A program made the position numbers and the translations under genes. The notes below the pieces were generated by a model. It was not told the origin of the DNA, did not search any database, and saw only the letters and a list, made by a program, of their open reading frames with translations. Positions 1 through 64,000 of a stretch of 64,000 nt of DNA are shown one piece after another (the stretch's first letter is position 1; every line of letters begins with the position of its first letter). The DNA is taken from contig CAYSMF010000009.1 in assembly GCA_964432155.1 (NCBI GenBank), positions 4,106 through 68,105 on the forward strand, written 5' to 3'. This DNA comes from an uncultured Melioribacter sp. (GTDB lineage: Bacteria; Bacteroidota; Ignavibacteria; Kapaibacteriales; Kapaibacteriaceae).

Positions 1-572
1 AAGAGATTCTCAAACGGTGATCCACCTCGTACGGCGAGGTCGTTACGACCTGCTCCAGCGATGGCGACACCTGGAAGAAGTGCGACGGCGCGCACGACGT
101 CTTCCTGCACACCTGGGGCGCGTCGTACCTCTTCGCTCGTCAGCAACTGCGTTGACGTGATTGCAGTGCCGTCGCGTTTGAAGGCATCCGACACAACCAC
201 CGCTTCACCAAGCTGAACGGTTTTCTCTGAGAGTCGGATGAGCAGCGTAGCTGGCTTACCCGGACTGACGACAACGTCGTTGGTGAGGTCCGTTGCATAT
301 CCAACAAGAGTTGTCTTCACGCTGTAGACGCCGGCAGGAACCTTCGTTATGACGAATCGGCCATCTTTCTTCGTCACGGCACCGCGCTTGGTGCCAACAA
401 CCGTTACGGTTGCGCCTGTCACGGGCTGCTGCGTGACCATATCAACGACCTGGCCCGATACAACGCCTGTTGGCGTCGTGGACTGCGTTGTGTCGACCTG
501 TCCTTGGACGGCGACCGTCGCGAGCAGCAGAGTGATGACTGAACAGATGCGAACGAGTGCAGTCGTTGGCAT
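1..572 (-). CDS. TonB-dependent outer-membrane receptor, N-terminal part (gene runs off the window start)
   Basis: Reverse-complement translation from ATG at 572-570 gives MPTTALVRICSVITLLLATVAVQG (signal peptide), then a carboxypeptidase-regulatory-like region (VSGQVVD..TVTVVGTKRGAVTKKDGRFVITKVPAGVYSVKT) and a plug-like segment ending ..RNDLAVRGGSPFENL at position 3. The frame is open to the window edge, which is why it is absent from the ORF track. Confidence 0.6.
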   Translation of the reverse strand, partial: MPTTALVRICSVITLLLATVAVQGQVDTTQSTTPTGVVSGQVVDMVTQQPVTGATVTVVGTKRGAVTKKDGRFVITKVPAGVYSVKTTLVGYATDLTNDVVVSPGKPATLLIRLSEKTVQLGEAVVVSDAFKRDGTAITSTQLLTSEEVRRAPGVQEDVVRAVALLPGVAIAGAGRNDLAVRGGSPFENL

Positions 573-684
573 ACAACTCCTACGTGGAATAGTTAATCGA
601 AGTAGCGTGAAAGGATCGTAAACCCCTCCTCGCTGTGCAAAAGTTCCTCTTTGGCAGCTCGGCGCCGGCTTCTAGCTTCGTCTC

Positions 685-1314
685 ATGCTATCTCAATCAC
701 CACGTGTTCGTGCGGCCATCATTGGTTCGGGGAGCGGTACGAATGCCCGTGCGCTCTGTGCATATGCGGCTGCGAACGCCACAGGCTTTCAGATATGCCT
801 CATTATCGCAACGAAACACGACCTTGGAATCGTCGACGTAGCGCAGCAATTCGGTGTGCCGTGTGTGATCTGCGCTGACAAGGCCACATTTGCCGAGGAT
901 GTGTGTGCGTCGATCAACGATCACAACATCGAACTCCTCTTGCTTGCAGGACTGTTGCGTCACGTATCGTCGAGCATCGTTGCGTCGGTTAACGGTAACG
1001 TTCTCAATATTCATCCCTCTCTGCTCCCAAAGCATGGTGGGAAGGGGATGTACGGTCTGCATGTTCACCAAGCTGTCCTCGATGCAGGGGATACAACGAC
1101 AGGTGCTACCGTGCATCTCGTCACGGATGAATACGACCAAGGTCGGGTCATCGCCCAGGCTGAGGTGCCGGTCATTCAAGGTGAGACAGCAGAGCAACTT
1201 CAGGAGCGTGTCAAAGCCATCGAACATCAGCTCTACGGGCCTGCTGTTGATAAGTTCTGTGGCGAGCTGAATCAGCCCCGTTCATCCTCCAAAACTCCTC
1301 TCGAAGTGGCGTAA
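685..1314 (+). CDS. purN: Phosphoribosylglycinamide formyltransferase
   Basis: ATG start. Contains the NIHPSLLPKHGG motif and GxGSN-like N-terminus (AAIIGSGSGTNA) typical of PurN; 209 aa. Confidence 0.9.
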   Translation: MLSQSPRVRAAIIGSGSGTNARALCAYAAANATGFQICLIIATKHDLGIVDVAQQFGVPCVICADKATFAEDVCASINDHNIELLLLAGLLRHVSSSIVASVNGNVLNIHPSLLPKHGGKGMYGLHVHQAVLDAGDTTTGATVHLVTDEYDQGRVIAQAEVPVIQGETAEQLQERVKAIEHQLYGPAVDKFCGELNQPRSSSKTPLEVA

Positions 1315-1558
1315 AATGGGCCTTCGTACCATCATCAGTAACTTTTCTCACGAGGGAATGTTGATGCCTTACGACCCACCTGTGGAAGAAATCGGACATT
1401 TATTGTGGCTGTGTGAAGAAAATGTTTGACAATTCCGATCGAAATCACAATTTTATCGGACGCTCCCTGCACCGCGTGGGGTGTGTTATGCCTTGTACAC
1501 TGGAAAACTGATCGAATTTTACTTTTTCGTACTTGTTCACTGTTTAACAGAGGTTTGC

Positions 1559-4500
1559 ATGAGCCGCAGACTCCTACTTCTTGCTCTCATGACGGCAATG
1601 GTTGGCAGCACGCTTGCCTTCGCCGGAGACGGGAAAGATGGTGAGGATGTGTTGCGTAAGAGCGGTAGCCGGGCACCTGTGTCCTCCTACCCGCGTCCGT
1701 TCACTGAAACGGGTGCCAATTCGCGACTCTCCCCACAGATCTCCACGGGGTACTATTTTGTCGACTCGGACGACGAAGCACCAGATTTCTGGCGTCCCGA
1801 TCCGACGCAGTTCGTCGACACACTTACCGAACCAGGTACGTGGCGTCGTATCGTGTCTGGTCCGAAGCAGTTCGCGGGAACCTACTGGACAGATCCAGCG
1901 CAAAACACCTACGGTGGCTGGGCGTTCTTCCGCAACCCAGGTAATGCGAACGACTCGACAGACAACGCCTTTGCGGGTCCGATCTCGATCGGCTTCCCGT
2001 TCTACTTCAACGGCGTGCGCCAGGACTCGTTCTATGTCTCGACGAACGGTCTGATCCTGTTGACAAACCGTCGTTACTTCTACGAGTACGACAACTTTGG
2101 CTTCCCTACAACGCGCACACGCCTTGAAGTAACTCCTGGTGTGTTCTCGGCGTATGATCCAGCATCGGACGACACACGTGGTCGCTCAGGTGATGGCACA
2201 ACGGACGTAACTCTCGACGATTGGGGCTATCAGCTCGCAACAGGTGGTACTCCAACGAACGCAACAGGTGGTATCCGTTCGGGTGCCAACATGCGTCTTG
2301 AGAGCATCTCATCGCTGTTCGGCGGTCGTCTCCCGCAGGTCATCGCTCCAGCATGGGACGATCTCCAAGTGTCGGTGTACAACACGGAAAACAGCGCAGT
2401 AGACGACTTCTCGAAGGTCTACTACAAGCGTTCGCCATCGAACGACCGTCTTGTGATCTACTTCGTAAACCTCACACCGATTGGTGCTAAGACAGCTGTT
2501 GTTGGTGGCGTGACACACAACGTGAACTTCGCTGCAAACAACCGCCCAGGTATTGGCGAGCACTATCGCTTCTCGCTGCAAGTATCGCTCAACCGTAACG
2601 ACAGCTCTGTTGTTGTTCAGTACGAGCGCTTCTTCGGTATCGCTCCACGTAACGCCCTGCAGCCGCACCCAGCAACAGTATGGATGCGTTGTAACTCGAC
2701 AGTCGGTGTGACGGGTCCAGCTCGTCGTCTGAACTGGAACGGTTTCCCGGTTGCAATGCCTGCAAGCACAATCCTGGACTTCAATGCGTTGAAGTATCAG
2801 CAGTCAACAGAGTACTTGCACAACGTCAATACAGCAGCTGACGGCGGTATCCGTGCAGTGAGCGCACGTAACGACGACAACACAGTACCGAAGGACTTCC
2901 TTGCTATCAAGTTCAAGCAGTATAAGAATGTACTCCGCGTTATCAACGTGTCGTACCGTGTACGTGCGCTGAACCAAAATGCAAATCTTGCGTTCTCGGT
3001 TGTTGTGCCAACTGCACAAGCGAACAACTACGAGCTTCTTGCTGGTGACATCCGCCTCGGTGCGATCCAGCCAGTTGCTATCGTTCAGAACCTCACGAAC
3101 GACGTTCAAGGCCCACAAGGTGTGAACTACACAGCACAGGGTATCAACTTCAAGGTGCGCTTCCGCATCGTGAACGAAGCCACTGGCAAGATCGTGTACA
3201 ACACATCGAAGGCTGTTACAGACGCCGCACTCCGCGATACAACGCTCTCGGGCATCTATCGCTGCGACATCAACGGAAACAACCTCGCCTACCAGGCAGC
3301 TGGAACATTCGTACTTCCATACGAATTCATCAAGGTTGTGTTCCCTCCATTCGAGCCAAATGAATTCATCGACGACCAGATTGGTCGCTTGCTCACAACA
3401 GTTATTGCTGAGCCAAAGGATTCGCTCAATCAGCCGATTGGTGACCAGTGGCCGTTTGACGATACGACATCGATCCGCGTGTTCGTAATGCGTCGCCTCA
3501 CAGACTTCAACGATGACGTCAATGAGTTCCACCTCGTCGGTGGTGCAGCGATGCCTTCGGTTCTGAAGTGGGTGAACATCGAAACAGACGTTGTTGATGG
3601 TGATGAAGTAACGAACAACCCGCCACCTCCACGTGGTGAAGTTCCAGCGAAGAACTCGGACATCTTCCGCCTGAAGTCGCCGGTTATTCGTATCAACCGC
3701 GTGAACCTCTCGAACGGCGACATCCCTGCCTTCGGTCAGTACGGTGGCGACGAACTTCGTTCGTTCCCAATTAACCTCTCACGCCGCAAGCGCGCTGTAC
3801 TCTCGATCTCGTATCAGCGTACTGGTAAGCTCACAAACATTGGTCGTGGCTTCTCTGACAATCGTCTGATCGGCCCTGAGCATCGCGTGAACATGCTTGC
3901 TGTGAACGGCTTCACACCAGGCTACCGTAATCCAGACGAACTCTGGGTTGAGTTTGCACGTCCATCGAACGACCAGCTGAATGGTATCACAAATATCCAG
4001 CAGTGGGTTCTTGACCCACAGAATCGTGGCACACGCTACCTCCAGCCATTCCGTATGTGGGGTGGTGGCGGTATGGCACGTGGTTATGATCTGAACGATT
4101 ACAACCTCCAGATGGAGAACAACGCGACACCGCCACTTGGTGGTTTCCGTGAAGACCTCTTCGACGACGGTAAGGACTTTGAATACTACAAGGTCACGAT
4201 CCCAATTCCTGACACAGTACTTCGCTGGGTCAACGAAGGTGCTCGTAACTTCCGTTTCCGTCTGCGTGCTCGCTGCTTGAACAACTCGACACCTCCAAAC
4301 CCAGCTGACGACGAGGACAACTTCTTCATCGATAACGTGAAGATCCTCTACCCAGACGAAGTAACGGACGTTGAGTTCTCGAACATCCAGCTTATTTGGC
4401 CATACACGATGGCTCCTGCATCGCAGGCAACACGTGTTCCGATTCGTGTGAAGCTGTCGAACAACACGAACATCGCAGCTCCTGCGTTCTCGGTACGCCT

Positions 4501-6268
4501 CCAGATCAAGCCTGATGGTAATGAGTTCCAGCAGATCTACTGCCGCACGATCACGGTTCCAACACTTGCTGGTAACCGCGAAGTATTGCTCCCATTCCCA
4601 GATGCGAACTTCCGTACAACAACACCTGGTCTCTACAAGGTGACGGGTCGCATCTTCTTCCCAGGCAATGACCTTGATACACTGAACGATTCGACGTTCA
4701 CAACATTCCGTATGACATTCGGTCCGTCGTTCTCATACGAGAACAACCCAACGAATTCAACGAACGATGTGCCGAAGCTTCAATTCTCGGGTATCTCAGG
4801 TAAGGGTCTTAACCACCGCGGTGCTTCTTCAGGCGCAGCAGGTTCAGGCTGGCAGTCACCACTCGTTGGTCCAACAGCTCAGTACACATCTGGTTCGACA
4901 TGGGGCACGTTCCCAGCGGGCGTAGGTGCGAACGACATGTTTGGTGCTGACGCTGGTAACGCTTCGGGTCAGATTGCTATGCGCTTTACACTGTTCTCAC
5001 AAGACACAGTGATCGGCTACCAAGCATACTGGGCTGAACTCAACCAAGACGTGTTGAACATCTCGTTCTCACTCTACCGTGACCAAGGTGGTCTTCCTGG
5101 CGACGACCGCATCGCGAACTCAACAATCCTCCGCCGTCGTGGTGAGGACGAGACAGGTGCATTCACAGAGCCACAATTCGGTAAGTATGTAACATACCTG
5201 CTCGCCGCACCAGTGGTCATCCCACCGGGTGAGTACTGGGCATCTGTTGCTCAGATGGGTACTGAAGGTTACGAACTCGGTGCATCGGAATCACGCATGG
5301 GTATGGTGACAACACTCTACTCTGACGTTCCTGTGTTCGGTATCGGTAACCGTACGCTTCTCGTCGACAAGAACTTCCGCGTTCGTCAGCGTAGCGGTGC
5401 GCTCCTTAACGACAACCGCTTTGCATACGAACTCACACGCTTCAGCGGTGACTGGGTGCCATTCACACCGACAATCGGTAACCCTGGCTATCCACACCTC
5501 GACGCTATGGGTACAAGCCTTGGCTATGCTACGTTCACACGTGGTTCATGGATCCCGATGCTTCGTCCATACTTCGGAAACCGCTCGTTCGCAAGCCCTC
5601 CTGTATTCGTCGACTGTGGCGTTCCAGTGGAACTCACATACTTCGATGCAAAGGCTCGCGCAAAGGGTGTCGACATCTTCTGGGAAACAGCAACAGAAAA
5701 GAACAACGCTGGTTTCCATGTTGAGCGTCGCTCAGTGAAGGAAGTCACAAACCTTGCAACAGCTACATCGCTTTCATGTGTTGATCGCACAAGCTCGATC
5801 GAAAACCCATGGCAGTCGATTGGCTACGTGCCAGGCGTCGGCAATGCAACAACAGTATCGAACTACAAGTATTTCGATGCAAACGTTGCTCCTGCTACGA
5901 AGTATGAGTATCGCCTCCGTCAGGTCGACGTAGATGGTGCTCAGTCGTTCTCGAACGTTGTGAATGTTGAATTCGGTTCAGCAAACGCAGTTGCTCTCGA
6001 CGACAACTTCCCGAACCCAACGAACGGCAAGACAACCTTCAGCTTCAACGTTCCGTTCAGCGCGAAGGTCAAGCTCGAAGTGTTCGACATGATGGGCAAC
6101 CTCGTCCACACAGTGTATGACAACAACGTTGCTGGCGCTACTTCAACATATGCTGTTGAGTGGGACGGCCGTAACAGCCTCGGCATGGACGTAGCTTCTG
6201 GCTCGTACATGTACAAGCTCACTGTTGGCGAGACAACGCTCTCGAAGACACTCACGATCGTTCGCTAA
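1559..6268 (+). CDS. Very large secreted protein (1569 aa) with T9SS C-terminal sorting domain; function unknown
   Basis: ATG at 1559 with GAGG 7 nt upstream. Signal peptide MSRRLLLLALMTAMVGSTLAFA. FN3-like region (VDIFWETATEKNNAGFHVERR..YEYRLRQVDVDGAQSFS) followed by T9SS CTD (FPNPTNGKTTFSFNV..KVKLEVFDMMGNLV..YKLTVGETTLSKTLTIVR). The track ORF starts upstream at 1481 but the SP-bearing Met is in frame 26 codons later. Confidence 0.75.
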   Translation: MSRRLLLLALMTAMVGSTLAFAGDGKDGEDVLRKSGSRAPVSSYPRPFTETGANSRLSPQISTGYYFVDSDDEAPDFWRPDPTQFVDTLTEPGTWRRIVSGPKQFAGTYWTDPAQNTYGGWAFFRNPGNANDSTDNAFAGPISIGFPFYFNGVRQDSFYVSTNGLILLTNRRYFYEYDNFGFPTTRTRLEVTPGVFSAYDPASDDTRGRSGDGTTDVTLDDWGYQLATGGTPTNATGGIRSGANMRLESISSLFGGRLPQVIAPAWDDLQVSVYNTENSAVDDFSKVYYKRSPSNDRLVIYFVNLTPIGAKTAVVGGVTHNVNFAANNRPGIGEHYRFSLQVSLNRNDSSVVVQYERFFGIAPRNALQPHPATVWMRCNSTVGVTGPARRLNWNGFPVAMPASTILDFNALKYQQSTEYLHNVNTAADGGIRAVSARNDDNTVPKDFLAIKFKQYKNVLRVINVSYRVRALNQNANLAFSVVVPTAQANNYELLAGDIRLGAIQPVAIVQNLTNDVQGPQGVNYTAQGINFKVRFRIVNEATGKIVYNTSKAVTDAALRDTTLSGIYRCDINGNNLAYQAAGTFVLPYEFIKVVFPPFEPNEFIDDQIGRLLTTVIAEPKDSLNQPIGDQWPFDDTTSIRVFVMRRLTDFNDDVNEFHLVGGAAMPSVLKWVNIETDVVDGDEVTNNPPPPRGEVPAKNSDIFRLKSPVIRINRVNLSNGDIPAFGQYGGDELRSFPINLSRRKRAVLSISYQRTGKLTNIGRGFSDNRLIGPEHRVNMLAVNGFTPGYRNPDELWVEFARPSNDQLNGITNIQQWVLDPQNRGTRYLQPFRMWGGGGMARGYDLNDYNLQMENNATPPLGGFREDLFDDGKDFEYYKVTIPIPDTVLRWVNEGARNFRFRLRARCLNNSTPPNPADDEDNFFIDNVKILYPDEVTDVEFSNIQLIWPYTMAPASQATRVPIRVKLSNNTNIAAPAFSVRLQIKPDGNEFQQIYCRTITVPTLAGNREVLLPFPDANFRTTTPGLYKVTGRIFFPGNDLDTLNDSTFTTFRMTFGPSFSYENNPTNSTNDVPKLQFSGISGKGLNHRGASSGAAGSGWQSPLVGPTAQYTSGSTWGTFPAGVGANDMFGADAGNASGQIAMRFTLFSQDTVIGYQAYWAELNQDVLNISFSLYRDQGGLPGDDRIANSTILRRRGEDETGAFTEPQFGKYVTYLLAAPVVIPPGEYWASVAQMGTEGYELGASESRMGMVTTLYSDVPVFGIGNRTLLVDKNFRVRQRSGALLNDNRFAYELTRFSGDWVPFTPTIGNPGYPHLDAMGTSLGYATFTRGSWIPMLRPYFGNRSFASPPVFVDCGVPVELTYFDAKARAKGVDIFWETATEKNNAGFHVERRSVKEVTNLATATSLSCVDRTSSIENPWQSIGYVPGVGNATTVSNYKYFDANVAPATKYEYRLRQVDVDGAQSFSNVVNVEFGSANAVALDDNFPNPTNGKTTFSFNVPFSAKVKLEVFDMMGNLVHTVYDNNVAGATSTYAVEWDGRNSLGMDVASGSYMYKLTVGETTLSKTLTIVR

Positions 6269-6289
6269 GCGAATCGACCGACTCTATCC

Positions 6290-6330
6290 GAAAGCCCTCG
6301 ACACGTTTTGTGTCGAGGGCTTTCGCTGTT
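6290..6330 (+). terminator. Rho-independent terminator after the T9SS cargo gene
   Basis: Perfect 15-bp inverted repeat gaaagccctcgacac / gtgtcgagggctttc with gtttt loop, followed by a T-rich tail (gctgtttaatt). Confidence 0.6.
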
Positions 6331-6348
6331 TAATTGCGAGATTGCGGT

Positions 6349-7317
6349 ATGGAACGTTCTCAACTTCTTGAGCAGGCTCGAATGGGCCTCCAATGGCAGC
6401 GTGCATCTATTGCGCTGTTGGAAGAGCACATTGATGATGCGTTTTGCGATGCTGCGCAGCTCATCGCTGGCGCTTCCAAGGTGGTAACTACTGGTCTAGG
6501 TAAGTCGGGCTTCATTGCTCGAAAGATGGCTGCTACGCTCACAAGTGTCCATATCCCGGGCGTATACCTTCACCCAGTTGATGCCCTGCATGGTGATCTT
6601 GGAATGCTCGGCCCTTCTGATGTCTTGGTTGCCTTCTCCAAGAGCGGAGAGACCTCCGAGGTTGTGCATCTGGCAAGCCTCGTTCGCGAGTTGGGCATGC
6701 CTATCATCTCGATCTCATCACGAAGCGAAACGTCAATGCAGGCTATCTCAACGATTGCTCTGGTTGCGCCAAGTGTTCATGAGTACGACGAGCATAACAT
6801 TCTTCCGACGACAAGCACTACACAAGCTCTGATTCTCGCAGACCTTCTGAGTGTGGCTGCTGCGCACAGCACGGGTGATCTGGTTGCCCGCCTCCAGCGA
6901 TCACACCCACACGGCGGGATTGGCGCAGCGTTGCTGCGCACCGTCGAACAGGTTATGCATGCAGGCGACGCATTGCCACGCATCGATCCTGCGTCAAGTG
7001 TGTCCGACGCCGTCGAAGTACTGTCGCGCACGGCGTTGGGTATCGTCTGCGTGATGGGCGAGCAAAATGATCTGCTTGGAATTCTCACCGACGGGGATGT
7101 GCGTCGCCTCGTAGCATCATCAGAAACACCGATGACGATGCTGGTTCGTGATGTGATGACGACGCAACCGTCAGTCGTCCAAGCGACGGATACATTGCAT
7201 CAGGCGCTCCAGTGTATGGAACGTCGTGACCGACAGATAAGCGCGGTGCCTGTCCTGAGTGATGGTCGATGCGTTGGTGTTGTGCGCGTTCACGATATCG
7301 TGCGCGCCCAATGGTAA
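6349..7317 (+). CDS. kdsD: KpsF/GutQ-family arabinose-5-phosphate isomerase (SIS domain plus two CBS domains)
   Basis: SIS-domain motifs (VVTTGLGKSGFIARKMAATL, VLVAFSKSGETSE) and tandem CBS region (ILTDGDVRRL.., AVPVLSDGRCVGVVRVHDI). The track start at 6334 is TTG; the first ATG is at 6349. Confidence 0.8.
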   Translation: MERSQLLEQARMGLQWQRASIALLEEHIDDAFCDAAQLIAGASKVVTTGLGKSGFIARKMAATLTSVHIPGVYLHPVDALHGDLGMLGPSDVLVAFSKSGETSEVVHLASLVRELGMPIISISSRSETSMQAISTIALVAPSVHEYDEHNILPTTSTTQALILADLLSVAAAHSTGDLVARLQRSHPHGGIGAALLRTVEQVMHAGDALPRIDPASSVSDAVEVLSRTALGIVCVMGEQNDLLGILTDGDVRRLVASSETPMTMLVRDVMTTQPSVVQATDTLHQALQCMERRDRQISAVPVLSDGRCVGVVRVHDIVRAQW

Positions 7318-7338
7318 CCGCCGCTGGTGCTTGGTCCG

Positions 7339-8454
7339 TTAGCGACGGATCGGCTGCCGTGGTGCTGGTGTAATGATTGGCTGCTCAATCGCACGTCGAC
7401 GTTGTGTTGTCGCAGGCTTACGCTGTGGTTGAGCCCGGCGTTGTGGCTTAGCCGCCTGACGACGACCACGTTGTGGCGCTGCCGCGCGTTGACGTGATGG
7501 GGCTTGCTGACGTGCGACAGCGGGCTTTGGCTTCGGCGGAGCTACTTGGGCTGGCTTTGGTGCAGGCTTCGCCGGAGGAGCTTGCTGGGTTGGCGGCTTA
7601 TATGCCGTATTTGACGCCGTAACGTCCTTCCGGGTGATCTTTACTTCGCGAACAGCTTCGCCAGCCTTGCCAAACACGGGCAGGGGAGATTCGTTACGGA
7701 AGAACTGTACCGCACCGGCGTTTTGAATCGAGACAACGAATTTCTCCATTGCGCTCCAGCGATACTCCGTCTCCGGAACGACCACTACCTGTTGGGAGCG
7801 CGTGCCATCCATTGTAATGCTCACCCACGCCGTATCCTGCGCTACCGCTGTGAGAATGATCGAATCAGTCGGTGCAATGGCATTCGGATCCTGAACTTGA
7901 ATCACATCCTCAGTGGCTGTGTCGTTCGATGTCGAAGAGTCACATGCACGGATACCCAGCCACAGAAGGATCACGAGAAGTACTGCCGCGCCACCAATCA
8001 GTGCACGACGTGGTATACGTGTCGATACGCTCTGTAGCTGCTGCATTGGTTGCTGCGTCGCGGCTCGAACTTTTTCGACTGATGCCGCAACGGCATCGGA
8101 TGTACGCTGTGCGGCCTGACTCAGCGAGATCGACGACTCGCGTGGCGGCGGTGTAGGCTGGTATGCTGGAAGACGTTCACCAGCATCCTGCTGCTCGTCG
8201 AATGTAGCCGACATCAGCGATGCAAGTTCTGCTGCGGGAATTCCCAAGGCACTACCGAGTGTTCGTATGAATGACCGAACATAGACGGCAGGAAGCACGT
8301 CGTAGCGGCCTCGCTCAAGTGCTTCGATGTACGGCTCACGTATCTTCGTCGTAGCTGCGAGCTCGCGTATCGAAAGTCCACGACGCTGACGCTCGCTGAA
8401 AAACCGTTGTGACAGGGGATCCATGACTGCAAATATGCCGTCCGTTCGCGACAT
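7339..8454 (-). CDS. rodZ: RodZ-like cytoskeletal protein (XRE-type HTH, TM segment, DUF4115-like C-terminal domain, Pro/Arg-rich basic tail)
   Basis: N-terminal HTH (LSERQRRGLSIRELAATTKIREPYIEALERG), TM helix (ALIGGAAVLLVILLWLGI), DUF4115-like beta domain (VSITMDGTRSQQVVVVPETEYRW..VQFFRNESPLPVFGKAGE), then about 90 aa PPAKPAPKPAQ../RRAQPQRKP low-complexity tail. Confidence 0.65.
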   Translation of the reverse strand: MSRTDGIFAVMDPLSQRFFSERQRRGLSIRELAATTKIREPYIEALERGRYDVLPAVYVRSFIRTLGSALGIPAAELASLMSATFDEQQDAGERLPAYQPTPPPRESSISLSQAAQRTSDAVAASVEKVRAATQQPMQQLQSVSTRIPRRALIGGAAVLLVILLWLGIRACDSSTSNDTATEDVIQVQDPNAIAPTDSIILTAVAQDTAWVSITMDGTRSQQVVVVPETEYRWSAMEKFVVSIQNAGAVQFFRNESPLPVFGKAGEAVREVKITRKDVTASNTAYKPPTQQAPPAKPAPKPAQVAPPKPKPAVARQQAPSRQRAAAPQRGRRQAAKPQRRAQPQRKPATTQRRRAIEQPIITPAPRQPIRR

Positions 8455-8480
8455 TCATTCACCTTTTCGCAGGTAGCGGT

Positions 8481-9056
8481 GTGGATTGGACGTTGTTTCT
8501 CCATGGTGCGTATGTGGCCTTCGCGTTCGCCGTGCTTCTCTTCGGCGCATTGGCCTATCGCCAGGTCCTCGACAATCTCGATGTCCGCCGTCTCCGGTTC
8601 GGTGAGGACCGAGCCTCGTACGTGAGCGCTCCCGGAATCCTCATTTCGGTTGGAGCCTCACTTTGCACCGTCCTGCTCATGGGTCTGCTCTATTCCACCC
8701 CGCATGAGTCGATCTTCCTGTACGCACTCCCGCTCATCATGCTGGTCCAGAATGCACAAATGTTCCTACGCGTCATCTTTCAGCGCACACGGATCACAAC
8801 CACTGGGATTATCGTGCGCCCCCTGCTCCGAACAGCGCTATCGGCAATGCACTATGATGGGATGATTACCGTTTCGTTTCGTTCGGAACGCCTCTGGACG
8901 GCTGTGACCGTGATTCACGCATCACACGGGCCTGTGACATTCCGTATTTTTGCGTTCTCTGTTCGCCCCCTTGAGCGAATCCTGCGCGCCAACACGCGCG
9001 CCGAGATTTTCTACGTTGGGTCGACTGCACGCGACACTTCTTCATCACACACATAA
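8481..9056 (+). CDS. Hypothetical membrane protein (3 predicted TM helices plus soluble C-terminal region)
   Basis: ORF of 191 aa with hydrophobic N-terminal helices. Only a GTG start is available (no in-frame ATG near the 5' end). Coding-like codon usage. No family recognised. Confidence 0.3.
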   Translation: MDWTLFLHGAYVAFAFAVLLFGALAYRQVLDNLDVRRLRFGEDRASYVSAPGILISVGASLCTVLLMGLLYSTPHESIFLYALPLIMLVQNAQMFLRVIFQRTRITTTGIIVRPLLRTALSAMHYDGMITVSFRSERLWTAVTVIHASHGPVTFRIFAFSVRPLERILRANTRAEIFYVGSTARDTSSSHT

Positions 9057-9061
9057 GCGAC

Positions 9062-10420
9062 ATGAAATCTTCCATCCGGATTGCGTCAGGTCAGGGTTTT
9101 TGGGGCGACCTTCAGAGTGCTCCACTGCAACAGGTATCACGCGGTCAGATAGACTATCTCGTGATGGACTACCTGGCGGAAGTCACGATGTCGATTCTTC
9201 AGAAGCAGCGGATGCGGAATCCCGATCTCGGCTATGCACGCGACCTGGTCGATGTATGCGAGGAGATCCTGCCGTACCTCGTTGAGCGCGGCATCACGCT
9301 GATTACGAACGGCGGCGGCGTGAATCCACTCGCAGCTCGCGATCGCATCTTCGAAGTGGCGCGCAAGCAGGGTGTGAAGGGACTGAAGATTGGCGTCGTA
9401 ACTGGTGACGATATCCTGCCGCGGATCAGCGAGCTCGTCGACCAAGGACACGAGCTGCGCCATATGGAAACCAATGAGCCTATCGCAGCTGTAAAGGATC
9501 GTCTGCTCAGCGCAAACGTCTACACAGGCGCATGGCCAGTCGTTGAAGCACTGCATCAGGGTGCACAGATTATCATCACTGGACGAACAACGGATACAGG
9601 TCTCACCCTTGCTCCGATGATTCACGAGTTTGGATGGGGCGAACAAGACTGGGATTTGCTTGCTGCTGGTACGGTTGCCGGACACATCAACGAATGTGGT
9701 GCGCAGGCGAGCGGTGGAAACTTCCTGGGTGATTGGCGCTCGCTGAAGAACATGCATGATGTGGGCTTCCCGATCATTGAAGCATACCCGGATGGTTCGT
9801 TCATCGTAACAAAGCACGAGGGTACAGGCGGTGCGGTGACGCGCGAGACGGTGAGTGAGCAGCTGATGTACGAGATCGGTGATCCAACGATGTACATCAC
9901 GCCAGACTGTATTGCCGATTTCTCATCGATCCACCTTGAAGATCTTGGCAACGACCGCGTTCGTGTGTTCGGCATTACCGGAAAGCCATACACACCGTCG
10001 TACAAGGTAAGTGCGAGCTATCTCGACGGATTTGTAGCGTTTGGATCGCTCACATATTCAGCCCCAGATGCCTACGAAAAGGCACAAGCTGCGGATGCGA
10101 TCCTTCGTAAGCGACTCGAGTTGCTCGGGCTTTCGTTCGACGAGATCCGCACGGAGTACGTTGGCTTGAACGCATGTCATGGACCGATCGCAAAGAACAT
10201 CGAGCCGAACGAGGTGATGATGCGTATTGGTGTTCGTGGTCATGACAAGGCTGCAATCGAACGCTTCAGCAAGGAGCTTGCACCGTTGATTCTTACCGGA
10301 CCGCCGAGCGTTACGGGCTTTTCGGGTGGTCGTCCGAAGCCAAGTGATGTGGTCGCGTATTTCCCTGCACTCCTTGACAAACGTGTAGTCGAGATGCACG
10401 TGCAGGTTGATGAGATCTAA
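9062..10420 (+). CDS. DUF1446 family protein (acyclic-terpene-utilisation AtuA-like)
   Basis: ATG start. 452 aa with N-terminal IASGQGFWGD..IDYLVMDYLAEVTMSIL and ITNGGGVNP / GRTTDTGL motifs characteristic of the DUF1446/AtuA family. Confidence 0.7.
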   Translation: MKSSIRIASGQGFWGDLQSAPLQQVSRGQIDYLVMDYLAEVTMSILQKQRMRNPDLGYARDLVDVCEEILPYLVERGITLITNGGGVNPLAARDRIFEVARKQGVKGLKIGVVTGDDILPRISELVDQGHELRHMETNEPIAAVKDRLLSANVYTGAWPVVEALHQGAQIIITGRTTDTGLTLAPMIHEFGWGEQDWDLLAAGTVAGHINECGAQASGGNFLGDWRSLKNMHDVGFPIIEAYPDGSFIVTKHEGTGGAVTRETVSEQLMYEIGDPTMYITPDCIADFSSIHLEDLGNDRVRVFGITGKPYTPSYKVSASYLDGFVAFGSLTYSAPDAYEKAQAADAILRKRLELLGLSFDEIRTEYVGLNACHGPIAKNIEPNEVMMRIGVRGHDKAAIERFSKELAPLILTGPPSVTGFSGGRPKPSDVVAYFPALLDKRVVEMHVQVDEI

Positions 10421-11390
10421 CTCCGGACTCGTTGTCGGATTGATGCTGTGGGTCAGTATGACTGCATACGGGCACACTGATTCGCTATTTCTGAGACCCG
10501 AAGAGTTTCGGTACGCCGATAATCAGCGCTACACGATGTTTGGCGGCACGCCACGGCGTGTCACCGAGGTTCAGCCCATTCCGACAATTGCGTTAGGTGC
10601 TGGCTTCACCGGACTTGCTTTGGCCCTGCACTATCATCAGAAGAATGCATGGTGGCCAGGTGGAGATAGCGCAACCTTCCGGTTTAAGGAAGACCTCGAG
10701 TATGCTCGTGGGCTCGATAAAGCAGGACACGTGTACTCGAGTTACATCACGGCGACCTTCACGGGCGACGTGCTCATGGAATCGGGCTTCGATCGAAAGA
10801 CCGCTACATGGATCGGTGGTGCCACGGGACTTGCATACACGCTCTACGTTGAAGTGATGGATGGCTATGCTCGTGACTGGGGCTTTTCACCATCGGACGC
10901 GATTGCGGACGTTGTGGGGTCGAGCTTCTACGTTGCACAAGAGTATGTGCCGTACCTCCAGAACTTCACGCCTCGTTGGAGCTATGTTCCTGCGGCATGG
11001 GTGGGCAATCCAATGAGCAACCACCGACAAAAGACATTTATCGACGATTACAACAGCACCACGTTCTGGTTAGCGTGTAACGTTAACAACATGCTTCCGG
11101 CATCAGCTGCCGAGTATTGGCCTGATTGGATGATGATCTCCCTCGGCTATGGCATTCGCAACTACGATGTAGTCGATGCAACTGGTCGCGAAGTTGGCGC
11201 AACGCGGCGCTTCCTGATCGGACTTGATTACGATTGGGTAAAGATTATCCCGCCGTCATCTGTCGGCGTCCTCAATTATCTTCGTCAAGCCTTGAACTAT
11301 ATCCGACTCCCCGGTCCCACGCTCGAAGTAGGGGACGATGGCGTCAAGGTTGGTGTGCTGTATCCATTCGCAATCGTGGTGCCATTCTGA
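10410..11390 (+). CDS. Secreted protein, probable outer-membrane beta-barrel (C-terminal Phe)
   Basis: ATG at 10410 overlaps the DUF1446 stop. Signal peptide MRSNSGLVVGLMLWVSMTAYG. Ends ..GVLYPFAIVVPF (aromatic C-terminus typical of OMPs). No confident family assignment. Confidence 0.55.
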   Translation: MRSNSGLVVGLMLWVSMTAYGHTDSLFLRPEEFRYADNQRYTMFGGTPRRVTEVQPIPTIALGAGFTGLALALHYHQKNAWWPGGDSATFRFKEDLEYARGLDKAGHVYSSYITATFTGDVLMESGFDRKTATWIGGATGLAYTLYVEVMDGYARDWGFSPSDAIADVVGSSFYVAQEYVPYLQNFTPRWSYVPAAWVGNPMSNHRQKTFIDDYNSTTFWLACNVNNMLPASAAEYWPDWMMISLGYGIRNYDVVDATGREVGATRRFLIGLDYDWVKIIPPSSVGVLNYLRQALNYIRLPGPTLEVGDDGVKVGVLYPFAIVVPF

Positions 11391-12151
11391 GTCGTCCGAC
11401 ATCATCGCACGAGCCCCTTATCAGTGTCGTCGTGCCGACACTCCAGGAGGAGAAGCTGCTTGAACAGACGTTGTCTGTCTTCGATCAGGCGTGGCGTGCG
11501 CGAGTACACGCCGAGCTCATCGTGAGCGATGGTGGTAGCACAGATGCAACACTGTCGATCGCAGAACGCTACGCTGATGTCATCACCGTTCACGATGGGA
11601 GTGAACGTCAGACAATTGCTGGCGGACGGAATGCAGGTGCACGACTTGCGCGCGGCGGTGTGTTAGTGTTCATCAACGGCGATACCGTCCCCGCCGACAT
11701 TGAGCGGTTTACAGCATGCGTAACAGCGTTCGCGAATCGCCAGGGGCGCTATGCCCGAGCGTCGGCTCTTGCCTGCCCGGTTCGCTTCCGACACGGAGAA
11801 GAACGTCTTGCAGATGTGCTGTTTCACCTCTTCTACAACACTTACGTGCATTTCTTGAGCATCCTTCGCATCGGTGCTGGACGTGGGGAATGCCAGATCG
11901 TACGCCGCGAGGTGTTTGAGCGGGTAGGGGGCTATCGTTCCGAACTCGTTGCCGGGGAGGACTTCGACCTGTTTGCCCGCATCGGCGTTCGCGCACGCGT
12001 TCGCTTTGCGCGTGAACTCCTCGTGTATGAGTCGCCCAGACGGTTCCGCAAGTTTGGGTATTTTCGTGTGTTGTTCTCATGGACGATCAACGCGTTGAGC
12101 GTGCTGATCCGCGGACGGTCCTCGTCTGATGAATGGGAACCTGTTCGCTAA
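11387..12151 (+). CDS. Family 2 glycosyltransferase (start codon uncertain)
   Basis: GT-A signature LISVVVPTLQEE..SDGGSTD..NGDTV. The frame has no ATG/GTG/TTG between the upstream gene's stop (11388-11390) and the conserved first beta-strand; the only track start (TTG 11234) would overlap the upstream gene by 52 codons. The 5' boundary given here is the first in-frame codon after the upstream stop, not a confirmed start. Confidence 0.6.
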   Translation: MSRPTSSHEPLISVVVPTLQEEKLLEQTLSVFDQAWRARVHAELIVSDGGSTDATLSIAERYADVITVHDGSERQTIAGGRNAGARLARGGVLVFINGDTVPADIERFTACVTAFANRQGRYARASALACPVRFRHGEERLADVLFHLFYNTYVHFLSILRIGAGRGECQIVRREVFERVGGYRSELVAGEDFDLFARIGVRARVRFARELLVYESPRRFRKFGYFRVLFSWTINALSVLIRGRSSSDEWEPVR

Positions 12152-12172
12152 CGACCTCTCATTGAGACCCAC

Positions 12173-13165
12173 ATGGATTACAAGAGCGCCGGTGTAGATA
12201 TCGAGGCTGGAGAAGCACTCGTTGATTCAATCAAGCCCTACGTCAAAGCCACGCGCACCCCTGGTGTTCTGAGTGAGATTGGATTGTTCGGCGGATTCTA
12301 CGACGCACGATTCCCAGATCATGCGCACCCTGTCCTCGTTGCGAGTACCGACGGTGTTGGTACAAAGCTGAAGGTCGCTGTTGATGCAGGCGTGCACGAT
12401 ACTGTTGGACAGTGTCTTGTAAATCACTGTGTAAACGACATCCTTGCGTGTGGCGCGCGTCCGCTGTTCTTCCTCGACTACTTCGCGACAGGTCGCCTTG
12501 AACAAGGTGTCGCCCACGACGTGATCAAGGGCATTGCCATCGCTTGCCGCGAGAACGGTTGTGCGCTGCTTGGTGGTGAAACAGCTGAGATGCCTGCGCT
12601 ATATTCTGACGGCGATTATGATATGGCTGGCACGATCGTTGGCGTGGTAGACAAGGCGAAGATTCTCAATGGCAGTCGCGTTGCGATTGGCGACGTGTTG
12701 ATCGGTCTCCCGTCGAACGGTCTGCACACGAACGGCTATTCACTCGCTCGTGCGGCACTGTTCCCGAAGTACGGAGTGCATGATCACCTTCCTGAGTTGG
12801 GTTGTACGGTGGGAGAAGCGCTTCTGCGCGTGCATCGCTCATACCTGCACATCCTTGCACCACTGCTCGACAGCGACCTGATCAACGGCTTGTCGCATAT
12901 CACCGGTGGTGGACTTGTCGGTAACACGTCGCGTATCCTCGCAGAAGGTCAGGCGCTCCAAGTGAACTGGGGCTCTTGGTCGATGCCACCAATCTTCTCT
13001 GTGATTCAGCAAGCGGGAGATATCAGCGACGAAGAAATGCGCCATGTTTTCAACCTTGGTGTCGGTATGGTGATGATTGTATCGCCAGATCGTGTCGACC
13101 AAGTGATGCGCGCATGCGAGGCTGAACATCCGTTCGTGGTTGGATCTGTTGTTAGCGCACAGTAA
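12173..13165 (+). CDS. purM: Phosphoribosylformylglycinamidine cyclo-ligase (AIR synthetase)
   Basis: ATG start; 330 aa. N-terminus MDYKSAGVDIEAGEALVDSIK and GLFGGF, VASTDGVGTKL motifs typical of PurM. Confidence 0.92.
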   Translation: MDYKSAGVDIEAGEALVDSIKPYVKATRTPGVLSEIGLFGGFYDARFPDHAHPVLVASTDGVGTKLKVAVDAGVHDTVGQCLVNHCVNDILACGARPLFFLDYFATGRLEQGVAHDVIKGIAIACRENGCALLGGETAEMPALYSDGDYDMAGTIVGVVDKAKILNGSRVAIGDVLIGLPSNGLHTNGYSLARAALFPKYGVHDHLPELGCTVGEALLRVHRSYLHILAPLLDSDLINGLSHITGGGLVGNTSRILAEGQALQVNWGSWSMPPIFSVIQQAGDISDEEMRHVFNLGVGMVMIVSPDRVDQVMRACEAEHPFVVGSVVSAQ

Positions 13166-13259
13166 CGCGCAGCAGCTCCGTACGCCGTCACACCTCGGCA
13201 ATCCTGCACGTCTACCGTATCGTGCGTATGTGTAACTCCGACGTCACCCAATTCCGCCC

Positions 13260-15890
13260 ATGAGTGCATCACTCGATCGTGCGCGTCAGTACCTTCGACA
13301 GTACTTTGGGTACGACGCATTTCGACCTGGGCAAGAGGACATCATCCGTGCCGTGCTCGGTGGTACCGATGTCGTTGGTGTTCTTCCAACTGGCGGAGGT
13401 AAGTCTGTCTGTTATCAGATTCCAGCACTCATCTTTCCGCATCTCACACTTGTCGTGTCGCCGCTGATCGCGCTCATGCGCGACCAGACCGAGCGTCTTC
13501 GACAGCACGGCATTGCAGCTGCTGCGATCCATGGTGGAATGTCGGCCGGAGACGTGAACAACGCCCTGCACGAGGCACATGCCGGACGAATGCGATTGCT
13601 GTATGTAGCTCCAGAGCGTCTTGAGTCGACCACATTCCGCCGACAGTTACGGACGATCCCACTAAGCCTGCTCGCAGTCGATGAAGCACACTGCATTAGC
13701 GAATGGGGGCACGACTTCCGTCCGTCATATCAAGCAATTGCATCTCTGTTCGACGACCGCGCACGCGTGCCAATCTTGGCACTCACGGCTACGGCGACCC
13801 CTGATGTGCGTGCCGATATCAAGACGTCGTTGCGGCTCAATCAACCTGTTGAAATTGTTCGTGGATTCGACCGACCGAATCTCACATTCCAGGTCGAGCG
13901 TACAGCCGCAAAAGCAGAAGCACTCACGCAGATGCTTAAGCCGCATCCAACAGCATCAGCTATCGTCTACTGTGGCTCACGACGTCGTGTTGAAACACTC
14001 GCTGATGATCTTCGCCGACGTGGTGTTGCCGCAGAAGCCTACCACGCCGGGTTGCAGAGTCGCATCCGCAGCGAAGTGCAGGATCGTTTCGTCAGTGGTG
14101 CAACACCGGTGCTTGTTGCGACGAATGCCTTCGGAATGGGCATCGACAAAGCAGATGTTCGACGTGTGATTCATGCCGACCTCACCCTGACGCTTGAAGC
14201 ATACTACCAGGAGGCCGGCAGAGCCGGACGCGATGGAGCACCAGCGACATGTACGATGCTGTATCAACCAGAAGATCGTCGGTTGATGGAGTTTTACATC
14301 GCGTCCACCTATCCAGAGCGTTCGCAGATTGCAGACGTATACGCCTATGTGTGTGATCGTGCGGGTGTTCCGCTCGGTGGCATCGCCTCTGCTCCGGTTC
14401 TGGCCGATGCTGCGAGTATTGCCAGTACGATTCATCTTCCAGTCGCAACGGTGCAGGGCGTCCTAACTGTCCTTGAACGTGCTGGCGTAATGATGCGAGC
14501 CACAGCGCATGGCAACACGCGAATCCAGCTCCGGACACACGGCGACCGCATCGCTGATCTTGCAGCACATGCTCCCGTTGAACGGCGCGCAGTCATGGAT
14601 GCACTCGCCCGCGTATGTGCTGGACGTGACATTGGCGCTGAAATCGACATCTCACCGTTTGAACTCATGAAGCGCACGGCTATCACGCCACGCGAGTTCT
14701 CGGAAACAATGCGCTCCTTGCACGTAGCACGATTGCTGCGTCATGTGCATCCACATGAGGACGGAGGCATTGTGCTTGCGTCTGAACGTGTTGATCCGGA
14801 GCATCTTCCCATTGAATGGGATGCGCTCCACACGCGTCGATCACATGCGATCCAGAAGCTCGAAGTGGTTGTTCGGTACGCGGAGACGCGGCAGTGCAAA
14901 CGCAATTTCATTCTGTCATACTTCGGTGATGCAACCTCGCAAGGTGTCTGCGGCAGATGCACATCGTGCACAGGTACTGGTGCGCAGCGAAAGCTCACTG
15001 ATCGTCAGACATCAGCACTGCACGCGCTGATTCGCACTGCGTGGCAAGTGCAGGGTCGCTTCGGACGTCACGTCTTGGTCGATATCGCACTTGGCTCGCT
15101 ATCGGAACGGGTCACGCATCATCGTCTCGATCGCTGTACAACGTGGGGTGCACTTCGTGAGCGCACGCGTCATGAGTTACTCGAAGCCCTCGATATCGCA
15201 CTTGATATGGGGCTACTGGTCAAGACTGCTGATTTGTATCCAACGATCGGCGTCACTGAAGAGGGGATGCGCGTAGCAGCTCCACTGCCCGCGCCACTCC
15301 GTCCGGCCGCAGCCTCTGCACAAACATCTGCTCCTGCGCTCGTTGCCTTGCTCGCGTGGCGCGAGCGAGTGGCGGCGCGAGATGATGTGCCAGAGACAAC
15401 GCTGGTTCATCGTGACGAACTCGAGCGTATCGCCACAGATAACCCGCAGCGCGTTGATGCTCTGCAACCTGGTCGACATGGTAGTGGTTTGTTCCTGGCA
15501 CGCTATGGTTCGGAGCTTGTGCAATGTCTTGCCGACGCTCAACAAGTGGCATCGCGAGCGATCCCAAAGGTTCGATGTGATGATGAAGCCGTGCTTGTAG
15601 CAGGACTCGTTCGTGCTGGATACTCGCTCCATGATGTGGCACGCAGTGCACGGAAGACGCCGCCAGCTGCAGCGCATGCACTCCAGCGAGCGATCGAGGG
15701 CGGACTCTCCGTCGAACGCATGGATCTTGTCGATGAGCGTCTCTATGGAGACGTCTATGAGTACCTCCGTCATCACAGGTTTGCAAAGCTTCGGCACGTG
15801 CGCGAGCATGTGGGCGAAGATGTCGATCTTGCCGTACTCCGCTTAGCCATGGCATTTGCTCGTCGCGATTTGTTTTCCGCATCATCATGA
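13260..15890 (+). CDS. recQ: ATP-dependent DNA helicase RecQ (long form with HRDC and extra C-terminal region)
   Basis: YFGYDAFRPGQ, LPTGGGKS (Walker A), DEAHCISEWGHDFRP, zinc-finger cysteines (CGRCTSC), HRDC-like segment (LVALLAWRERVAARDDVPETTLVHRDELERIA). 876 aa. Confidence 0.9.
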   Translation: MSASLDRARQYLRQYFGYDAFRPGQEDIIRAVLGGTDVVGVLPTGGGKSVCYQIPALIFPHLTLVVSPLIALMRDQTERLRQHGIAAAAIHGGMSAGDVNNALHEAHAGRMRLLYVAPERLESTTFRRQLRTIPLSLLAVDEAHCISEWGHDFRPSYQAIASLFDDRARVPILALTATATPDVRADIKTSLRLNQPVEIVRGFDRPNLTFQVERTAAKAEALTQMLKPHPTASAIVYCGSRRRVETLADDLRRRGVAAEAYHAGLQSRIRSEVQDRFVSGATPVLVATNAFGMGIDKADVRRVIHADLTLTLEAYYQEAGRAGRDGAPATCTMLYQPEDRRLMEFYIASTYPERSQIADVYAYVCDRAGVPLGGIASAPVLADAASIASTIHLPVATVQGVLTVLERAGVMMRATAHGNTRIQLRTHGDRIADLAAHAPVERRAVMDALARVCAGRDIGAEIDISPFELMKRTAITPREFSETMRSLHVARLLRHVHPHEDGGIVLASERVDPEHLPIEWDALHTRRSHAIQKLEVVVRYAETRQCKRNFILSYFGDATSQGVCGRCTSCTGTGAQRKLTDRQTSALHALIRTAWQVQGRFGRHVLVDIALGSLSERVTHHRLDRCTTWGALRERTRHELLEALDIALDMGLLVKTADLYPTIGVTEEGMRVAAPLPAPLRPAAASAQTSAPALVALLAWRERVAARDDVPETTLVHRDELERIATDNPQRVDALQPGRHGSGLFLARYGSELVQCLADAQQVASRAIPKVRCDDEAVLVAGLVRAGYSLHDVARSARKTPPAAAHALQRAIEGGLSVERMDLVDERLYGDVYEYLRHHRFAKLRHVREHVGEDVDLAVLRLAMAFARRDLFSASS

Positions 15891-18800
15891 AACCGCTCAT
15901 TATCATACTCCTGGCGGTAAGCGCCGTTGTTCAGCTGAAGGCAGAACAATATGTTGTTACGCTGCGCTCGACGAATGTTCCTGCTGCACTGATGATGTAT
16001 CGTCCTGCGCCACTCATCGATCGTGCAGGAGATGCTGTAAAGCGCAGTGAGCGCATCCAGACCCGCGAGCAGCGCGCAGCGCTCGACGCTCTGTCCCGGT
16101 ATCTCATTGTTGATCTCCCATCAACAACAAGTGCGGAACAACTCAGACTCATCGACGATGTAGCCGATATCCGTCCAGTAGCACGATACAAGCTTCACGC
16201 TGCACGACTTGAAACACTCACGAATGATTCGTTGGTAGGAGAGCAGTATGCGCTCACGCTTGTCGGGGCGGCGACAGCTTGGACGAAAGCAACGGGGAAG
16301 GGTGTTGTCGTCGGCGTTCTTGATACTGGTGTCGATTGGCTTCATGAAGACCTTGTGTCTGCTCTCGCCATCAGTGAGAAGGAAGATGTGAATGGCAACG
16401 GTCGATTTGATGACTGGCCATCGACGGTGGAGATTGATGGCCTATCCGGCGACCTCAACGACATTGATGACGATGGCAACGGCGTAGTTGACGATGTCAT
16501 TGGTTACGACTTCGTCGATCAATCGGTGCGCAACCTTGGCGACGATCGCGACCGTGATCCAATTCCGTTCGATGAGCAAGGTCACGGCACCTCTGTCGGT
16601 GGCGTGATCGCAGCGACGACAAACAATCGTGTTGGTATTGCGGGCCTGGCATATGGCGCACGGTTGCGTGCACTGCGTGCATTCGATGCCACAGGTAATG
16701 CGGAAGAAGACGACATCGCAAGTGCATTGATTTATGCCGCACTAACGGGCGTTGATGTCGTTAACATGAGTTTCGGCGATGGTATTGATTCACCAATGTT
16801 CCGTGATGCTGTTGCGTTCGCGGCCTCGATGAATGTCGTGATGGTTGCCTCGTCGGGTAATACAGGCACAATCTCACGACAGTACCCAGCTGGTTATGAC
16901 GATGTAATCGCAGTTGGTTCGACGAACAGTGCCGATCGTCGGTCGCCATTTTCGAGTACCGGTTCGCTCGTTGCAGTAACAGCACCGGGGGAGGGGATCT
17001 TCACGACGGCTGTGAACTCGCGATACCGTCGTGTGAACGGAACATCGTTCGCGGCCCCGTATGTCGCTGCTGCGGCTGCAATGCTGATCGAGAAGAACCC
17101 AGCTATCACGCCTGACGAGATTCGTGGACTCCTTCAAACATCGTCGCTTGATCTCGGCGCGCCGGGATGGGATGGCAACTTCGGTGCGGGTCGGCTGCGC
17201 GTCGATGCAGCTCTGACGCAGTTAGGCACGTCCGAACTTCGTATCACCGCGCCGTCGAATGAACAGCTTGTGGATCGTCGTGATGCACCCACACTACGTG
17301 TAAGGGGCTCTGCAAATCTCATCAATCAAGCCGTGTGTCGAGTAGAAATCGGTCGTGGACTCGACCCACAAACATGGACGCTCGTCGCCCAGCTGCCAAC
17401 GGCTGTGCGTAATGCAGCGCTCGGAGAGATAGCACTCGATAGTCTGGTTGACGGACTCTACACGATTCGTCTTCTTGCGATTGCCGATGATGGACGAACG
17501 TTCGAAGACCGCAAACGAATCACAATTGTAGGTGGACCATGTGAGATCACATCTGCAGAGGTGATTTCAGCGTGGAAGACCGACCGTCGTGTCCCCGTGG
17601 TAACGTTCCGCGCAACACAGCCATCGGCTGCAAGGGTGGTGATGACATCAGATGCTGGCGACAGTGTTGAGTATAGCGACGTGCGGCGTCGCGTTCGCCT
17701 ACACAGCGTCGCGCTACCAGAGCTTTCATTCCGTGATTCCGTTGGAACAGTAAGGGTTGTCTGTGCATCGCGTTCCGATGAAGAGGTAGATACCACACTT
17801 GCGTATCGCGTCGCAACAGCCTCGGCGCCACAGCTTGGGTGGATCACGTCGCAATGGGCAGATTGGTCAGGCTATGTGCTGAATGACGTCCGTGATCTCT
17901 ATCGTGATGGTACACGTACTGTGGTGATGACGGATCTCTCCGGAAACTCCTTCGGAACGATCAGAACCATGACGTTCGACGGGAAGAAGTGGCGGTTGCG
18001 CGATTCGTTGAATGCCACGTGGATCCCACGAGGCATTTCGGATGTCAACGGTAATGGACTCTACGAGGTGTTCTGTCATGTGATTGGTAAGGCCGTGCTG
18101 TTTGAGCAGGCAACACCGAACGGCTCGCCATTTGCGCGCGTACTGTTCGCTGATACGCTCAATCAACGTCAAGCTGCTGGAGTAGCTGATATCAACGGTG
18201 ATGGACGTGAAGAACTCCTGATGCTGTCGGATTCAGGCTGCACGGTGGTCACCTTCCGAAATGCGCAGTTTGAGGTACTTGGAAGCATCCCGAATCTCAG
18301 TGAGCCTCCACCGGGTGCGAGCTCGAATCGCGTCGATGAAGTCAGTATTGCAACCGGAGACTTCACAGGGAGTGGTCGACAAGAGATTGCATTCTCTGAT
18401 ACCGATGGTGATCTCATCATCGGCGCTTGGGACGGAACAGCCTTCGCACCTCCGACAGTTATGCCACAGGATGGGGCAGGGGGCTCGGGATACGTCGCAT
18501 CGGGCGATGTTGATGGAGATGGTCGACCCGAAATCGTCTATGGCGTGCCGGATAGCACGCAAGCAAACAGCGACCGAGAGTACGGACGTCAGCTATGGAC
18601 CTATCGCATGGTGCGCGGATCGATGGCGGGATCGCAACGCAACTACAACGTCGTGTGGACCGATCACTTCGAAGGTGTGCGGTATGGCATTGGATTCCGT
18701 AACGGCATTGCAATCGGAAATCTCGATGCAACGGCAGGGAGCGAGATTGCAATCTGCGCATATCCACGACTGTATGTGTTCGGTGCGCGCGATGGCGTGA

Positions 18801-20131
18801 TCACGCCGTTGTGGTACCAGGCTGATGTTGTCACTCCGCGCATGCTCATTCATGATTATTCGGGGAATGGCATCAATGAGCTTGGCGTCGGGATCACGGT
18901 CCCGATGATCGGTGCGATGACAGGATTCCGATTCTTCGAACACAATCCTGCGGCAGGGGGCGATGCACCATCGGCACTGCGCGCACGCAAACGCTCGCCA
19001 ACAGCTATCGAGCTTGACTGGATGCCTGCTGCATCAGCCACGGCATACGTTGTTGAAGCAGCGGCCGATGGCAGAGTTTTAGCGGCAGTTGATACTGTGA
19101 CCGCTCTTCGCACAACGATCACTCCAACATCTGGTGCGCGCTCAATGCGTTTCGCTGTGCGTGCGGTCCTGCCAAATGGACAGCTCAGTACATCGTCGAT
19201 TTCTGCGATGGTTGTGCTCGATATACCTGTTCGCGTTGCGCTCGTGACTCCGGATAGCGTCTCGCGCGCATCGTTGCAACGTGGTCTGAGTGTTGAGATT
19301 ACGTTCGACGGTGATCTTGCTCTGCAGCATATCGAGCCGTCAGGCATTGTGCTCTCCGATGCTACGTTGCAACGCGCAGTTCGTGCGTCGTCGATTACTG
19401 CTGGTGATGCTCGCCGCGCTGTTGTGACATTCCCATCGTTCGACGCCACGCAGCAATGCAGTATCAGCCTCGGTGGATTGATGGATGCAACGATGTTGGA
19501 GGTTCGTGATACGACGATAGCCCTTGGTGTACGCGACGATGTGTCGCCGCGAGAGGCGATCATTATTGCGGCTTTACGCGTGCTAACGCCGACATCGTTG
19601 CTTGTGCAGTTTTCACACGATGTCGATGCATCAGCCGAGAACGCTGGTAACTACACGCTGCGTCCGGTTGGTGGCGTTATCAATGTGACGCGTCGTAGCA
19701 CAACCGAGGTTGTGCTGCAGCTCGACCCGTCTGTTCCACTTCGTCCGCGTGGTGTGCCGTATGCGATCACGGTGGCTGGTGTTACCGATGGTGCTGGTGT
19801 GGTGATGACCACCGGTGCGGGCTGTACCCGTGAGTTCACGGTGCGGGCTGAAGATCTCGCAGGTGCGTACGTGTATCCGCATCCGGTCAAGCTTCAGCAG
19901 GACGGCTATGTGACGTTTGCGGGTCTGACTGCCACAGCGCGGATTCTTATTCTCGACGCCATGATGCGTCCCGTCGCCGAACTCACGACGCGAGATCGCA
20001 GTGGTGGTGTGCAGTGGGATCTTACGCGCACGACAGGCGAGCGTGTTGGCGCTGGGTTGTACTTCTACAGGATTACCGACGAGGACGACCAATCCGAGCC
20101 TGTACTGCGTAAGCTCATGATTGAGCGCTGA
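15887..20131 (+). CDS. Secreted S8 subtilisin-family serine peptidase with Ca-binding Asp-rich repeats, FG-GAP repeats and T9SS C-terminal sorting domain (1414 aa)
   Basis: ATG overlaps the recQ stop (ATGA). Signal peptide MKPLIIILLAVSAVVQLKA. Catalytic triad motifs VGVLDTGVD (Asp), HGTSVGGVIAA (His), GTSFAAPYVAAAAAML (Ser). DxDxDG-type repeats (DVNGNGRFDD.., DIDDDGNGVVDD). FG-GAP-like repeats (DINGDGREE, GDVDGDGRPEIVYG). CTD ..VYPHPVKLQQDGYVTFAGL..GLYFYRITDE... Confidence 0.85.
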   Translation: MKPLIIILLAVSAVVQLKAEQYVVTLRSTNVPAALMMYRPAPLIDRAGDAVKRSERIQTREQRAALDALSRYLIVDLPSTTSAEQLRLIDDVADIRPVARYKLHAARLETLTNDSLVGEQYALTLVGAATAWTKATGKGVVVGVLDTGVDWLHEDLVSALAISEKEDVNGNGRFDDWPSTVEIDGLSGDLNDIDDDGNGVVDDVIGYDFVDQSVRNLGDDRDRDPIPFDEQGHGTSVGGVIAATTNNRVGIAGLAYGARLRALRAFDATGNAEEDDIASALIYAALTGVDVVNMSFGDGIDSPMFRDAVAFAASMNVVMVASSGNTGTISRQYPAGYDDVIAVGSTNSADRRSPFSSTGSLVAVTAPGEGIFTTAVNSRYRRVNGTSFAAPYVAAAAAMLIEKNPAITPDEIRGLLQTSSLDLGAPGWDGNFGAGRLRVDAALTQLGTSELRITAPSNEQLVDRRDAPTLRVRGSANLINQAVCRVEIGRGLDPQTWTLVAQLPTAVRNAALGEIALDSLVDGLYTIRLLAIADDGRTFEDRKRITIVGGPCEITSAEVISAWKTDRRVPVVTFRATQPSAARVVMTSDAGDSVEYSDVRRRVRLHSVALPELSFRDSVGTVRVVCASRSDEEVDTTLAYRVATASAPQLGWITSQWADWSGYVLNDVRDLYRDGTRTVVMTDLSGNSFGTIRTMTFDGKKWRLRDSLNATWIPRGISDVNGNGLYEVFCHVIGKAVLFEQATPNGSPFARVLFADTLNQRQAAGVADINGDGREELLMLSDSGCTVVTFRNAQFEVLGSIPNLSEPPPGASSNRVDEVSIATGDFTGSGRQEIAFSDTDGDLIIGAWDGTAFAPPTVMPQDGAGGSGYVASGDVDGDGRPEIVYGVPDSTQANSDREYGRQLWTYRMVRGSMAGSQRNYNVVWTDHFEGVRYGIGFRNGIAIGNLDATAGSEIAICAYPRLYVFGARDGVITPLWYQADVVTPRMLIHDYSGNGINELGVGITVPMIGAMTGFRFFEHNPAAGGDAPSALRARKRSPTAIELDWMPAASATAYVVEAAADGRVLAAVDTVTALRTTITPTSGARSMRFAVRAVLPNGQLSTSSISAMVVLDIPVRVALVTPDSVSRASLQRGLSVEITFDGDLALQHIEPSGIVLSDATLQRAVRASSITAGDARRAVVTFPSFDATQQCSISLGGLMDATMLEVRDTTIALGVRDDVSPREAIIIAALRVLTPTSLLVQFSHDVDASAENAGNYTLRPVGGVINVTRRSTTEVVLQLDPSVPLRPRGVPYAITVAGVTDGAGVVMTTGAGCTREFTVRAEDLAGAYVYPHPVKLQQDGYVTFAGLTATARILILDAMMRPVAELTTRDRSGGVQWDLTRTTGERVGAGLYFYRITDEDDQSEPVLRKLMIER

Positions 20132-21548
20132 GCATCGCGCGCAGTCCGCCTACATCACCGTTGCTCAACACAGCAACAACATCACCTGGTGATACGCGTT
20201 GTGCAAGCAACGCATAGATGTCGCTGCCCCATGAGGGGTCCTGCGCTCGTGATGGGTCCAGCGCGTGGGCATCAATGCCAAGTGCGGCGAGATCGTTCAG
20301 CAGTAGCGATGTATCAAGGCGCTCATCTTCTCGGTATCGCTCTGGACGATTGACTGGTCCGATGCACACCGTGGTTGCCCCTTTAAAGCATGTCGCCAGC
20401 TCGTGCTGAAAGAAGTTGCGTGTGGTCGTATTCGAGCGTGGCTCGAATACCACATGGAGGCGCGCATCTTGGAATCGCTGATGAAGCGCCTGAATCGTCT
20501 TTGCAATCGCTGTTGGGTGATGCGCAAAGTCGTCGATCACTGTGCAGCCGTTCCACTGCGCAATCACTTCGAGACGTCGTTTTGGTGGACAGAATTCAAG
20601 CAGTGCAGCAGCCTGTTCTTGAGAGGACAAGCCGGCATGCGCCGTCGCTGCAATGGCCATCGATGCATTGCGAATGTTGTGTTCTCCGGGCATCGGAAGT
20701 GAGAACTGTCCATAGACAGCGCCATTGCGTAGGAGCGTCCAACGTGTATTGATCCCATCTTCTTCAATCGCCGTGAGTTGCCAGGTTGCGTTGTTACTCG
20801 TGCCTACGCCCTCGACTGGACACGGTGCGTTTGTCGCTGCGCGGAGTGCATTAGCATCATCAGCATTCACAAGCAAGACGCCATCTTGAGGGATGATCCT
20901 CACCATGTGTGTGAAGGAGCGGATGATATCATCGAGAGAATTGAAGATGTCTGCGTGGTCGAACTCGATGTTGTTGATGATCGCAATCGTCGGACGGTAG
21001 TGCACGAACTTGCTGCGCTTATCGAAGAACGCTGTGTCGTATTCGTCACCCTCAGAAACAAAGACACCAGCGCGAGAATCGTGCAGGTGCTCCGGGACTG
21101 GGCGACAGCCAACACTGAAGTTGCCTGGGACGCCCCCTATCAAAAATCCTGGCTCGCGTCCTGCATGTGCGAGAATCCATGCCGCCATGCTCGACGTCGT
21201 GGTCTTGCCATGCGTTCCACAGCACACAATTGAGGTGTTGCGGCTAATCAGGTACTTCCCAACAAACTCGGCCATCGACGTCATTGCGAGGCGATCGCTG
21301 AGTGCGCACTCGAGCTCTGGGTTGCCCCGGCTGATCGCATTGCCAACCACGATAAGGTCGGGCGTTAGCTCGCGAAGCCGCTCGGCGCTGTACCCCTCGT
21401 AGCGGGTAATTCCTGCGGTATCGAGTACCGTGCTCATCGGAGGGTAGAGCGGGCCATCGCTGCCAGTGACCGTGTGTCCCTGCATCGTGCATGCAATGGC
21501 CACGGAACCCATGGCAGTGCCGCCAACCCCAATGAAGTGTATATGCAT
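20115..21548 (-). CDS. mpl: UDP-N-acetylmuramate:L-alanyl-gamma-D-glutamyl-meso-diaminopimelate ligase (murein peptide ligase)
   Basis: Start chosen at ATG 21548 (MHIHFIGVGGTAMGSVA, matching the Mpl N-terminus). Mur-ligase motifs GTHGKTTTSSM, DEYDTAFFDK. The 3' end overlaps the convergent protease gene by 17 nt. Confidence 0.85.
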   Translation of the reverse strand: MHIHFIGVGGTAMGSVAIACTMQGHTVTGSDGPLYPPMSTVLDTAGITRYEGYSAERLRELTPDLIVVGNAISRGNPELECALSDRLAMTSMAEFVGKYLISRNTSIVCCGTHGKTTTSSMAAWILAHAGREPGFLIGGVPGNFSVGCRPVPEHLHDSRAGVFVSEGDEYDTAFFDKRSKFVHYRPTIAIINNIEFDHADIFNSLDDIIRSFTHMVRIIPQDGVLLVNADDANALRAATNAPCPVEGVGTSNNATWQLTAIEEDGINTRWTLLRNGAVYGQFSLPMPGEHNIRNASMAIAATAHAGLSSQEQAAALLEFCPPKRRLEVIAQWNGCTVIDDFAHHPTAIAKTIQALHQRFQDARLHVVFEPRSNTTTRNFFQHELATCFKGATTVCIGPVNRPERYREDERLDTSLLLNDLAALGIDAHALDPSRAQDPSWGSDIYALLAQRVSPGDVVAVLSNGDVGGLRAMLSAQS

Positions 21549-21627
21549 AGCGTCGCGAGCCGTCGTGAAAAGTGGTATCTTACCGCTGCAAAAGTACGAT
21601 TGATTGTTCCTCGAAGGGGTTCTGCAC

Positions 21628-22968
21628 ATGCAACGTTTCTTCACAGTACTGGTGATGGCACTGGTTTCGGTTTCTGCCTACGGTCAATTCTGGCAGTCAA
21701 CTGATGGCCCGCCATCGGCGACAACGTGCATGGTCTCGAACTCGAAGGGACATGTCTTCGTCGGCACACCGTTCTCGAAGGTCTATCGCTCGACAGATAA
21801 TGGCACAACGTGGGAGCCATTTGACCAGGGGATTGACGATGGAGGACCGAACTGGTTCCCAGTGAATCAGCTTGTTATCGATGCGCAGGATCGTCTGTAT
21901 GCAGCAGTTAACGGATTGGGTCTGCTTCGCTCGTCGGATGATGGGCGGACATGGAACAAGCTGAACATCGGTCTTGATATCGGTTCGAATTCTCGCATCA
22001 GCGTCTCGGTAAAGTCGCCAGCTGGCGCGCCAACACAGATCTTCGTCGGCTACGATGCAGGTGCATCAAACCTGCGTGCCCGATTCTCATCGGATGATGG
22101 AGCATCTTTCGTGAATATCCCGTTGGGACTGCCAAGCGGCACGTCGTCGCTGTTCGAAGTGTTCCTCTCGCCGAACTCGAATAAGATGTTCGTGTCTGCC
22201 GCCTATAACAAGGGGCTCTTCCGTACAACTGATCGTGGTGCGTCGTGGCGACGTATTGATAACGGCGACGGAAGTTCAAACGAGTCAGATGACCTTTACT
22301 CGACGTTTGCATACGATAAGTTCGGTCACCTCTACGTTGGACGAAACGCACTGCCAGGCTCTGCGAAGACGCCGAACGCAGTCGTGTTGAAGTCGACAAA
22401 TGATGGTGAGCAGTGGAAGTATCTCGACTCTGCATGGGACGATCGTGATGTGACGAACAATCGTATCTCTGCGATCGCATTCGCACCAAACGGCGACATG
22501 TGGGTCGGTACAGAGAAGAGCTCTGGTCCATTCCGGGGTTCGAATTACGGCGAACTGTTTACTGTTGTACGTGACGGTCTCCCTGGCGACGGATCAGTGT
22601 CTGGCATCACGGTGACGCCAGCTGGTCATGTGTTCGTCGCACCAACGGGCGAGCCAGTACAACGCCACCTCGCTCCTGTTAGCGTGCAGGACGTTGGTTT
22701 CCCAGCTGTTGTGCGTGCTGGCATTGCGCCGCAGCCAGCAACCGATCGCATTGGCATCACGTTTACGCCCGCACACGATGGGGAAGCGGTCGTTGATCTG
22801 CTAACATTGTTCGGCGAGCCTGTTATTGCAGGAACAACAGTTTCTGTGCGTGCCGGTGATGATCAGCGTGTTTGGCTGTCGACATCGGAGCTACCGCAGG
22901 GCGCTTACATCGTGCGCATTGCCGTCGGTGGTGGTGTGAGCACGACGTCGGTTGTCGTCGCGAAGTAA
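21628..22968 (+). CDS. Secreted BNR/Ycf48-like beta-propeller protein with T9SS C-terminal sorting domain
   Basis: ATG at 21628 (the track start at 21604 is TTG). SP MQRFFTVLVMALVSVSAYG. BNR-like S-x-D-x-G-x-T-W repeats (STDNGTTWEP, SSDDGRTWNK, TTDRGASWRR, STNDGEQWKY). C-terminal T9SS-type beta-sandwich (..VVDLLTLFGEPV..GAYIVRIAVGG..). Confidence 0.7.
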   Translation: MQRFFTVLVMALVSVSAYGQFWQSTDGPPSATTCMVSNSKGHVFVGTPFSKVYRSTDNGTTWEPFDQGIDDGGPNWFPVNQLVIDAQDRLYAAVNGLGLLRSSDDGRTWNKLNIGLDIGSNSRISVSVKSPAGAPTQIFVGYDAGASNLRARFSSDDGASFVNIPLGLPSGTSSLFEVFLSPNSNKMFVSAAYNKGLFRTTDRGASWRRIDNGDGSSNESDDLYSTFAYDKFGHLYVGRNALPGSAKTPNAVVLKSTNDGEQWKYLDSAWDDRDVTNNRISAIAFAPNGDMWVGTEKSSGPFRGSNYGELFTVVRDGLPGDGSVSGITVTPAGHVFVAPTGEPVQRHLAPVSVQDVGFPAVVRAGIAPQPATDRIGITFTPAHDGEAVVDLLTLFGEPVIAGTTVSVRAGDDQRVWLSTSELPQGAYIVRIAVGGGVSTTSVVVAK

Positions 22969-22977
22969 GCTGGACGA

Positions 22978-23427
22978 TTAACGCTTCGGCGTTACATCCT
23001 GAATCCGCGTGATCCACCACATGTTTTGTGCGTTGATCGTCGTGAACTGCATCATGCGGATGTAGTCGACGGTGATGCGAACATTGTGTGCTGTTGCACT
23101 TACGGTATCGATTGATGTTTCTGTGATTGCCTTGCCGCCCATCACGGTTTTCCATCGAACCAGGTCATCTGCTAACTCAAACTTCTCGATCGCCAAGAGC
23201 GGTCCGCCCGAGCTATTGCGCAACAGTTCCGTTGCTGCCGTTGTATTGCCGCTATCGAGTTCTGCTTTGAACAAGTGCACAACTCCAGGTGCTGAGCGCT
23301 GACTGCGTTCGATCTGGCGTTGGCGACGTTGCGCGCCCCCTATGATGAACAACTCGCAGCCGACGGCTACCAGTGAAAACAAGCTCACGAGTCCTATTGC
23401 CAAGCGGTGTGTCATCGAGTAAGCCAT
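22978..23427 (-). CDS. Hypothetical lipoprotein
   Basis: ATG start. Lipoprotein signal MTHRLAIGLVSLFSLVAVGC (lipobox VAVGC). 149 aa, no family recognised. Confidence 0.45.
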   Translation of the reverse strand: MAYSMTHRLAIGLVSLFSLVAVGCELFIIGGAQRRQRQIERSQRSAPGVVHLFKAELDSGNTTAATELLRNSSGGPLLAIEKFELADDLVRWKTVMGGKAITETSIDTVSATAHNVRITVDYIRMMQFTTINAQNMWWITRIQDVTPKR

Positions 23428-24269
23428 GTGCTTGCGTGCGAAATCATGTCGACCAACCCTGGTGTGATTCGATCTACTGGGTGTGTCATCCCAAACGTGT
23501 GTGTCGTATTCGAGATAACGGTAAGCTCTGCATCACATTGTGAAGCCGTGCGAAGAGCAACAATCTCGCTGAGGGGTACTGTAAGGTCGGCTTCTGCATG
23601 GATAAAATGCAACGCAGGACCACATGCGCGTGCAGCCGACACGAGGGAGAGACGGTCGGCATTCTGCTCGAGGTCGTGGACGTACGACATATTCATGCGA
23701 AGTTGCTGACCTGTCCGCTCGTTGGTAAACGTCATCCCTCCATCACGTTCCCATTGTTCTCGCTGCCGTGGCGTCCAGCGTAGCCATGTACCTACAGAGT
23801 TGAGAACAACGGTGCGAACTTGGCGGTCGGGGTTCGCTGCGAGAAGTTCACTCGTAACAATCTGTGCAATACCACCACCACGGGAGTGGCCGATGAGGAA
23901 CAGTCTCCCGTCCCAACGATCGCGCACGGCGGCAAACTCCTCGCTCGTCGAGACGGCAGTAAGCATGTCGTGTACGTCGTCGACTTCGCGTGAAATGGTA
24001 TTTCGCGCAAAGGCGTCGGTATCCTGGACCATCCACGAGGTACCGTTCATGCCATTGAGCGAGTAGTCCATGCGCATCGACATGATGCCGAGTTGCGCAG
24101 CGCTCTGTGCGATCCACGGAAGGAAGCTGTAGTTGCGAAACCCCTTGAACCCGTGAAGGATCAGCAGGAGGGGAACGCGAGCCTCGTCGGACGTAGCAGG
24201 CGTAACCGTTGCGTGCAGGATGTCGTTGTGTCGGTTTGCAATCTGGTGCGTGGTTTCGGCAGTGATCAT
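23412..24269 (-). CDS. Alpha/beta-hydrolase fold protein
   Basis: ATG start. Nucleophile elbow GHSRGG; PLLLILHGFKG region. 285 aa. Confidence 0.7.
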   Translation of the reverse strand: MITAETTHQIANRHNDILHATVTPATSDEARVPLLLILHGFKGFRNYSFLPWIAQSAAQLGIMSMRMDYSLNGMNGTSWMVQDTDAFARNTISREVDDVHDMLTAVSTSEEFAAVRDRWDGRLFLIGHSRGGGIAQIVTSELLAANPDRQVRTVVLNSVGTWLRWTPRQREQWERDGGMTFTNERTGQQLRMNMSYVHDLEQNADRLSLVSAARACGPALHFIHAEADLTVPLSEIVALRTASQCDAELTVISNTTHTFGMTHPVDRITPGLVDMISHASTWLTR

Positions 24270-24970
24270 TGTTCACCATCCTTTGCCAACAGGTCGGGTC
24301 GGCGTGATTGCGTCTTCGCGAGTGATTGCTCCTGTCGCCATGCTCGAATCAACGCGTGATTGCCACTGAGCAAGACATCGGGGACTGTGAGATCGCGAAA
24401 CACTGCAGGCTTGGTATACATGGGCGCGTCGAGTACGCCGTGCATGAACGAGTCATCCAAGACGCTTTCGGCATCACCCACAACGCCGGGAATGAGGCGT
24501 ACGATTGCATCGGTGAGCACACCGGCAGCGATCTCGCCCCCTGTCACTACATAGTCGCCAATGGAAATCTCGCGTGTGACGAGCACATCGCGAATACGTT
24601 GATCGATGCCCTTGTAATGTCCGCACAGCAGAATCAGATTCCCAGCGAGTGACAAGGCATTGCACGTCGCCTGGGTAAGGACCTCGCCATCAGGACAGAG
24701 GTAGATGACGTCGTCGTAGGTGCGTTCACGTTGAAGTGCTTCGATGCAGGCAAACACTGGTTCGCACTGAATGATCATGCCAGCGCCGCCACCATACGGT
24801 GTGTCGTCGATGTGACGGTACTTGTCGGTCGCGTAGTCGTGCAGGTTGTGCAGAACGATCTCAACGTGACCGCGTTCGCAAGCGCGACCGACGATCGATG
24901 TGGAGATGATCGACTCGAGAACCTGCGGTACAACGCAGACAATGTCGATCCGGAGTGGCGCGTTAGGCAT
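24266..24970 (-). CDS. trmD: tRNA (guanine37-N1)-methyltransferase
   Basis: ATG at 24970 (MPNAPLRIDIV..). TrmD motifs DDTPYGGGAGM, SIGDYVVTGGE. Overlaps the rimM stop by 8 nt (classic rimM-trmD order). Confidence 0.9.
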   Translation of the reverse strand: MPNAPLRIDIVCVVPQVLESIISTSIVGRACERGHVEIVLHNLHDYATDKYRHIDDTPYGGGAGMIIQCEPVFACIEALQRERTYDDVIYLCPDGEVLTQATCNALSLAGNLILLCGHYKGIDQRIRDVLVTREISIGDYVVTGGEIAAGVLTDAIVRLIPGVVGDAESVLDDSFMHGVLDAPMYTKPAVFRDLTVPDVLLSGNHALIRAWRQEQSLAKTQSRRPDLLAKDGEQ

Positions 24971-25532
24971 CGTTATCTTCCGACGTAGTGCGAGTAATGT
25001 CGCGCAAGCCCGGCAGAAGATCAATCGTAATGCGTCGTTGTGCTATGTCGACCTGCTTGATTACGTCGTCGATGACCGGCAACGGGATTGTTGATCCATC
25101 AGGCGTCGTCACAACCCACACGTCGTTCGCTGGCATCAGCCACACATCGGTTACTGTACCAACAGCTTCATCGTCGATCGTTACCACGCTGCAGCCCTCG
25201 ATATCACCGATACGATGCCGGTCGGCATCATCTACGCCAACATCAGCACTTGATGCATACACCGCTTGATCGGCGAGTGCTGCTACGGCCTCAGCACTGG
25301 TGAACTCCTGCAGTCGGAGCGTCGTGCGGTGAGTTGTTGATGTGTATTCGGCCACGGTGTACATCGTGACAAAGTCCCGACTGAAGCCAATGCCAATGCG
25401 AGCTCCCGGTGCCAGTGGTTGCGGTAGCGACAGTGCATCGACGAGCACTACCGTGCCGTCGAGTCCGTGCGAACGTCCGATCACACCGATGTATTCATCT
25501 ACCATACGTGCATCATCGAGGTTGAGCGTCAC
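24963..25532 (-). CDS. rimM: 16S rRNA processing protein RimM
   Basis: RimM N-terminus (YIGVIGRSHGLDGTVVL) and PRC-barrel C-terminus. Start is either GTG 25532 or ATG 25505. Confidence 0.85.
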   Translation of the reverse strand: MTLNLDDARMVDEYIGVIGRSHGLDGTVVLVDALSLPQPLAPGARIGIGFSRDFVTMYTVAEYTSTTHRTTLRLQEFTSAEAVAALADQAVYASSADVGVDDADRHRIGDIEGCSVVTIDDEAVGTVTDVWLMPANDVWVVTTPDGSTIPLPVIDDVIKQVDIAQRRITIDLLPGLRDITRTTSEDNDA

Positions 25533-25563
25533 AAATAAAAAAGGGCATGTGAATCACATGCCC
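25531..25563 (-). terminator. Rho-independent terminator downstream of rpoD
   Basis: Minus-strand hairpin GGGCATGTG-aat-CACATGCCC followed by UUUUUUAUUUG (plus strand shows acaaataaaaaagggcatgtgaatcacatgccc). Confidence 0.6.
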
Positions 25564-25588
25564 TACGAAGTTACGGGATGTTCAGCGC

Positions 25589-26452
25589 TTAGCCGAGATA
25601 CGTGCGAAGCGTCTTCGAACGTGATGCGTGGCGCAGGCGACGAATGGCCTTCTCCTTGATCTGGCGTACACGTTCACGTGTGAGGTTGAACTTCTCGCCA
25701 ATCTCTTCCAGTGTGAGTGCTTGCTGATCGTCGAGACCGAAGTAGAGGCGGATGACTTCTGCTTCGCGCTCGCTGAGCGTATTGAGCACTTGTTGAACCT
25801 CGACGCGCAGCGACTCACGCATGAGTTCGCTGTCGGGAGGGGGCTGCTGGTCGTTCGGGAGAATGTCGAGCAGACGGTTGTCTTCGCCCTGCACAAACGG
25901 CGCGTCCACCGAGAGGTGACGTCCGGAAATCTTGATTGTCTCTGAGATCTCAGCAATCGACATCTCGAGCTGCTCTGCCAGCTCGGCAGCGGTCGGTTCA
26001 CGCTCGTACTGCTGTTCGAGTTCCGAGAACTTCTTGCCGATCTTGTTCAACGCACCAACACGGTTCAGCGGCAGACGCACAATACGTGACTGCTCTGCAA
26101 GTGCCTGGAGAATCGACTGGCGAATCCACCACACCGCATAGGAGATGAACTTGAAACCGCGCGTCTCATCGAAACGCTTAGCAGCCTTGATCAGACCAAG
26201 GTTACCTTCGTTAATCAAGTCGCCAAGGGAGAGGCCCTGGTTTTGGTACTGCTTAGCCACCGAAACCACGAAGCGAAGGTTCGCCTTTACCAGACGCTCA
26301 AGGGCCATTGAGCCCTCGAAACCGCCACGCTTGATGGCTTGTGCGAGCACAATCTCGTCGTCACCCGTGAGCAGGTCAACGCGACCAATCTCCTGCAGGT
26401 ACTTATCGAGCGACTGGCTCTCGCGGTTCGTGTATTGTTTGGTAATCCTCAT
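25589..26452 (-). CDS. rpoD: RNA polymerase sigma factor RpoD (short Bacteroidetes/Chlorobi-type sigma-70, 287 aa)
   Basis: ATG start. Regions 2-4 of sigma-70 ([27 protein letters not shown]; ..[28 protein letters not shown]). No region 1.1 or non-conserved spacer. Confidence 0.9.
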
Positions 26453-26543
26453 CGGCTGACCTCGGGTTGCATATCAAAGCAGTGGGAAGACGGAACACAC
26501 CTCCCCTTCGTGCAGAACGGCCATGGGCCGCGGGGCTGCAAAG

Positions 26544-28184
26544 TTAATGATCCGACGGGACTTGGCTGCCTAAAATCGCGTGGTATTTCGGGGTCGAGAG
26601 GAGTTCTCGAGCGACACGAACCACGGGGTCGACAGCGAGGGATCGCTCCTCTCGAGCTGAGGGGGCGTCGAAACGTGCCCGGATTTCGCGGTCTAGGTGC
26701 GCAGAAAGCACTCGCTGGTTCTGGCGGATCGACTTTTCGACCTCCCGGTCGATCGAGCGCTCGGCATAGTCGAGACCCTGCATGGCGGCCCCCGACCAGC
26801 CGGCAGATGTTGCGGTCGACCGAACTTTCGCCAGCTCTGCGAGCACAGGCGAACGGTCGGCAGGACGCAAGGCTGCAACTGACCGAACGAAGCTGTCAAT
26901 AACTGCTGGCGTCACGGTAAACCCAGCAGGGAGAGCGTCCATTCGGGCTGTGTACCTGGTGGCAAATCGTCCGAACGCATAGGTGTCGTCGAGATAGGCG
27001 AGCGCAGCAGGCAGGACCGAATCCGTCACCGTGGTGTCGGGTGCAATGCCATGACGCTCTTCAACACGACGTCCATTACGCGTCGCGTACACACGCGCCG
27101 AATCCGCGATAGCACGCTTACGGTAGACAGCTTTTTGGATGCTTCGACCTGACGGTGTGTAATAACGCGATGTCGTGAGCTTTAGCGATGCATCGTTGGG
27201 CATCGGAACAACCGTTTGCACAAGCCCCTTACCGAATGATGGTCGTCCGACAATGATGCCGCGGTCGAGATCCTGAATTGCTCCGGCAACGATCTCCGAC
27301 GCTGATGCGCTACGCTCGTTGATGAGCACTGCGAGCGGATACGCTGGATCGACGGGATCGTCCTGCGTGGTGTACTCGCGCGTTTCGCGAATGCCACGAC
27401 CACGTGTGCTCACAACAACGCTCCCACGAGGAAGAAATACTTCGGCCACATCTACGGCTGCATCAAGCAGGCCACCGGGATTGTCGCGCAAGTCGAGGAT
27501 AATGCCCTTGAGTTGCTGCTTTTCTCTCAGCGACGCGATAGCATCACGAATGGCATTGCCAGAGCCGCGACCAAAGCGCACGAGGCGCACGTACCCGATG
27601 TCGCCAGGAAGAATCTGGGCATGCCCAACAAGTTCAAGTGGTAGGGAGGCGCGCGGAATGTTCCGAACGATGGTATCGCGAAGTCCTGGTCGTGTGAACT
27701 TGAGTACAGCCATGCTGCCAGGCACGCCGCGCGAATACGTGCGCAGACCGGAGGGGGCAAGTGTGTCGGTGCGGTTACCATCGACAGCAACCAAGTGATC
27801 GCCAACGCGCACGCCAGCAGCATTTGCTGGACCGTCAGCGCGCACATCGAGGATGGTTAGCAGACTGTCGCGTGTGCCAACGGTAAACCCGAAGCCAACG
27901 TAGGATCCACCGGTAAGAACGTCAATGTCTTCCGACTCGTCGCCCCGCATGTACACGCTGTACGGATCGAGACTCTTGAGCATGGCATCAATACCAACTT
28001 CAACGAGATCCTCGGGTGCGAGTGTGTCGACGTAGCTCGACGTGACTTCGCGGAACACTGATCCAAACGCTTCGATCGATCGCGCAAGGCGAGCGTACGA
28101 CGAACCGTCTTCCGACGGCACGTGCCCTGCTTGCAGTGCAGCGCTCGTGAATAGGCAGATGGATATGAGGAGTCGAATCTTCAC
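26544..28184 (-). CDS. ctp: Carboxyl-terminal processing (tail-specific) protease, S41 family
   Basis: GTG start giving signal peptide MKIRLLISICLFTSAALQA. PDZ region and S41 motif GIILDLRDNPGGLLDAAVDVAEVF, ..ERSASASEIVAGAIQD.. The start overlaps the glyQS stop. Confidence 0.85.
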   Translation of the reverse strand: MKIRLLISICLFTSAALQAGHVPSEDGSSYARLARSIEAFGSVFREVTSSYVDTLAPEDLVEVGIDAMLKSLDPYSVYMRGDESEDIDVLTGGSYVGFGFTVGTRDSLLTILDVRADGPANAAGVRVGDHLVAVDGNRTDTLAPSGLRTYSRGVPGSMAVLKFTRPGLRDTIVRNIPRASLPLELVGHAQILPGDIGYVRLVRFGRGSGNAIRDAIASLREKQQLKGIILDLRDNPGGLLDAAVDVAEVFLPRGSVVVSTRGRGIRETREYTTQDDPVDPAYPLAVLINERSASASEIVAGAIQDLDRGIIVGRPSFGKGLVQTVVPMPNDASLKLTTSRYYTPSGRSIQKAVYRKRAIADSARVYATRNGRRVEERHGIAPDTTVTDSVLPAALAYLDDTYAFGRFATRYTARMDALPAGFTVTPAVIDSFVRSVAALRPADRSPVLAELAKVRSTATSAGWSGAAMQGLDYAERSIDREVEKSIRQNQRVLSAHLDREIRARFDAPSAREERSLAVDPVVRVARELLSTPKYHAILGSQVPSDH

Positions 28185-29614
28185 GCTTCAAGACGACGGC
28201 GAATCTCGCCAGTTAGTGCGTCCGTGTGAACACGGATCTGCTGCATCGTATCGCGATCGCGAAGCGTGACAGTTGAGTCACTCATTGTCTCACCATCGAT
28301 GGTGATGCAGAATGGCGTACCAACTTCGTCTTGGCGGCGGTACCGACGTCCAATTGCTCCGCTCGTGTCGTAGTCAACACGGAAGGAGCGCTGAAGATTC
28401 CGCATGATGGCCTCGGCTGCTTCCGGCATGCCGTCCTTGTTGACCAGTGGAAGCACTGCTGCGGTCACTGGCGCGAGCGACGGCGCAAAGCGCATCACGG
28501 CGCGTGTCTCCGAACCGCCATCACCGGTTGGTACTTCTTCTTCAGCATAGGCATCGCACAGCACAGCCATAAAGGTCCGTGTTGCACCAACAGCTGTCTC
28601 GATCACATATGGAGTGAAGCGATCCTTGGTCACGGTATCGACGTACTCAAGCTTCTTGCCTGAGAATTCTTGGTGACGTCCAAGGTCGAAATCTGTGCGT
28701 GAGTGAATACCCTCAACCTCGCCCCAACCGAATGGGAACAAGTACTCGATGTCTTCTGCAGCCGCTGCATAGTGCGCGAGCTTTTCGTGTGGCTTGCGAT
28801 GCAGGTGGTCGGCCTTGATGCCAAGGTTGTTTACGAACCAATCCCAACGCGCTTGACGCCAGTAGTCGAACCACTCACCCTCGGTGCCGGGCTTGATGAA
28901 GAACTGCATCTCCATCTGTTCAAACTCACGTGTGCGGAAGAGGAAGTTCTTGGTGTTGATCTCGTTGCGGAAACTCTTCCCGATCTGCGCGATGCCAAAC
29001 GGTGGCTTCATGCGCGCAGCGTCCATGACGTTTTTGAAGTTGACAAAAATGCCTTGCGCTGTCTCTGGTCGGAGGTACACCACGTTTGCTGCATCCGCGA
29101 CGGGACCGACGTGTGTCTCGAACATCAGATTGAAGTTGCGAACCTCTGTCCAGTCGGTTGTGCCAGAGATAGGATCAGGAATCGCATTGTCGACAATAAT
29201 GCGGTAGAGGTCGTCGTTGTTTTGTGCAGCCGTCAGCTGTGCTTCAACGCGATCAGCATCGGCTGTTTTGTTCTTTGTTCGCAGACGCTGGATAAACTCC
29301 TCGATCAAGTTGTCGGCGCGATGGCGCGACTTCGACGTCTTGTTGTCGATCATCGGGTCGGAGAACTGCTGGATGTGCCCGGATGCCTCCCACACGCGTG
29401 GGTGCATCAAGATCGACGAGTCGATGCCGACGATGTCGGTGCGGTAGGTCATGGCCTTCCACCACGAGTCCTTGATGTTGCGCAGGAGCTCCACGCCGAG
29501 CGGACCAAAGTCCCAGCAACCATTCAGGCCGCCATAGATCTCGGAGGATTGGTAGACAAAGCCCTTACGCTTGGACAGGGACAGAATTGCGTCGAGTGTT
29601 GTAGAAGATGCCAT
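28181..29614 (-). CDS. glyQS: Glycine--tRNA ligase (alpha2 dimeric type)
   Basis: ATG at 29614 (MASSTTLDAILSLSKRKGFVYQSSEIYGGLNGCWDFGPLGVELLRN, closely matching bacterial GlyQS N-termini). Class II motifs. The track start at 29662 adds 16 codons. Confidence 0.92.
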   Translation of the reverse strand: MASSTTLDAILSLSKRKGFVYQSSEIYGGLNGCWDFGPLGVELLRNIKDSWWKAMTYRTDIVGIDSSILMHPRVWEASGHIQQFSDPMIDNKTSKSRHRADNLIEEFIQRLRTKNKTADADRVEAQLTAAQNNDDLYRIIVDNAIPDPISGTTDWTEVRNFNLMFETHVGPVADAANVVYLRPETAQGIFVNFKNVMDAARMKPPFGIAQIGKSFRNEINTKNFLFRTREFEQMEMQFFIKPGTEGEWFDYWRQARWDWFVNNLGIKADHLHRKPHEKLAHYAAAAEDIEYLFPFGWGEVEGIHSRTDFDLGRHQEFSGKKLEYVDTVTKDRFTPYVIETAVGATRTFMAVLCDAYAEEEVPTGDGGSETRAVMRFAPSLAPVTAAVLPLVNKDGMPEAAEAIMRNLQRSFRVDYDTSGAIGRRYRRQDEVGTPFCITIDGETMSDSTVTLRDRDTMQQIRVHTDALTGEIRRRLEA

Positions 29615-29721
29615 GGAGAGAGAATGATGACGAACAAGTTGGTCAAAGATACGAACGCCCATAGTTGCGTAAGTTTATGGCTTGTATGGTGATGACTGCG
29701 AATTCTCAGAGGTTTCCACGC

Positions 29722-31740
29722 ATGGTTCGTCTACGGCAATTCATTGGTTGTATCCTCGCGCTGGTGGTCTTGTTCTCGACCGTTGAGGCACAGATGCCAT
29801 CCGGTAAGGATAAAGTGACCATCGCACCGATCCCCGCAATTCAGGGGGCTGCGGGCGATACTGTCCTTGTGAAGATCTCGATGAAGATCGCAAAGCACTG
29901 GCACACGTACGGCTTTACCAAGACGGTTGGTCCAGATGGGCTGGGTCCAGACAACACGACACTCACGGTTGCCCCTGGCTCGGTTGCCAAGCTCGCCGGT
30001 AAGCCGAAGGTGCTCAAGGGTTCACACAAGAAGTACGACGAGTCGTACCAGACGACACTCGAAGAGCTCGATGGCAACGTCGAAGTTCAAGTTGCTGTTG
30101 TCCTCGATCGTGCGCTACCTGTCGGCAAGACTTCGTTGAAGTTCACGTTTGGGATGCAGATGTGCGATACGACATCGTGTCTCCCATTTGAAGACTTCGA
30201 CCCGATCACCGTCCCAGTTACTGTCACGGATATCTACAAGGGTCCAGCAGACGAAGCGGTCGTTCCAGCCACAACGCAATCGAGCGTTGACTCGCAGAGT
30301 GCTGCCATTGCGCCTGCTGTTGTTGGCGATCAGACGATTGAAACAGAAAAGTCGAAAGGACTCTGGAGCTTCTTCTTGTATGCAATGGGTGTTGGCTTCC
30401 TCGCCCTGCTCACACCATGTGTGTTCCCAATGATTCCGATCACAGTGTCGTTTTTCACGAAGCGCCACGAGAAGAGCAAGGGTAAGGGGCTGCAAGAGAG
30501 TCTGCTGTTCGGACTCGGTATCATCTCAACGTTTACTGCCGTCGGAATCATTGCTTCGGTCATCTTTGGCGGCACGGCTGTGCAGGACTTAGCAGCCAAT
30601 CCATGGCTGAATCTCGGTATCGGTGCACTCTTTATGGTGCTGGCCTTCAATCTGTTCGGCGCGTTCGAGATCCAAGTTCCGGTTTCGATCATGAATGCCT
30701 TGAACAAGAAGTCGCAAGGCGACGGCAAGGTTGCGATTCTGCTCATGGGCCTCACCTTCTCGCTTACGTCATTCACCTGCACGGTGCCATTCGTTGGAAC
30801 GCTGCTCCTGAGTGCTTCGGGCGGCGACTATCTCTATCCTGCGGTAGGTACGCTTGGCTTTGCTACAGCATTCGCATTGCCATTCGTTGGCTTGTCGATG
30901 TTCCCGTCGTTGCTCGTGCGTCTTCCACGCGCTGGCGGCTGGATGAACAACTTGAAGGTCGTCATGGGCTTTCTCGAGATCGCTGCAGCAATCAAGTTCT
31001 TCTCGACGGCAGAGTTCATTTTCGGACTCGGTCTGTTGCCACGCGAAGTATTTCTTGCTGTGTGGGCTGGCGTTTGCTTCCTCATCATGCTCTACCTTCT
31101 CGGTACGTTTAAGATGAAGCTTGATTCGCCCCTTGACAGCGTGAGCGGTATTCGTGCATTGTTTGCGGTGATCTTTGCAACTCTCGCATTCTGGTTTGTA
31201 GGTGGCATGCTCGGCAAGCCACTCGCATCGGATCTCGAAGCACTCCTTCCACCTGAGAATTACCACGAGCTTCTGCTCGAGATGAACACTGGTGTGGCAG
31301 CACCACCGACATCATCCAAGAGTGGAAGTGCCGCAGAAGGTGCGACGATCGCACAAACGGGGACGTCTGTGCACGACGGACTCACGTGGTACTCAAATCT
31401 CGACGAGGCGAAACGCGTGGCAGCACGCGAGAACAAGCCAATCTTCATCGACTTCACGGGGTTCTCTTGCGTGAACTGTCGTAAGATGGAGAAGGCCGTA
31501 TTCCCTCAGCCAATGGTTGTCGAAGCATTCAAGAAGTTCGTGCTCGTGCAGTTGTATACCGACCGAAAGTCCGAGCCATATATCTCGAATCAGAATCTTC
31601 TGAAGACGTATGGCACGGTAGCCAACCCGTTGTACGTCATTCTGCGTTCAGATGGCACCTACGTCGCGCAGTCGGGATACCAGCTTGCGTATACATCGAA
31701 TCCGCAGACGTTTGTTGAGTTCCTCTCCAAGGCGCTGTGA
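29722..31740 (+). CDS. dsbD: Thiol:disulfide interchange protein DsbD (periplasmic N-domain, CcdA-like membrane core, C-terminal thioredoxin domain)
   Basis: ATG 29722 with GAGG 10 nt upstream and SP MVRLRQFIGCILALVVLFSTVEA (the track start at 29665 is TTG). Membrane-core motif LLTPCVFPMIPITVSFF. C-terminal thioredoxin fold with CVNC. Confidence 0.8.
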   Translation: MVRLRQFIGCILALVVLFSTVEAQMPSGKDKVTIAPIPAIQGAAGDTVLVKISMKIAKHWHTYGFTKTVGPDGLGPDNTTLTVAPGSVAKLAGKPKVLKGSHKKYDESYQTTLEELDGNVEVQVAVVLDRALPVGKTSLKFTFGMQMCDTTSCLPFEDFDPITVPVTVTDIYKGPADEAVVPATTQSSVDSQSAAIAPAVVGDQTIETEKSKGLWSFFLYAMGVGFLALLTPCVFPMIPITVSFFTKRHEKSKGKGLQESLLFGLGIISTFTAVGIIASVIFGGTAVQDLAANPWLNLGIGALFMVLAFNLFGAFEIQVPVSIMNALNKKSQGDGKVAILLMGLTFSLTSFTCTVPFVGTLLLSASGGDYLYPAVGTLGFATAFALPFVGLSMFPSLLVRLPRAGGWMNNLKVVMGFLEIAAAIKFFSTAEFIFGLGLLPREVFLAVWAGVCFLIMLYLLGTFKMKLDSPLDSVSGIRALFAVIFATLAFWFVGGMLGKPLASDLEALLPPENYHELLLEMNTGVAAPPTSSKSGSAAEGATIAQTGTSVHDGLTWYSNLDEAKRVAARENKPIFIDFTGFSCVNCRKMEKAVFPQPMVVEAFKKFVLVQLYTDRKSEPYISNQNLLKTYGTVANPLYVILRSDGTYVAQSGYQLAYTSNPQTFVEFLSKAL

Positions 31741-32192
31741 TGATGCGTGTGGTGCCCTTAACACCTGAGCGTTTTGATGACTTCATCGCGTTGGTGTGCG
31801 CACTGGCCGATTACGAAAAGCTTGACCGACCATCTCACGATGCAATCGAGCGATTGAGCGCTGATGCATTCAGTGAAACGCCGCGGTACTGGGCATTCCT
31901 TGCGGTAAACGACGCGGACGAGGCCGTAGGGTATGCTATCTGTTTGGAGACGTACTCGTCGTTCCTTGCCAAGCCAACGATGTATCTCGAGGACATCTTC
32001 GTGCGTGAGGATGCACGCACACATGGTGCTGGGTCTGCACTGTTTGCAACTGTTGTCGAGCTAGGTCGTTCGCGAGGGTGCGGACGCGTCGACTGGCAAG
32101 TGCTTGACTGGAATACGCTGGCACGTGATTTCTATCAATCACGGGGCGCTTCTGAAATGTCGGAGTGGCTGCTCTATCGCATTACGCTGTAG
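31740..32192 (+). CDS. GNAT family N-acetyltransferase
   Basis: ATG 31740 overlaps the dsbD stop (tgatg). Acetyl-CoA binding region (IFVREDARTHGAGSALFATVVELGRSRG). 150 aa. Confidence 0.7.
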   Translation: MMRVVPLTPERFDDFIALVCALADYEKLDRPSHDAIERLSADAFSETPRYWAFLAVNDADEAVGYAICLETYSSFLAKPTMYLEDIFVREDARTHGAGSALFATVVELGRSRGCGRVDWQVLDWNTLARDFYQSRGASEMSEWLLYRITL

Positions 32193-33072
32193 GATCAACA
32201 ACAACATTGTCGATCAAACGCGTTGAGCCCAGACGTGCTGCGATCAGCAGAACAATTGTCTGACTAGGTGCATACGCTGTGGCGTGTTGCAGCGTGTTCG
32301 CATCAACTGCCGTTGCATACTCGACGTGAAGTCGAGGTACCGTTGCAAGTTCGTCCTGCATGAGTCGTTCGAGCGCGTCGGATGTGCGCTCGCCATTGCG
32401 ATATGCGGTTTGTGCGCGCATGAGCGCACGGAAAATCACTGGCGCATCGGCACGATCTTCTGGCGAGAGGTAGACGTTGCGCGAGCTGCGCGCTAGTCCA
32501 TCATCTTCACGCTGTGTCGGTCGCACGGTAATCTTGACGCGATGTACGACATCCAACGGTGACGTCTCCACTAGCTTTCGCACAACGAGTGTCTGCTGGT
32601 AGTCTTTTTGTCCGAAGTACGCTTCATCAGGAAGCATCGCCTCGAAGAGTCGCGACACAACTGTGGCTACGCCATCGAAGTGGGTCGGGCGTTGCGCGCC
32701 TTCGAGCATTTCTGTGACGCCATCGATGTGAATCGTGCTCCGAGCACCAGAAGGATACATTTCTTCGACGGAAGGGAAGAAAATGGCCGTTCCACCAGCT
32801 TCGGCAACAATCGCACGATCACGATCGAAGTCGCGCGGGTACCGTTCGAAATCTTCCGACGGACCGAACTGCGTCGGATTAACGAAGATCGAGACGACCA
32901 CCACGCTGTGATGTGCAGCAGCTTCACGAATCAGCGATGCGTGGCCGTCATGGAGATATCCCATGGTCGGCACGCATCCAATGGTTGCGCCTGAACGGCG
33001 TGCATCAGCCAAGTAGGCATGCAGCTCAGCGATTGTCGTAAAGATCGCGACGTCACGATTGTGCGGTGTCAT
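32182..33072 (-). CDS. panC: Pantoate--beta-alanine ligase (pantothenate synthetase)
   Basis: ATG at 33072 (MTPHNRDVAIF..). PanC motifs VPTMGYLHDGH, VVSIFVNPTQF, YFGQKDYQQ. 296 aa. Confidence 0.88.
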   Translation of the reverse strand: MTPHNRDVAIFTTIAELHAYLADARRSGATIGCVPTMGYLHDGHASLIREAAAHHSVVVVSIFVNPTQFGPSEDFERYPRDFDRDRAIVAEAGGTAIFFPSVEEMYPSGARSTIHIDGVTEMLEGAQRPTHFDGVATVVSRLFEAMLPDEAYFGQKDYQQTLVVRKLVETSPLDVVHRVKITVRPTQREDDGLARSSRNVYLSPEDRADAPVIFRALMRAQTAYRNGERTSDALERLMQDELATVPRLHVEYATAVDANTLQHATAYAPSQTIVLLIAARLGSTRLIDNVVVDPTA

Positions 33073-33853
33073 GCGACGAAGATACATGTTCCGCGCCATC
33101 CTTACCGTCTTGGTCCTCTGTGCTGCAACTTGCTGTGCTTGTGCGCAAGGGGGCACGCTGCAATCAGATGCGGATGCAGATGTGCTCGATTACCGATCGA
33201 TTGACTCGCTCTGGCAAGAAAGTGTTGAGCACGGTCGCCTAGCCACTGCCGCTGTGCGATCAGACGTCTACCGGCGGTTTCGCCACGTATGTGCATCAGC
33301 AACACCCATGGCATTTCTGCCAAACGCGAGGCTCGCGTTCTGGACCAATGTGTATCTCGTATGTCTCATGGAGGCTATGCACCTTCGTGTGGGCTATCGT
33401 TCGACAACGCACGACTCGTTGTGGCTGCGACGCGACACCTTCCTAGTTGCATCCGAACGTGTCACGCTTGCTGATATGCTCGATCGCATTGAGACATGCT
33501 CCGTACTTGTACATGCCCGCGAATGTCTCACGATCGGGAGTTCCCATGGAGCCCCTTTCCCCGCGACACTCGCATCGGCACGCCGTATTCGAGCATGGTT
33601 TCGCGATGTGCTTCGGCGAATTATTCGCAGTGAGCGTAACGTGCTCTTTGACCCATGGTCGAGCACACTGCAGATAGCATCGTGGCTGCGTCCCCTCTGG
33701 AAACGTCTTGGTGAGCGAGATGCCAGCTTCGTGGATTACTTGATACCGAGTATGACCGAGGCCATGGCTGCGCAGGTGGCATTGTGTGCACCGAGGCTTG
33801 TTGTACGCTTTTCCGATCGAATCGAGACGTGGCGTAAGGCTCGTCCTCGCTAA
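33071..33853 (+). CDS. Secreted DUF547-like protein
   Basis: SP MRRRYMFRAILTVLVLCAATCCACAQG. LAFWTNVYL motif resembling the DUF547 AFWINVYN signature. The 5' end abuts/overlaps the divergent panC start. Confidence 0.5.
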   Translation: MRRRYMFRAILTVLVLCAATCCACAQGGTLQSDADADVLDYRSIDSLWQESVEHGRLATAAVRSDVYRRFRHVCASATPMAFLPNARLAFWTNVYLVCLMEAMHLRVGYRSTTHDSLWLRRDTFLVASERVTLADMLDRIETCSVLVHARECLTIGSSHGAPFPATLASARRIRAWFRDVLRRIIRSERNVLFDPWSSTLQIASWLRPLWKRLGERDASFVDYLIPSMTEAMAAQVALCAPRLVVRFSDRIETWRKARPR

Positions 33854-33862
33854 ATTCCGTTC

Positions 33863-34342
33863 ATGAAGCACATCGACAACGTCTGGTCTCGCGCACGTGC
33901 ACTGTGGTGCATTGGAAGCGTGTTTGTGATTGTCACTGGGTGTGCCACAGCACCTGAGCTGCTGAAGGACACATGGGAGATAACGATGGTGCGCGATCAA
34001 CGCATCGACACAACCCAGTCGCTCCTTCGCCGCCCCATGTTCCGTTTCTTTGAAGAGAGCAAGGTGCAGGGGTTTACGGGCTGTAACATGTTCTTCGGGA
34101 GCTTCACGCAGCGTGAGGACACAGTTCAGTTTAGTCCGCTTATGACATCAAAAATGGCGTGTACCGACCGTGAGAACGTCGTGCTTGAAGAGCGGATTCT
34201 CGAGGCGTTTCGCGCAACATTCACTGTTCGACGTTCCGGGCAGACGTTGCAGTTTCTCGCAGCTGATGAGACCGTGTTGCTGACCAGTGTTGGGATACCG
34301 AACGTCGAGCAGCCGATGCCGGCGCAAGAACTTCCTCGCTAA
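33863..34342 (+). CDS. META/HslJ-domain lipoprotein (DUF306)
   Basis: ATG start. Lipobox VIVTGC. META-domain motif GFTGCNMFFGSFT and second half ..LLTSVG... Confidence 0.65.
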   Translation: MKHIDNVWSRARALWCIGSVFVIVTGCATAPELLKDTWEITMVRDQRIDTTQSLLRRPMFRFFEESKVQGFTGCNMFFGSFTQREDTVQFSPLMTSKMACTDRENVVLEERILEAFRATFTVRRSGQTLQFLAADETVLLTSVGIPNVEQPMPAQELPR

Positions 34343-34354
34343 GCGCCGTGTCTG

Positions 34355-36583
34355 ATGAGTACAACGCAACCGGCCTCGATTCTTCCATTGCAATACATCA
34401 AGGGTGTAGGGCCGCGGCGTGCCGAAGCATTGGCGCGTGAGGGAATTTGCACGCCCGAGGATGTGATCTGGAGAATTCCGCGAGGTTATGTTGATCGCAC
34501 GGCTGCGCAGAGTATTGCCAGCTTGATGCAGACATGTCGTGCATCGAATTTATGGACGGGGGAAGCCGTCGAACAGCATCGGGCTGTGTCGGCCGAAGTG
34601 TCATTGATTGCAACGATTGCCGATGTGCGTCAGCGCACAGTTGGCAAGGGCAAGTCGATGCTGACGGTGGTCATACGCGATGGATCCGGTGTTGACGCGC
34701 AGCTTGTGTTCTGGAATCAGATCACATACTACACCAAGCGCTGTCGTGTTGGCGCGTCGTTCGTTGTCAGTGGCGTGCCGGAGTATGATGCACGCTGGAA
34801 TCAGCTGACGATGCATCATCCCGAGCTTGAAGAGCTAGACGAAGAAGATGCCGAGCGGTATCGGACTGGGACGACGTTGCCCAAGTACACAATCACGCAG
34901 GGAATGCGCAACAGTGGCATCACGATGCGCTTGTTCCGGACGATTGTTGAGCACTGTCTTGATGTTGTACTGCCCACAATGGCAGAGGTATTGCCCGACG
35001 AGGTGTGTCGTGCTGCGTCGCTTATGGAACGTGCCGATGCGCTCCGCCAACTGCATCAGCCAACATCGCTTGAACACGTGCAGCGTGCACGGTTTCGGAT
35101 GAAGTACGAAGAGCTCTTCATGTTTGAATTGCAGCTGGCCGTTCGGCGTAAAACGCAGAAGGCACCTGCAAACGGACTTCAGTTCACCGCAAAGAGTCCG
35201 CGCGCACGCATGCTGGTTGAGGCACTGCCCTACGAGTTAACTGGCGCGCAGCGACGGGTCATTCATGAGATCGTCGAAGACATGACATCCGGTCAGCCCA
35301 TGAACCGACTCCTACAAGGTGATGTCGGGTCGGGCAAAACGATTGTTGCCTTGTTGTGCATGCTCAATGCACTTGACAACGGTTATCAAGCAGTGCTCAT
35401 GGCACCAACGGAAATCCTTGCCGAGCAGCATTACCATGGAATCATGCGACTGGTAGGTGATCTCGATGTCTCGGTTGTGAACCTCATCGGCGCGCAGAAA
35501 AAGGCTGAGCGACGTGAAGCGCTTGCACAGATCGCGTCGGGGTCGGCAAACATCATCATCGGCACACATGCGCTCTTCGAGTCCGAGGTGGCCTATCACA
35601 AACTTGGTTTGATTGTCATCGATGAGCAGCACCGCTTTGGCGTTGCCCAACGTCAGGAACTTCAGCGACGTGGTCGAGCCTCGCACGACGACGCAACGCG
35701 CATGCCGCATGTGTTGGTGATGAGCGCTACTCCGATACCGCGAACGCTATCGATGACCCTGTACGGTGATCTCGATGTCTCGGTCATTGATCAGCTGCCA
35801 TCGAATCGTAAGCCGATCCAAACAAAGGTTGTCGCAGACTCGGCGATAGCTGCTGTGTTTGATGGTATCCGACGCGAAGTAGCAGCTGGACGTCAGGCGT
35901 ACATCGTGTATCCACTCGTAGAGAAGAGCGAAAAGATCGAAGCCAAAAGCGCGGTAGAACATGCTGAATCGCTCCAGCACGAGGTGTTCCCTGACCTGCG
36001 GATTGGAATCGTGCACGGACAGATGTCCTGGGACGAAAAGGAACGTGTGATGCAGGCTTTCTTGCAGCGAGAGTTCGACATTCTTGTTGCGACAACTGTG
36101 ATTGAAGTGGGCATTGATGTGCCGAATGCGACGATCATGGTGATTGAGAATGCCGAGCGCTTTGGACTTTCGCAGCTGCATCAGCTACGTGGGCGTGTTG
36201 GACGTGGTGGGGAACAGTCGTACTGCTACCTGATCACAAAAGACCATATGCAGCATGCCATGAAGCGGCAGTCCACCGCACAAGAGCGTGCAGCATCCGT
36301 GGTTCGTCTACGCACCATGGAAGAGACAACGGATGGCTTTGCAATTGCCGAGGTCGACCTCAAGTTGCGCGGACCAGGAGATGTCCTCGGCGTGCGGCAG
36401 AGCGGCTTGCCTGAGTTTCGCTTCGTCGATCTCGTGCAGGACACGCCCATTATCGTTCGAGCGCGCAACGACGCATTCGCGGTGCTCGATCGGGATCCCC
36501 AGTTGCGTCGGCCAGAGCATGCGGCAACGCGAGCCGAACTTGTTCGGATTGCGGAGCATCAGAGCTTCCTCGGTGTCGCGTAA
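34355..36583 (+). CDS. recG: ATP-dependent DNA helicase RecG
   Basis: ATG start; 742 aa. Wedge domain plus helicase motifs GDVGSGKTIVALL, DEQHRFGV, SATPIPRTL, C-terminal TRG motif region. Confidence 0.92.
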   Translation: MSTTQPASILPLQYIKGVGPRRAEALAREGICTPEDVIWRIPRGYVDRTAAQSIASLMQTCRASNLWTGEAVEQHRAVSAEVSLIATIADVRQRTVGKGKSMLTVVIRDGSGVDAQLVFWNQITYYTKRCRVGASFVVSGVPEYDARWNQLTMHHPELEELDEEDAERYRTGTTLPKYTITQGMRNSGITMRLFRTIVEHCLDVVLPTMAEVLPDEVCRAASLMERADALRQLHQPTSLEHVQRARFRMKYEELFMFELQLAVRRKTQKAPANGLQFTAKSPRARMLVEALPYELTGAQRRVIHEIVEDMTSGQPMNRLLQGDVGSGKTIVALLCMLNALDNGYQAVLMAPTEILAEQHYHGIMRLVGDLDVSVVNLIGAQKKAERREALAQIASGSANIIIGTHALFESEVAYHKLGLIVIDEQHRFGVAQRQELQRRGRASHDDATRMPHVLVMSATPIPRTLSMTLYGDLDVSVIDQLPSNRKPIQTKVVADSAIAAVFDGIRREVAAGRQAYIVYPLVEKSEKIEAKSAVEHAESLQHEVFPDLRIGIVHGQMSWDEKERVMQAFLQREFDILVATTVIEVGIDVPNATIMVIENAERFGLSQLHQLRGRVGRGGEQSYCYLITKDHMQHAMKRQSTAQERAASVVRLRTMEETTDGFAIAEVDLKLRGPGDVLGVRQSGLPEFRFVDLVQDTPIIVRARNDAFAVLDRDPQLRRPEHAATRAELVRIAEHQSFLGVA

Positions 36584-36591
36584 ATTGCGCT

Positions 36592-37296
36592 ATGGCCACT
36601 GCACCGCTCTTCACAACGACGATCAACGATGATCCGCTCACGTCCACATTTAACGTGAGTGAGATATTCCATTCGATTCAAGGTGAGGGAACACGCGCGG
36701 GCTTGCCATGCACGTTCGTGCGTCTACAAGGATGCACGCTGCGATGCAGCTGGTGCGATACACCCTATGCGCTTGAACATCGTACGTCTGAGCGAATCAT
36801 GACGGGTCAGCAGATTGTTGATGCAGTGCGTGAGATTGGTTGTTCGTTTGTTGAGTTCACGGGTGGTGAGCCCCTTGAACAGCCAGCCATTGTTCCCCTG
36901 ATGCGACTGCTCTGTGACGAAGGATATCTCGTCGCGGTTGAAACGGGCGGACATTGCGACATCTCTGTATTGGACGAGCGCGTGATCGCAATTGTCGATG
37001 TGAAGTGTCCAGGGTCAAAGATGGATCGACTGAATGACCTCGAAAATCTCACACGACTTCGGCCGCATGACGAAGTAAAGTTTGTGCTGGCATCACGCAT
37101 GGACTATGAGTTTGCTCGTGACCTGCTGCGCTCACATCAGCTCGACACTCGATGTGCGAGCGTGTTGATGTCGTGCGTGCCAGATCGTCTCCCAATGGCT
37201 GAATGTGTCGCGTGGATTCTTGAGGATGCACTCCCGGTGCGGTTCCAAATCCAGATGCACAAGATTGTTTGGTCACCTGAGACACGGGGAGTCTAA
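36592..37296 (+). CDS. queE: 7-carboxy-7-deazaguanine synthase (radical SAM, queuosine biosynthesis)
   Basis: ATG start. SIQGEGTRAGLPCTFVRLQGCTLRCSWCDTPYA (CxxxCxxC-like radical-SAM cluster of QueE). Confidence 0.88.
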   Translation: MATAPLFTTTINDDPLTSTFNVSEIFHSIQGEGTRAGLPCTFVRLQGCTLRCSWCDTPYALEHRTSERIMTGQQIVDAVREIGCSFVEFTGGEPLEQPAIVPLMRLLCDEGYLVAVETGGHCDISVLDERVIAIVDVKCPGSKMDRLNDLENLTRLRPHDEVKFVLASRMDYEFARDLLRSHQLDTRCASVLMSCVPDRLPMAECVAWILEDALPVRFQIQMHKIVWSPETRGV

Positions 37297-38129
37297 TGCG
37301 ATTGCATGCTGCTCTCTGCGGTGTTGTTGCGTGTGCGCTGTCGCACGTTGCAGTCAACGCCCAGGACCTCACGATTACACCCCTACAGCAGTGTAACTCT
37401 GCCAAGGCCGAGTATGCCCCCTCGGTTGACGTCTTGACGTCGTCGATCATCTTCACATCCGAGGTCTCGGGTGTTGCCGCTGTCTATCGTGCGCGTCTCG
37501 ATGAATCGACAGGCATTGAGCGCGTGGCAGGTACCTTTAACAACCCCCGGCATCATCGCGGTTGCGTGAGTCTGGACTCAACAGGAACCGGTATTGGCGT
37601 TGTGTATGCCGCATATGACCAGCAGATGTATGCTGGTCTGGCAACCGTAACGCGCTATGGAAACGAGATGAATCTCGGGACCATGTTGGACGTTGTGAAC
37701 GGTCCCATGTACGTGTCGCAGCCCGCGCTTTCGCCCGATGGATCTCGTCTTGCGTTTGTCACAACGCGAGAAGGGGGCCGAGGTGGACTCGATCTGTGGA
37801 TGTGTGAGCGACGTGATGATCTCTCGTGGTCGGAACCCATGAACATGGGCCGCAACGTGAATTCGGACGGCGATGAGATCTCGCCCTGGTTCGCATCGGA
37901 AGATACGCTCGTCTTTGCCTCAAATGGTTTTGGCGGAAAGGGCGGTTTCGACATCATGATGTCAGTTCTCCGCGACGGCGTGTGGCTCGAGCCCTTGCCC
38001 GTGGAGGACATTAACTCTGAATACGACGACAGTGACTGCATTGTTCTGCGCGACGGAACAATGGTGTTCGCAAGTACAAGGCCCGGTGGGACGGGCGGAC
38101 TTGATCTCTGGATTGCTCGACGGAAATAG
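37296..38129 (+). CDS. Periplasmic TolB-like protein with PD40 (WD40-like beta-propeller) repeats
   Basis: ATG overlaps the queE stop (taatg). SP MRLHAALCGVVACALSHVAVNA. Three PD40 repeats (SPDGSRLAFVTTREGGRGGLDLW; FASNGFGGKGGFDI; FASTRPGGTGGLDLW). Confidence 0.7.
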   Translation: MRLHAALCGVVACALSHVAVNAQDLTITPLQQCNSAKAEYAPSVDVLTSSIIFTSEVSGVAAVYRARLDESTGIERVAGTFNNPRHHRGCVSLDSTGTGIGVVYAAYDQQMYAGLATVTRYGNEMNLGTMLDVVNGPMYVSQPALSPDGSRLAFVTTREGGRGGLDLWMCERRDDLSWSEPMNMGRNVNSDGDEISPWFASEDTLVFASNGFGGKGGFDIMMSVLRDGVWLEPLPVEDINSEYDDSDCIVLRDGTMVFASTRPGGTGGLDLWIARRK

Positions 38130-38140
38130 GTTGTAAACGA

Positions 38141-38168
38141 AAAAAGGCCCGCAACTGCGGGCCTTTTT
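38141..38168. terminator. Bidirectional Rho-independent terminator between convergent genes
   Basis: aaaaaGGCCCGCaactGCGGGCCttttt : GC-rich 7-bp stem flanked by A-run and T-run. Confidence 0.65.
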
Positions 38169-38189
38169 CATTGTCGTCATGATGTCGGT

Positions 38190-38951
38190 TTACTTGATGC
38201 TGTAACGCACAAGTGTTGTTTCCACGCCGTCGATCGGGAGCGGCGGAATACCCATGATGTTTACCACTTGCGCCGGTTGTGTGACCTTGATCCAGCCAAT
38301 ACCATTAACAAACCAGTACGTGCGAACGAGTTGGATTGGAACCGGAACCGCTTGTGGACCAAACATCAAATACAGTGTGATGTTCATCGTGATTTCAACC
38401 TTCGAGGCTGCTGTGGCAGCACCATTGATGCTGACAGTCTCTGTGCCGAGCTTCTTACCCGTGAAGCTCAGGCCAGCCGAGCCTGTGTATGAGCCTGAAG
38501 GACCAGCGTCAATCGTGAACTGTGGGATCGAATCCTTGAGTGCTGTCCATGACGAAGCATTTTCGTCGAACAGATTTACCCACTTGTTGCCAAGGTCGAC
38601 TGGTGCGCCGAGCACGTCAAACGAAAGTGGAAGAAGTGTCGAAACGACCGTTCCTTGCTGTGCATCGTACATCGTGTCGACGGCCATACCGCCAACGTAC
38701 ATGATCGACTCAACAGCTGAGCGGCCTTCAACAGTCTTTGTACCAGTAACAACGACGCTATCTGGAAGGATGTCGACTGTGTCGGTTGCGCCTGACGCAT
38801 CCGTGTCGAACGAGCGATTGGCGTGGATGAAGTACGAACCAGGTGTCGAGATAACGTACTTGCCAGGCTCAGTCGGTGTTGTTGTGTCGCTCGAGCAGCC
38901 GGCAAGACCGAGTCCGATTGCGGCGACAGCGATGATTGCGAAACGCTTCAT
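38190..38951 (-). CDS. Hypothetical lipoprotein
   Basis: ATG at 38951 (MKRFAIIAVAAIGLGLAGCSS, lipobox LAGC). The track ORF extends into the tRNA-Ser gene, so the internal Met is the real start. 253 aa, beta-rich. Confidence 0.5.
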   Translation of the reverse strand: MKRFAIIAVAAIGLGLAGCSSDTTTPTEPGKYVISTPGSYFIHANRSFDTDASGATDTVDILPDSVVVTGTKTVEGRSAVESIMYVGGMAVDTMYDAQQGTVVSTLLPLSFDVLGAPVDLGNKWVNLFDENASSWTALKDSIPQFTIDAGPSGSYTGSAGLSFTGKKLGTETVSINGAATAASKVEITMNITLYLMFGPQAVPVPIQLVRTYWFVNGIGWIKVTQPAQVVNIMGIPPLPIDGVETTLVRYSIK

Positions 38952-38997
38952 GCTTGTGTTCTCCTGCGGATAAACCGCGTTTGCGTGGGATTGAGAG

Positions 38998-39079
38998 CGG
39001 AGGGCGAGGGACTCGAACCCCCACAACCTTTCGGTCGGCTGTTTTCAAGACAGCTGCAATACCATTATGCGAGCCCTCC
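38998..39079 (-). tRNA. tRNA-Ser (anticodon UGA)
   Basis: Manual fold of the reverse complement: acceptor GGAGGGC/GCCCTCC, discriminator G, 3-bp D stem GCA/TGC, anticodon stem GCTGT/ACAGC with loop CTTGAAA (anticodon TGA), long class-II variable arm (CGACC-GAAA-GGTTG), T loop TTCGAGT. CCA not encoded. Confidence 0.75.
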
Positions 39080-39128
39080 GTGGGCGTTGGACGACAAATC
39101 TACGGAAGAGATTTGATCTGCAATGCAC

Positions 39129-40184
39129 TCATTCTCTGACGATTTGCTGATCATCGTAACATGCGCGTCGGCGAAAGCGTTCCATATCCAGCTGAAGAAA
39201 GTCTGCTACGGTCCCTGCAAACAACTGCTGTTTTATAGCATCAGATAGGTCTGGCATCTCGTCAATAAACTTCCCGTGCTCAAGGTCGCCCAGTGGGAAT
39301 GGATAGTCGGTGCCGTACGCGATTTTCTCCGGCCCCATCAATGCGATCAGGTAGCGCAGGGCATCGGCATTGTGCGTAATGGAATCGACCCAGAACTTCG
39401 AGACGTATGTTGAAGGATCGGCGACGCCATTGACATTGCATAGGTCTGGGCGCGCGTGGTATCCATGAGAAATGCGGCCAACCGTGAACGGGAACGAACC
39501 ACCCGCGTGAGAAAACATCACGCGAAGCTGTGGGAACGCATCAAATACACCACCGAAGATCATCGACGTCATCGAGAGCGTTGTCTCAGCTGGCATGCCA
39601 ACGAGCCACTGTTGGAAGTAGCGCGATGTGCGTTCGGCGCCCATCATCTCCCAAGGGTGGACAAAGATGGCTGCGCCCATGTCTTGAGCAGCTTCCCAGA
39701 ACGGCCACAGCGATCGGTCGTCGAGATTCATTCCATTGATATTCGTTCCGATTTCCACGCCGGGCATGCCGAGTTCACGAACGCAACGCTCCATCTCGCG
39801 AATCGCCCGGTCGACATCCTGCATTGGCAAGGTGCCAAGTCCGATAAAGCGCTGGGGATGATCCTTGACCACCCCAGCGAGGTGGTCGTTCAGAAACCGA
39901 CACCAATCCTCGGTGTGCTCTGGCTTTGCCCAGTAGGAGAACAACACCGGAACTGTACACAGCACCATCGCGTCGATACCGTGGGCATCCATGTCGCGCA
40001 GAATGGCAAGTGGGTTCCAGCAGTTCTCATCGATGTCGCGGAAGAACACACCGTCGTCGCGCATCATCCGCGCCTTGCCTGGTGTGAAGTGATCCAGCTC
40101 GATGAACCCGCCATAACCGTAGCGGTCCTTCAACGAGGGCCAGCGCTCCGGAAGAATGTGGGCATGACAATCAATCTTGATCAT
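39129..40184 (-). CDS. 2-amino-3-carboxymuconate-6-semialdehyde decarboxylase (ACMSD; amidohydrolase-2 family)
   Basis: ATG 40184 overlaps the upstream gene's stop (ATGA). Near-colinear identity blocks with animal ACMSD: MIKIDCHAHILP, RYGYGGF, ENCWNP, TVPVLFSYWAKPE, GLGTLPMQ, EMERCVRELGMPGVEIGT, FVHPWEM, WLVGMPAETT, FSHAGGSFPFTVGRISHG..RPDLC, GTDYPFPLGDLEHGKFIE. Confidence 0.88.
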   Translation of the reverse strand: MIKIDCHAHILPERWPSLKDRYGYGGFIELDHFTPGKARMMRDDGVFFRDIDENCWNPLAILRDMDAHGIDAMVLCTVPVLFSYWAKPEHTEDWCRFLNDHLAGVVKDHPQRFIGLGTLPMQDVDRAIREMERCVRELGMPGVEIGTNINGMNLDDRSLWPFWEAAQDMGAAIFVHPWEMMGAERTSRYFQQWLVGMPAETTLSMTSMIFGGVFDAFPQLRVMFSHAGGSFPFTVGRISHGYHARPDLCNVNGVADPSTYVSKFWVDSITHNADALRYLIALMGPEKIAYGTDYPFPLGDLEHGKFIDEMPDLSDAIKQQLFAGTVADFLQLDMERFRRRACYDDQQIVRE

Positions 40185-40711
40185 GCCGAGGCCTTTGCTG
40201 GCGCTTCCATGACCGTTCCGCACTTCGAACACGTGCAGTGCTCCTTGTTGCCATAGAAGCGCTCAAAGATTGGAGGGAGCTGACTGACGATGTTGGTCAA
40301 CGGCAGGAACTCCTCGTACAGCTTGTTGCCGCAGGATTCGCAGAACCACATAAAGGCATCGAGTTCATCGGGCAGGTGGCGCTTGCGCTCAATCACCAGA
40401 CCCACACTGTCGGCTGGACGCTGCGGGGAATGGGGCGTGCGAGGAGGGAGGAGGAAGATCTCTCCCTGCTTGATATGGATATCGCGCGGCTGTCCATCGT
40501 CGATAATCTTCACGACGATGTCGCCCTCGAGCTGATAGAAGAACTCCTCACCCTCATTATAGTGGTAGTCCTTGCGGTTGTTAGGTCCACCCACGACCAT
40601 GATGATGAATTCCGTGTTCTCATACACTTGGGCATTGCCGACAGGGGGCTTGAGCAGGTGGCGGTGTTCATCGATCCAGGCATGAAGATTGAAGGCGCTT
40701 TGGATAGGCAT
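40181..40711 (-). CDS. 3-hydroxyanthranilate 3,4-dioxygenase (HAAO; cupin) with C-terminal rubredoxin-like Cys4 site
   Basis: ATG start. Strong identity to eukaryotic/bacterial HAAO: PPVGNAQV..GGPNNRKDYHYNEGEEFFYQLEGD..RDIHIKQGEIFLLPPRTPHSPQRPADSVGLVIERKR. C-terminal CESCGN..CTCSKCG (CxxC..CxxC). Confidence 0.88.
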   Translation of the reverse strand: MPIQSAFNLHAWIDEHRHLLKPPVGNAQVYENTEFIIMVVGGPNNRKDYHYNEGEEFFYQLEGDIVVKIIDDGQPRDIHIKQGEIFLLPPRTPHSPQRPADSVGLVIERKRHLPDELDAFMWFCESCGNKLYEEFLPLTNIVSQLPPIFERFYGNKEHCTCSKCGTVMEAPAKASA

Positions 40712-40784
40712 GCGAAGCTCACTCAGACGTTAGGGTGGTACATTCGTAGTCACAAAAGTACATGAACCCCTGAAAGCAACACGC

Positions 40785-41576
40785 ATGGACCTCTCACTTG
40801 TAGGCCGCCGAGCGCTCGTTTGTGGCGCATCGCAAGGAATCGGCAAAGCCATCGCACTCGAACTCGCAGCCAATGGCGCATCGGTCACGGTTCTTGCTCG
40901 CACCCAGTCTGCCCTCGATGCAGTGGTCGCCGCTCTTCCCGCAACTGCTGATCAGCACCACTCCTCGATCGCTGTCGATATGACGGACGAAGTAGCGCTG
41001 TTAACAGCTGTGCATAACACTGTGGATAGTGGTGGCGCTTTCCACATTCTTGTGAATAACACTGCTGGTCCAGCTGGTAGTCCACTTGTGGATAGTCCTG
41101 TGGAAAGCCTGCGTAATGCCTTTGAACAACATATTCTTACGGCACATCAGCTGACTAAGATTCTTGTGCCTGGAATGACGGCATGTGGATACGGCCGCAT
41201 CATTAACATCGTATCCACATCTGTGAAGATCCCCATCGACGGTCTCGGTGTAAGCAACACCATCCGCGGAGCTATGGCCAGCTGGTCGAAGACCATGGCC
41301 AACGAATTGGCACCACGTGGGATCACCGTGAACAACGTTCTACCAGGTGCCACAGAGACTGATCGCCTGCAAGCCATCATCGAGCGGAACGCCCGTGTCA
41401 AGGGGCAATCAGAGGATGCCGTTCGGGCCCACATGGTGGCAGAGATTCCTGTCGGACGCTTCGCCCAACCGTCGGAAATCGCCAATGCCGTTGGCTTTTT
41501 GGCCTCGCCATCGGCCTCGTACATCACCGGCACCAGTATCATCGTCGACGGTGGTCGCACCCGCTCACTGACCTAA
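40785..41576 (+). CDS. Short-chain dehydrogenase/reductase (SDR) family oxidoreductase
   Basis: ATG start. Rossmann motif ALVCGASQGIGKAIA, NNTAG, catalytic Y-x3-K region. 263 aa. Divergent from HAAO with a 73-bp spacer. Confidence 0.75.
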   Translation: MDLSLVGRRALVCGASQGIGKAIALELAANGASVTVLARTQSALDAVVAALPATADQHHSSIAVDMTDEVALLTAVHNTVDSGGAFHILVNNTAGPAGSPLVDSPVESLRNAFEQHILTAHQLTKILVPGMTACGYGRIINIVSTSVKIPIDGLGVSNTIRGAMASWSKTMANELAPRGITVNNVLPGATETDRLQAIIERNARVKGQSEDAVRAHMVAEIPVGRFAQPSEIANAVGFLASPSASYITGTSIIVDGGRTRSLT

Positions 41577-41816
41577 CCCCAAGTACCTTTCCACTTCATG
41601 TGGATAACCTGTCAACAAACCCATGCATTTTCCATGGGCCAGGTATTGCTATTTGCTATCCCAACGACTACTTTTGTGGAGGTCGTAACTCCTTATCTAA
41701 TCAGGGATATCGAGGGTTTCCGAGGGACAAAACACCCGGTAAAACGGCCAAAGCATAGGGAAGTTAACCACATGTGTGAATAACCTCGAGGGGTTTTCCA
41801 CATTCGGAGCAGCAAC

Positions 41817-42608
41817 GTGGCGCGAAAGAATCGGGAAGCATCGGTGCAGCGAGGCGGCCGTAGGTCGTCTGGGCTTGTCATCACCATGCTAGCGCTAGTG
41901 TTCCTCGGGTTTATGGCGACGCAATGGTACGAGCGCCAACACATCGACACAGTAGAGATCGAGGGCGCGTCTGGCTTGAGCAAGGCTTCAGTACGCAGTA
42001 TCGTCGACACACTCGCAGCAAAGCCACACCGCGGTATCGTCCTTGCCGATGTACGTCTTGCACTTGAGTCGCTGCCGTACGTGCGCAGCGCATCGGTGTA
42101 CTTCAGCGGCGTGCGCGAACTCACAGTCGAGATTGAAGAGCGCATTCCTGTTGCGCATGTTGTGCACGCAGATGGTTCATTGCGCTACGTTGACGCCTCA
42201 GGCTCAGTGTTGCCGCATGTGACAGAGCGTACATCGCACAACGTTCCGGTATTGCAATCAACGGACGGATCGAGCCTGTCAGCATCCGACGTTCAGCGCG
42301 TGGTAGCGTTGCTCGTCACGGGATCGCGCGTGCTTGATCCAGTGTTGTACCAATCGATTTCCGAAGTACGGTTCAACCGCCGTCAGGGAACAGTCGAAGT
42401 GGTGACCGACGATACACGTTGGCGTCTTGGTGAAATGGATGCGGAGCGTGCTCGTGGTGCCTTTGCCGACATGAATGTGTTCTGGAAGGAGACATCGCAG
42501 CGCATTAACATGGCGACGATTTCTGAAGTTGATCTGCGGTGGAAGAATCAGATTGTTCTGCGCTATCACCAGACCGAGCGCGTTGTTGATGGGGGAGCGA
42601 CAGTATGA
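41817..42608 (+). CDS. ftsQ: Cell division protein FtsQ (POTRA domain)
   Basis: GTG start with GGAG 8 nt upstream. Cytoplasmic tail, TM (LVITMLALVFLGFMATQW), POTRA (IDTVEIEGASGLSKASVRSIV). Immediately followed by ftsA and ftsZ. Confidence 0.75.
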   Translation: MARKNREASVQRGGRRSSGLVITMLALVFLGFMATQWYERQHIDTVEIEGASGLSKASVRSIVDTLAAKPHRGIVLADVRLALESLPYVRSASVYFSGVRELTVEIEERIPVAHVVHADGSLRYVDASGSVLPHVTERTSHNVPVLQSTDGSSLSASDVQRVVALLVTGSRVLDPVLYQSISEVRFNRRQGTVEVVTDDTRWRLGEMDAERARGAFADMNVFWKETSQRINMATISEVDLRWKNQIVLRYHQTERVVDGGATV

Positions 42609-43900
42609 GCACTCCTGAAATCCACGTCGGACTCGACATCGGCACAACGAAGGTGTGTGCTGTTGTCACATCGTTCGATCCAACAAAGAATCGCGTCGAG
42701 ATCCTTGGCACTGGCACTGCAGAGTGCGACGGACTCAAGCGTGGTGTTGTTACGAACATCACAAAGACAGCAGAAGCGATTCGCGGTGCGATTGAGCGCG
42801 CTGAACAGCAAAGTGGATACGAGATTCGTCGTGTCGTCATCGGCGTGAGTGGTGAGCACATCGCAACATTCACAACGCGTGGCATTGTGACGACGCGTAC
42901 ATCGGAGATTTCAGCAGAAGATGTTCGACGTCTGCACGAAGAGCTCCGACAGGTGCACGTTACAGCAGATCGTCGAATCCTGCATGTGATTCCGCAAGAC
43001 TATATCATCGACGGACAGGATGGTATTTCTGATCCGCTCGGAATGAGCGGTCGTCGCTTAGAGGCAAACGCGCTCGTTATTACCGCGTCTGCATCAGCGG
43101 TGGAAAATGTCTATAAATGTGCTGAACGTGCTGGACTACATGTCGATGCCGTTGTTCTCCAGTCGATTGCGAGTGCAATGGCTGTGCTTGATGAAGCTGA
43201 GCGCGATGTAGGTGTTGCGCTTGTCGACATCGGTGGAGGAACGACGGATATCGCGATGTACAAGGACAATGTTCTGCGTGCTGTGAGTGTGATCGGCTTG
43301 GCCGGTCAGCGCGTGACCGATGACATCGTCACGGTTCTGGGTATTCGCAGCAATGATGCCGAAGAGATCAAGGTTGAGCATGGTCATGCGATCAGTGAGA
43401 GCATCCTGCGTGATGAGCACTTCCAAGTTCCTGGGGTCGGCGGTCGCCGTCCAACGGAACTGTCGAAGTCGATTCTCTGTCAGGTGATCGAGCCACGCAT
43501 GGAAGAGATCTTCGAGTTCGTGATGCAACGCATTCACGACTCAGGTCTTTCACACCAGCTTGCCGCAGGGATTGTGATCACGGGAGGTGGAGCGGATCTA
43601 CGTGGTTGTGACATGCTCGCACAACGTACCTTCCGTCTTCCTGTGAACAAGGGTTTGCCACGTGGCTTCAGTCACGACGGACTCGCTCGTGAGGTAACAA
43701 CACCAGCGCACGCAACAGCCGTGGGCTTGGCGATGTACAGCATCGAGCATGAAGATGAATTTCAACAGGTGTTCAGCGACCAACCGGTTGCTGCCGCACT
43801 TCCTCAACAACCGACAGCAGCTACCGTTCAGCAGCCTGAAGAAGCACCGCGCAAGCGTGGGCTCCTTCAGGGTGTTAAGGAATGGTTCGAAAACTTGTAA
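42605..43900 (+). CDS. ftsA: Cell division protein FtsA
   Basis: ATG overlaps the ftsQ stop. Actin-like ATPase N-terminus IHVGLDIGTTKVCAVV. 431 aa. Confidence 0.92.
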   Translation: MSTPEIHVGLDIGTTKVCAVVTSFDPTKNRVEILGTGTAECDGLKRGVVTNITKTAEAIRGAIERAEQQSGYEIRRVVIGVSGEHIATFTTRGIVTTRTSEISAEDVRRLHEELRQVHVTADRRILHVIPQDYIIDGQDGISDPLGMSGRRLEANALVITASASAVENVYKCAERAGLHVDAVVLQSIASAMAVLDEAERDVGVALVDIGGGTTDIAMYKDNVLRAVSVIGLAGQRVTDDIVTVLGIRSNDAEEIKVEHGHAISESILRDEHFQVPGVGGRRPTELSKSILCQVIEPRMEEIFEFVMQRIHDSGLSHQLAAGIVITGGGADLRGCDMLAQRTFRLPVNKGLPRGFSHDGLAREVTTPAHATAVGLAMYSIEHEDEFQQVFSDQPVAAALPQQPTAATVQQPEEAPRKRGLLQGVKEWFENL

Positions 43901-43941
43901 CTCATGCTTTTACACACCATGACCACATTCCGGGGGGAATA

Positions 43942-45270
43942 ATGGCCATCGAGTTGGATACAACTGGATTTACGACTGACGCACGCATTCGTGTTGTCGG
44001 CGTAGGCGGCGGCGGCGGGAACGCAGTGCGAACGATGATCGCGCGCGGGCTCGACGGCGTGGAGTTCATTGCAGCGAACACCGACCGCCAGGCATTGTTG
44101 AATAACCCAGCTGGCATCAAGCTTCAGTTGGGTAAGGACGTCACACGTGGACTCGGCGCAGGGGCTGATCCGACGCGCGGACGTGCCGCTGTCGAGGAGA
44201 GCATCGACGAAGTGTACGATGCGCTCCAGGGTAGCGACATGATCTTTGTGACTGCAGGCATGGGCGGCGGAACGGGAACCGGAGCAGCACCGGTGATCGC
44301 TCGCGTTGGCCGTGAAATCGGTGCGCTTGTCGTCGGTATCGTCACAAAGCCATTCGCATACGAATCAAAGCGTCGCGCGAATGTTGCCGAGAACGGTATC
44401 AAGGATTTGCGCGAACATGTCGATGCATTGATCGTGATCCCGAATCAACGCATCCTGACCGTTGTCGATAAGAACGTAACGTTCGCAAACGCACTCGCGA
44501 TGGTCGATACGGTGCTCTACAATGCAACGAAGGGTATCGCCGACATCATCTCTGGTGTTGGTTATGTGAACGTCGACTTTGCTGATGTGCGCACCGTCAT
44601 GAGCGGCATGGGCGATGCACTGATGGGTATCGGCACAGCATCCGGTGAACATCGTGCGATCGAAGCTGCACAGAATGCGCTGAACTCCCCGATCCTCGAA
44701 GGCATGTCGATCTACGGCGCGCAAGGTTTGCTTGTGAACATCACGGGCGGACAGAGCATGACGATGTTCGAAGTGAGCGAGGCCGTGTCGGCAATTGAGA
44801 AGGCAGCTGGCGACGAAGTCAATCTGATTCACGGCGTTGTCGTCGACGAATCGATGGACGATGAAATGTCGATCACTGTTGTCGCTACAGGATTCCGCCG
44901 TCAAGAAGAGAAGAAGGTTGTTCCGGTATCGGCTCCTCTTGCATCAACGCCGGTGATCGAGATTGTACGTCCTACGCCTGAGCCTGAAGCTGAACTCACG
45001 ATGAGCACGCCAGCTCCAGCGCCAATCGCGCAGCCAAGTTCTGATGTTGATGTACACGATGTCAACGTTCCAGCATACCTGCGCCGTCAGCGCGATCAAG
45101 AACGTTCACAAGCAGGCATGCCACGTCAAGAGCCGCCAGTTACTGGTAGCGTTCCGATCGTGCCACCATCGTCAGCCTCAGATGCAGATATGAGCTTTGG
45201 TCAGCCTGTCCGTAAGGCTGCTGCAGCAGGCGGCAATCAGCCAGCCTTCTTGCGGAAGATCATGGACTAA
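43942..45270 (+). CDS. ftsZ: Cell division GTPase FtsZ
   Basis: ATG 43942 with GGGGGGAAT RBS (the track start at 43882 lies inside ftsA). Tubulin signature GGGTGTG and VVGVGGGGGNAV. Pro/Ser-rich C-terminal linker and conserved C-terminal peptide. Confidence 0.95.
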   Translation: MAIELDTTGFTTDARIRVVGVGGGGGNAVRTMIARGLDGVEFIAANTDRQALLNNPAGIKLQLGKDVTRGLGAGADPTRGRAAVEESIDEVYDALQGSDMIFVTAGMGGGTGTGAAPVIARVGREIGALVVGIVTKPFAYESKRRANVAENGIKDLREHVDALIVIPNQRILTVVDKNVTFANALAMVDTVLYNATKGIADIISGVGYVNVDFADVRTVMSGMGDALMGIGTASGEHRAIEAAQNALNSPILEGMSIYGAQGLLVNITGGQSMTMFEVSEAVSAIEKAAGDEVNLIHGVVVDESMDDEMSITVVATGFRRQEEKKVVPVSAPLASTPVIEIVRPTPEPEAELTMSTPAPAPIAQPSSDVDVHDVNVPAYLRRQRDQERSQAGMPRQEPPVTGSVPIVPPSSASDADMSFGQPVRKAAAAGGNQPAFLRKIMD

Positions 45271-45280
45271 GCACGAGTTA

Positions 45281-46582
45281 CTATTCGACTGTATCTAAAG
45301 GCCGTTGCGATTCCGCAACGGCCTTTTTCGTATCCACACGTATGAGCACAAGAATGCCGATGATCAGCATGATGAGCAGCGACAGAATAGCCCATCGATA
45401 GCTATGCGTGTAGCTTAGTGTGATGCCAAACAGCAGTGGACCGATCCACGATGTGCCTTTATCACTGAGCTCGTAGAATGAGAAGTACTCTGCTTCACTA
45501 CCAGTTGGGATCATCGTTGAAAACAATGATCGACTCAGTGCTTGTGTGCCGCCAAGCACAAGGGCAATACAGCCAGCTAGAATCAAGAACTGCGTTGCAC
45601 TCTGGACCCAGAAGAACGACGCGAGGATCACGGCGATCCATCCAAGCAGCGAAAGCGTGAGTGCAGCCTTCGTCGTTGTACGCCGCGCGAGTTCCGCAAA
45701 TGCAAGCGATCCACCAATGGCTACCACTTGCACAAGAAGCACAGCCTGCGTCAGCACATCAAGTCCGAGTCCAAGCTCAATGCTACCGAACACCGATGCC
45801 TGCGAGATCACCGTCTGCACAGCTTCGTTGAAGGCCACATAGGCGATGATGAACCGCGCAGTGTGTGGCGCACGCATGGCGTGACGAAATGTTGACCACG
45901 CTTGGGTAAAGGGGCTTCGAAGGGTTGATGATGAAGGGTGTGCTGTAGGCACGGGGTCGCGCAAGAGGAACAATGGTACCAGCGTCCAAACCGCCCACCA
46001 CAGTCCGACACTCACAAGGATGCTACGCACGGTGCTCGATTCGGGTGCTGCAGTATACCACACGAGATGCACTGCCAGCAGGATTGCACCGCCGAGATAT
46101 CCCAGTGCCCATCCGCGCGACGACACAGCATCGCGTTCAGGAAGCGTCGAGATATCGTTAAGGAATGCATTTGCAACAACGACGCTTGCTCCGAAAAACA
46201 CGTTCGCGACAACGAAGAGGAGTCCTCCCAGCATGTAGTTGCCGGCCTCTGGTGTGCAGGCGAACAAGCTCATCGTTGCCGACGCACCACACGCCGTGGT
46301 GAGTGCAAGCATGAGGCGCTTGCGATGTGATCGATCGACGAGTGCGCCAATGATAGGCAGCACGACCACTTGCAGCAGAACACTCAACGAAATGCAGAAG
46401 GAGAACCAGCTCCCCACGTGCATGTGCACACCGAATGGCGCGATCACGCCATCGACCGCTGTGGTTGTTGCAACCGATGTGAGGTACGGACCCAAGAACA
46501 CCGTAACGACTGACGTGGAGAACGCACTGTTCGCCCAGTCGATGGTGTACCACCCAGCCCGCTGAAGTCGCAAAGAATGCAT
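45281..46582 (-). CDS. MFS transporter (Atg22/UMF1-like)
   Basis: ATG start. 12 predicted TM helices. N-terminal WYTIDWANSAF.. typical of the Atg22-like MFS subfamily. 433 aa. Confidence 0.75.
   Translation of the reverse strand: MHSLRLQRAGWYTIDWANSAFSTSVVTVFLGPYLTSVATTTAVDGVIAPFGVHMHVGSWFSFCISLSVLLQVVVLPIIGALVDRSHRKRLMLALTTACGASATMSLFACTPEAGNYMLGGLLFVVANVFFGASVVVANAFLNDISTLPERDAVSSRGWALGYLGGAILLAVHLVWYTAAPESSTVRSILVSVGLWWAVWTLVPLFLLRDPVPTAHPSSSTLRSPFTQAWSTFRHAMRAPHTARFIIAYVAFNEAVQTVISQASVFGSIELGLGLDVLTQAVLLVQVVAIGGSLAFAELARRTTTKAALTLSLLGWIAVILASFFWVQSATQFLILAGCIALVLGGTQALSRSLFSTMIPTGSEAEYFSFYELSDKGTSWIGPLLFGITLSYTHSYRWAILSLLIMLIIGILVLIRVDTKKAVAESQRPLDTVE
45297..45328 (+). terminator. Rho-independent terminator after ftsZ (lies inside the 3' coding end of the convergent MFS gene)
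   Basis: aaaGGCCGTTGCGattcCGCAACGGCCttttt : 10-bp stem plus T5. Confidence 0.6.
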
Positions 46583-46659
46583 ACGGCGAAGATACGCGAG
46601 TGCATGTTCGTTGCACGACCCGTACTTTTGTAGTCAATTGTTTTATGCGGAGTACACCA

Positions 46660-47601
46660 ATGAAGGTGCTAGGTCCTACGTCGAACTTTCTGGCCATCGA
46701 AAAGCGATATTCGGCACTTGAAACGTCGAAGGTTGCTATCGTGTCGGCCCCCTACGAGCACACCGTAAGCTATGGTGGCGGCACCAAGCACGGACCGAAA
46801 GGTGTGATTGATGCAAGTGCATACGTTGAGTTTTACGACGATGAAACACAACGCGAGCTTTGCTTCGATGTAGGAATTGCGACGCTCAAGCCCCTTGCCT
46901 TTGGGAAGAAAACCGATCGTGCTGCACTTGATATGATTGAGCAGCAGGTGGACGACTTGCTCGAGATGGGCAAGTTCGTGGTGACGATAGGGGGCGAGCA
47001 TACGATCTCGACAGCGCCGATTGCAGCGCACTATCGCATGTATCCATCGATGAGCATCCTGCACTTTGATGCACACTCAGATTTGCGTGATAGCTATCAG
47101 GGATCGAAGTACTCCCACGCCAGCTTCATGGCGCGCGTAGCGGAGTTCTTTCCACCAAAGCTCATCACGCAAGTTGGTATTCGTGCGCTCTGCAAGGAAG
47201 AAGCCGACTTCATCAAGAAGGAAGGCATCAACACCTTCTTTGCATCGGCGATTCGAAGGGGCTTGCACGGCGACGCATGGCAGAAGCGCGTTGTCGATAC
47301 GCTCGCCAAGGATGTCTACATTACCTTCGACGTTGATGCGTTCGATCCATCAATTATGCCTGCAACAGGCACACCGGAACCTGATGGGTTGTTCTACAGT
47401 GAAACGCTTGATGTGATTCGTGCAGTGGTAGCTTCTGGTCGACGTATCGTGGGTCTCGACGTCGTCGAGCTCGCGCCGGATGCACGCACGCCGCATGCCG
47501 ACCTCACCACGGCACGACTTCTGTATAAGATTCTGAACCTTGCAATGACGCCTGTGCAGAAGCGCACAGCGAAGACATCATCAACACGACGCCGATCATG
47601 A
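46660..47601 (+). CDS. speB: Agmatinase / arginase-family ureohydrolase
   Basis: ATG 46660 (MKVLG..). Arginase-fold metal-binding motifs (GGEHTIS, HFDAHSDL, SFDVDAFDP). Confidence 0.75.
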   Translation: MKVLGPTSNFLAIEKRYSALETSKVAIVSAPYEHTVSYGGGTKHGPKGVIDASAYVEFYDDETQRELCFDVGIATLKPLAFGKKTDRAALDMIEQQVDDLLEMGKFVVTIGGEHTISTAPIAAHYRMYPSMSILHFDAHSDLRDSYQGSKYSHASFMARVAEFFPPKLITQVGIRALCKEEADFIKKEGINTFFASAIRRGLHGDAWQKRVVDTLAKDVYITFDVDAFDPSIMPATGTPEPDGLFYSETLDVIRAVVASGRRIVGLDVVELAPDARTPHADLTTARLLYKILNLAMTPVQKRTAKTSSTRRRS

Positions 47602-48443
47602 TACACGATCTCCAAGCAACAGTCGAGGAACTCTTTGCACTTCCTCCCCACGAAGTGTTGTACGACGAGCGCACGACACCAACATGCGCGACAATCCTCG
47701 ATGCGCTGAATGCAGGAACAATACGAGCTGCGTCTCGCAACGACGATGGATCGTGGATCGTGCATCCGTGGGTTAAGCAGGGGATTCTGCTTCTCTTCCG
47801 CGCTGGTCGACTCGAGGATATGTCGACAGATGAGAACTTCCGATTTTTCGATAAGGACACACTGCGTACGCGTGCATTTACACTTGACGACAAGGTGCGC
47901 ATCGTGCCCGGTGGTACAACGATTCGCAATGGGGCATTCCTTGCGCACGGTGTGATATGCATGCCGCCCGCATACGTGAACATTGGTGCGCATGTTGGTG
48001 AAGGTACCATGATCGATTCGCATGCACTCGTGGGAACATGCGCACAGATTGGTGCGCGCGTGCATATCAGTGCTGCCGCGCAAATCGGTGGAGTTCTTGA
48101 ACCCGCTGGTGCTCGCCCCGTGATCATCGAGGACGATGTAATGGTTGGTGGGAACTGCGGCGTCTATGAGGGCGTGGTTGTTCGTGCGCGCGCTGTTCTT
48201 GGGAGCGGTGTGGTACTCAATGCATCAACGCCAGTGTACGACCTGGTCAATGAGCGCATTCTTCGCAGCACTGATCAGCAACCACTGGAGATCCCCGAGG
48301 GTGCAGTGGTTATTGCCGGCAGTAGGGCAGTGACATCTCCATTCGGCACGCAACATGGTCTGAGCATGAGCACACCGCTCATCGTGAAGTATCGCGATGA
48401 GAAGACCGATGCTCGTACGGCGTTAGAAGCTGCGCTTCGTTAA
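47598..48443 (+). CDS. dapD: 2,3,4,5-tetrahydropyridine-2,6-dicarboxylate N-succinyltransferase
   Basis: ATG overlaps the agmatinase stop. Left-handed beta-helix hexapeptide repeats (IGAHVGEGTMIDSHALVGTCAQIGARVHISAAAQIGGVLEP) and DapD N-domain. 281 aa. Confidence 0.85.
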   Translation: MIHDLQATVEELFALPPHEVLYDERTTPTCATILDALNAGTIRAASRNDDGSWIVHPWVKQGILLLFRAGRLEDMSTDENFRFFDKDTLRTRAFTLDDKVRIVPGGTTIRNGAFLAHGVICMPPAYVNIGAHVGEGTMIDSHALVGTCAQIGARVHISAAAQIGGVLEPAGARPVIIEDDVMVGGNCGVYEGVVVRARAVLGSGVVLNASTPVYDLVNERILRSTDQQPLEIPEGAVVIAGSRAVTSPFGTQHGLSMSTPLIVKYRDEKTDARTALEAALR

Positions 48444-49387
48444 GACATCGTAGGGTCGCCCTTGTCGCGGTTCAGGCGAACAGCCTGACGGACCATGGCT
48501 TCGAACACATCGCGCTTGACGTCGTTGACGTGACGGATCGTGATGTGACGCATCATGGTCAGATCGCCAACAAGTAAGCCGTCTGGATCGTCGAGCTCGA
48601 TGCCGCGCCAGAAGCCGAAGTTCACGTGATCGCTAAATGCCTTGATGTAGCAGACAGGTCCGTTCGACGAGAACACTGGTTGTGACCAGAGGATCGACTC
48701 GTCGATGTCTCCAGCACCTTGGCGAATGATCGCACGCAGTGTCGTGAGTACTTCGCGTTGCCATCCCTTGAAGTGTGCGATGTACGCATCGACATTGATG
48801 GCGTTGACTGGTGCCAGCACTGGTGCTGGCTCGTCCTTGACCTTTGGGGTGTCGTCGTAATCGCCGCGTGTAGCACGGCGTTGAAGTACCGACCCACGTG
48901 GAGCGCGCTCTTTCTTTTCACCGCCCTTGTCGCCATCGCGACGGCGGTCGTTGCGTTGTTGCTGTTGCGGACGCTGCTGTTGCTTTTGTGCATCGGCTGG
49001 AGCGCCCTCGCCAGCGGCTGGCTGCTCGCCATCACCGGCTGGTGCGGCTGCTGCATCGGCACCGCCCTGACCCGACTTCTTCTTGCGACGACGCTTGCGC
49101 TTCGAGCGCTCCTGTTCAGAGCCACTCTCAGAGCCACCGCCATCGGCCGATGCTGGTGCATCGTTGTCGTCGTCGCGATCGTTGCCGTCGTGTTGGTCTC
49201 CCGCATGCGCTGATGCGTCATCCGCACCCGATGCGTCGTGGCCAGGACGTGGCTGACCATCGCCTCCGCGGCGTCCACGCCCACGGCGGCGACGTCCACG
49301 GCGCCCTTCTCCGGAGCCCTGCTGGCCCCCTTCAGAGGATTCGTGTGATGATTGTGCTGCTGGTTGTTGTTCGTCTGCGTGCATCAT
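48440..49387 (-). CDS. DUF1801 (YdhG-like) domain protein with long charged low-complexity N-terminal extension
   Basis: C-terminal about 120 aa match the DUF1801 pattern (VDAYIAHFKGWQREVLTTLRAIIRQ..ILWSQPVF..VCYIKAFSDHVNFGFW..MMRHITIRHVNDV). Preceded by about 200 aa of RG-rich and D/E-rich low complexity (RRGRRRRGRGRRGG..SKRKRRRKKKSGQGG..QQQRPQQQQRNDRRRDGDKGGEKKE). Start is ATG 49387 or TTG 49423. Third-position codon usage matches neighbouring genes. Confidence 0.55.
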   Translation of the reverse strand: MMHADEQQPAAQSSHESSEGGQQGSGEGRRGRRRRGRGRRGGDGQPRPGHDASGADDASAHAGDQHDGNDRDDDNDAPASADGGGSESGSEQERSKRKRRRKKKSGQGGADAAAAPAGDGEQPAAGEGAPADAQKQQQRPQQQQRNDRRRDGDKGGEKKERAPRGSVLQRRATRGDYDDTPKVKDEPAPVLAPVNAINVDAYIAHFKGWQREVLTTLRAIIRQGAGDIDESILWSQPVFSSNGPVCYIKAFSDHVNFGFWRGIELDDPDGLLVGDLTMMRHITIRHVNDVKRDVFEAMVRQAVRLNRDKGDPTMS

Positions 49388-49463
49388 GTGCGTATTGGTA
49401 CGGGTCGACGTGATAAGCCACAAATATACGGAATGCCCGGGCGGGCTTGGTGTCTAAGTTTGC

Positions 49464-50135
49464 ATGATGAAGCACTCCCTGTATCTCATTGCGCTGGTTG
49501 TGGTTGCGTGCGCCGGCGCGGTGCCACTTGTGGCCCAGGTTACCGTCGGTGGTACGGTGTATTCCCATGCACTTTCGCTCTCGGGCGATTATCCGGATGA
49601 TCAGACAATCTCGACGCAGTTGGGGTACGGAATCGGCGCTGTGGTAGCCTATCACATCGCATCCGAGGTGGAGTTCATGATCGAGCCATCGTTCGATCTT
49701 CGGCGTGGCCGCATTACCGAAACGCTCCGCACATCGTCGTCGGAGGCCCCCTACGACACCACGCTTGCAACAATTCGTGTGTCATCGCTTGCTCTGCCGA
49801 TTGGCGTGCGGATATGGTCGCACGCTCGAACATGGGTGTTTACCAGTGGCATCATGATGCGCCTGGCAACCCATGGTACGCGTAAGGCAGGGGGCGGACA
49901 GGAAACGTCACTTGAGCGCGACCTGGCAAACGTTGAGGTAGGGTTGTATCTCGGGGCAGGATACCGGTTCAACATAGGTGAGCTTAGTGTGATGCCGGAG
50001 ATCAGATACGAACAGGGAATCTCCAACGTTCTGCGTGGCACATCGGTACAAGGACTACCACCTGCACCGATCATGCGCACGAATGGCTTTGGGCTCCGCG
50101 TTGCGTGTCAGTATACCTTTGGGGGTGGCCAATGA
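49464..50135 (+). CDS. Outer-membrane beta-barrel protein (small porin-like, PorT/OmpA-like family)
   Basis: ATG start. SP MMKHSLYLIALVVVACAGAVPLVAQ. Alternating amphipathic beta strands. 223 aa. Confidence 0.5.
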   Translation: MMKHSLYLIALVVVACAGAVPLVAQVTVGGTVYSHALSLSGDYPDDQTISTQLGYGIGAVVAYHIASEVEFMIEPSFDLRRGRITETLRTSSSEAPYDTTLATIRVSSLALPIGVRIWSHARTWVFTSGIMMRLATHGTRKAGGGQETSLERDLANVEVGLYLGAGYRFNIGELSVMPEIRYEQGISNVLRGTSVQGLPPAPIMRTNGFGLRVACQYTFGGGQ

Positions 50136-51106
50136 CAATCATGCGTTTCATCCTCGCGTCATGCGTCGCACTCGTATGCGCACTCACCACAGCCTCACAC
50201 ACGGCCTATGCCAGCGACACTGCCGGTGAATCGGTGATTGGTCCGGTGTTGGGCGGACACCTCTTTCAGCCATTGGTTGGACATCAAATGCCGTTTGTGA
50301 TGAGCTCCACGCGGCTTACGCTTGGTGGGGGTATCACGAGCAATCTCAAACTCCCGATCGTGCGCATTGGTCAGCGTATCGTACTTGCGCCCGAGGGAAG
50401 TCTTGCATTTATCGCTACCGGTGCAGAGCACGAACAACGTATCAAGGACTGGCTCTCCGTATACGTTGGTGTTGATGTAGTTGGACGACTTGGTACCGAT
50501 GTGAAGGCGCTGCTCAGTCAGGGCGTCAATGCCGTGACATCATTTGATCTCGGCTGGAAGGTTCGTGCATATCGTTCCGAGCGTCTCATGTTGACGATGT
50601 CGCTTGATCTGGTCAATGGCAGCGTAACCACGGTGGATGTTGATCGATGGGTGCGTGGGATCGTCGATAGTGGTGGTGTGACATCGACGAATCCACTTGT
50701 TGATACGAAGCCAACAATTACCACTGGTCTGACCGCACATTGCGCCTATGCGGTGAGTGCTGCACTCGGGCTTACGGCGAATGTCTCTGGTGTGTATGGG
50801 GAGTCGGCCATTCGTGGCGGTGCGTCACAGATATTTATCAATGCTGGAGCCACAGCGAATCTCGATTTCCGTCCACTCGTTGGCATACCGGTAGCGACAA
50901 CGATTGGAATCGCCTACCGACAGAATCCGTCCGTTGATGATGCCTCGACACGATCAAGTGCGCTTGTTGCTTCGATGCGTATTGGCACAACGGTATCCCA
51001 ACACTTTGCGTTGGGTGCTCAGGTTAACGCACAGAATGGTGAAATAGGAAACGGCACCCACGTTCTTGCGATCGGGGGTGCCGTTGATATGCGATTCTAC
51101 TACTAA
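50132..51106 (+). CDS. Hypothetical outer-membrane beta-barrel protein
   Basis: ATG 50132 overlaps the upstream stop (ATGA). SP MTIMRFILASCVALVCALTTASHTAYA. Ends ..VDMRFYY (aromatic OMP C-terminus). Confidence 0.5.
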   Translation: MTIMRFILASCVALVCALTTASHTAYASDTAGESVIGPVLGGHLFQPLVGHQMPFVMSSTRLTLGGGITSNLKLPIVRIGQRIVLAPEGSLAFIATGAEHEQRIKDWLSVYVGVDVVGRLGTDVKALLSQGVNAVTSFDLGWKVRAYRSERLMLTMSLDLVNGSVTTVDVDRWVRGIVDSGGVTSTNPLVDTKPTITTGLTAHCAYAVSAALGLTANVSGVYGESAIRGGASQIFINAGATANLDFRPLVGIPVATTIGIAYRQNPSVDDASTRSSALVASMRIGTTVSQHFALGAQVNAQNGEIGNGTHVLAIGGAVDMRFYY

Positions 51107-51116
51107 GCGTTGCGGC

Positions 51117-51290
51117 TTACTTTTCCTTGTCAGCTGCCACAGATGCTTGGTTGTACGGTGTGATCAACTTCTTGATCCCACTCGCAGCTTTGCGAGCTTG
51201 CGCTGCACCTTTCTTTGTTGTTGCGTTGTGTCCCTCTTGGAACTGGGCAAACAGGGCAACGATTTGCTCGTAGAGCTCTTGCTTTGACAT
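51117..51290 (-). CDS. Small basic histone H1-like nucleoid protein (57 aa; not in ORF track)
   Basis: Found by manual translation: MSKQELYEQIVALFAQFQEGHNATTKKGAAQARKAASGIKKLITPYNQASVAADKEK. Lys/Ala-rich, resembles Bacteroidetes-type histone H1-like proteins. GAGGA RBS 8 nt upstream of ATG. Confidence 0.5.
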   Translation of the reverse strand: MSKQELYEQIVALFAQFQEGHNATTKKGAAQARKAASGIKKLITPYNQASVAADKEK

Positions 51291-51322
51291 TGCGGATTCC
51301 TCAGTGAAATGAACATTAAGCT

Positions 51323-51352
51323 CGTGATCGAGTCAGATCACAGATCCATTAT
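51323..51352 (-). promoter_or_regulatory. Putative promoter -10 (TATAAT) and perfect palindrome GTGATC-N6-GATCAC in the leader of the histone-like gene
   Basis: The minus strand reads ..cgtacgTATAATggatctGTGATCtgactcGATCACgagc.. about 35-60 nt upstream of the ATG. No clear -35. Confidence 0.3.
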
Positions 51353-51385
51353 ACGTACGAAATTCGGAATTGGCGCACTTGACTT

Positions 51386-52510
51386 TTACTCAAATGGATG
51401 ATCGCGGACAGCTGGAATGCGCATCTTGATGAGCTTCTCAATGTCGCGCAGCTGCGAGCGATCCTCTGGAGTTGCAAGTGTAAGTGCTACGCCAACGTTA
51501 CCCGCACGACCTGTTCGGCCGATACGGTGGACGTAGGTTTCAGGTGATTCCGGTACGTCGTAATTCACCACATATGGTAGCGAGCTGATATCAATACCAC
51601 GTGCTGCGATGTCTGTAGCGACAAGTACGCGCATGCGACCGTTCTTGAAATCTTGCAGTGCACGTTGACGAGCCATTTGTGACTTATCACCGTGGATCGC
51701 TGCTACGCGCATACCGACCTTCTCGAGGTCGCGAGCTACACGGTCGGCACCACGCTTCGTGCGTGTGAACACGAGCACTGATCCCTCGAGATCTTCCTTG
51801 AGCAAGTGTGCAAGCAGTGCGCGCTTGTGATCGCGTTCTACAAAGTACAGACGCTGATCAACCTTTTCCGTTGTTGGCTTCTCTGGCGTTACAGACACGT
51901 TCACAGGGTTTGTGAGGATCGTGTGTGCAAGCGAGCGAATTTCATTCGGCAGAGTTGCCGAGAAGAACAACGTCTGACGTTGTTCTGGGACAAGCTTGAT
52001 GATTTGCTTGATCGATGGCATGAAGCCCATGTCGAGCATGCGGTCTGCCTCGTCGAGCACGAGCGTGTGGACCTTATCGAGACGAAGTGCACGGTGATCG
52101 ATCACGTCGAGCAAGCGACCAGGTGTTGCGATGACGATGTCGACGCCACGGCGAATGTTATCAATCTGTGGACGGATGCTGACGCCACCGAGAAGAACAA
52201 CAGTGCGAATACGCATGCCCTTTGCATAGGTCATGATATTCTCGTTGATCTGGATAGCAAGTTCACGTGTTGGTGCAAGAATGAGCACGCGCGGACCGAA
52301 TTTAACCGGACCTTCGTTGAACAAGCGGTGAAGGATTGGCAAGCTGAATGCAGCTGTCTTGCCAGTACCTGTTTGGGCGATGCCAAACACGTCCTGACCC
52401 GTCATGACAACGGGAATAGCTTGCTCTTGAATTGGTGTGGGTGTTACATACCCAGCGTTGTGTACGGCCTTTTCAAGTGGCGCGCACAATTTCAAATCGG
52501 CAAAGGTCAT
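51386..52510 (-). CDS. DEAD-box ATP-dependent RNA helicase (RhlE-like, no C-terminal extension)
   Basis: ATG start. Q-motif, AQTGTGKT, PTRELA, DEAD (VLDEADRMLDMGF), SAT, HRIGRTGRAG. 374 aa. Confidence 0.9.
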   Translation of the reverse strand: MTFADLKLCAPLEKAVHNAGYVTPTPIQEQAIPVVMTGQDVFGIAQTGTGKTAAFSLPILHRLFNEGPVKFGPRVLILAPTRELAIQINENIMTYAKGMRIRTVVLLGGVSIRPQIDNIRRGVDIVIATPGRLLDVIDHRALRLDKVHTLVLDEADRMLDMGFMPSIKQIIKLVPEQRQTLFFSATLPNEIRSLAHTILTNPVNVSVTPEKPTTEKVDQRLYFVERDHKRALLAHLLKEDLEGSVLVFTRTKRGADRVARDLEKVGMRVAAIHGDKSQMARQRALQDFKNGRMRVLVATDIAARGIDISSLPYVVNYDVPESPETYVHRIGRTGRAGNVGVALTLATPEDRSQLRDIEKLIKMRIPAVRDHPFE

Positions 52511-52770
52511 TGACCTTTCCTCCTATGTAATGGGAACTATGTCGGTCGAGATCTCTCGCGCAGATTGCTTGTCTGCCAGTTGCGACCGAATTCACCAAAA
52601 ACACAGGGGAGGACGGAGCAGAGAGAAACGTAACCGTGATGCTTACCGCATCGTTGACGCACAAAGGTACGAAGAATTGTCTTTGTGACGTTTATCACGC
52701 CACAACTAGCGTGCCAAGTGTGAGTTTTGTATGCGATGAAGCAACCATTGTCTGATACAGGAACACCATC

Positions 52771-53190
52771 ATGACTACACATCATAGCAGCGTTGACTGG
52801 AAACACGGTCTCACGTTCGATGCGCATCAGAATGAACAGACGTTCACGCTAGTGTCGTCGACACACGGTGAAGATGCGGAACCCGGCATCAGTCCGAAGA
52901 ACATGTTGTTGACCGCGCTGGCAGGCTGCACTGCGATGGATGTGGCATCGCTCCTGCCGAAGATGCGCGTTCCATTTACATCACTCCGTGTGCGTGTCGA
53001 TGGACACCTTACGGACGAGCATCCTCGCGTGTATGAACGCATTCACATGGTCTACGAGGTTGGCACATCCGATGAGTTTCGTCCGCAAGTAGAACGCGCA
53101 ATTGCGAAGTCAACGGAAACCTACTGTGGTGTGCATGCAATGCTGAGCAAGGGCTCAACGATCACGCACGATCTTGTCTTCGTCGGCTGA
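52771..53190 (+). CDS. OsmC/Ohr family peroxiredoxin-like protein
   Basis: ATG start. OsmC fold with the two conserved Cys (..LAGCTAMD.. and ..TETYCGVHAML..). 139 aa. Confidence 0.8.
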   Translation: MTTHHSSVDWKHGLTFDAHQNEQTFTLVSSTHGEDAEPGISPKNMLLTALAGCTAMDVASLLPKMRVPFTSLRVRVDGHLTDEHPRVYERIHMVYEVGTSDEFRPQVERAIAKSTETYCGVHAMLSKGSTITHDLVFVG

Positions 53191-53835
53191 GTCGCGACGA
53201 CCAAGCACGGATTGGAGCATCATATCGAGTTCGTCAAATGGTGCGAACCCGTATGACAGCACATGCACATTGTCGTTGTGTTCAAGCAGAAGCGTAGGGA
53301 AGCCTTCGATACCAAGCGACTGAACATACTCGAACTCGTCGTTGAGCGCGTCCGACATTTGTTCGGATGACATCAGCGTGAGAAAGCTCTCGGGCTCAAT
53401 GTCGAATGCAATAGCCATGCGCCGATACGTGTCGCTTTCATTCAGATCAAGTCCATCGCGATATAGCGCTTGATGCAGCCAGTGCGCCGCAGCGAGCGAT
53501 GCATCGGGATGCAATGCTCGATAGCTCAGGAGCGCAAGACCAGGCATACGCGAGTCCAGCATCATCGAGCCATCAGGCAGTACCTGCGTGAGGAACCGTT
53601 CGCCAAAGGTTACGCCACAGCGGTCTTCGATCGTGCGATAGGACGATGCGATCAATTCAGCTTTCGCTGCGATGGGTTGTACCCGATCGCCAGTGAGCAT
53701 GCCGCCAGCGTACACATGCAGGTCGAGTGCCGACCCCCACGCGCGATGGAGCCGCGCTAGCGTTGGCTCGAAGCCAAAGCACCAACCGCAGAGCGTATCC
53801 TGAAAGTAATGGAGTGCCGGACGTTCGACGATCAT
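53155..53835 (-). CDS. DsbA-like thioredoxin-fold protein (FrnE / 2-hydroxychromene-2-carboxylate isomerase family)
   Basis: ATG start. CxxC active site DTLCGWCFG near the N-terminus. 226 aa. The 3' end overlaps the convergent OsmC gene by 36 nt. Confidence 0.7.
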
Positions 53836-55061
53836 GCAAGACGCTTGCTGAGTTCCTGATCAAGCGCGTCAAGGAACTCCTCTGTGTAGAGGTAGTGCTC
53901 GCCGTGATTGACCTTATTGCCGTAGATACATACAGCAAGGTCCTTCGTCATGCGACCGCTTTCGACGACGTCGACGCATACGCGTTCGAGTGTCTGGCAG
54001 AAGTTGATGAGCGCTTCGTTGTTGTCAAGGCGCCCACGGAACTCAAGTCCGCGTGTCCATGCGAAGATCGACGCAATCGGATTCGTCGATGTCGGCTTGC
54101 CCTTCTGGTGCTCGCGATAGTGGCGCGTCACAGTGCCGTGCGCTGCCTCGGCCTCCATCGTTCCGCCATCTGGCGTGACAAGTGTTGACGTCATCATGCC
54201 CAGCGAACCGAAACCTTGCGCGACCGTATCGCTTTGAACGTCACCGTCGTAATTCTTACATGCCCATACAAAGTTGCCGTTCCACTTCAGTGCGGCTGCA
54301 ACCATGTCGTCGATGAGTCGGTGTTCGTAGGTGATTCCTGCTTCGGCAAACTGCGCTGCGAATTCCGCATCGAACACCTCTTGGAAGATGTCCTTGAAGC
54401 GTCCGTCGTACTTTTTGAGAATCGTGTTCTTTGTCGACAAGTAGAGCGGCCAGCGCTTCATGAGCGCCTGATTCATGCAGGCGCGTGCGAAGCCACGGAT
54501 TGAGTCGTCAGTGTTGTACATCGCCAGTGCGACACCATCACCCTTAAAGTCGTACACATCGAACGACTGCACATCAGAACCATCTTCAGGCGTAAAGGTA
54601 ATCGTCAGCTTGCCCTTGCCCTTTGTCACGAAGTCTGTAGCACGATACTGATCACCGAATGCGTGGCGACCAATGCAGATTGGTGCAGTCCAGTTCGGAA
54701 CCAATCGCGGAACGTTTGTGCATACGATCGGCTCGCGGAACACTGTTCCATCAAGGATGTTACGAATCGTACCGTTCGGCGACTTCCACATCTTCTTCAG
54801 GCCGAATTCAGCAACGCGTGCTTCATCAGGTGTGATCGTTGCACACTTGATACCAACGTTGTACTTCTTTATCGCCTCGGCGGCATCAATCGTTACCTGA
54901 TCATTCGTCGCATCACGGTGTTCGATACCAAGATCGTAGTACTTGATGTCGAGCTCAAGGTAGGGGAGAATCAACTTGTCCTTGATGAACTTCCAGATGA
55001 TGCGCGTCATTTCGTCGCCATCAAGCTCGACGACTGGGTTGGTAACCTTGATTTTTGCCAT
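53832..55061 (-). CDS. icd: NADP-dependent isocitrate dehydrogenase, eukaryote-like subfamily II (409 aa)
   Basis: Extensive identity to IDH1/IDH2-type enzymes: [74 protein letters not shown]. Confidence 0.92.
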
Positions 55062-55158
55062 GGGGCGTGCGGAGTTGGGTACAACAAGTGAAAAAGCTCT
55101 GCAATCTACGGCAGGGCTGGAGATTTGCCGATGAGAATACGTTCATCAATCTGCGCTG

Positions 55159-56094
55159 CTAGCGCTTGAGGATGTCTTCTGCGGCATCAAGGGCCGAAAT
55201 GATCGCCCCCTCGACACGTGAACCGCCAAATGCATCGCCAATGACGATGAGCGGGGGCTGGTCGACAGCACGCAGGAATGTAGACTCGGTGGTCGTGATT
55301 GGGCGACTAAACTTCCAGGCGTGTACGTCGATGTCGGTGACTCCTTCGAGTGCGTCGCCGAACACACAGGCTGCGAGGTGCTTGGCAACATCACTTCGAT
55401 CGGTATCCCACATACGCTCGGAGAATTCGGGAGTCGCATGAATGGTATAGGCAGGAGATTCCGAGATGCCCTTGTCGTAGTTATCGCCAATGTAGGCGAC
55501 GTCCGGGTGCGTTATTGCCCGCACATCATGTGGAGATGTTCTTCGTACAAGTGATGCAATGCAGCGTTCGTACGTGATCGATGCTAGGACTGTATGCACG
55601 TGTTCATTCAGCACCACGTTGCCGTTGCTGAGTAGTTGTACTGTCTGAGGCACAGGTGCACTGGAGACAATAGCATTGGCGGTGAAGTTGCTGCCATCAG
55701 CGCACCGAACGGTCCATGACGTGCCGTCGTGTTCGAGTGATGTCACTTCCATGCTTGTTCGGACATCCGAGCCTGCCGCTACTGCTGCAACGATGCTCGA
55801 CATGCCATACACACCGCAATAGCGTGGCAGACCATCACTGCTTGCACGGAACCACTCACGTACGACGCCGTCGGCGACAAGCTGTGCAAACATCTTCTGG
55901 ACGCGTTCATCGCGCACAGTAATGAACTGTGCGCCGTGATCGTACCGCACGCCCTCGCGTCGACGTGTCGACATCCGTCCGCCGACTCCACGCCCCTTAT
56001 CAAGCACGAGCGTATGCTTGCCGGCTGCAGTGAGAAGTTGTGCGAGTGTAACGCCGGAAATGCCGGCTCCAATGATGATGATGTCGAAGTGCAA
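55159..56094 (-). CDS. NAD(P)/FAD-dependent oxidoreductase (renalase/amine-oxidase-like)
   Basis: TTG start. Dinucleotide-binding N-terminus MHFDIIIIGAGISGVTLAQLL. 311 aa. Confidence 0.7.
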   Translation of the reverse strand: MHFDIIIIGAGISGVTLAQLLTAAGKHTLVLDKGRGVGGRMSTRRREGVRYDHGAQFITVRDERVQKMFAQLVADGVVREWFRASSDGLPRYCGVYGMSSIVAAVAAGSDVRTSMEVTSLEHDGTSWTVRCADGSNFTANAIVSSAPVPQTVQLLSNGNVVLNEHVHTVLASITYERCIASLVRRTSPHDVRAITHPDVAYIGDNYDKGISESPAYTIHATPEFSERMWDTDRSDVAKHLAACVFGDALEGVTDIDVHAWKFSRPITTTESTFLRAVDQPPLIVIGDAFGGSRVEGAIISALDAAEDILKR

Positions 56095-56157
56095 GAGGTG
56101 CTGGCCGTATATTGTGTGCGCAAGTTACCAACGTTCATTCATTCAGTTGAGGCTGCC

Positions 56158-56511
56158 ATGTCGACACAGTTTGTACGCATTGTCGCGAGCATCTTGCTCG
56201 TATCGTTTGTCATGATCGGATGCTCGAGCACAACGCTCATTACATCAGATCCTCCTGGAGCAAAGCTCTCCATTAACGGCGTGTCGGTAGGGAAGACGCC
56301 ATATACGCACTCAGATACGCGTATCGTTGGCTCGACGCTGTTGATCAAGCTTGAGAAGGACGGCTACGAGACGCTGAACACGTCGATCTCACGTGACGAA
56401 CGTGTTGACGTGGGTGCGATTGTCGGCGGAATCTTCTTCCTTGTGCCGTTCCTGTGGACGATGCAGTACAACCCGCAGCATAGCTACGAGCTGTCGCCGC
56501 TGAAGAAGTAG
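56158..56511 (+). CDS. PEGA-domain lipoprotein
   Basis: ATG 56158 (the track ORF starts far upstream). Lipobox FVMIGCSS. PEGA motif PPGAKLSINGVSVGKTPY. C-terminal hydrophobic helix. Confidence 0.6.
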   Translation: MSTQFVRIVASILLVSFVMIGCSSTTLITSDPPGAKLSINGVSVGKTPYTHSDTRIVGSTLLIKLEKDGYETLNTSISRDERVDVGAIVGGIFFLVPFLWTMQYNPQHSYELSPLKK

Positions 56512-56558
56512 TATCGACCCTATGTGGTCGATACCTTACCCCTTACGGGCGATGTCTG

Positions 56559-56652
56559 CAACCCGCACGGGCGACCACATTTGGCGCAAACCCGCAAGGG
56601 CCACATTTATAACCCGTACGGGCGACCACATAGGGTCGCCCGTACGGGTTTT
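56559..56652 (+). repeat. Array of three about 22-bp direct repeats (AACCCGyAmGGGCGACCACAT) whose last copy pairs with an inverted copy to form a 17-bp-stem terminator hairpin
   Basis: Unit A 56559-56581 aacccgcacgggcgaccacattt. Unit B 56588-56608 aacccgcaagggccacattta. Unit C 56610-56632 aacccgtacgggcgaccacatag. Inverted copy 56633-56649 ggtcgcccgtacgggtt followed by ttcatttcattt. A partial inverted copy ctatgtggtcga lies at 56519-56530 inside another 8-bp hairpin (tatcgacc..ggtcgata). Confidence 0.6.
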
Positions 56653-56663
56653 CATTTCATTTG

Positions 56664-56737
56664 CGGCCTCGAGAGGAATCGAACCTCCGACCCACGCTTT
56701 AGGAAAGCGTCGCTCTATCCGACTGAGCTACGAGGCC
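56664..56737 (-). tRNA. tRNA-Arg (anticodon CCU)
   Basis: Manual fold: acceptor GGCCTCG/CGAGGCC, D stem GCTC/GAGC, anticodon stem ACGCT/AGCGT with loop TTCCTAA (anticodon CCT), 5-nt variable loop, T stem GGAGG/CCTCT with TTCGATT loop, discriminator G. 74 nt. Confidence 0.85.
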
Positions 56738-56758
56738 GTGCACAGAATGTGCTGCGAA

Positions 56759-57223
56759 TTAGTTGACAGAGTCGCTACCAAGGAGCGAGCTGCGATTACC
56801 GCTCGGGAGCAGAGGATTCTGATTCATAATGTATGCGGTAATGAGCGACTTCATTTCGTGCGCTCCAACATGACGGTCGTGTCCCATCACGACGGCACGC
56901 TCAAGAAGATTCTCAACATCCTCTGATGCGAGGAAGCCATGCTCGTGATACGTCATCAGCATGCCCCATGCCTCTGGCGAGAGAAGCTCGCGTTCGATGC
57001 CATGCAGAATGCGGAAACCGTCGTGATCGATACCCTCGAGCTCATCGCGATCTGCGCGACGTTCGATCATCCATGAAATCGCAGCAGCGATTTCAGAATC
57101 GGTGTACCCTTGGTCGTGCAATTGTCGCGTGTCGATCGATGCAAGCGCTGCCCCAGCCATGTGGCCGGTGATTAGATCAGCGATGATGTCGAGTACACGT
57201 TCAACAGAGTACTGAGTGTTCAT
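56759..57223 (-). CDS. DUF494 (Smg-like) family protein, tentative
   Basis: ATG start; 154 aa acidic protein. Weak resemblance to Smg/DUF494 (..LSPEAWGMLMTYHEHGFLASEDVENLLERAVVM..). Assignment is uncertain. Confidence 0.35.
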   Translation of the reverse strand: MNTQYSVERVLDIIADLITGHMAGAALASIDTRQLHDQGYTDSEIAAAISWMIERRADRDELEGIDHDGFRILHGIERELLSPEAWGMLMTYHEHGFLASEDVENLLERAVVMGHDRHVGAHEMKSLITAYIMNQNPLLPSGNRSSLLGSDSVN

Positions 57224-57237
57224 AGGCAGGGTGGTGG

Positions 57238-57651
57238 TTATCCAGCGGTGATAAACTTGCTCTCGAGCTTGTGCATTGCTGCGCGGTCCTCGAGTGTCGC
57301 ATCATCGTATCCAAGCAGATGCAACGCTCCATGGACAGCAAGCCGACAGAGTTCATTGACGACGGTCACGCCGTATTCGTTTGCTTGACGTCTGGCCGTC
57401 TCCAAAGAGACGTAGATTTCGCCGTACAACGGTTGCTCGTCGAGTGGGAATGTGATTACGTCGGTTGCGTAATCATGCTGGAGGTATTGCTTGTTGAGTG
57501 TCCGAATGCGACGATCGGAGAGCAGAATGATGTCAATGTTCGCGTGCTTGACCTTGTGCGACTTCAAGCAAGCGTCAACAGAGGCAATCATTTCGGCGCG
57601 TCCACGATAGCGCGCTCCAGAGGCATTGGTGATGCGTACAGTACGTGCCAT
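57238..57651 (-). CDS. ybeY: Endoribonuclease YbeY (rRNA maturation factor)
   Basis: ATG start. Zinc-binding HGALHLLGYDD (H-x3-H-x5-H-like) motif. 137 aa. Confidence 0.85.
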   Translation of the reverse strand: MARTVRITNASGARYRGRAEMIASVDACLKSHKVKHANIDIILLSDRRIRTLNKQYLQHDYATDVITFPLDEQPLYGEIYVSLETARRQANEYGVTVVNELCRLAVHGALHLLGYDDATLEDRAAMHKLESKFITAG

Positions 57652-57652
57652 G

Positions 57653-58078
57653 TTATCCTTCTAGGAGTCCGTCAGCCAACGACAGCTGCAATGCAGCTAG
57701 GAGCGCTGCTGGATTGATCTCGGTAAGGTCTGCGCGCAACAGCGACGCATGAATGTTCGCGAACTGCGAAACGGTTCCGGTGCGTCCGACCACAAGACTC
57801 GAAAAGCGGCCCTGATGCGTGGCGAGGAACATCACCTCGTCAGGCTCAATCGACAGAATGCCCGTCACATTGTGCATCTCTACATAGCCTTGGGGCGTCT
57901 GTGCTGTGACAATCGTACACGCTTCGCCATCAATCACAACATCTGTTGTGATGGTCATGACAAACGCACGCGCACCATTCGGAGCGTCAATGTTCCAGGT
58001 CCACGACGATGGTGTCGCGTGTGCTGGAGCACCTAGCCGCTGCGTGCATAGATCGATGTGCGATGGGCCTACAATCAT
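57653..58078 (-). CDS. Hypothetical protein (141 aa)
   Basis: ATG start, tightly packed between ybeY (2-nt gap) and the desaturase-like gene (10-nt gap). Coding-like composition. No family recognised. Confidence 0.45.
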   Translation of the reverse strand: MIVGPSHIDLCTQRLGAPAHATPSSWTWNIDAPNGARAFVMTITTDVVIDGEACTIVTAQTPQGYVEMHNVTGILSIEPDEVMFLATHQGRFSSLVVGRTGTVSQFANIHASLLRADLTEINPAALLAALQLSLADGLLEG

Positions 58079-58087
58079 GACGGAAAA

Positions 58088-58771
58088 CTACGAAATCCCG
58101 TTGTCCTTTACCTTCCAGAGTTGCCACCATGGAGTTCCAGGCGAAACATGGTGCTCGGTGTGATAGCCGAAGAAGTAGCACGAGAGTAGCGCCCAGAGGT
58201 GATTCGCACGCTGTGATCGTGCATTGTGCGGCATGCCATTGCTATGGGGCTTCCGATGCGGACGATAGGTGCCGAAATAGAAGAGCTGGAACGATCCCAT
58301 AAATGCGGGCACAATCCAGAACCACCAGAGCGACACCGCAGGAACCCAGACGTTCAGCACATTGTACGCCGTGCCCATGACAATGATTTGCCATACCGTT
58401 GCGTAGCGCCACATAAACGTGAGATACCACACGATCAGATTGTTCGACCGGTGATAATCAGGATCGTCATTGTCATCTGCCGGATGCGCATGATGTAAGT
58501 GGTGATTCACCACCAAGCGCGGATACCAGAGTCCAGCATAGAGGAACGCGGCAATGCTGCCAACAACCGTGTTCACACGCTCATGCCCAGGCGCTACAGT
58601 TCCATGGATGGCGTCGTGCGCCGTGATAAACAACCCGGTCGAGAGATATGCCTGCAGGGCAACGTGCACATACGTCAGGGGGCTTGTAGCATCCACTGCA
58701 ACGTGCATCAGCACGTACGTGAGATGCGCGATCCATGATGCACAGATAACAAGAGCGAGAAGTAGACCCAT
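58088..58771 (-). CDS. Membrane fatty-acid-desaturase-family di-iron enzyme, beta-carotene ketolase (CrtW)-like
   Basis: ATG 58771 (MGLLLALVICASW..; the track ORF adds 111 unlikely codons). Three His boxes HDAIHG, HHLHHAHP, HTEHHVSP in a 4-TM scaffold. 227 aa. Confidence 0.7.
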   Translation of the reverse strand: MGLLLALVICASWIAHLTYVLMHVAVDATSPLTYVHVALQAYLSTGLFITAHDAIHGTVAPGHERVNTVVGSIAAFLYAGLWYPRLVVNHHLHHAHPADDNDDPDYHRSNNLIVWYLTFMWRYATVWQIIVMGTAYNVLNVWVPAVSLWWFWIVPAFMGSFQLFYFGTYRPHRKPHSNGMPHNARSQRANHLWALLSCYFFGYHTEHHVSPGTPWWQLWKVKDNGIS

Positions 58772-58813
58772 GAAGTGCAATATGCAGGTTGTAAGTTCGT
58801 ACGACAACGCCGT

Positions 58814-60076
58814 ATGAAAACTCTTCGTTCCATCCTCGTTCTGCTGATCCTTGCGCCTGCATTGGCGTTCGGACAGAAACTCATGATCCACATGGATCTT
58901 GAGCAGACGAATCATTTGAAGGCCTACGGCATTGTTTACTGGATCCTCACCAAGGATCAACCCGTTGACTGGCTCTTGAATTACCGCGGTGGCTCGTTTA
59001 TGACCGACTATACGGAGGCGATCGCTGCTGAGTGTCGTATTCGAGGCGTTGCGTTCGAGTCGCTCGATGGAGCAACCGCAGCTGGTGTCTACTCGTCGGT
59101 TCAATCAGAGAAGAGCAACACCGAGGTGGTGCGTCTCGAAAAGCCTCCAAAGATTGCCGTATACGCACCTCCCGGATTTCGTCCATGGGACGATGCGGTG
59201 ACACTGGTGATGGAATACGCCGAGGTGAAGTACGAAAAGCTGTGGGATGAAGAAGTGATGCGTGGCAAACTCTCGGAGTTTGATTGGCTACACCTGCATC
59301 ACGAAGACTTTACAGGACAGCATGGGAAGTTCTACGCAAGCTCTGCGGGTGAGTCGTGGTATATCCAACAAGTTGCCTTGCTCGAGAAAACCGCACGCAA
59401 GCTCGGGTTCCAAAAGGTGAGTGAGTTGAAGAAGGCAGTCGTCGAAAAGATTCGTGACTTCGTCGCTAACGGCGGGTTCATGTTCGCGATGTGCAGTGCG
59501 ACCGATACCTACGACGTAGCACTTGCAGCGGCGAACATCGACATTTGTGATGTGATCTACGATGGAGATCCTGCCGATCGTGAAGCAAATCAGAAACTCG
59601 ACTACTCCCGCACATTCGCGTTTGAGAATTTTAAGCTGGTGATGAATCCTCTGCAGTATGAATACAGCGACATCGACGTTGATGCGAACATGATCCTGCA
59701 GACGGAATCGAGTGACTACTTCACGCTCTTTGATTTCTCAGCGAAGTACGACCCTGTACCGACGATGCTCACGCAATGTCATGTCAATGTTGTGAAGGGC
59801 TTCCTTGGTCAGACAACTGCGTACCACAAGGGCATCATTAAGAAGTCAGTGACGGTCCTTGCCGAACGCGATGGGACGGACCAAGTGCGGTACATCCACG
59901 GCAATGTTGGACGTGGCACGTTTACGTGGTACGGAGGGCATGATCCTGAGGATTATAGGCATGCCGTTGGTGACCCACCCACAGATCTGGCGCTGCATCC
60001 AACATCACCGGGTTACCGTCTGATCTTGAATAACATCCTGTTTCCTGCCGCAAAAAAAAAGAAGCAGAAGACGTAG
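58814..60076 (+). CDS. Secreted protein, possibly class-I glutamine-amidotransferase-like (ThuA/DJ-1 superfamily) fold
   Basis: ATG 58814. SP MKTLRSILVLLILAPALAFGQ. Putative nucleophile elbow FMFAMCSATD and LHLHHEDFTG motif. Fold assignment is tentative. Confidence 0.45.
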   Translation: MKTLRSILVLLILAPALAFGQKLMIHMDLEQTNHLKAYGIVYWILTKDQPVDWLLNYRGGSFMTDYTEAIAAECRIRGVAFESLDGATAAGVYSSVQSEKSNTEVVRLEKPPKIAVYAPPGFRPWDDAVTLVMEYAEVKYEKLWDEEVMRGKLSEFDWLHLHHEDFTGQHGKFYASSAGESWYIQQVALLEKTARKLGFQKVSELKKAVVEKIRDFVANGGFMFAMCSATDTYDVALAAANIDICDVIYDGDPADREANQKLDYSRTFAFENFKLVMNPLQYEYSDIDVDANMILQTESSDYFTLFDFSAKYDPVPTMLTQCHVNVVKGFLGQTTAYHKGIIKKSVTVLAERDGTDQVRYIHGNVGRGTFTWYGGHDPEDYRHAVGDPPTDLALHPTSPGYRLILNNILFPAAKKKKQKT

Positions 60077-60108
60077 AGGTTCGCGCCGGCTATTGACTGC
60101 CGCTGCGG

Positions 60109-61266
60109 TTATTCACCGCGTTGGACCATCGCCCCGAGTACGGCTGGTGCACCTTGCACAAGGATGTCCTCGGTTGTAATCCACGCCGGCTCTCCGATGA
60201 TCTCGGCCGCACCGTTTCCTATACTTCCGATCTGCACCTGACGTCGAACACAGGCGTTTGGAGTGCCGGTGAAGATCCACGACTTGCCCTCGAACTGCAC
60301 AACGGCATGCTCTGGCACAACCCACGACATGCGCGGTTCGGACTGTACCACTGCGGTGAGCGTTGTACCTGGAACGATCGTCGGATCTGGTTGGCGCAGA
60401 TGGGCATGCACAGCAACGGTGCGATCTGGACGCACGTCCTTGCCGATCAGGTGGATGAAGGCTTCACGCTGCACTTGTGGTGCATCTGTGAGCGAGACCA
60501 GCACCGATTGGTCGACGCGGAGCTTCTGAATGTCACGCTCGTATACTGAGAGCTCGATATGCATGTGTGATGGGTCGACGAGTTCCAGCATCACTGTGTT
60601 CGGTGAAGCAAACACGCCGTTGTTCACGCGAACACTCGTGACATATCCACTGATCGGCGCAGGAACCTTGATCGAGCGGGAGATCGATCCAACGGTGAGC
60701 GTGCGTGCGTTGATATGCACAAGCGCAAGCTGCTCGGAGAGTGCTTTGTATTTGGCGCGGAGTGTTTGCACGTCGGACGACGCCGCTTCGAGTCGTTTGC
60801 GTGCTGTGATTGAATCAGTCGACAATCGCGATTGACGTGTAAACTCTTTCTCCGCGAGTTCGAGCTGCGCCCCTGTAGCAAGGTATTCCTGCTGAAGTCG
60901 AATGAACTCTGGATTCTCGAGAGAGAGAAGCGTTTGTCCTTTTCGCACCTGCGAACCAGGCAGTACTGACAGATTCGTTACGGTACCACCGTACGGATTC
61001 GTGATCGAAAAGGCATACTGTGGTGGTACGTGTACCATACCCGAAACACGAAGCGCCGTCGATTGTGCTGCCTTTTGAGCCTTGGCAAACACGAGGTTCG
61101 CATGCGTGCGTTGTTCGCTCGTGAGTCGCACGGTGTCGCCGTGTACCTCAGCGGCAGGTGCAGCTTGTTGTTCAGGAGTTTGTGTACACGAGATTACCGT
61201 GCTCCACACAAGTGCAATGATGCATAGCGTGCGGAACGAGCTGTGAAATGAGATGTGCGAGATCAT
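60109..61266 (-). CDS. Efflux RND transporter periplasmic adaptor subunit (membrane fusion protein)
   Basis: ATG overlaps the upstream OMP stop (ATGA). Lipoyl/beta-barrel MFP motifs (..GQTLLSLENPEFIRLQQEYL..; ..GYVTSVRVNNGVF..). Confidence 0.85.
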   Translation of the reverse strand: MISHISFHSSFRTLCIIALVWSTVISCTQTPEQQAAPAAEVHGDTVRLTSEQRTHANLVFAKAQKAAQSTALRVSGMVHVPPQYAFSITNPYGGTVTNLSVLPGSQVRKGQTLLSLENPEFIRLQQEYLATGAQLELAEKEFTRQSRLSTDSITARKRLEAASSDVQTLRAKYKALSEQLALVHINARTLTVGSISRSIKVPAPISGYVTSVRVNNGVFASPNTVMLELVDPSHMHIELSVYERDIQKLRVDQSVLVSLTDAPQVQREAFIHLIGKDVRPDRTVAVHAHLRQPDPTIVPGTTLTAVVQSEPRMSWVVPEHAVVQFEGKSWIFTGTPNACVRRQVQIGSIGNGAAEIIGEPAWITTEDILVQGAPAVLGAMVQRGE

Positions 61267-62516
61267 TGGATACCCAAGAGATAGTCGTAGGAAGTGGTGA
61301 GATCAAAGAGTGCCTTGCGTGCTTGCGCATCCATCATGCGCACAGAGAGCAATCGCACGAGGGCTGTTTGAACATCGAGCCAATCAACGTCACCTTGTTG
61401 ATAGGCTGTTTGCATCGCGCTTGCAAGACGAATCGCCTCGGGTAGTGCTGTTGAGCGGTAGTGCTCGACTGCATTTCGTGACACGGTGATTTCTTGTGAA
61501 AGCTGCTGCTGCCATGCTCCAACGAGACGCTCCTCATGTGATGCACGTTGCGCAGCTAGGTCCCGTTGGAGCGATGCGGCTTGATCGCGCGCGTGCGTTG
61601 GGAGAAACCACAGCGGCACGGCCATGCCAACCATGAAGCCAGTGAATCGCTGTGATGACGAGGCCACCTGTCCGGGCTGCGCCAGAGGAATGCCGGCAAG
61701 CGTCTGTGTGAAAAACGACACCGAGAAATCTGGCCAGTATGATGCTGATGTCACATTCGCTTGCTCATCAGCAACACGTGCTCGCTGCGAGGCGAGTTCC
61801 ATTCGCAATGGAACGCGTGGAGTAACACCCCCTATAGTTGCTCGTTGTGGTACAACAGAGTCGACTGTTGTAATCAGGCGTGATGTACCACAGAGGATAC
61901 GGAGTTGGAGCTCGGCACGTCGGAGTTCCGATGCGGCCTGCAAGCGTTGCACGCGAATGTCTGAGCGTTGCGCCTCTGCCGCTCGGCGATCAAGCGCTGA
62001 TGCATCGCCTGTTGTCTCGCGAAGCGACGCAGCCGATACAGCACGATCGAGAAGTGCTTCATGCTGCATGTAGATCGCAACACGCTCGCGGGTAACGCAC
62101 ACCTCTGCATACGCCTGTGCTACGTCGCGTCGCAGTCTGGCATCGATGTCCATGCGAGCGAGCTGAGCCTCACGCAGCGAAGCATCGTTGTAGGCCGATG
62201 CCGCAAGTGCTTTGAAGGGATTGGGAAGTGGCTGCGTGATCGTCAGGTTGTTATCGTTGAGATACGAATTATACTGTCCGCCCATAAACGTCACCGACGT
62301 TGGCGCTATGTCGACCGATGTCGATCGAAGAACATCGGCCTCGCGCTCGGCCGTGAGGGCGGCATATCGATCGATGTTGGATGTCCGTGCCAAGGCGATA
62401 GCTGAATCAAGCGAGATCGGCTCGAGTGTGTCGCGCTCGGCGTAGACTGGTGACGATAGGAGAACGAGGAGAAGTGCTGATGCTGCGGTTGAGACAAGAT
62501 GCTTTCGTCGTTGCAT
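61263..62516 (-). CDS. Outer-membrane efflux protein (TolC/CzcC-like)
   Basis: ATG 62516 with its own SP MQRRKHLVSTAASALLLVLLSSPVYA. Two-repeat TolC-like coiled-coil architecture. Lies in frame with, and not separated by a stop from, the upstream RND gene. Confidence 0.8.
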   Translation of the reverse strand: MQRRKHLVSTAASALLLVLLSSPVYAERDTLEPISLDSAIALARTSNIDRYAALTAEREADVLRSTSVDIAPTSVTFMGGQYNSYLNDNNLTITQPLPNPFKALAASAYNDASLREAQLARMDIDARLRRDVAQAYAEVCVTRERVAIYMQHEALLDRAVSAASLRETTGDASALDRRAAEAQRSDIRVQRLQAASELRRAELQLRILCGTSRLITTVDSVVPQRATIGGVTPRVPLRMELASQRARVADEQANVTSASYWPDFSVSFFTQTLAGIPLAQPGQVASSSQRFTGFMVGMAVPLWFLPTHARDQAASLQRDLAAQRASHEERLVGAWQQQLSQEITVSRNAVEHYRSTALPEAIRLASAMQTAYQQGDVDWLDVQTALVRLLSVRMMDAQARKALFDLTTSYDYLLGIQ

Positions 62517-64000
62517 CGAACTCACAACGACATACAACGTTGGCAAGACGAGCAACGTGAGCATGGTTGCCGTAATTAGTCCGCCGATCACAACGGTTGC
62601 GAGTGGACGTTGAACTTCCGATCCGTCGCCAGTTGAGAGTGCCATAGGTAAGAAGCCAAGCGAGGCAACCATAGCGGTCATCGCAACAGGACGGAGTCGT
62701 GACTGAGTTGCCATGACCACGATCCGAAGTGTGTTTGTGTGGCCCGACGCACGCAATGCTCGGAACGCGCTCAGGAGCACAATGCCATTGAGCACGGCAA
62801 CGCCGAAGAGGGCGATAAAGCCGACACCAGCTGAGATACTGAATGGCATGCCACGAAGCAGAAGTGCCGCAACGCCACCAATGGCCGAGAGAGGAACAGC
62901 TGAAAAGATCAGTAGGGCATCAATGATGTTATGGAACGTCAGGTAGAGAAGGAACAGGATCAGCACAAGCGCAATCGGAACAGCAATTGCGAGACGTTGC
63001 TTTGCCGCAGCGAGGTTTTCAAACTGTCCGCCATAGGTGATGTAATAGCCTGGAGGAAGATTGATAGACTTCGCAACATGTGATTCAAGTTCGTTTACAA
63101 TACTTTCAACGTCACGGCCACGCACATTAAAGCCGACAGTGATGCGACGTTGTGCGTTCTCACGTTGAATTTGATTTGGACCTAGTGCGATGGAGATCGC
63201 TGCCACTTGTGTGATGGGAACGAGCTCATTTGTACGATTTGGCACCATGAGTTGCGCAACGTCCTCAGGGTCATGCCGGTAGGCCGTATCGAGACGCAGC
63301 ACGATGTCGAAGCGGCGTTCATTGTTGTACAGTGTTCCGGCTACTGCTCCGGCAAACGCAGCGCGCACAGTTGTGTTGATGGTTTCAACATCGACACCCA
63401 GGCGAGCACATGCTTGCCGGTCGATTGCAACGGTGATCTGCGGCAGACCTTGCACAGGTTCGACGTAGACATCGGCAGCCCCTTGAACAGTTGAAGCACG
63501 ACCGCCGATGCGTTGTGCGATTGTCGCAAGAGAGTCCATGTCTTCGCCGAAAATCTTCACAACGACATCTTGTCGTGCACCAGTCATCAACTCGTTAAAG
63601 CGCATCTGAATTGGTTGTTGGAAGCCGAACGTCACACCTGGTAGTACTGCGAGTGCGGACTGCATCTTCTCGGCGAGTTCTTCGCGTGAATGTGCCGATG
63701 TCCACTGATCTTTGTCCTTCAGCACAACAATCAAATCACCTGACTCCATCGGCATCGGGTCGAGAGGTATCTCTGACGTGCCGATCTTTCCAATCACACG
63801 TTCCACTTCAGGGAATTGCGTTTCGAGTATTCGTGCGGCGCGTTCTGCCGTTGCGATTGTTTCTGTGAGTGATGTGCCCGTCATCAGGCGCATTTCAACA
63901 GCAAAGTCGCCCTCGTCGAGTTGCGGCAGAAACTCGCCACCCATCGAGAGGAACGTCACAACACCAGCAACAAACACGACTGCAGTACCACCAAGTGTTG
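62517..64000 (-). CDS. RND efflux permease, heavy-metal-efflux (CzcA/CusA)-like, C-terminal half (gene continues beyond window end)
   Basis: Frame open to position 64000. Typical RND TM8-TM12 and periplasmic loop sequences (..FSAVPLSAIGGVAALLLRGMPFSISAGVGFIALFGVAVLNGIVL..TMLTLLVLPTLYVVV). No stop codon before the downstream OMP start. Confidence 0.85.

Follow-up and report, generated by a model that had tools for sequence, protein, structure and literature searches.

A conserved HAAO-ACMSD gene pair with a divergent atypical SDR, and its probable role in 3-hydroxyanthranilate catabolism in Kapaibacteria-like Bacteroidota

We describe three adjacent genes, for 3-hydroxyanthranilate 3,4-dioxygenase (HAAO), ACMSD (the decarboxylase of 2-amino-3-carboxymuconate semialdehyde, or ACMS), and an atypical short-chain dehydrogenase/reductase (SDR), in a 64-kb stretch of DNA from an uncultured member of the Bacteroidota (the window is this whole stretch). 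The reading that we favor, with a probability of about 65%, is that they are a chromosomal, vertically inherited module of Kapaibacteria-like Bacteroidota and make up the central part of the branch of the kynurenine pathway that catabolises 3-hydroxyanthranilate (3-HAA). A short intergenic region would bear two divergent promoters. Transcription of the minus strand would give HAAO and then the translationally coupled ACMSD. HAAO, with Fe(II) and O2, would open 3-HAA to ACMS, and the zinc enzyme ACMSD would decarboxylate ACMS, giving 2-aminomuconate semialdehyde, before the bulk of the ACMS cyclises spontaneously to quinolinate. The plus-strand promoter of the same region would drive the SDR, which may act after 2-aminomuconate-semialdehyde dehydrogenase (AMSDH), with 2-aminomuconate or its deaminated form, 2-oxohex-3-enedioate, being reduced towards 2-oxoadipate. 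TDO, KFA, KMO, KYNU, and AMSDH are presumed to be encoded in other parts of the genome, a dispersal that is usual for the phylum.

The HAAO gene (40181-40711, minus strand) encodes a protein of the HAAO/NbaC type, with 176 amino acids, a single cupin domain, and a C-terminal rubredoxin-like Cys4 site. It matches PF06052 (E = 2e-60, 203 bits) and exceeds the cut-offs of two NCBIfam equivalog models (NF009763, with 263 bits against a cut-off of 220, and TIGR03037, with 257 bits against 146), which bears out the assignment that a first, sequence-only reading of this DNA had made. The iron ligands H50, E56, and H94 (2-His-1-Glu) and the substrate-binding residues R46, R98, and E108 are conserved. 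In the enzyme from C. metallidurans (1yfu), we take the reference residues from the literature to be H51, E57, and H95 for iron and R47, R99, and E110 for the substrate. The C-terminal CxxC..CxxC that had been noticed is also there: C124, C127, C161, and C164 correspond to C125, C128, C162, and C165 of C. metallidurans. Such a rubredoxin-like site is a trait of bacterial and yeast HAAOs, and we know of no animal HAAO that has one. The sequence-only reading had described the window HAAO as very similar to animal HAAO, and this did not hold up. The closest solved structure is bacterial (1yfu, 181 bits, 50.3% identity), whereas human HAAO scores 156 bits in an alignment limited to residues 8-160; animal HAAO is also longer (about 286 amino acids). 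We classify the window HAAO as a single-domain enzyme of the bacterial type, Cys4 site included, and predict that it cleaves the ring of 3-HAA.

For ACMSD (39129-40184, minus strand, 351 amino acids), we placed the start at the ATG at 40184 because its homologues all begin with MxKIDxHAH. The protein matches PF04909 (E = 2e-43, 149 bits), and no NCBIfam model matches it. In the PDB, its best 13 matches are without exception ACMSDs, followed by the 5-carboxyvanillate decarboxylase family with only 108 bits. The match to human ACMSD (2wm1) is colinear over residues 2-337 with 50.4% identity and 411 bits, as compared to 211 bits for the enzyme from Pseudomonas fluorescens (2hbv) and 34-39% identity for nbaD-type ACMSDs, including plasmid-borne copies. 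The zinc ligands H7, H9, H176, and D293 (H6, H8, H174, and D291 in human ACMSD), the catalytic H226 (human H224), and the substrate-binding R49, R237, and W193 (human R47, R235, and W191) are all conserved, and these residues are invariant in 11 homologues from Bacteroidota and related phyla. No metal ligand has been lost from either HAAO or ACMSD. The window ACMSD belongs to the same subfamily as the animal enzymes (human 2wm1/4ih3) and is predicted to be an ACMS decarboxylase, in agreement with the original assignment and with the near-colinear likeness to animal ACMSD on which it drew. The description of the two genes as a eukaryote-like pair thus stands for ACMSD and falls for HAAO. As for names, homologues of the window ACMSD are called "amidohydrolase" in RefSeq-style annotation and aminocarboxymuconate-semialdehyde decarboxylase in IMG. 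An exact look-up of the ACMSD and HAAO products of the window matched no recorded protein.

This type of ACMSD is widespread, with at least 575 encoding stretches among the genome contigs of GTDB species representatives. The window's clade is not the nearest bacterial kin of the animal enzyme: another bacterial group reaches 60-63% identity to human ACMSD, and in a neighbor-joining tree with one eukaryote included, human ACMSD groups with a bacterial clade other than the window's. The bacterial ACMSDs nearest to the human enzyme come from uncultured bacteria labelled Gammaproteobacteria, where they are part of complete operons of eight to nine genes.

HAAO and ACMSD overlap by the four bases ATGA (40181-40184, minus strand), as the sequence-only reading had proposed. 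The stop codon of HAAO (TGA) lies at 40181-40183 and the ATG of ACMSD at 40182-40184, within ...GCATGATC... On sequence grounds, the overlap indicates that the two genes are translationally coupled. Among syntenic relatives, 21 of 23 loci have a similarly tight junction, with spacings between an overlap of 4 bases and a gap of 6. The two genes are linked in eukaryotes as well, head-to-head in ascomycete clusters and clustered in Sciaridae (bioRxiv 10.64898/2026.06.05.730449), while in the window this branch point is a bacterial operon with a four-base overlap.

HAAO and the SDR diverge from a 73-bp spacer (40712-40784), in which two putative Bacteroidota-type -7 boxes sit back-to-back. The HAAO-side box (TACTTTTG, 40753-40760, minus strand) is a putative promoter of HAAO-ACMSD, and the SDR-side box (TACATTCG, 40739-40746, plus strand) a putative promoter of the SDR. 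Both are similar to TAnnTTTG, which we take to be the -7 element of the published Bacteroidetes consensus. Each box recurs in relatives, in 22 of 26 distinct intergenic regions, versus 4-5% of shuffled sequences, and the start of the HAAO-side box is usually 42-49 nt upstream of the ATG. We infer that the divergent boxes act as promoters for HAAO-ACMSD and for the SDR. Scans for sigma-70 promoters and for terminators gave nothing that exceeded the shuffled background, and the only Rfam match within 38000-42000 was a tRNA, with no regulatory RNA.

This tRNA-Ser(TGA) (38997-39079, minus strand), which ARAGORN also identified, lies 49 bp downstream of ACMSD. On the other side of the SDR from HAAO are ftsQ, ftsA, and ftsZ (41817-45270). 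The neighbors are those that the sequence-only reading had named, and they recur in relatives: the order recG-queE-PD40...lipoprotein-tRNA-Ser-ACMSD-HAAO<>SDR-ftsQAZ (<> marks divergent genes) is conserved across many Kapaibacteria-like species. SDR<>HAAO-ACMSD-tRNA-Ser is located between ftsQAZ and recG/queE on metagenome contigs L001-L007 and L013 and in at least 18 GTDB species representatives, and the ACMSDs of syntenic relatives are 66-91% identical to the window's. tRNA-Ser(TGA) directly follows ACMSD in every syntenic relative (L001, L004, L007, and L013) and also at a locus that lacks HAAO (L009). The GC content of the pair (0.555) is typical of the window (mean 0.553). The GC3 of HAAO, which is the shortest gene scored, is raised (0.718, z = 2.9 relative to the other genes in the window). 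No integrase, transposase, or repeats flank HAAO-ACMSD in the window. The tRNA had been seen as a hint of an island; it is a conserved neighbor of the pair and not an island boundary.

The SDR (40785-41576, plus strand) matches PF13561 and PF00106 (adh_short domains with a Rossmann fold) and no NCBIfam model above its cut-off. Where classical SDRs have YxxxK, it has S-N-T-I-R, so it lacks the N-S-Y-K tetrad; the Ser and Arg of this motif are invariant in an alignment of 11 SDRs. The SDR probably uses NADP(H). Its best solved homologues are three structural-genomics SDRs (5va8, 5vps, and 5idx, with 153-173 bits). In the two alignments that we saw (5va8 and 5vps), Tyr/Lys is replaced by S-N-x-x-R after S-S-x-V-K, as in the window SDR. 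These three structures have no assigned function, so none of them defines the role of the window SDR. Its nearest plasmid-borne relatives are at most 44.6% identical and have unrelated gene neighborhoods.

To describe the SDR's relatives, we defined a kynurenine-cluster SDR subfamily by an identity of about 47% or more to the window SDR, the motifs GLGVSNTxR and W[AS]KT, and a location adjoining AMSDH, HAAO, or ACMSD; the window SDR falls within it. A scan anchored on ACMSD gave three distinct arrangements in which SDR orthologues with 47-84% identity adjoin HAAO, ACMSD, or AMSDH. When the SDR was the anchor instead, 57 of 80 metagenome contigs had kynurenine-pathway genes within 6 kb of it. 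The most frequent neighbors within 7 kb at the 80 loci are AMSDH (42), ACMSD-like genes (32), HAAO (25), KMO (18), RidA (18), and KYNU (17), and TDO and KFA are present at some loci. AMSDH is the SDR's closest gene partner and is directly adjacent to it at 27 of the 80 loci. The association has exceptions: 10 of 36 long SDR-anchored loci have no kynurenine genes, and some full kynurenine clusters lack the SDR (L098 and L096). Overall, on the two scans we reject the view of the SDR as a mere syntenic bystander and regard it as probably belonging to the HAAO-ACMSD pathway module. The sequence-only reading had stressed the pairing of only two enzymes, but the SDR co-occurs with the pathway well beyond this lineage.

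The rest of the pathway is missing from the window, as was first noted. With tblastn, there was no match in the window at E ≤ 0.01 for TDO, KFA, KMO, KYNU, AMSDH, or RidA/AMD queries from related clusters, and none at E ≤ 1e-3 for nadA, nadB, or nadC from E. coli. Proteins from L014, L015, and L088 likewise identified no AMSDH, 2-aminomuconate deaminase, 4-oxalocrotonate decarboxylase, hydratase, or aldolase in the window. We considered an FAD protein (55159-56094) as KMO, but it is amine-oxidase/renalase-like with 311 amino acids, and an alpha/beta hydrolase (23412-24269) as kynurenine formamidase, but it has weak similarity to Abhydrolase_3 and no sign of being a KFA.

Missing neighbors are ordinary, as dispersed pathway genes are the norm among related species: 42 of 75 evaluable related species have ACMSD with no HAAO within 2.5 kb. 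Fuller arrangements do occur. L060-L062 have AMSDH<-SDR<>HAAO->ACMSD...KYNU->KMO; L081, L088, and L089 have SDR-AMSDH-RidA-HAAO-ACMSD-KFA-KYNU-KMO; and in L008, an overlapping HAAO-ACMSD pair lies 7 kb from KYNU-KMO. Other Bacteroidota, as well as MAGs that are labelled Gammaproteobacteria, have SDR orthologues within complete kynurenine clusters, and the general form of the cluster is SDR-AMSDH-(RidA)-HAAO-ACMSD-(KFA)-KYNU-KMO. Among the matches listed for a KYNU query from Kapaibacterium (L060), none lay on the long ACMSD contigs; the list was saturated with sequences of 59-68% identity that, judging by the few with names, were apparently largely from Bacteroidia/Chitinophagaceae. We found no paper on Kapabacteria and the kynurenine pathway.

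Which way the pathway runs after ACMSD is suggested by what clusters with it. Across 160 related loci, there is no nadC and no 4-oxalocrotonate tautomerase, decarboxylase, hydratase, or aldolase, which fits a catabolic route with a different enzyme after 2-aminomuconate. That relatives cluster AMSDH, RidA, and the SDR with the pair, and never nadC, points to catabolism. The known catabolic precedents are the nbaC/nbaD operons (nba of P. fluorescens KU-7 and Burkholderia-type tryptophan catabolism), of which we examined those on a plasmid of Bacillus sp. F19 (L014) and a megaplasmid of Mycetohabitans (L015). As in the window, HAAO is directly followed by ACMSD, and TIGR03037, which the window HAAO passes, is the nbaC equivalog. 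However, nba-type operons add a RidA-type deaminase, AMSDH, 4-oxalocrotonate tautomerase and decarboxylase, a hydratase, an aldolase, and acetaldehyde dehydrogenase. The window has none of these, and only AMSDH and RidA occur, in some of the 160 related loci. Conversely, nba-type operons lack an SDR of the window's subfamily.

From gene neighborhood alone, we tentatively propose that the SDR represents an undescribed bacterial family that reduces 2-aminomuconate or 2-oxohex-3-enedioate with NAD(P)H, towards 2-oxoadipate, after AMSDH has acted; we consider this a possibility and not yet a probability. The proposed substrate depends on an AMSDH that is unseen here, because AMSDH and RidA are not adjacent in the window's clade. 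In the literature, we found no bacterial 2-aminomuconate or oxalocrotonate reductase.

The main alternative is that the pair serves de novo synthesis of NAD, as in animals, with HAAO feeding quinolinate to NadC and ACMSD trimming the excess. Kurnasov and colleagues are said to have described, in 2003, a bacterial kynurenine pathway to quinolinate and NAD in Bacteroidetes and others. It comprises five enzymes, the last of which is HAAO, and requires nadC (Ternes and Schoenknecht 2014, PMC4217691). The NAD pathway fits the window in its phylum-level setting, in having HAAO as the fifth enzyme and the final enzymatic step to quinolinate, and in the presence of KYNU and KMO beside the pair in relatives; the animal-type ACMSD and the failure to find nadA or nadB would also agree with an ACMSD-gated pathway. 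However, the absence of nadA and nadB concerns these 64 kb and not the whole genome, and nadC is never clustered with the pair, as AMSDH, RidA, and the SDR are. Also, ACMSD, to which the window HAAO is coupled, draws the product of HAAO away from quinolinate, and the translational coupling of HAAO to an enzyme that destroys the precursor of quinolinate disfavors quinolinate as the main product. We view this role as unlikely, at perhaps a third of the weight that we give to catabolism, although the two roles would not be wholly exclusive of one another.

It is less likely still that the module makes picolinate, for instance as a metal chelator. 2-Aminomuconate semialdehyde is converted to picolinate non-enzymatically (bioRxiv 10.64898/2026.06.05.730449), so without AMSDH it would cyclise to picolinic acid, and no AMSDH lies in the window or, across the syntenic clade, less than 10 kb from the pair. 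But pathway genes are generally scattered in the phylum, and the conserved neighborhood includes no genes related to export or chelators. In other lineages, AMSDH is the gene that the SDR most often adjoins, which suggests that the pathway runs past the semialdehyde.

SDR-type dehydrogenases convert DHHA to 3-HAA in secondary metabolism, and the SDR adjoins HAAO, so 3-HAA or an analogue might come from chorismate via DHHA, with the SDR as DHHA dehydrogenase, or else from 2-nitrobenzoate or the hydroxylation of anthranilate. We consider such sources very improbable. Unbiased clustering of the genes around the 80 SDRs gave no isochorismatase, ADIC synthase, or nitroreductase families (and so no PhzE/PhzD-like partners for a DHHA dehydrogenase); KYNU, KMO, KFA, and TDO were found instead, and the closest partner, AMSDH, acts downstream of HAAO. 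The least probable origin of the pair, a recently acquired island at tRNA-Ser that carries eukaryote-derived genes, would account for the adjoining tRNA, the 50% identity of ACMSD to the human enzyme, and the elevated GC3 of HAAO, but it is ruled out for practical purposes by the gene order (with the tRNA) kept in relatives, the lack of mobile elements or repeats beside the pair, the flat GC content, the wide distribution of this ACMSD type, the grouping of human ACMSD with another bacterial clade, and the bacterial type of HAAO.

The HAAO-ACMSD pair in itself is routine: the enzymes, their coupling, and the branch point that they form are textbook matter, and existing annotation already names homologues accordingly. 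The traits that drew attention to it (the animal-like ACMSD, the tRNA neighbor, and the missing genes) are ordinary for a broad bacterial ACMSD subfamily whose genes are usually scattered. What the locus adds is the SDR, a testable candidate enzyme in kynurenine clusters that occur across phyla and that never carry the meta-cleavage lower pathway. In animals, it was only a 2026 preprint that assigned the step following 2-aminomuconate, to a metazoan ASPDH-type 2-aminomuconate reductase. If the SDR is the enzyme for this step, then it would link bacterial tryptophan catabolism to 2-oxoadipate and would match the metazoan reductase in function without being homologous to it. Bacteroidota and some Gammaproteobacteria would then use an animal-like 2-oxoadipate/glutaryl-CoA route that replaces the meta-cleavage lower pathway. 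The location of the nearest bacterial relatives of human ACMSD also bears on the origin of the eukaryotic pathway.

Both genes that the sequence-only reading had recognised on the minus strand of the window, overlapping and encoding 3-hydroxyanthranilate 3,4-dioxygenase (HAAO) and ACMS decarboxylase (ACMSD; ACMS is 2-amino-3-carboxymuconate semialdehyde), are upheld by matches to Pfam, NCBIfam, and PDB and by the sequence itself. The 176-aa ORF at 40181-40711 (minus strand) matches PF06052 (3-HAO; E = 2e-60) and clears two NCBIfam equivalogs (NF009763, 263 bits with a cut-off of 220, and TIGR03037, 257 bits with a cut-off of 146). The ORF at 39129-40184 (minus strand) contains Amidohydro_2 (PF04909, E = 2e-43), and the 13 solved structures that match it best are all ACMS decarboxylases, with human ACMSD on top (411 bits). 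Because its homologues uniformly open with MxKIDxHAH, the ATG at 40184, and not the GTG upstream of it, is its true start. The HAAO stop codon, as read from the sequence, shares four bases with this ATG (GCATGATC), and in 21 of 23 syntenic loci of relatives the junction is anything between a 4-base overlap and a 6-base gap. Aligned to reference enzymes, HAAO is 50.3% identical to that of Cupriavidus metallidurans and retains the residues for iron (H50, E56, H94) and for substrate (R46, R98, E108), as well as a complete rubredoxin-like site (C124, C127, C161, C164). ACMSD shares 50.4% identity with its human counterpart; the ligands of Zn (H7, H9, H176, D293), the His for catalysis (H226), and the residues that bind substrate (R49, R237, W193) are all retained. 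The loss of metal ligands that had been raised as a check was not seen. Two unusual junctions were noted among relatives. In two MAGs labelled Chlorobiota (L057:8895-11014 and L058:9033-11026), a glyoxalase/VOC-like protein of 126-128 aa lies between HAAO and ACMSD (the Pfam match was displayed for L057), and in locus L049 (about 9968-9995) the junction consists of three tandem copies of GGTCATAAC.

Divergent from HAAO is an SDR (short-chain dehydrogenase/reductase; 40785-41576, plus strand, with Rossmann and adh_short domains), which we consider to belong to the kynurenine pathway with a probability of roughly three in four. In an ACMSD-anchored scan of species genomes, its orthologues occur in three separate gene arrangements. 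Arrangement (a), as in the window, is SDR<>HAAO-ACMSD. Arrangement (b), in L060-L062 (one of them named Ca. Kapaibacterium), is AMSDH<-SDR<>HAAO->ACMSD...KYNU->KMO, where AMSDH is 2-aminomuconate-semialdehyde dehydrogenase and the SDR is 48-53% identical to the window's. Arrangement (c), in MAGs labelled Gammaproteobacteria (L081, L088, and L089; L082 ends after ACMSD), is co-directional, SDR-AMSDH-RidA-HAAO-ACMSD-cyclase(KFA)-KYNU-KMO, with an SDR 47-49% identical to the window's. As a reverse test of the specificity of this link, we compared an alignment of 11 SDR orthologues to metagenome contigs, kept the best 80 matches, and clustered all ORFs within 7 kb in an unbiased way. The commonest neighbours were an AMSDH-like aldehyde dehydrogenase (42 loci), an ACMSD-like amidohydrolase (32), and HAAO (25), followed by KMO (18), RidA (18), and KYNU (17); KFA (6) and TDO (4-5) were less frequent. 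At least one kynurenine-pathway gene was within 6 kb of the SDR in 57 of these 80 loci, and in 26 of the 36 with at least 3 kb on both sides. The SDR accompanies kynurenine-pathway clusters across phyla and is not the bystander to a two-enzyme pair that it had been taken for. Also within 7 kb of the SDR, in 16 of the 80, is an O-methyltransferase of class I (PF01596, E = 3e-52; L127:4078-4719 and 15 other loci).

HAAO and the SDR are separated by a 73-bp spacer, which contains two back-to-back matches to TAnnTTTG, the Bacteroidetes -7 consensus. The predicted boxes are at 40753-40760 on the HAAO side (minus strand, TACTTTTG, starting 49 nt before the HAAO ATG) and at 40739-40746 on the SDR side (plus strand, TACATTCG). 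Of 26 distinct intergenic regions from relatives, 22 contain the HAAO-side box and 22 the SDR-side box, versus 4-5% of shuffled sequences, which fits two divergent promoters; we infer that HAAO-ACMSD and the SDR are co-regulated.

The SDR itself is atypical. It has S-N-T-I-R at the canonical YxxxK position and S-T-S-V-K before it, both invariant across the subfamily in the alignment of 11 orthologues. The solved structures closest to it come from structural genomics and are uncharacterised SDRs (5va8, 5vps, and 5idx); the two with displayed alignments, 5va8 and 5vps, carry the same substitution. The second beta-strand is immediately followed by an invariant Arg, and an acidic residue is lacking at that site; by general SDR rules this points to NADP(H), so the sequence suggests that the enzyme binds this cofactor. 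None of the NCBIfam models reaches its own cut-off against the SDR. Its plasmid-borne relatives are at most 44.6% identical and have unrelated gene contexts.

Most likely, the SDR, HAAO, and ACMSD are the conserved core of a catabolic branch for 3-hydroxyanthranilate (3-HAA). HAAO would form ACMS, and the translationally coupled ACMSD would strip its carboxyl group before it cyclises to quinolinate. Oxidation of the semialdehyde to 2-aminomuconate would fall next to an AMSDH, whose gene neighbours the others in arrangements (b) and (c) but not in the window. In classical nba-type operons for 3-HAA catabolism (for example, on Bacillus plasmid L014), HAAO-ACMSD is followed by the meta-cleavage lower pathway, whereas 4-oxalocrotonate tautomerase, decarboxylase, hydratase, aldolase, and acetaldehyde dehydrogenase were found in none of 160 related loci. 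The SDR would fill the place of this lower pathway by reducing 2-aminomuconate towards 2-oxoadipate, or alternatively by reducing 2-oxohex-3-enedioate, formed by RidA-catalysed or spontaneous deamination, towards the same product. We put forward this activity, on either substrate, only tentatively, and consider it possible rather than probable. Reduction towards 2-oxoadipate has long been postulated in animals, and a 2026 preprint assigns metazoan 2-aminomuconate reduction to ASPDH and calls the further steps unknown (bioRxiv 10.64898/2026.06.05.730449). A fungal study considered the reduction of 2-oxo-3-hexenedioate to 2-oxoadipate possible, and it displays an SDR of unassigned role among the genes in synteny with Aspergillus 3-HAA clusters (PMC7842363). 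We found no bacterial enzyme for this reduction described in the open-access literature. Part of the ACMS may instead cyclise to quinolinate for NAD, which is compatible with the catabolic reading; nadC was found in none of the 160 related loci, and E. coli nadA, nadB, and nadC had no match in the window at E <= 1e-3.

The pair had also been described as eukaryote-like. This holds for ACMSD, which scores 411 bits against human ACMSD versus 211 against a Pseudomonas nbaD-type enzyme, but not for HAAO, whose best solved match is bacterial (181 bits, versus 156 for the human two-domain HAAO, over residues 8-160 only). In Proteobacteria, Actinobacteria, and Bacillus, ACMSDs carried on plasmids are at most 39% identical to the window's. 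Among 86 bacterial sequences of the subfamily, identity to human ACMSD is 48-63%, with the window's clade at 48-54%. Neighbour joining with an nbaD-type root, in a tree that has a single eukaryote and so no readable direction of transfer, places human ACMSD as sister to a group of eight sequences (L081, L082, L088, L089, L098, L096, L084, and L144) at 60-63% identity to it. The bacterial clade closest to the animal enzyme is a different one from the window's. For the five core kynurenine enzymes, published analyses gave no support for eukaryote-to-bacteria transfer (PMC4217691).

Four of those eight, also 60-63% identical to the human enzyme, come from a co-directional operon right after apaH in MAGs labelled Gammaproteobacteria (L081:6656-15540, L088:6786-15640, L089, and L098), which comprises SDR-AMSDH-RidA-HAAO-ACMSD-cyclase(KFA)-KYNU-KMO (L098 has no SDR) and one further gene. 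This closing gene encodes a protein of 350-359 aa (L088:14588-15640, L081:14470-15540, L089:14516-15586, L098:14498-15577) that matches nothing in Pfam and nothing meaningful in the PDB; its role is worth asking because TDO is the only pathway step without a recognisable gene there. Many SDR-anchored metagenome contigs, several from marine samples, carry a third, very divergent ACMSD-like amidohydrolase after HAAO (L135:1997-3079; also L118, L119, L123, L126, L127, L130, L137, L140, L148, L150, and L157). At 25-29% identity to the window's ACMSD, and with human ACMSD as its best PDB match (86 bits), it presumably forms a lineage of its own and shares the function.

That the window holds no other pathway genes agrees with our searches: queries from related clusters for TDO, KFA, KMO, KYNU, AMSDH, and the RidA-type deaminase had no tblastn match in the window at E <= 0.01, and Pfam scans of its unclear ORFs gave nothing relevant to the pathway. 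A 311-aa flavoprotein at 55159-56094 (minus strand) was rejected as a KMO, as its amine-oxidase/NAD_binding_8 domains are renalase-like. The absence had been read as unusual, and it is normal for this ACMSD subfamily: among 75 evaluable species representatives, HAAO is beside ACMSD in 33, and in the other 42 HAAO is missing from the nearest 2.5 kb and the rest of the pathway from the fetched flank. Because pathway genes are scattered in the phylum, little about the whole genome follows from their absence in 64 kb. With the KYNU of a Kapaibacterium as query, the matches listed, which saturated at ~61% identity, included none on the long contigs known to carry ACMSD.

The hint of an island at the tRNA gene is ruled out by conserved synteny, typical GC content, and the lack of mobility genes flanking the pair in the window. 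The neighbours were described correctly (tRNA-Ser(TGA), 38997-39079; the SDR; ftsQ/ftsA/ftsZ, 41817-45270). The closest ACMSD homologues are from MAGs named Candidatus Kapabacteria/Kapaibacterium, Ignavibacteria, or Bacteroidota (the best species representative, freshwater MAG L019, is 91% identical), and a PorE/CHU_0125-like protein encoded in the window is consistent with Bacteroidota. The conserved order is recG, queE, a PD40 protein, a variable insert, a lipoprotein, tRNA-Ser, ACMSD, and HAAO and, divergently, the SDR, ftsQ, ftsA, ftsZ, MFS, arginase, and dapD. It is retained in metagenome contigs L001-L007 and L013 (ACMSD 71-79% identical) and in at least 18 GTDB species representatives. 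The tRNA follows ACMSD in all syntenic relatives and in L009, which lacks an adjacent HAAO. The GC content of the pair is 0.555, versus a mean of 0.553 for the window's genes. Only the GC3 of HAAO is raised: at 0.718 (z = 2.9) it is the highest when set against the other genes of the window. HAAO also has the most atypical codon usage of 43 genes scored, although its overall GC content is typical; it is the shortest of them, and the deviation may be noise or expression-related bias. The pair is a stable chromosomal locus.

Some further features of the region were noted. In other Kapaibacteria-like lineages (L009:9211-12054 and L011:9529-12282), ACMSD adjoins surE and has no neighbouring HAAO; the order in L009 is surE-ACMSD-tRNA-Ser-lipoprotein, so ACMSD and tRNA-Ser are adjacent there too. 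Some relatives carry transposase fragments (Transposase_mut, rve_3) between ftsZ and the MFS gene (L001:3884-4517 and L003:2299-2932); these have no counterpart in the window, and no other trace of mobile DNA was seen close to the conserved block. The listed TTG-start ORF at 38190-39026 overlaps tRNA-Ser; its real start is likely the ATG at 38951, which gives a lipoprotein signal (MKRFAIIAVAAIGLGLAGCSS). Pfam gives no match for its product, but all syntenic relatives encode it downstream of the tRNA.

Overall, the HAAO-ACMSD pair was correctly recognised and is an ordinary member of a known system; its tRNA neighbour, eukaryotic similarity, and missing flanking genes can all be explained in mundane ways. 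Of most interest is what lies just beyond the pair: the atypical SDR is a testable candidate for a bacterial step that we did not find described.
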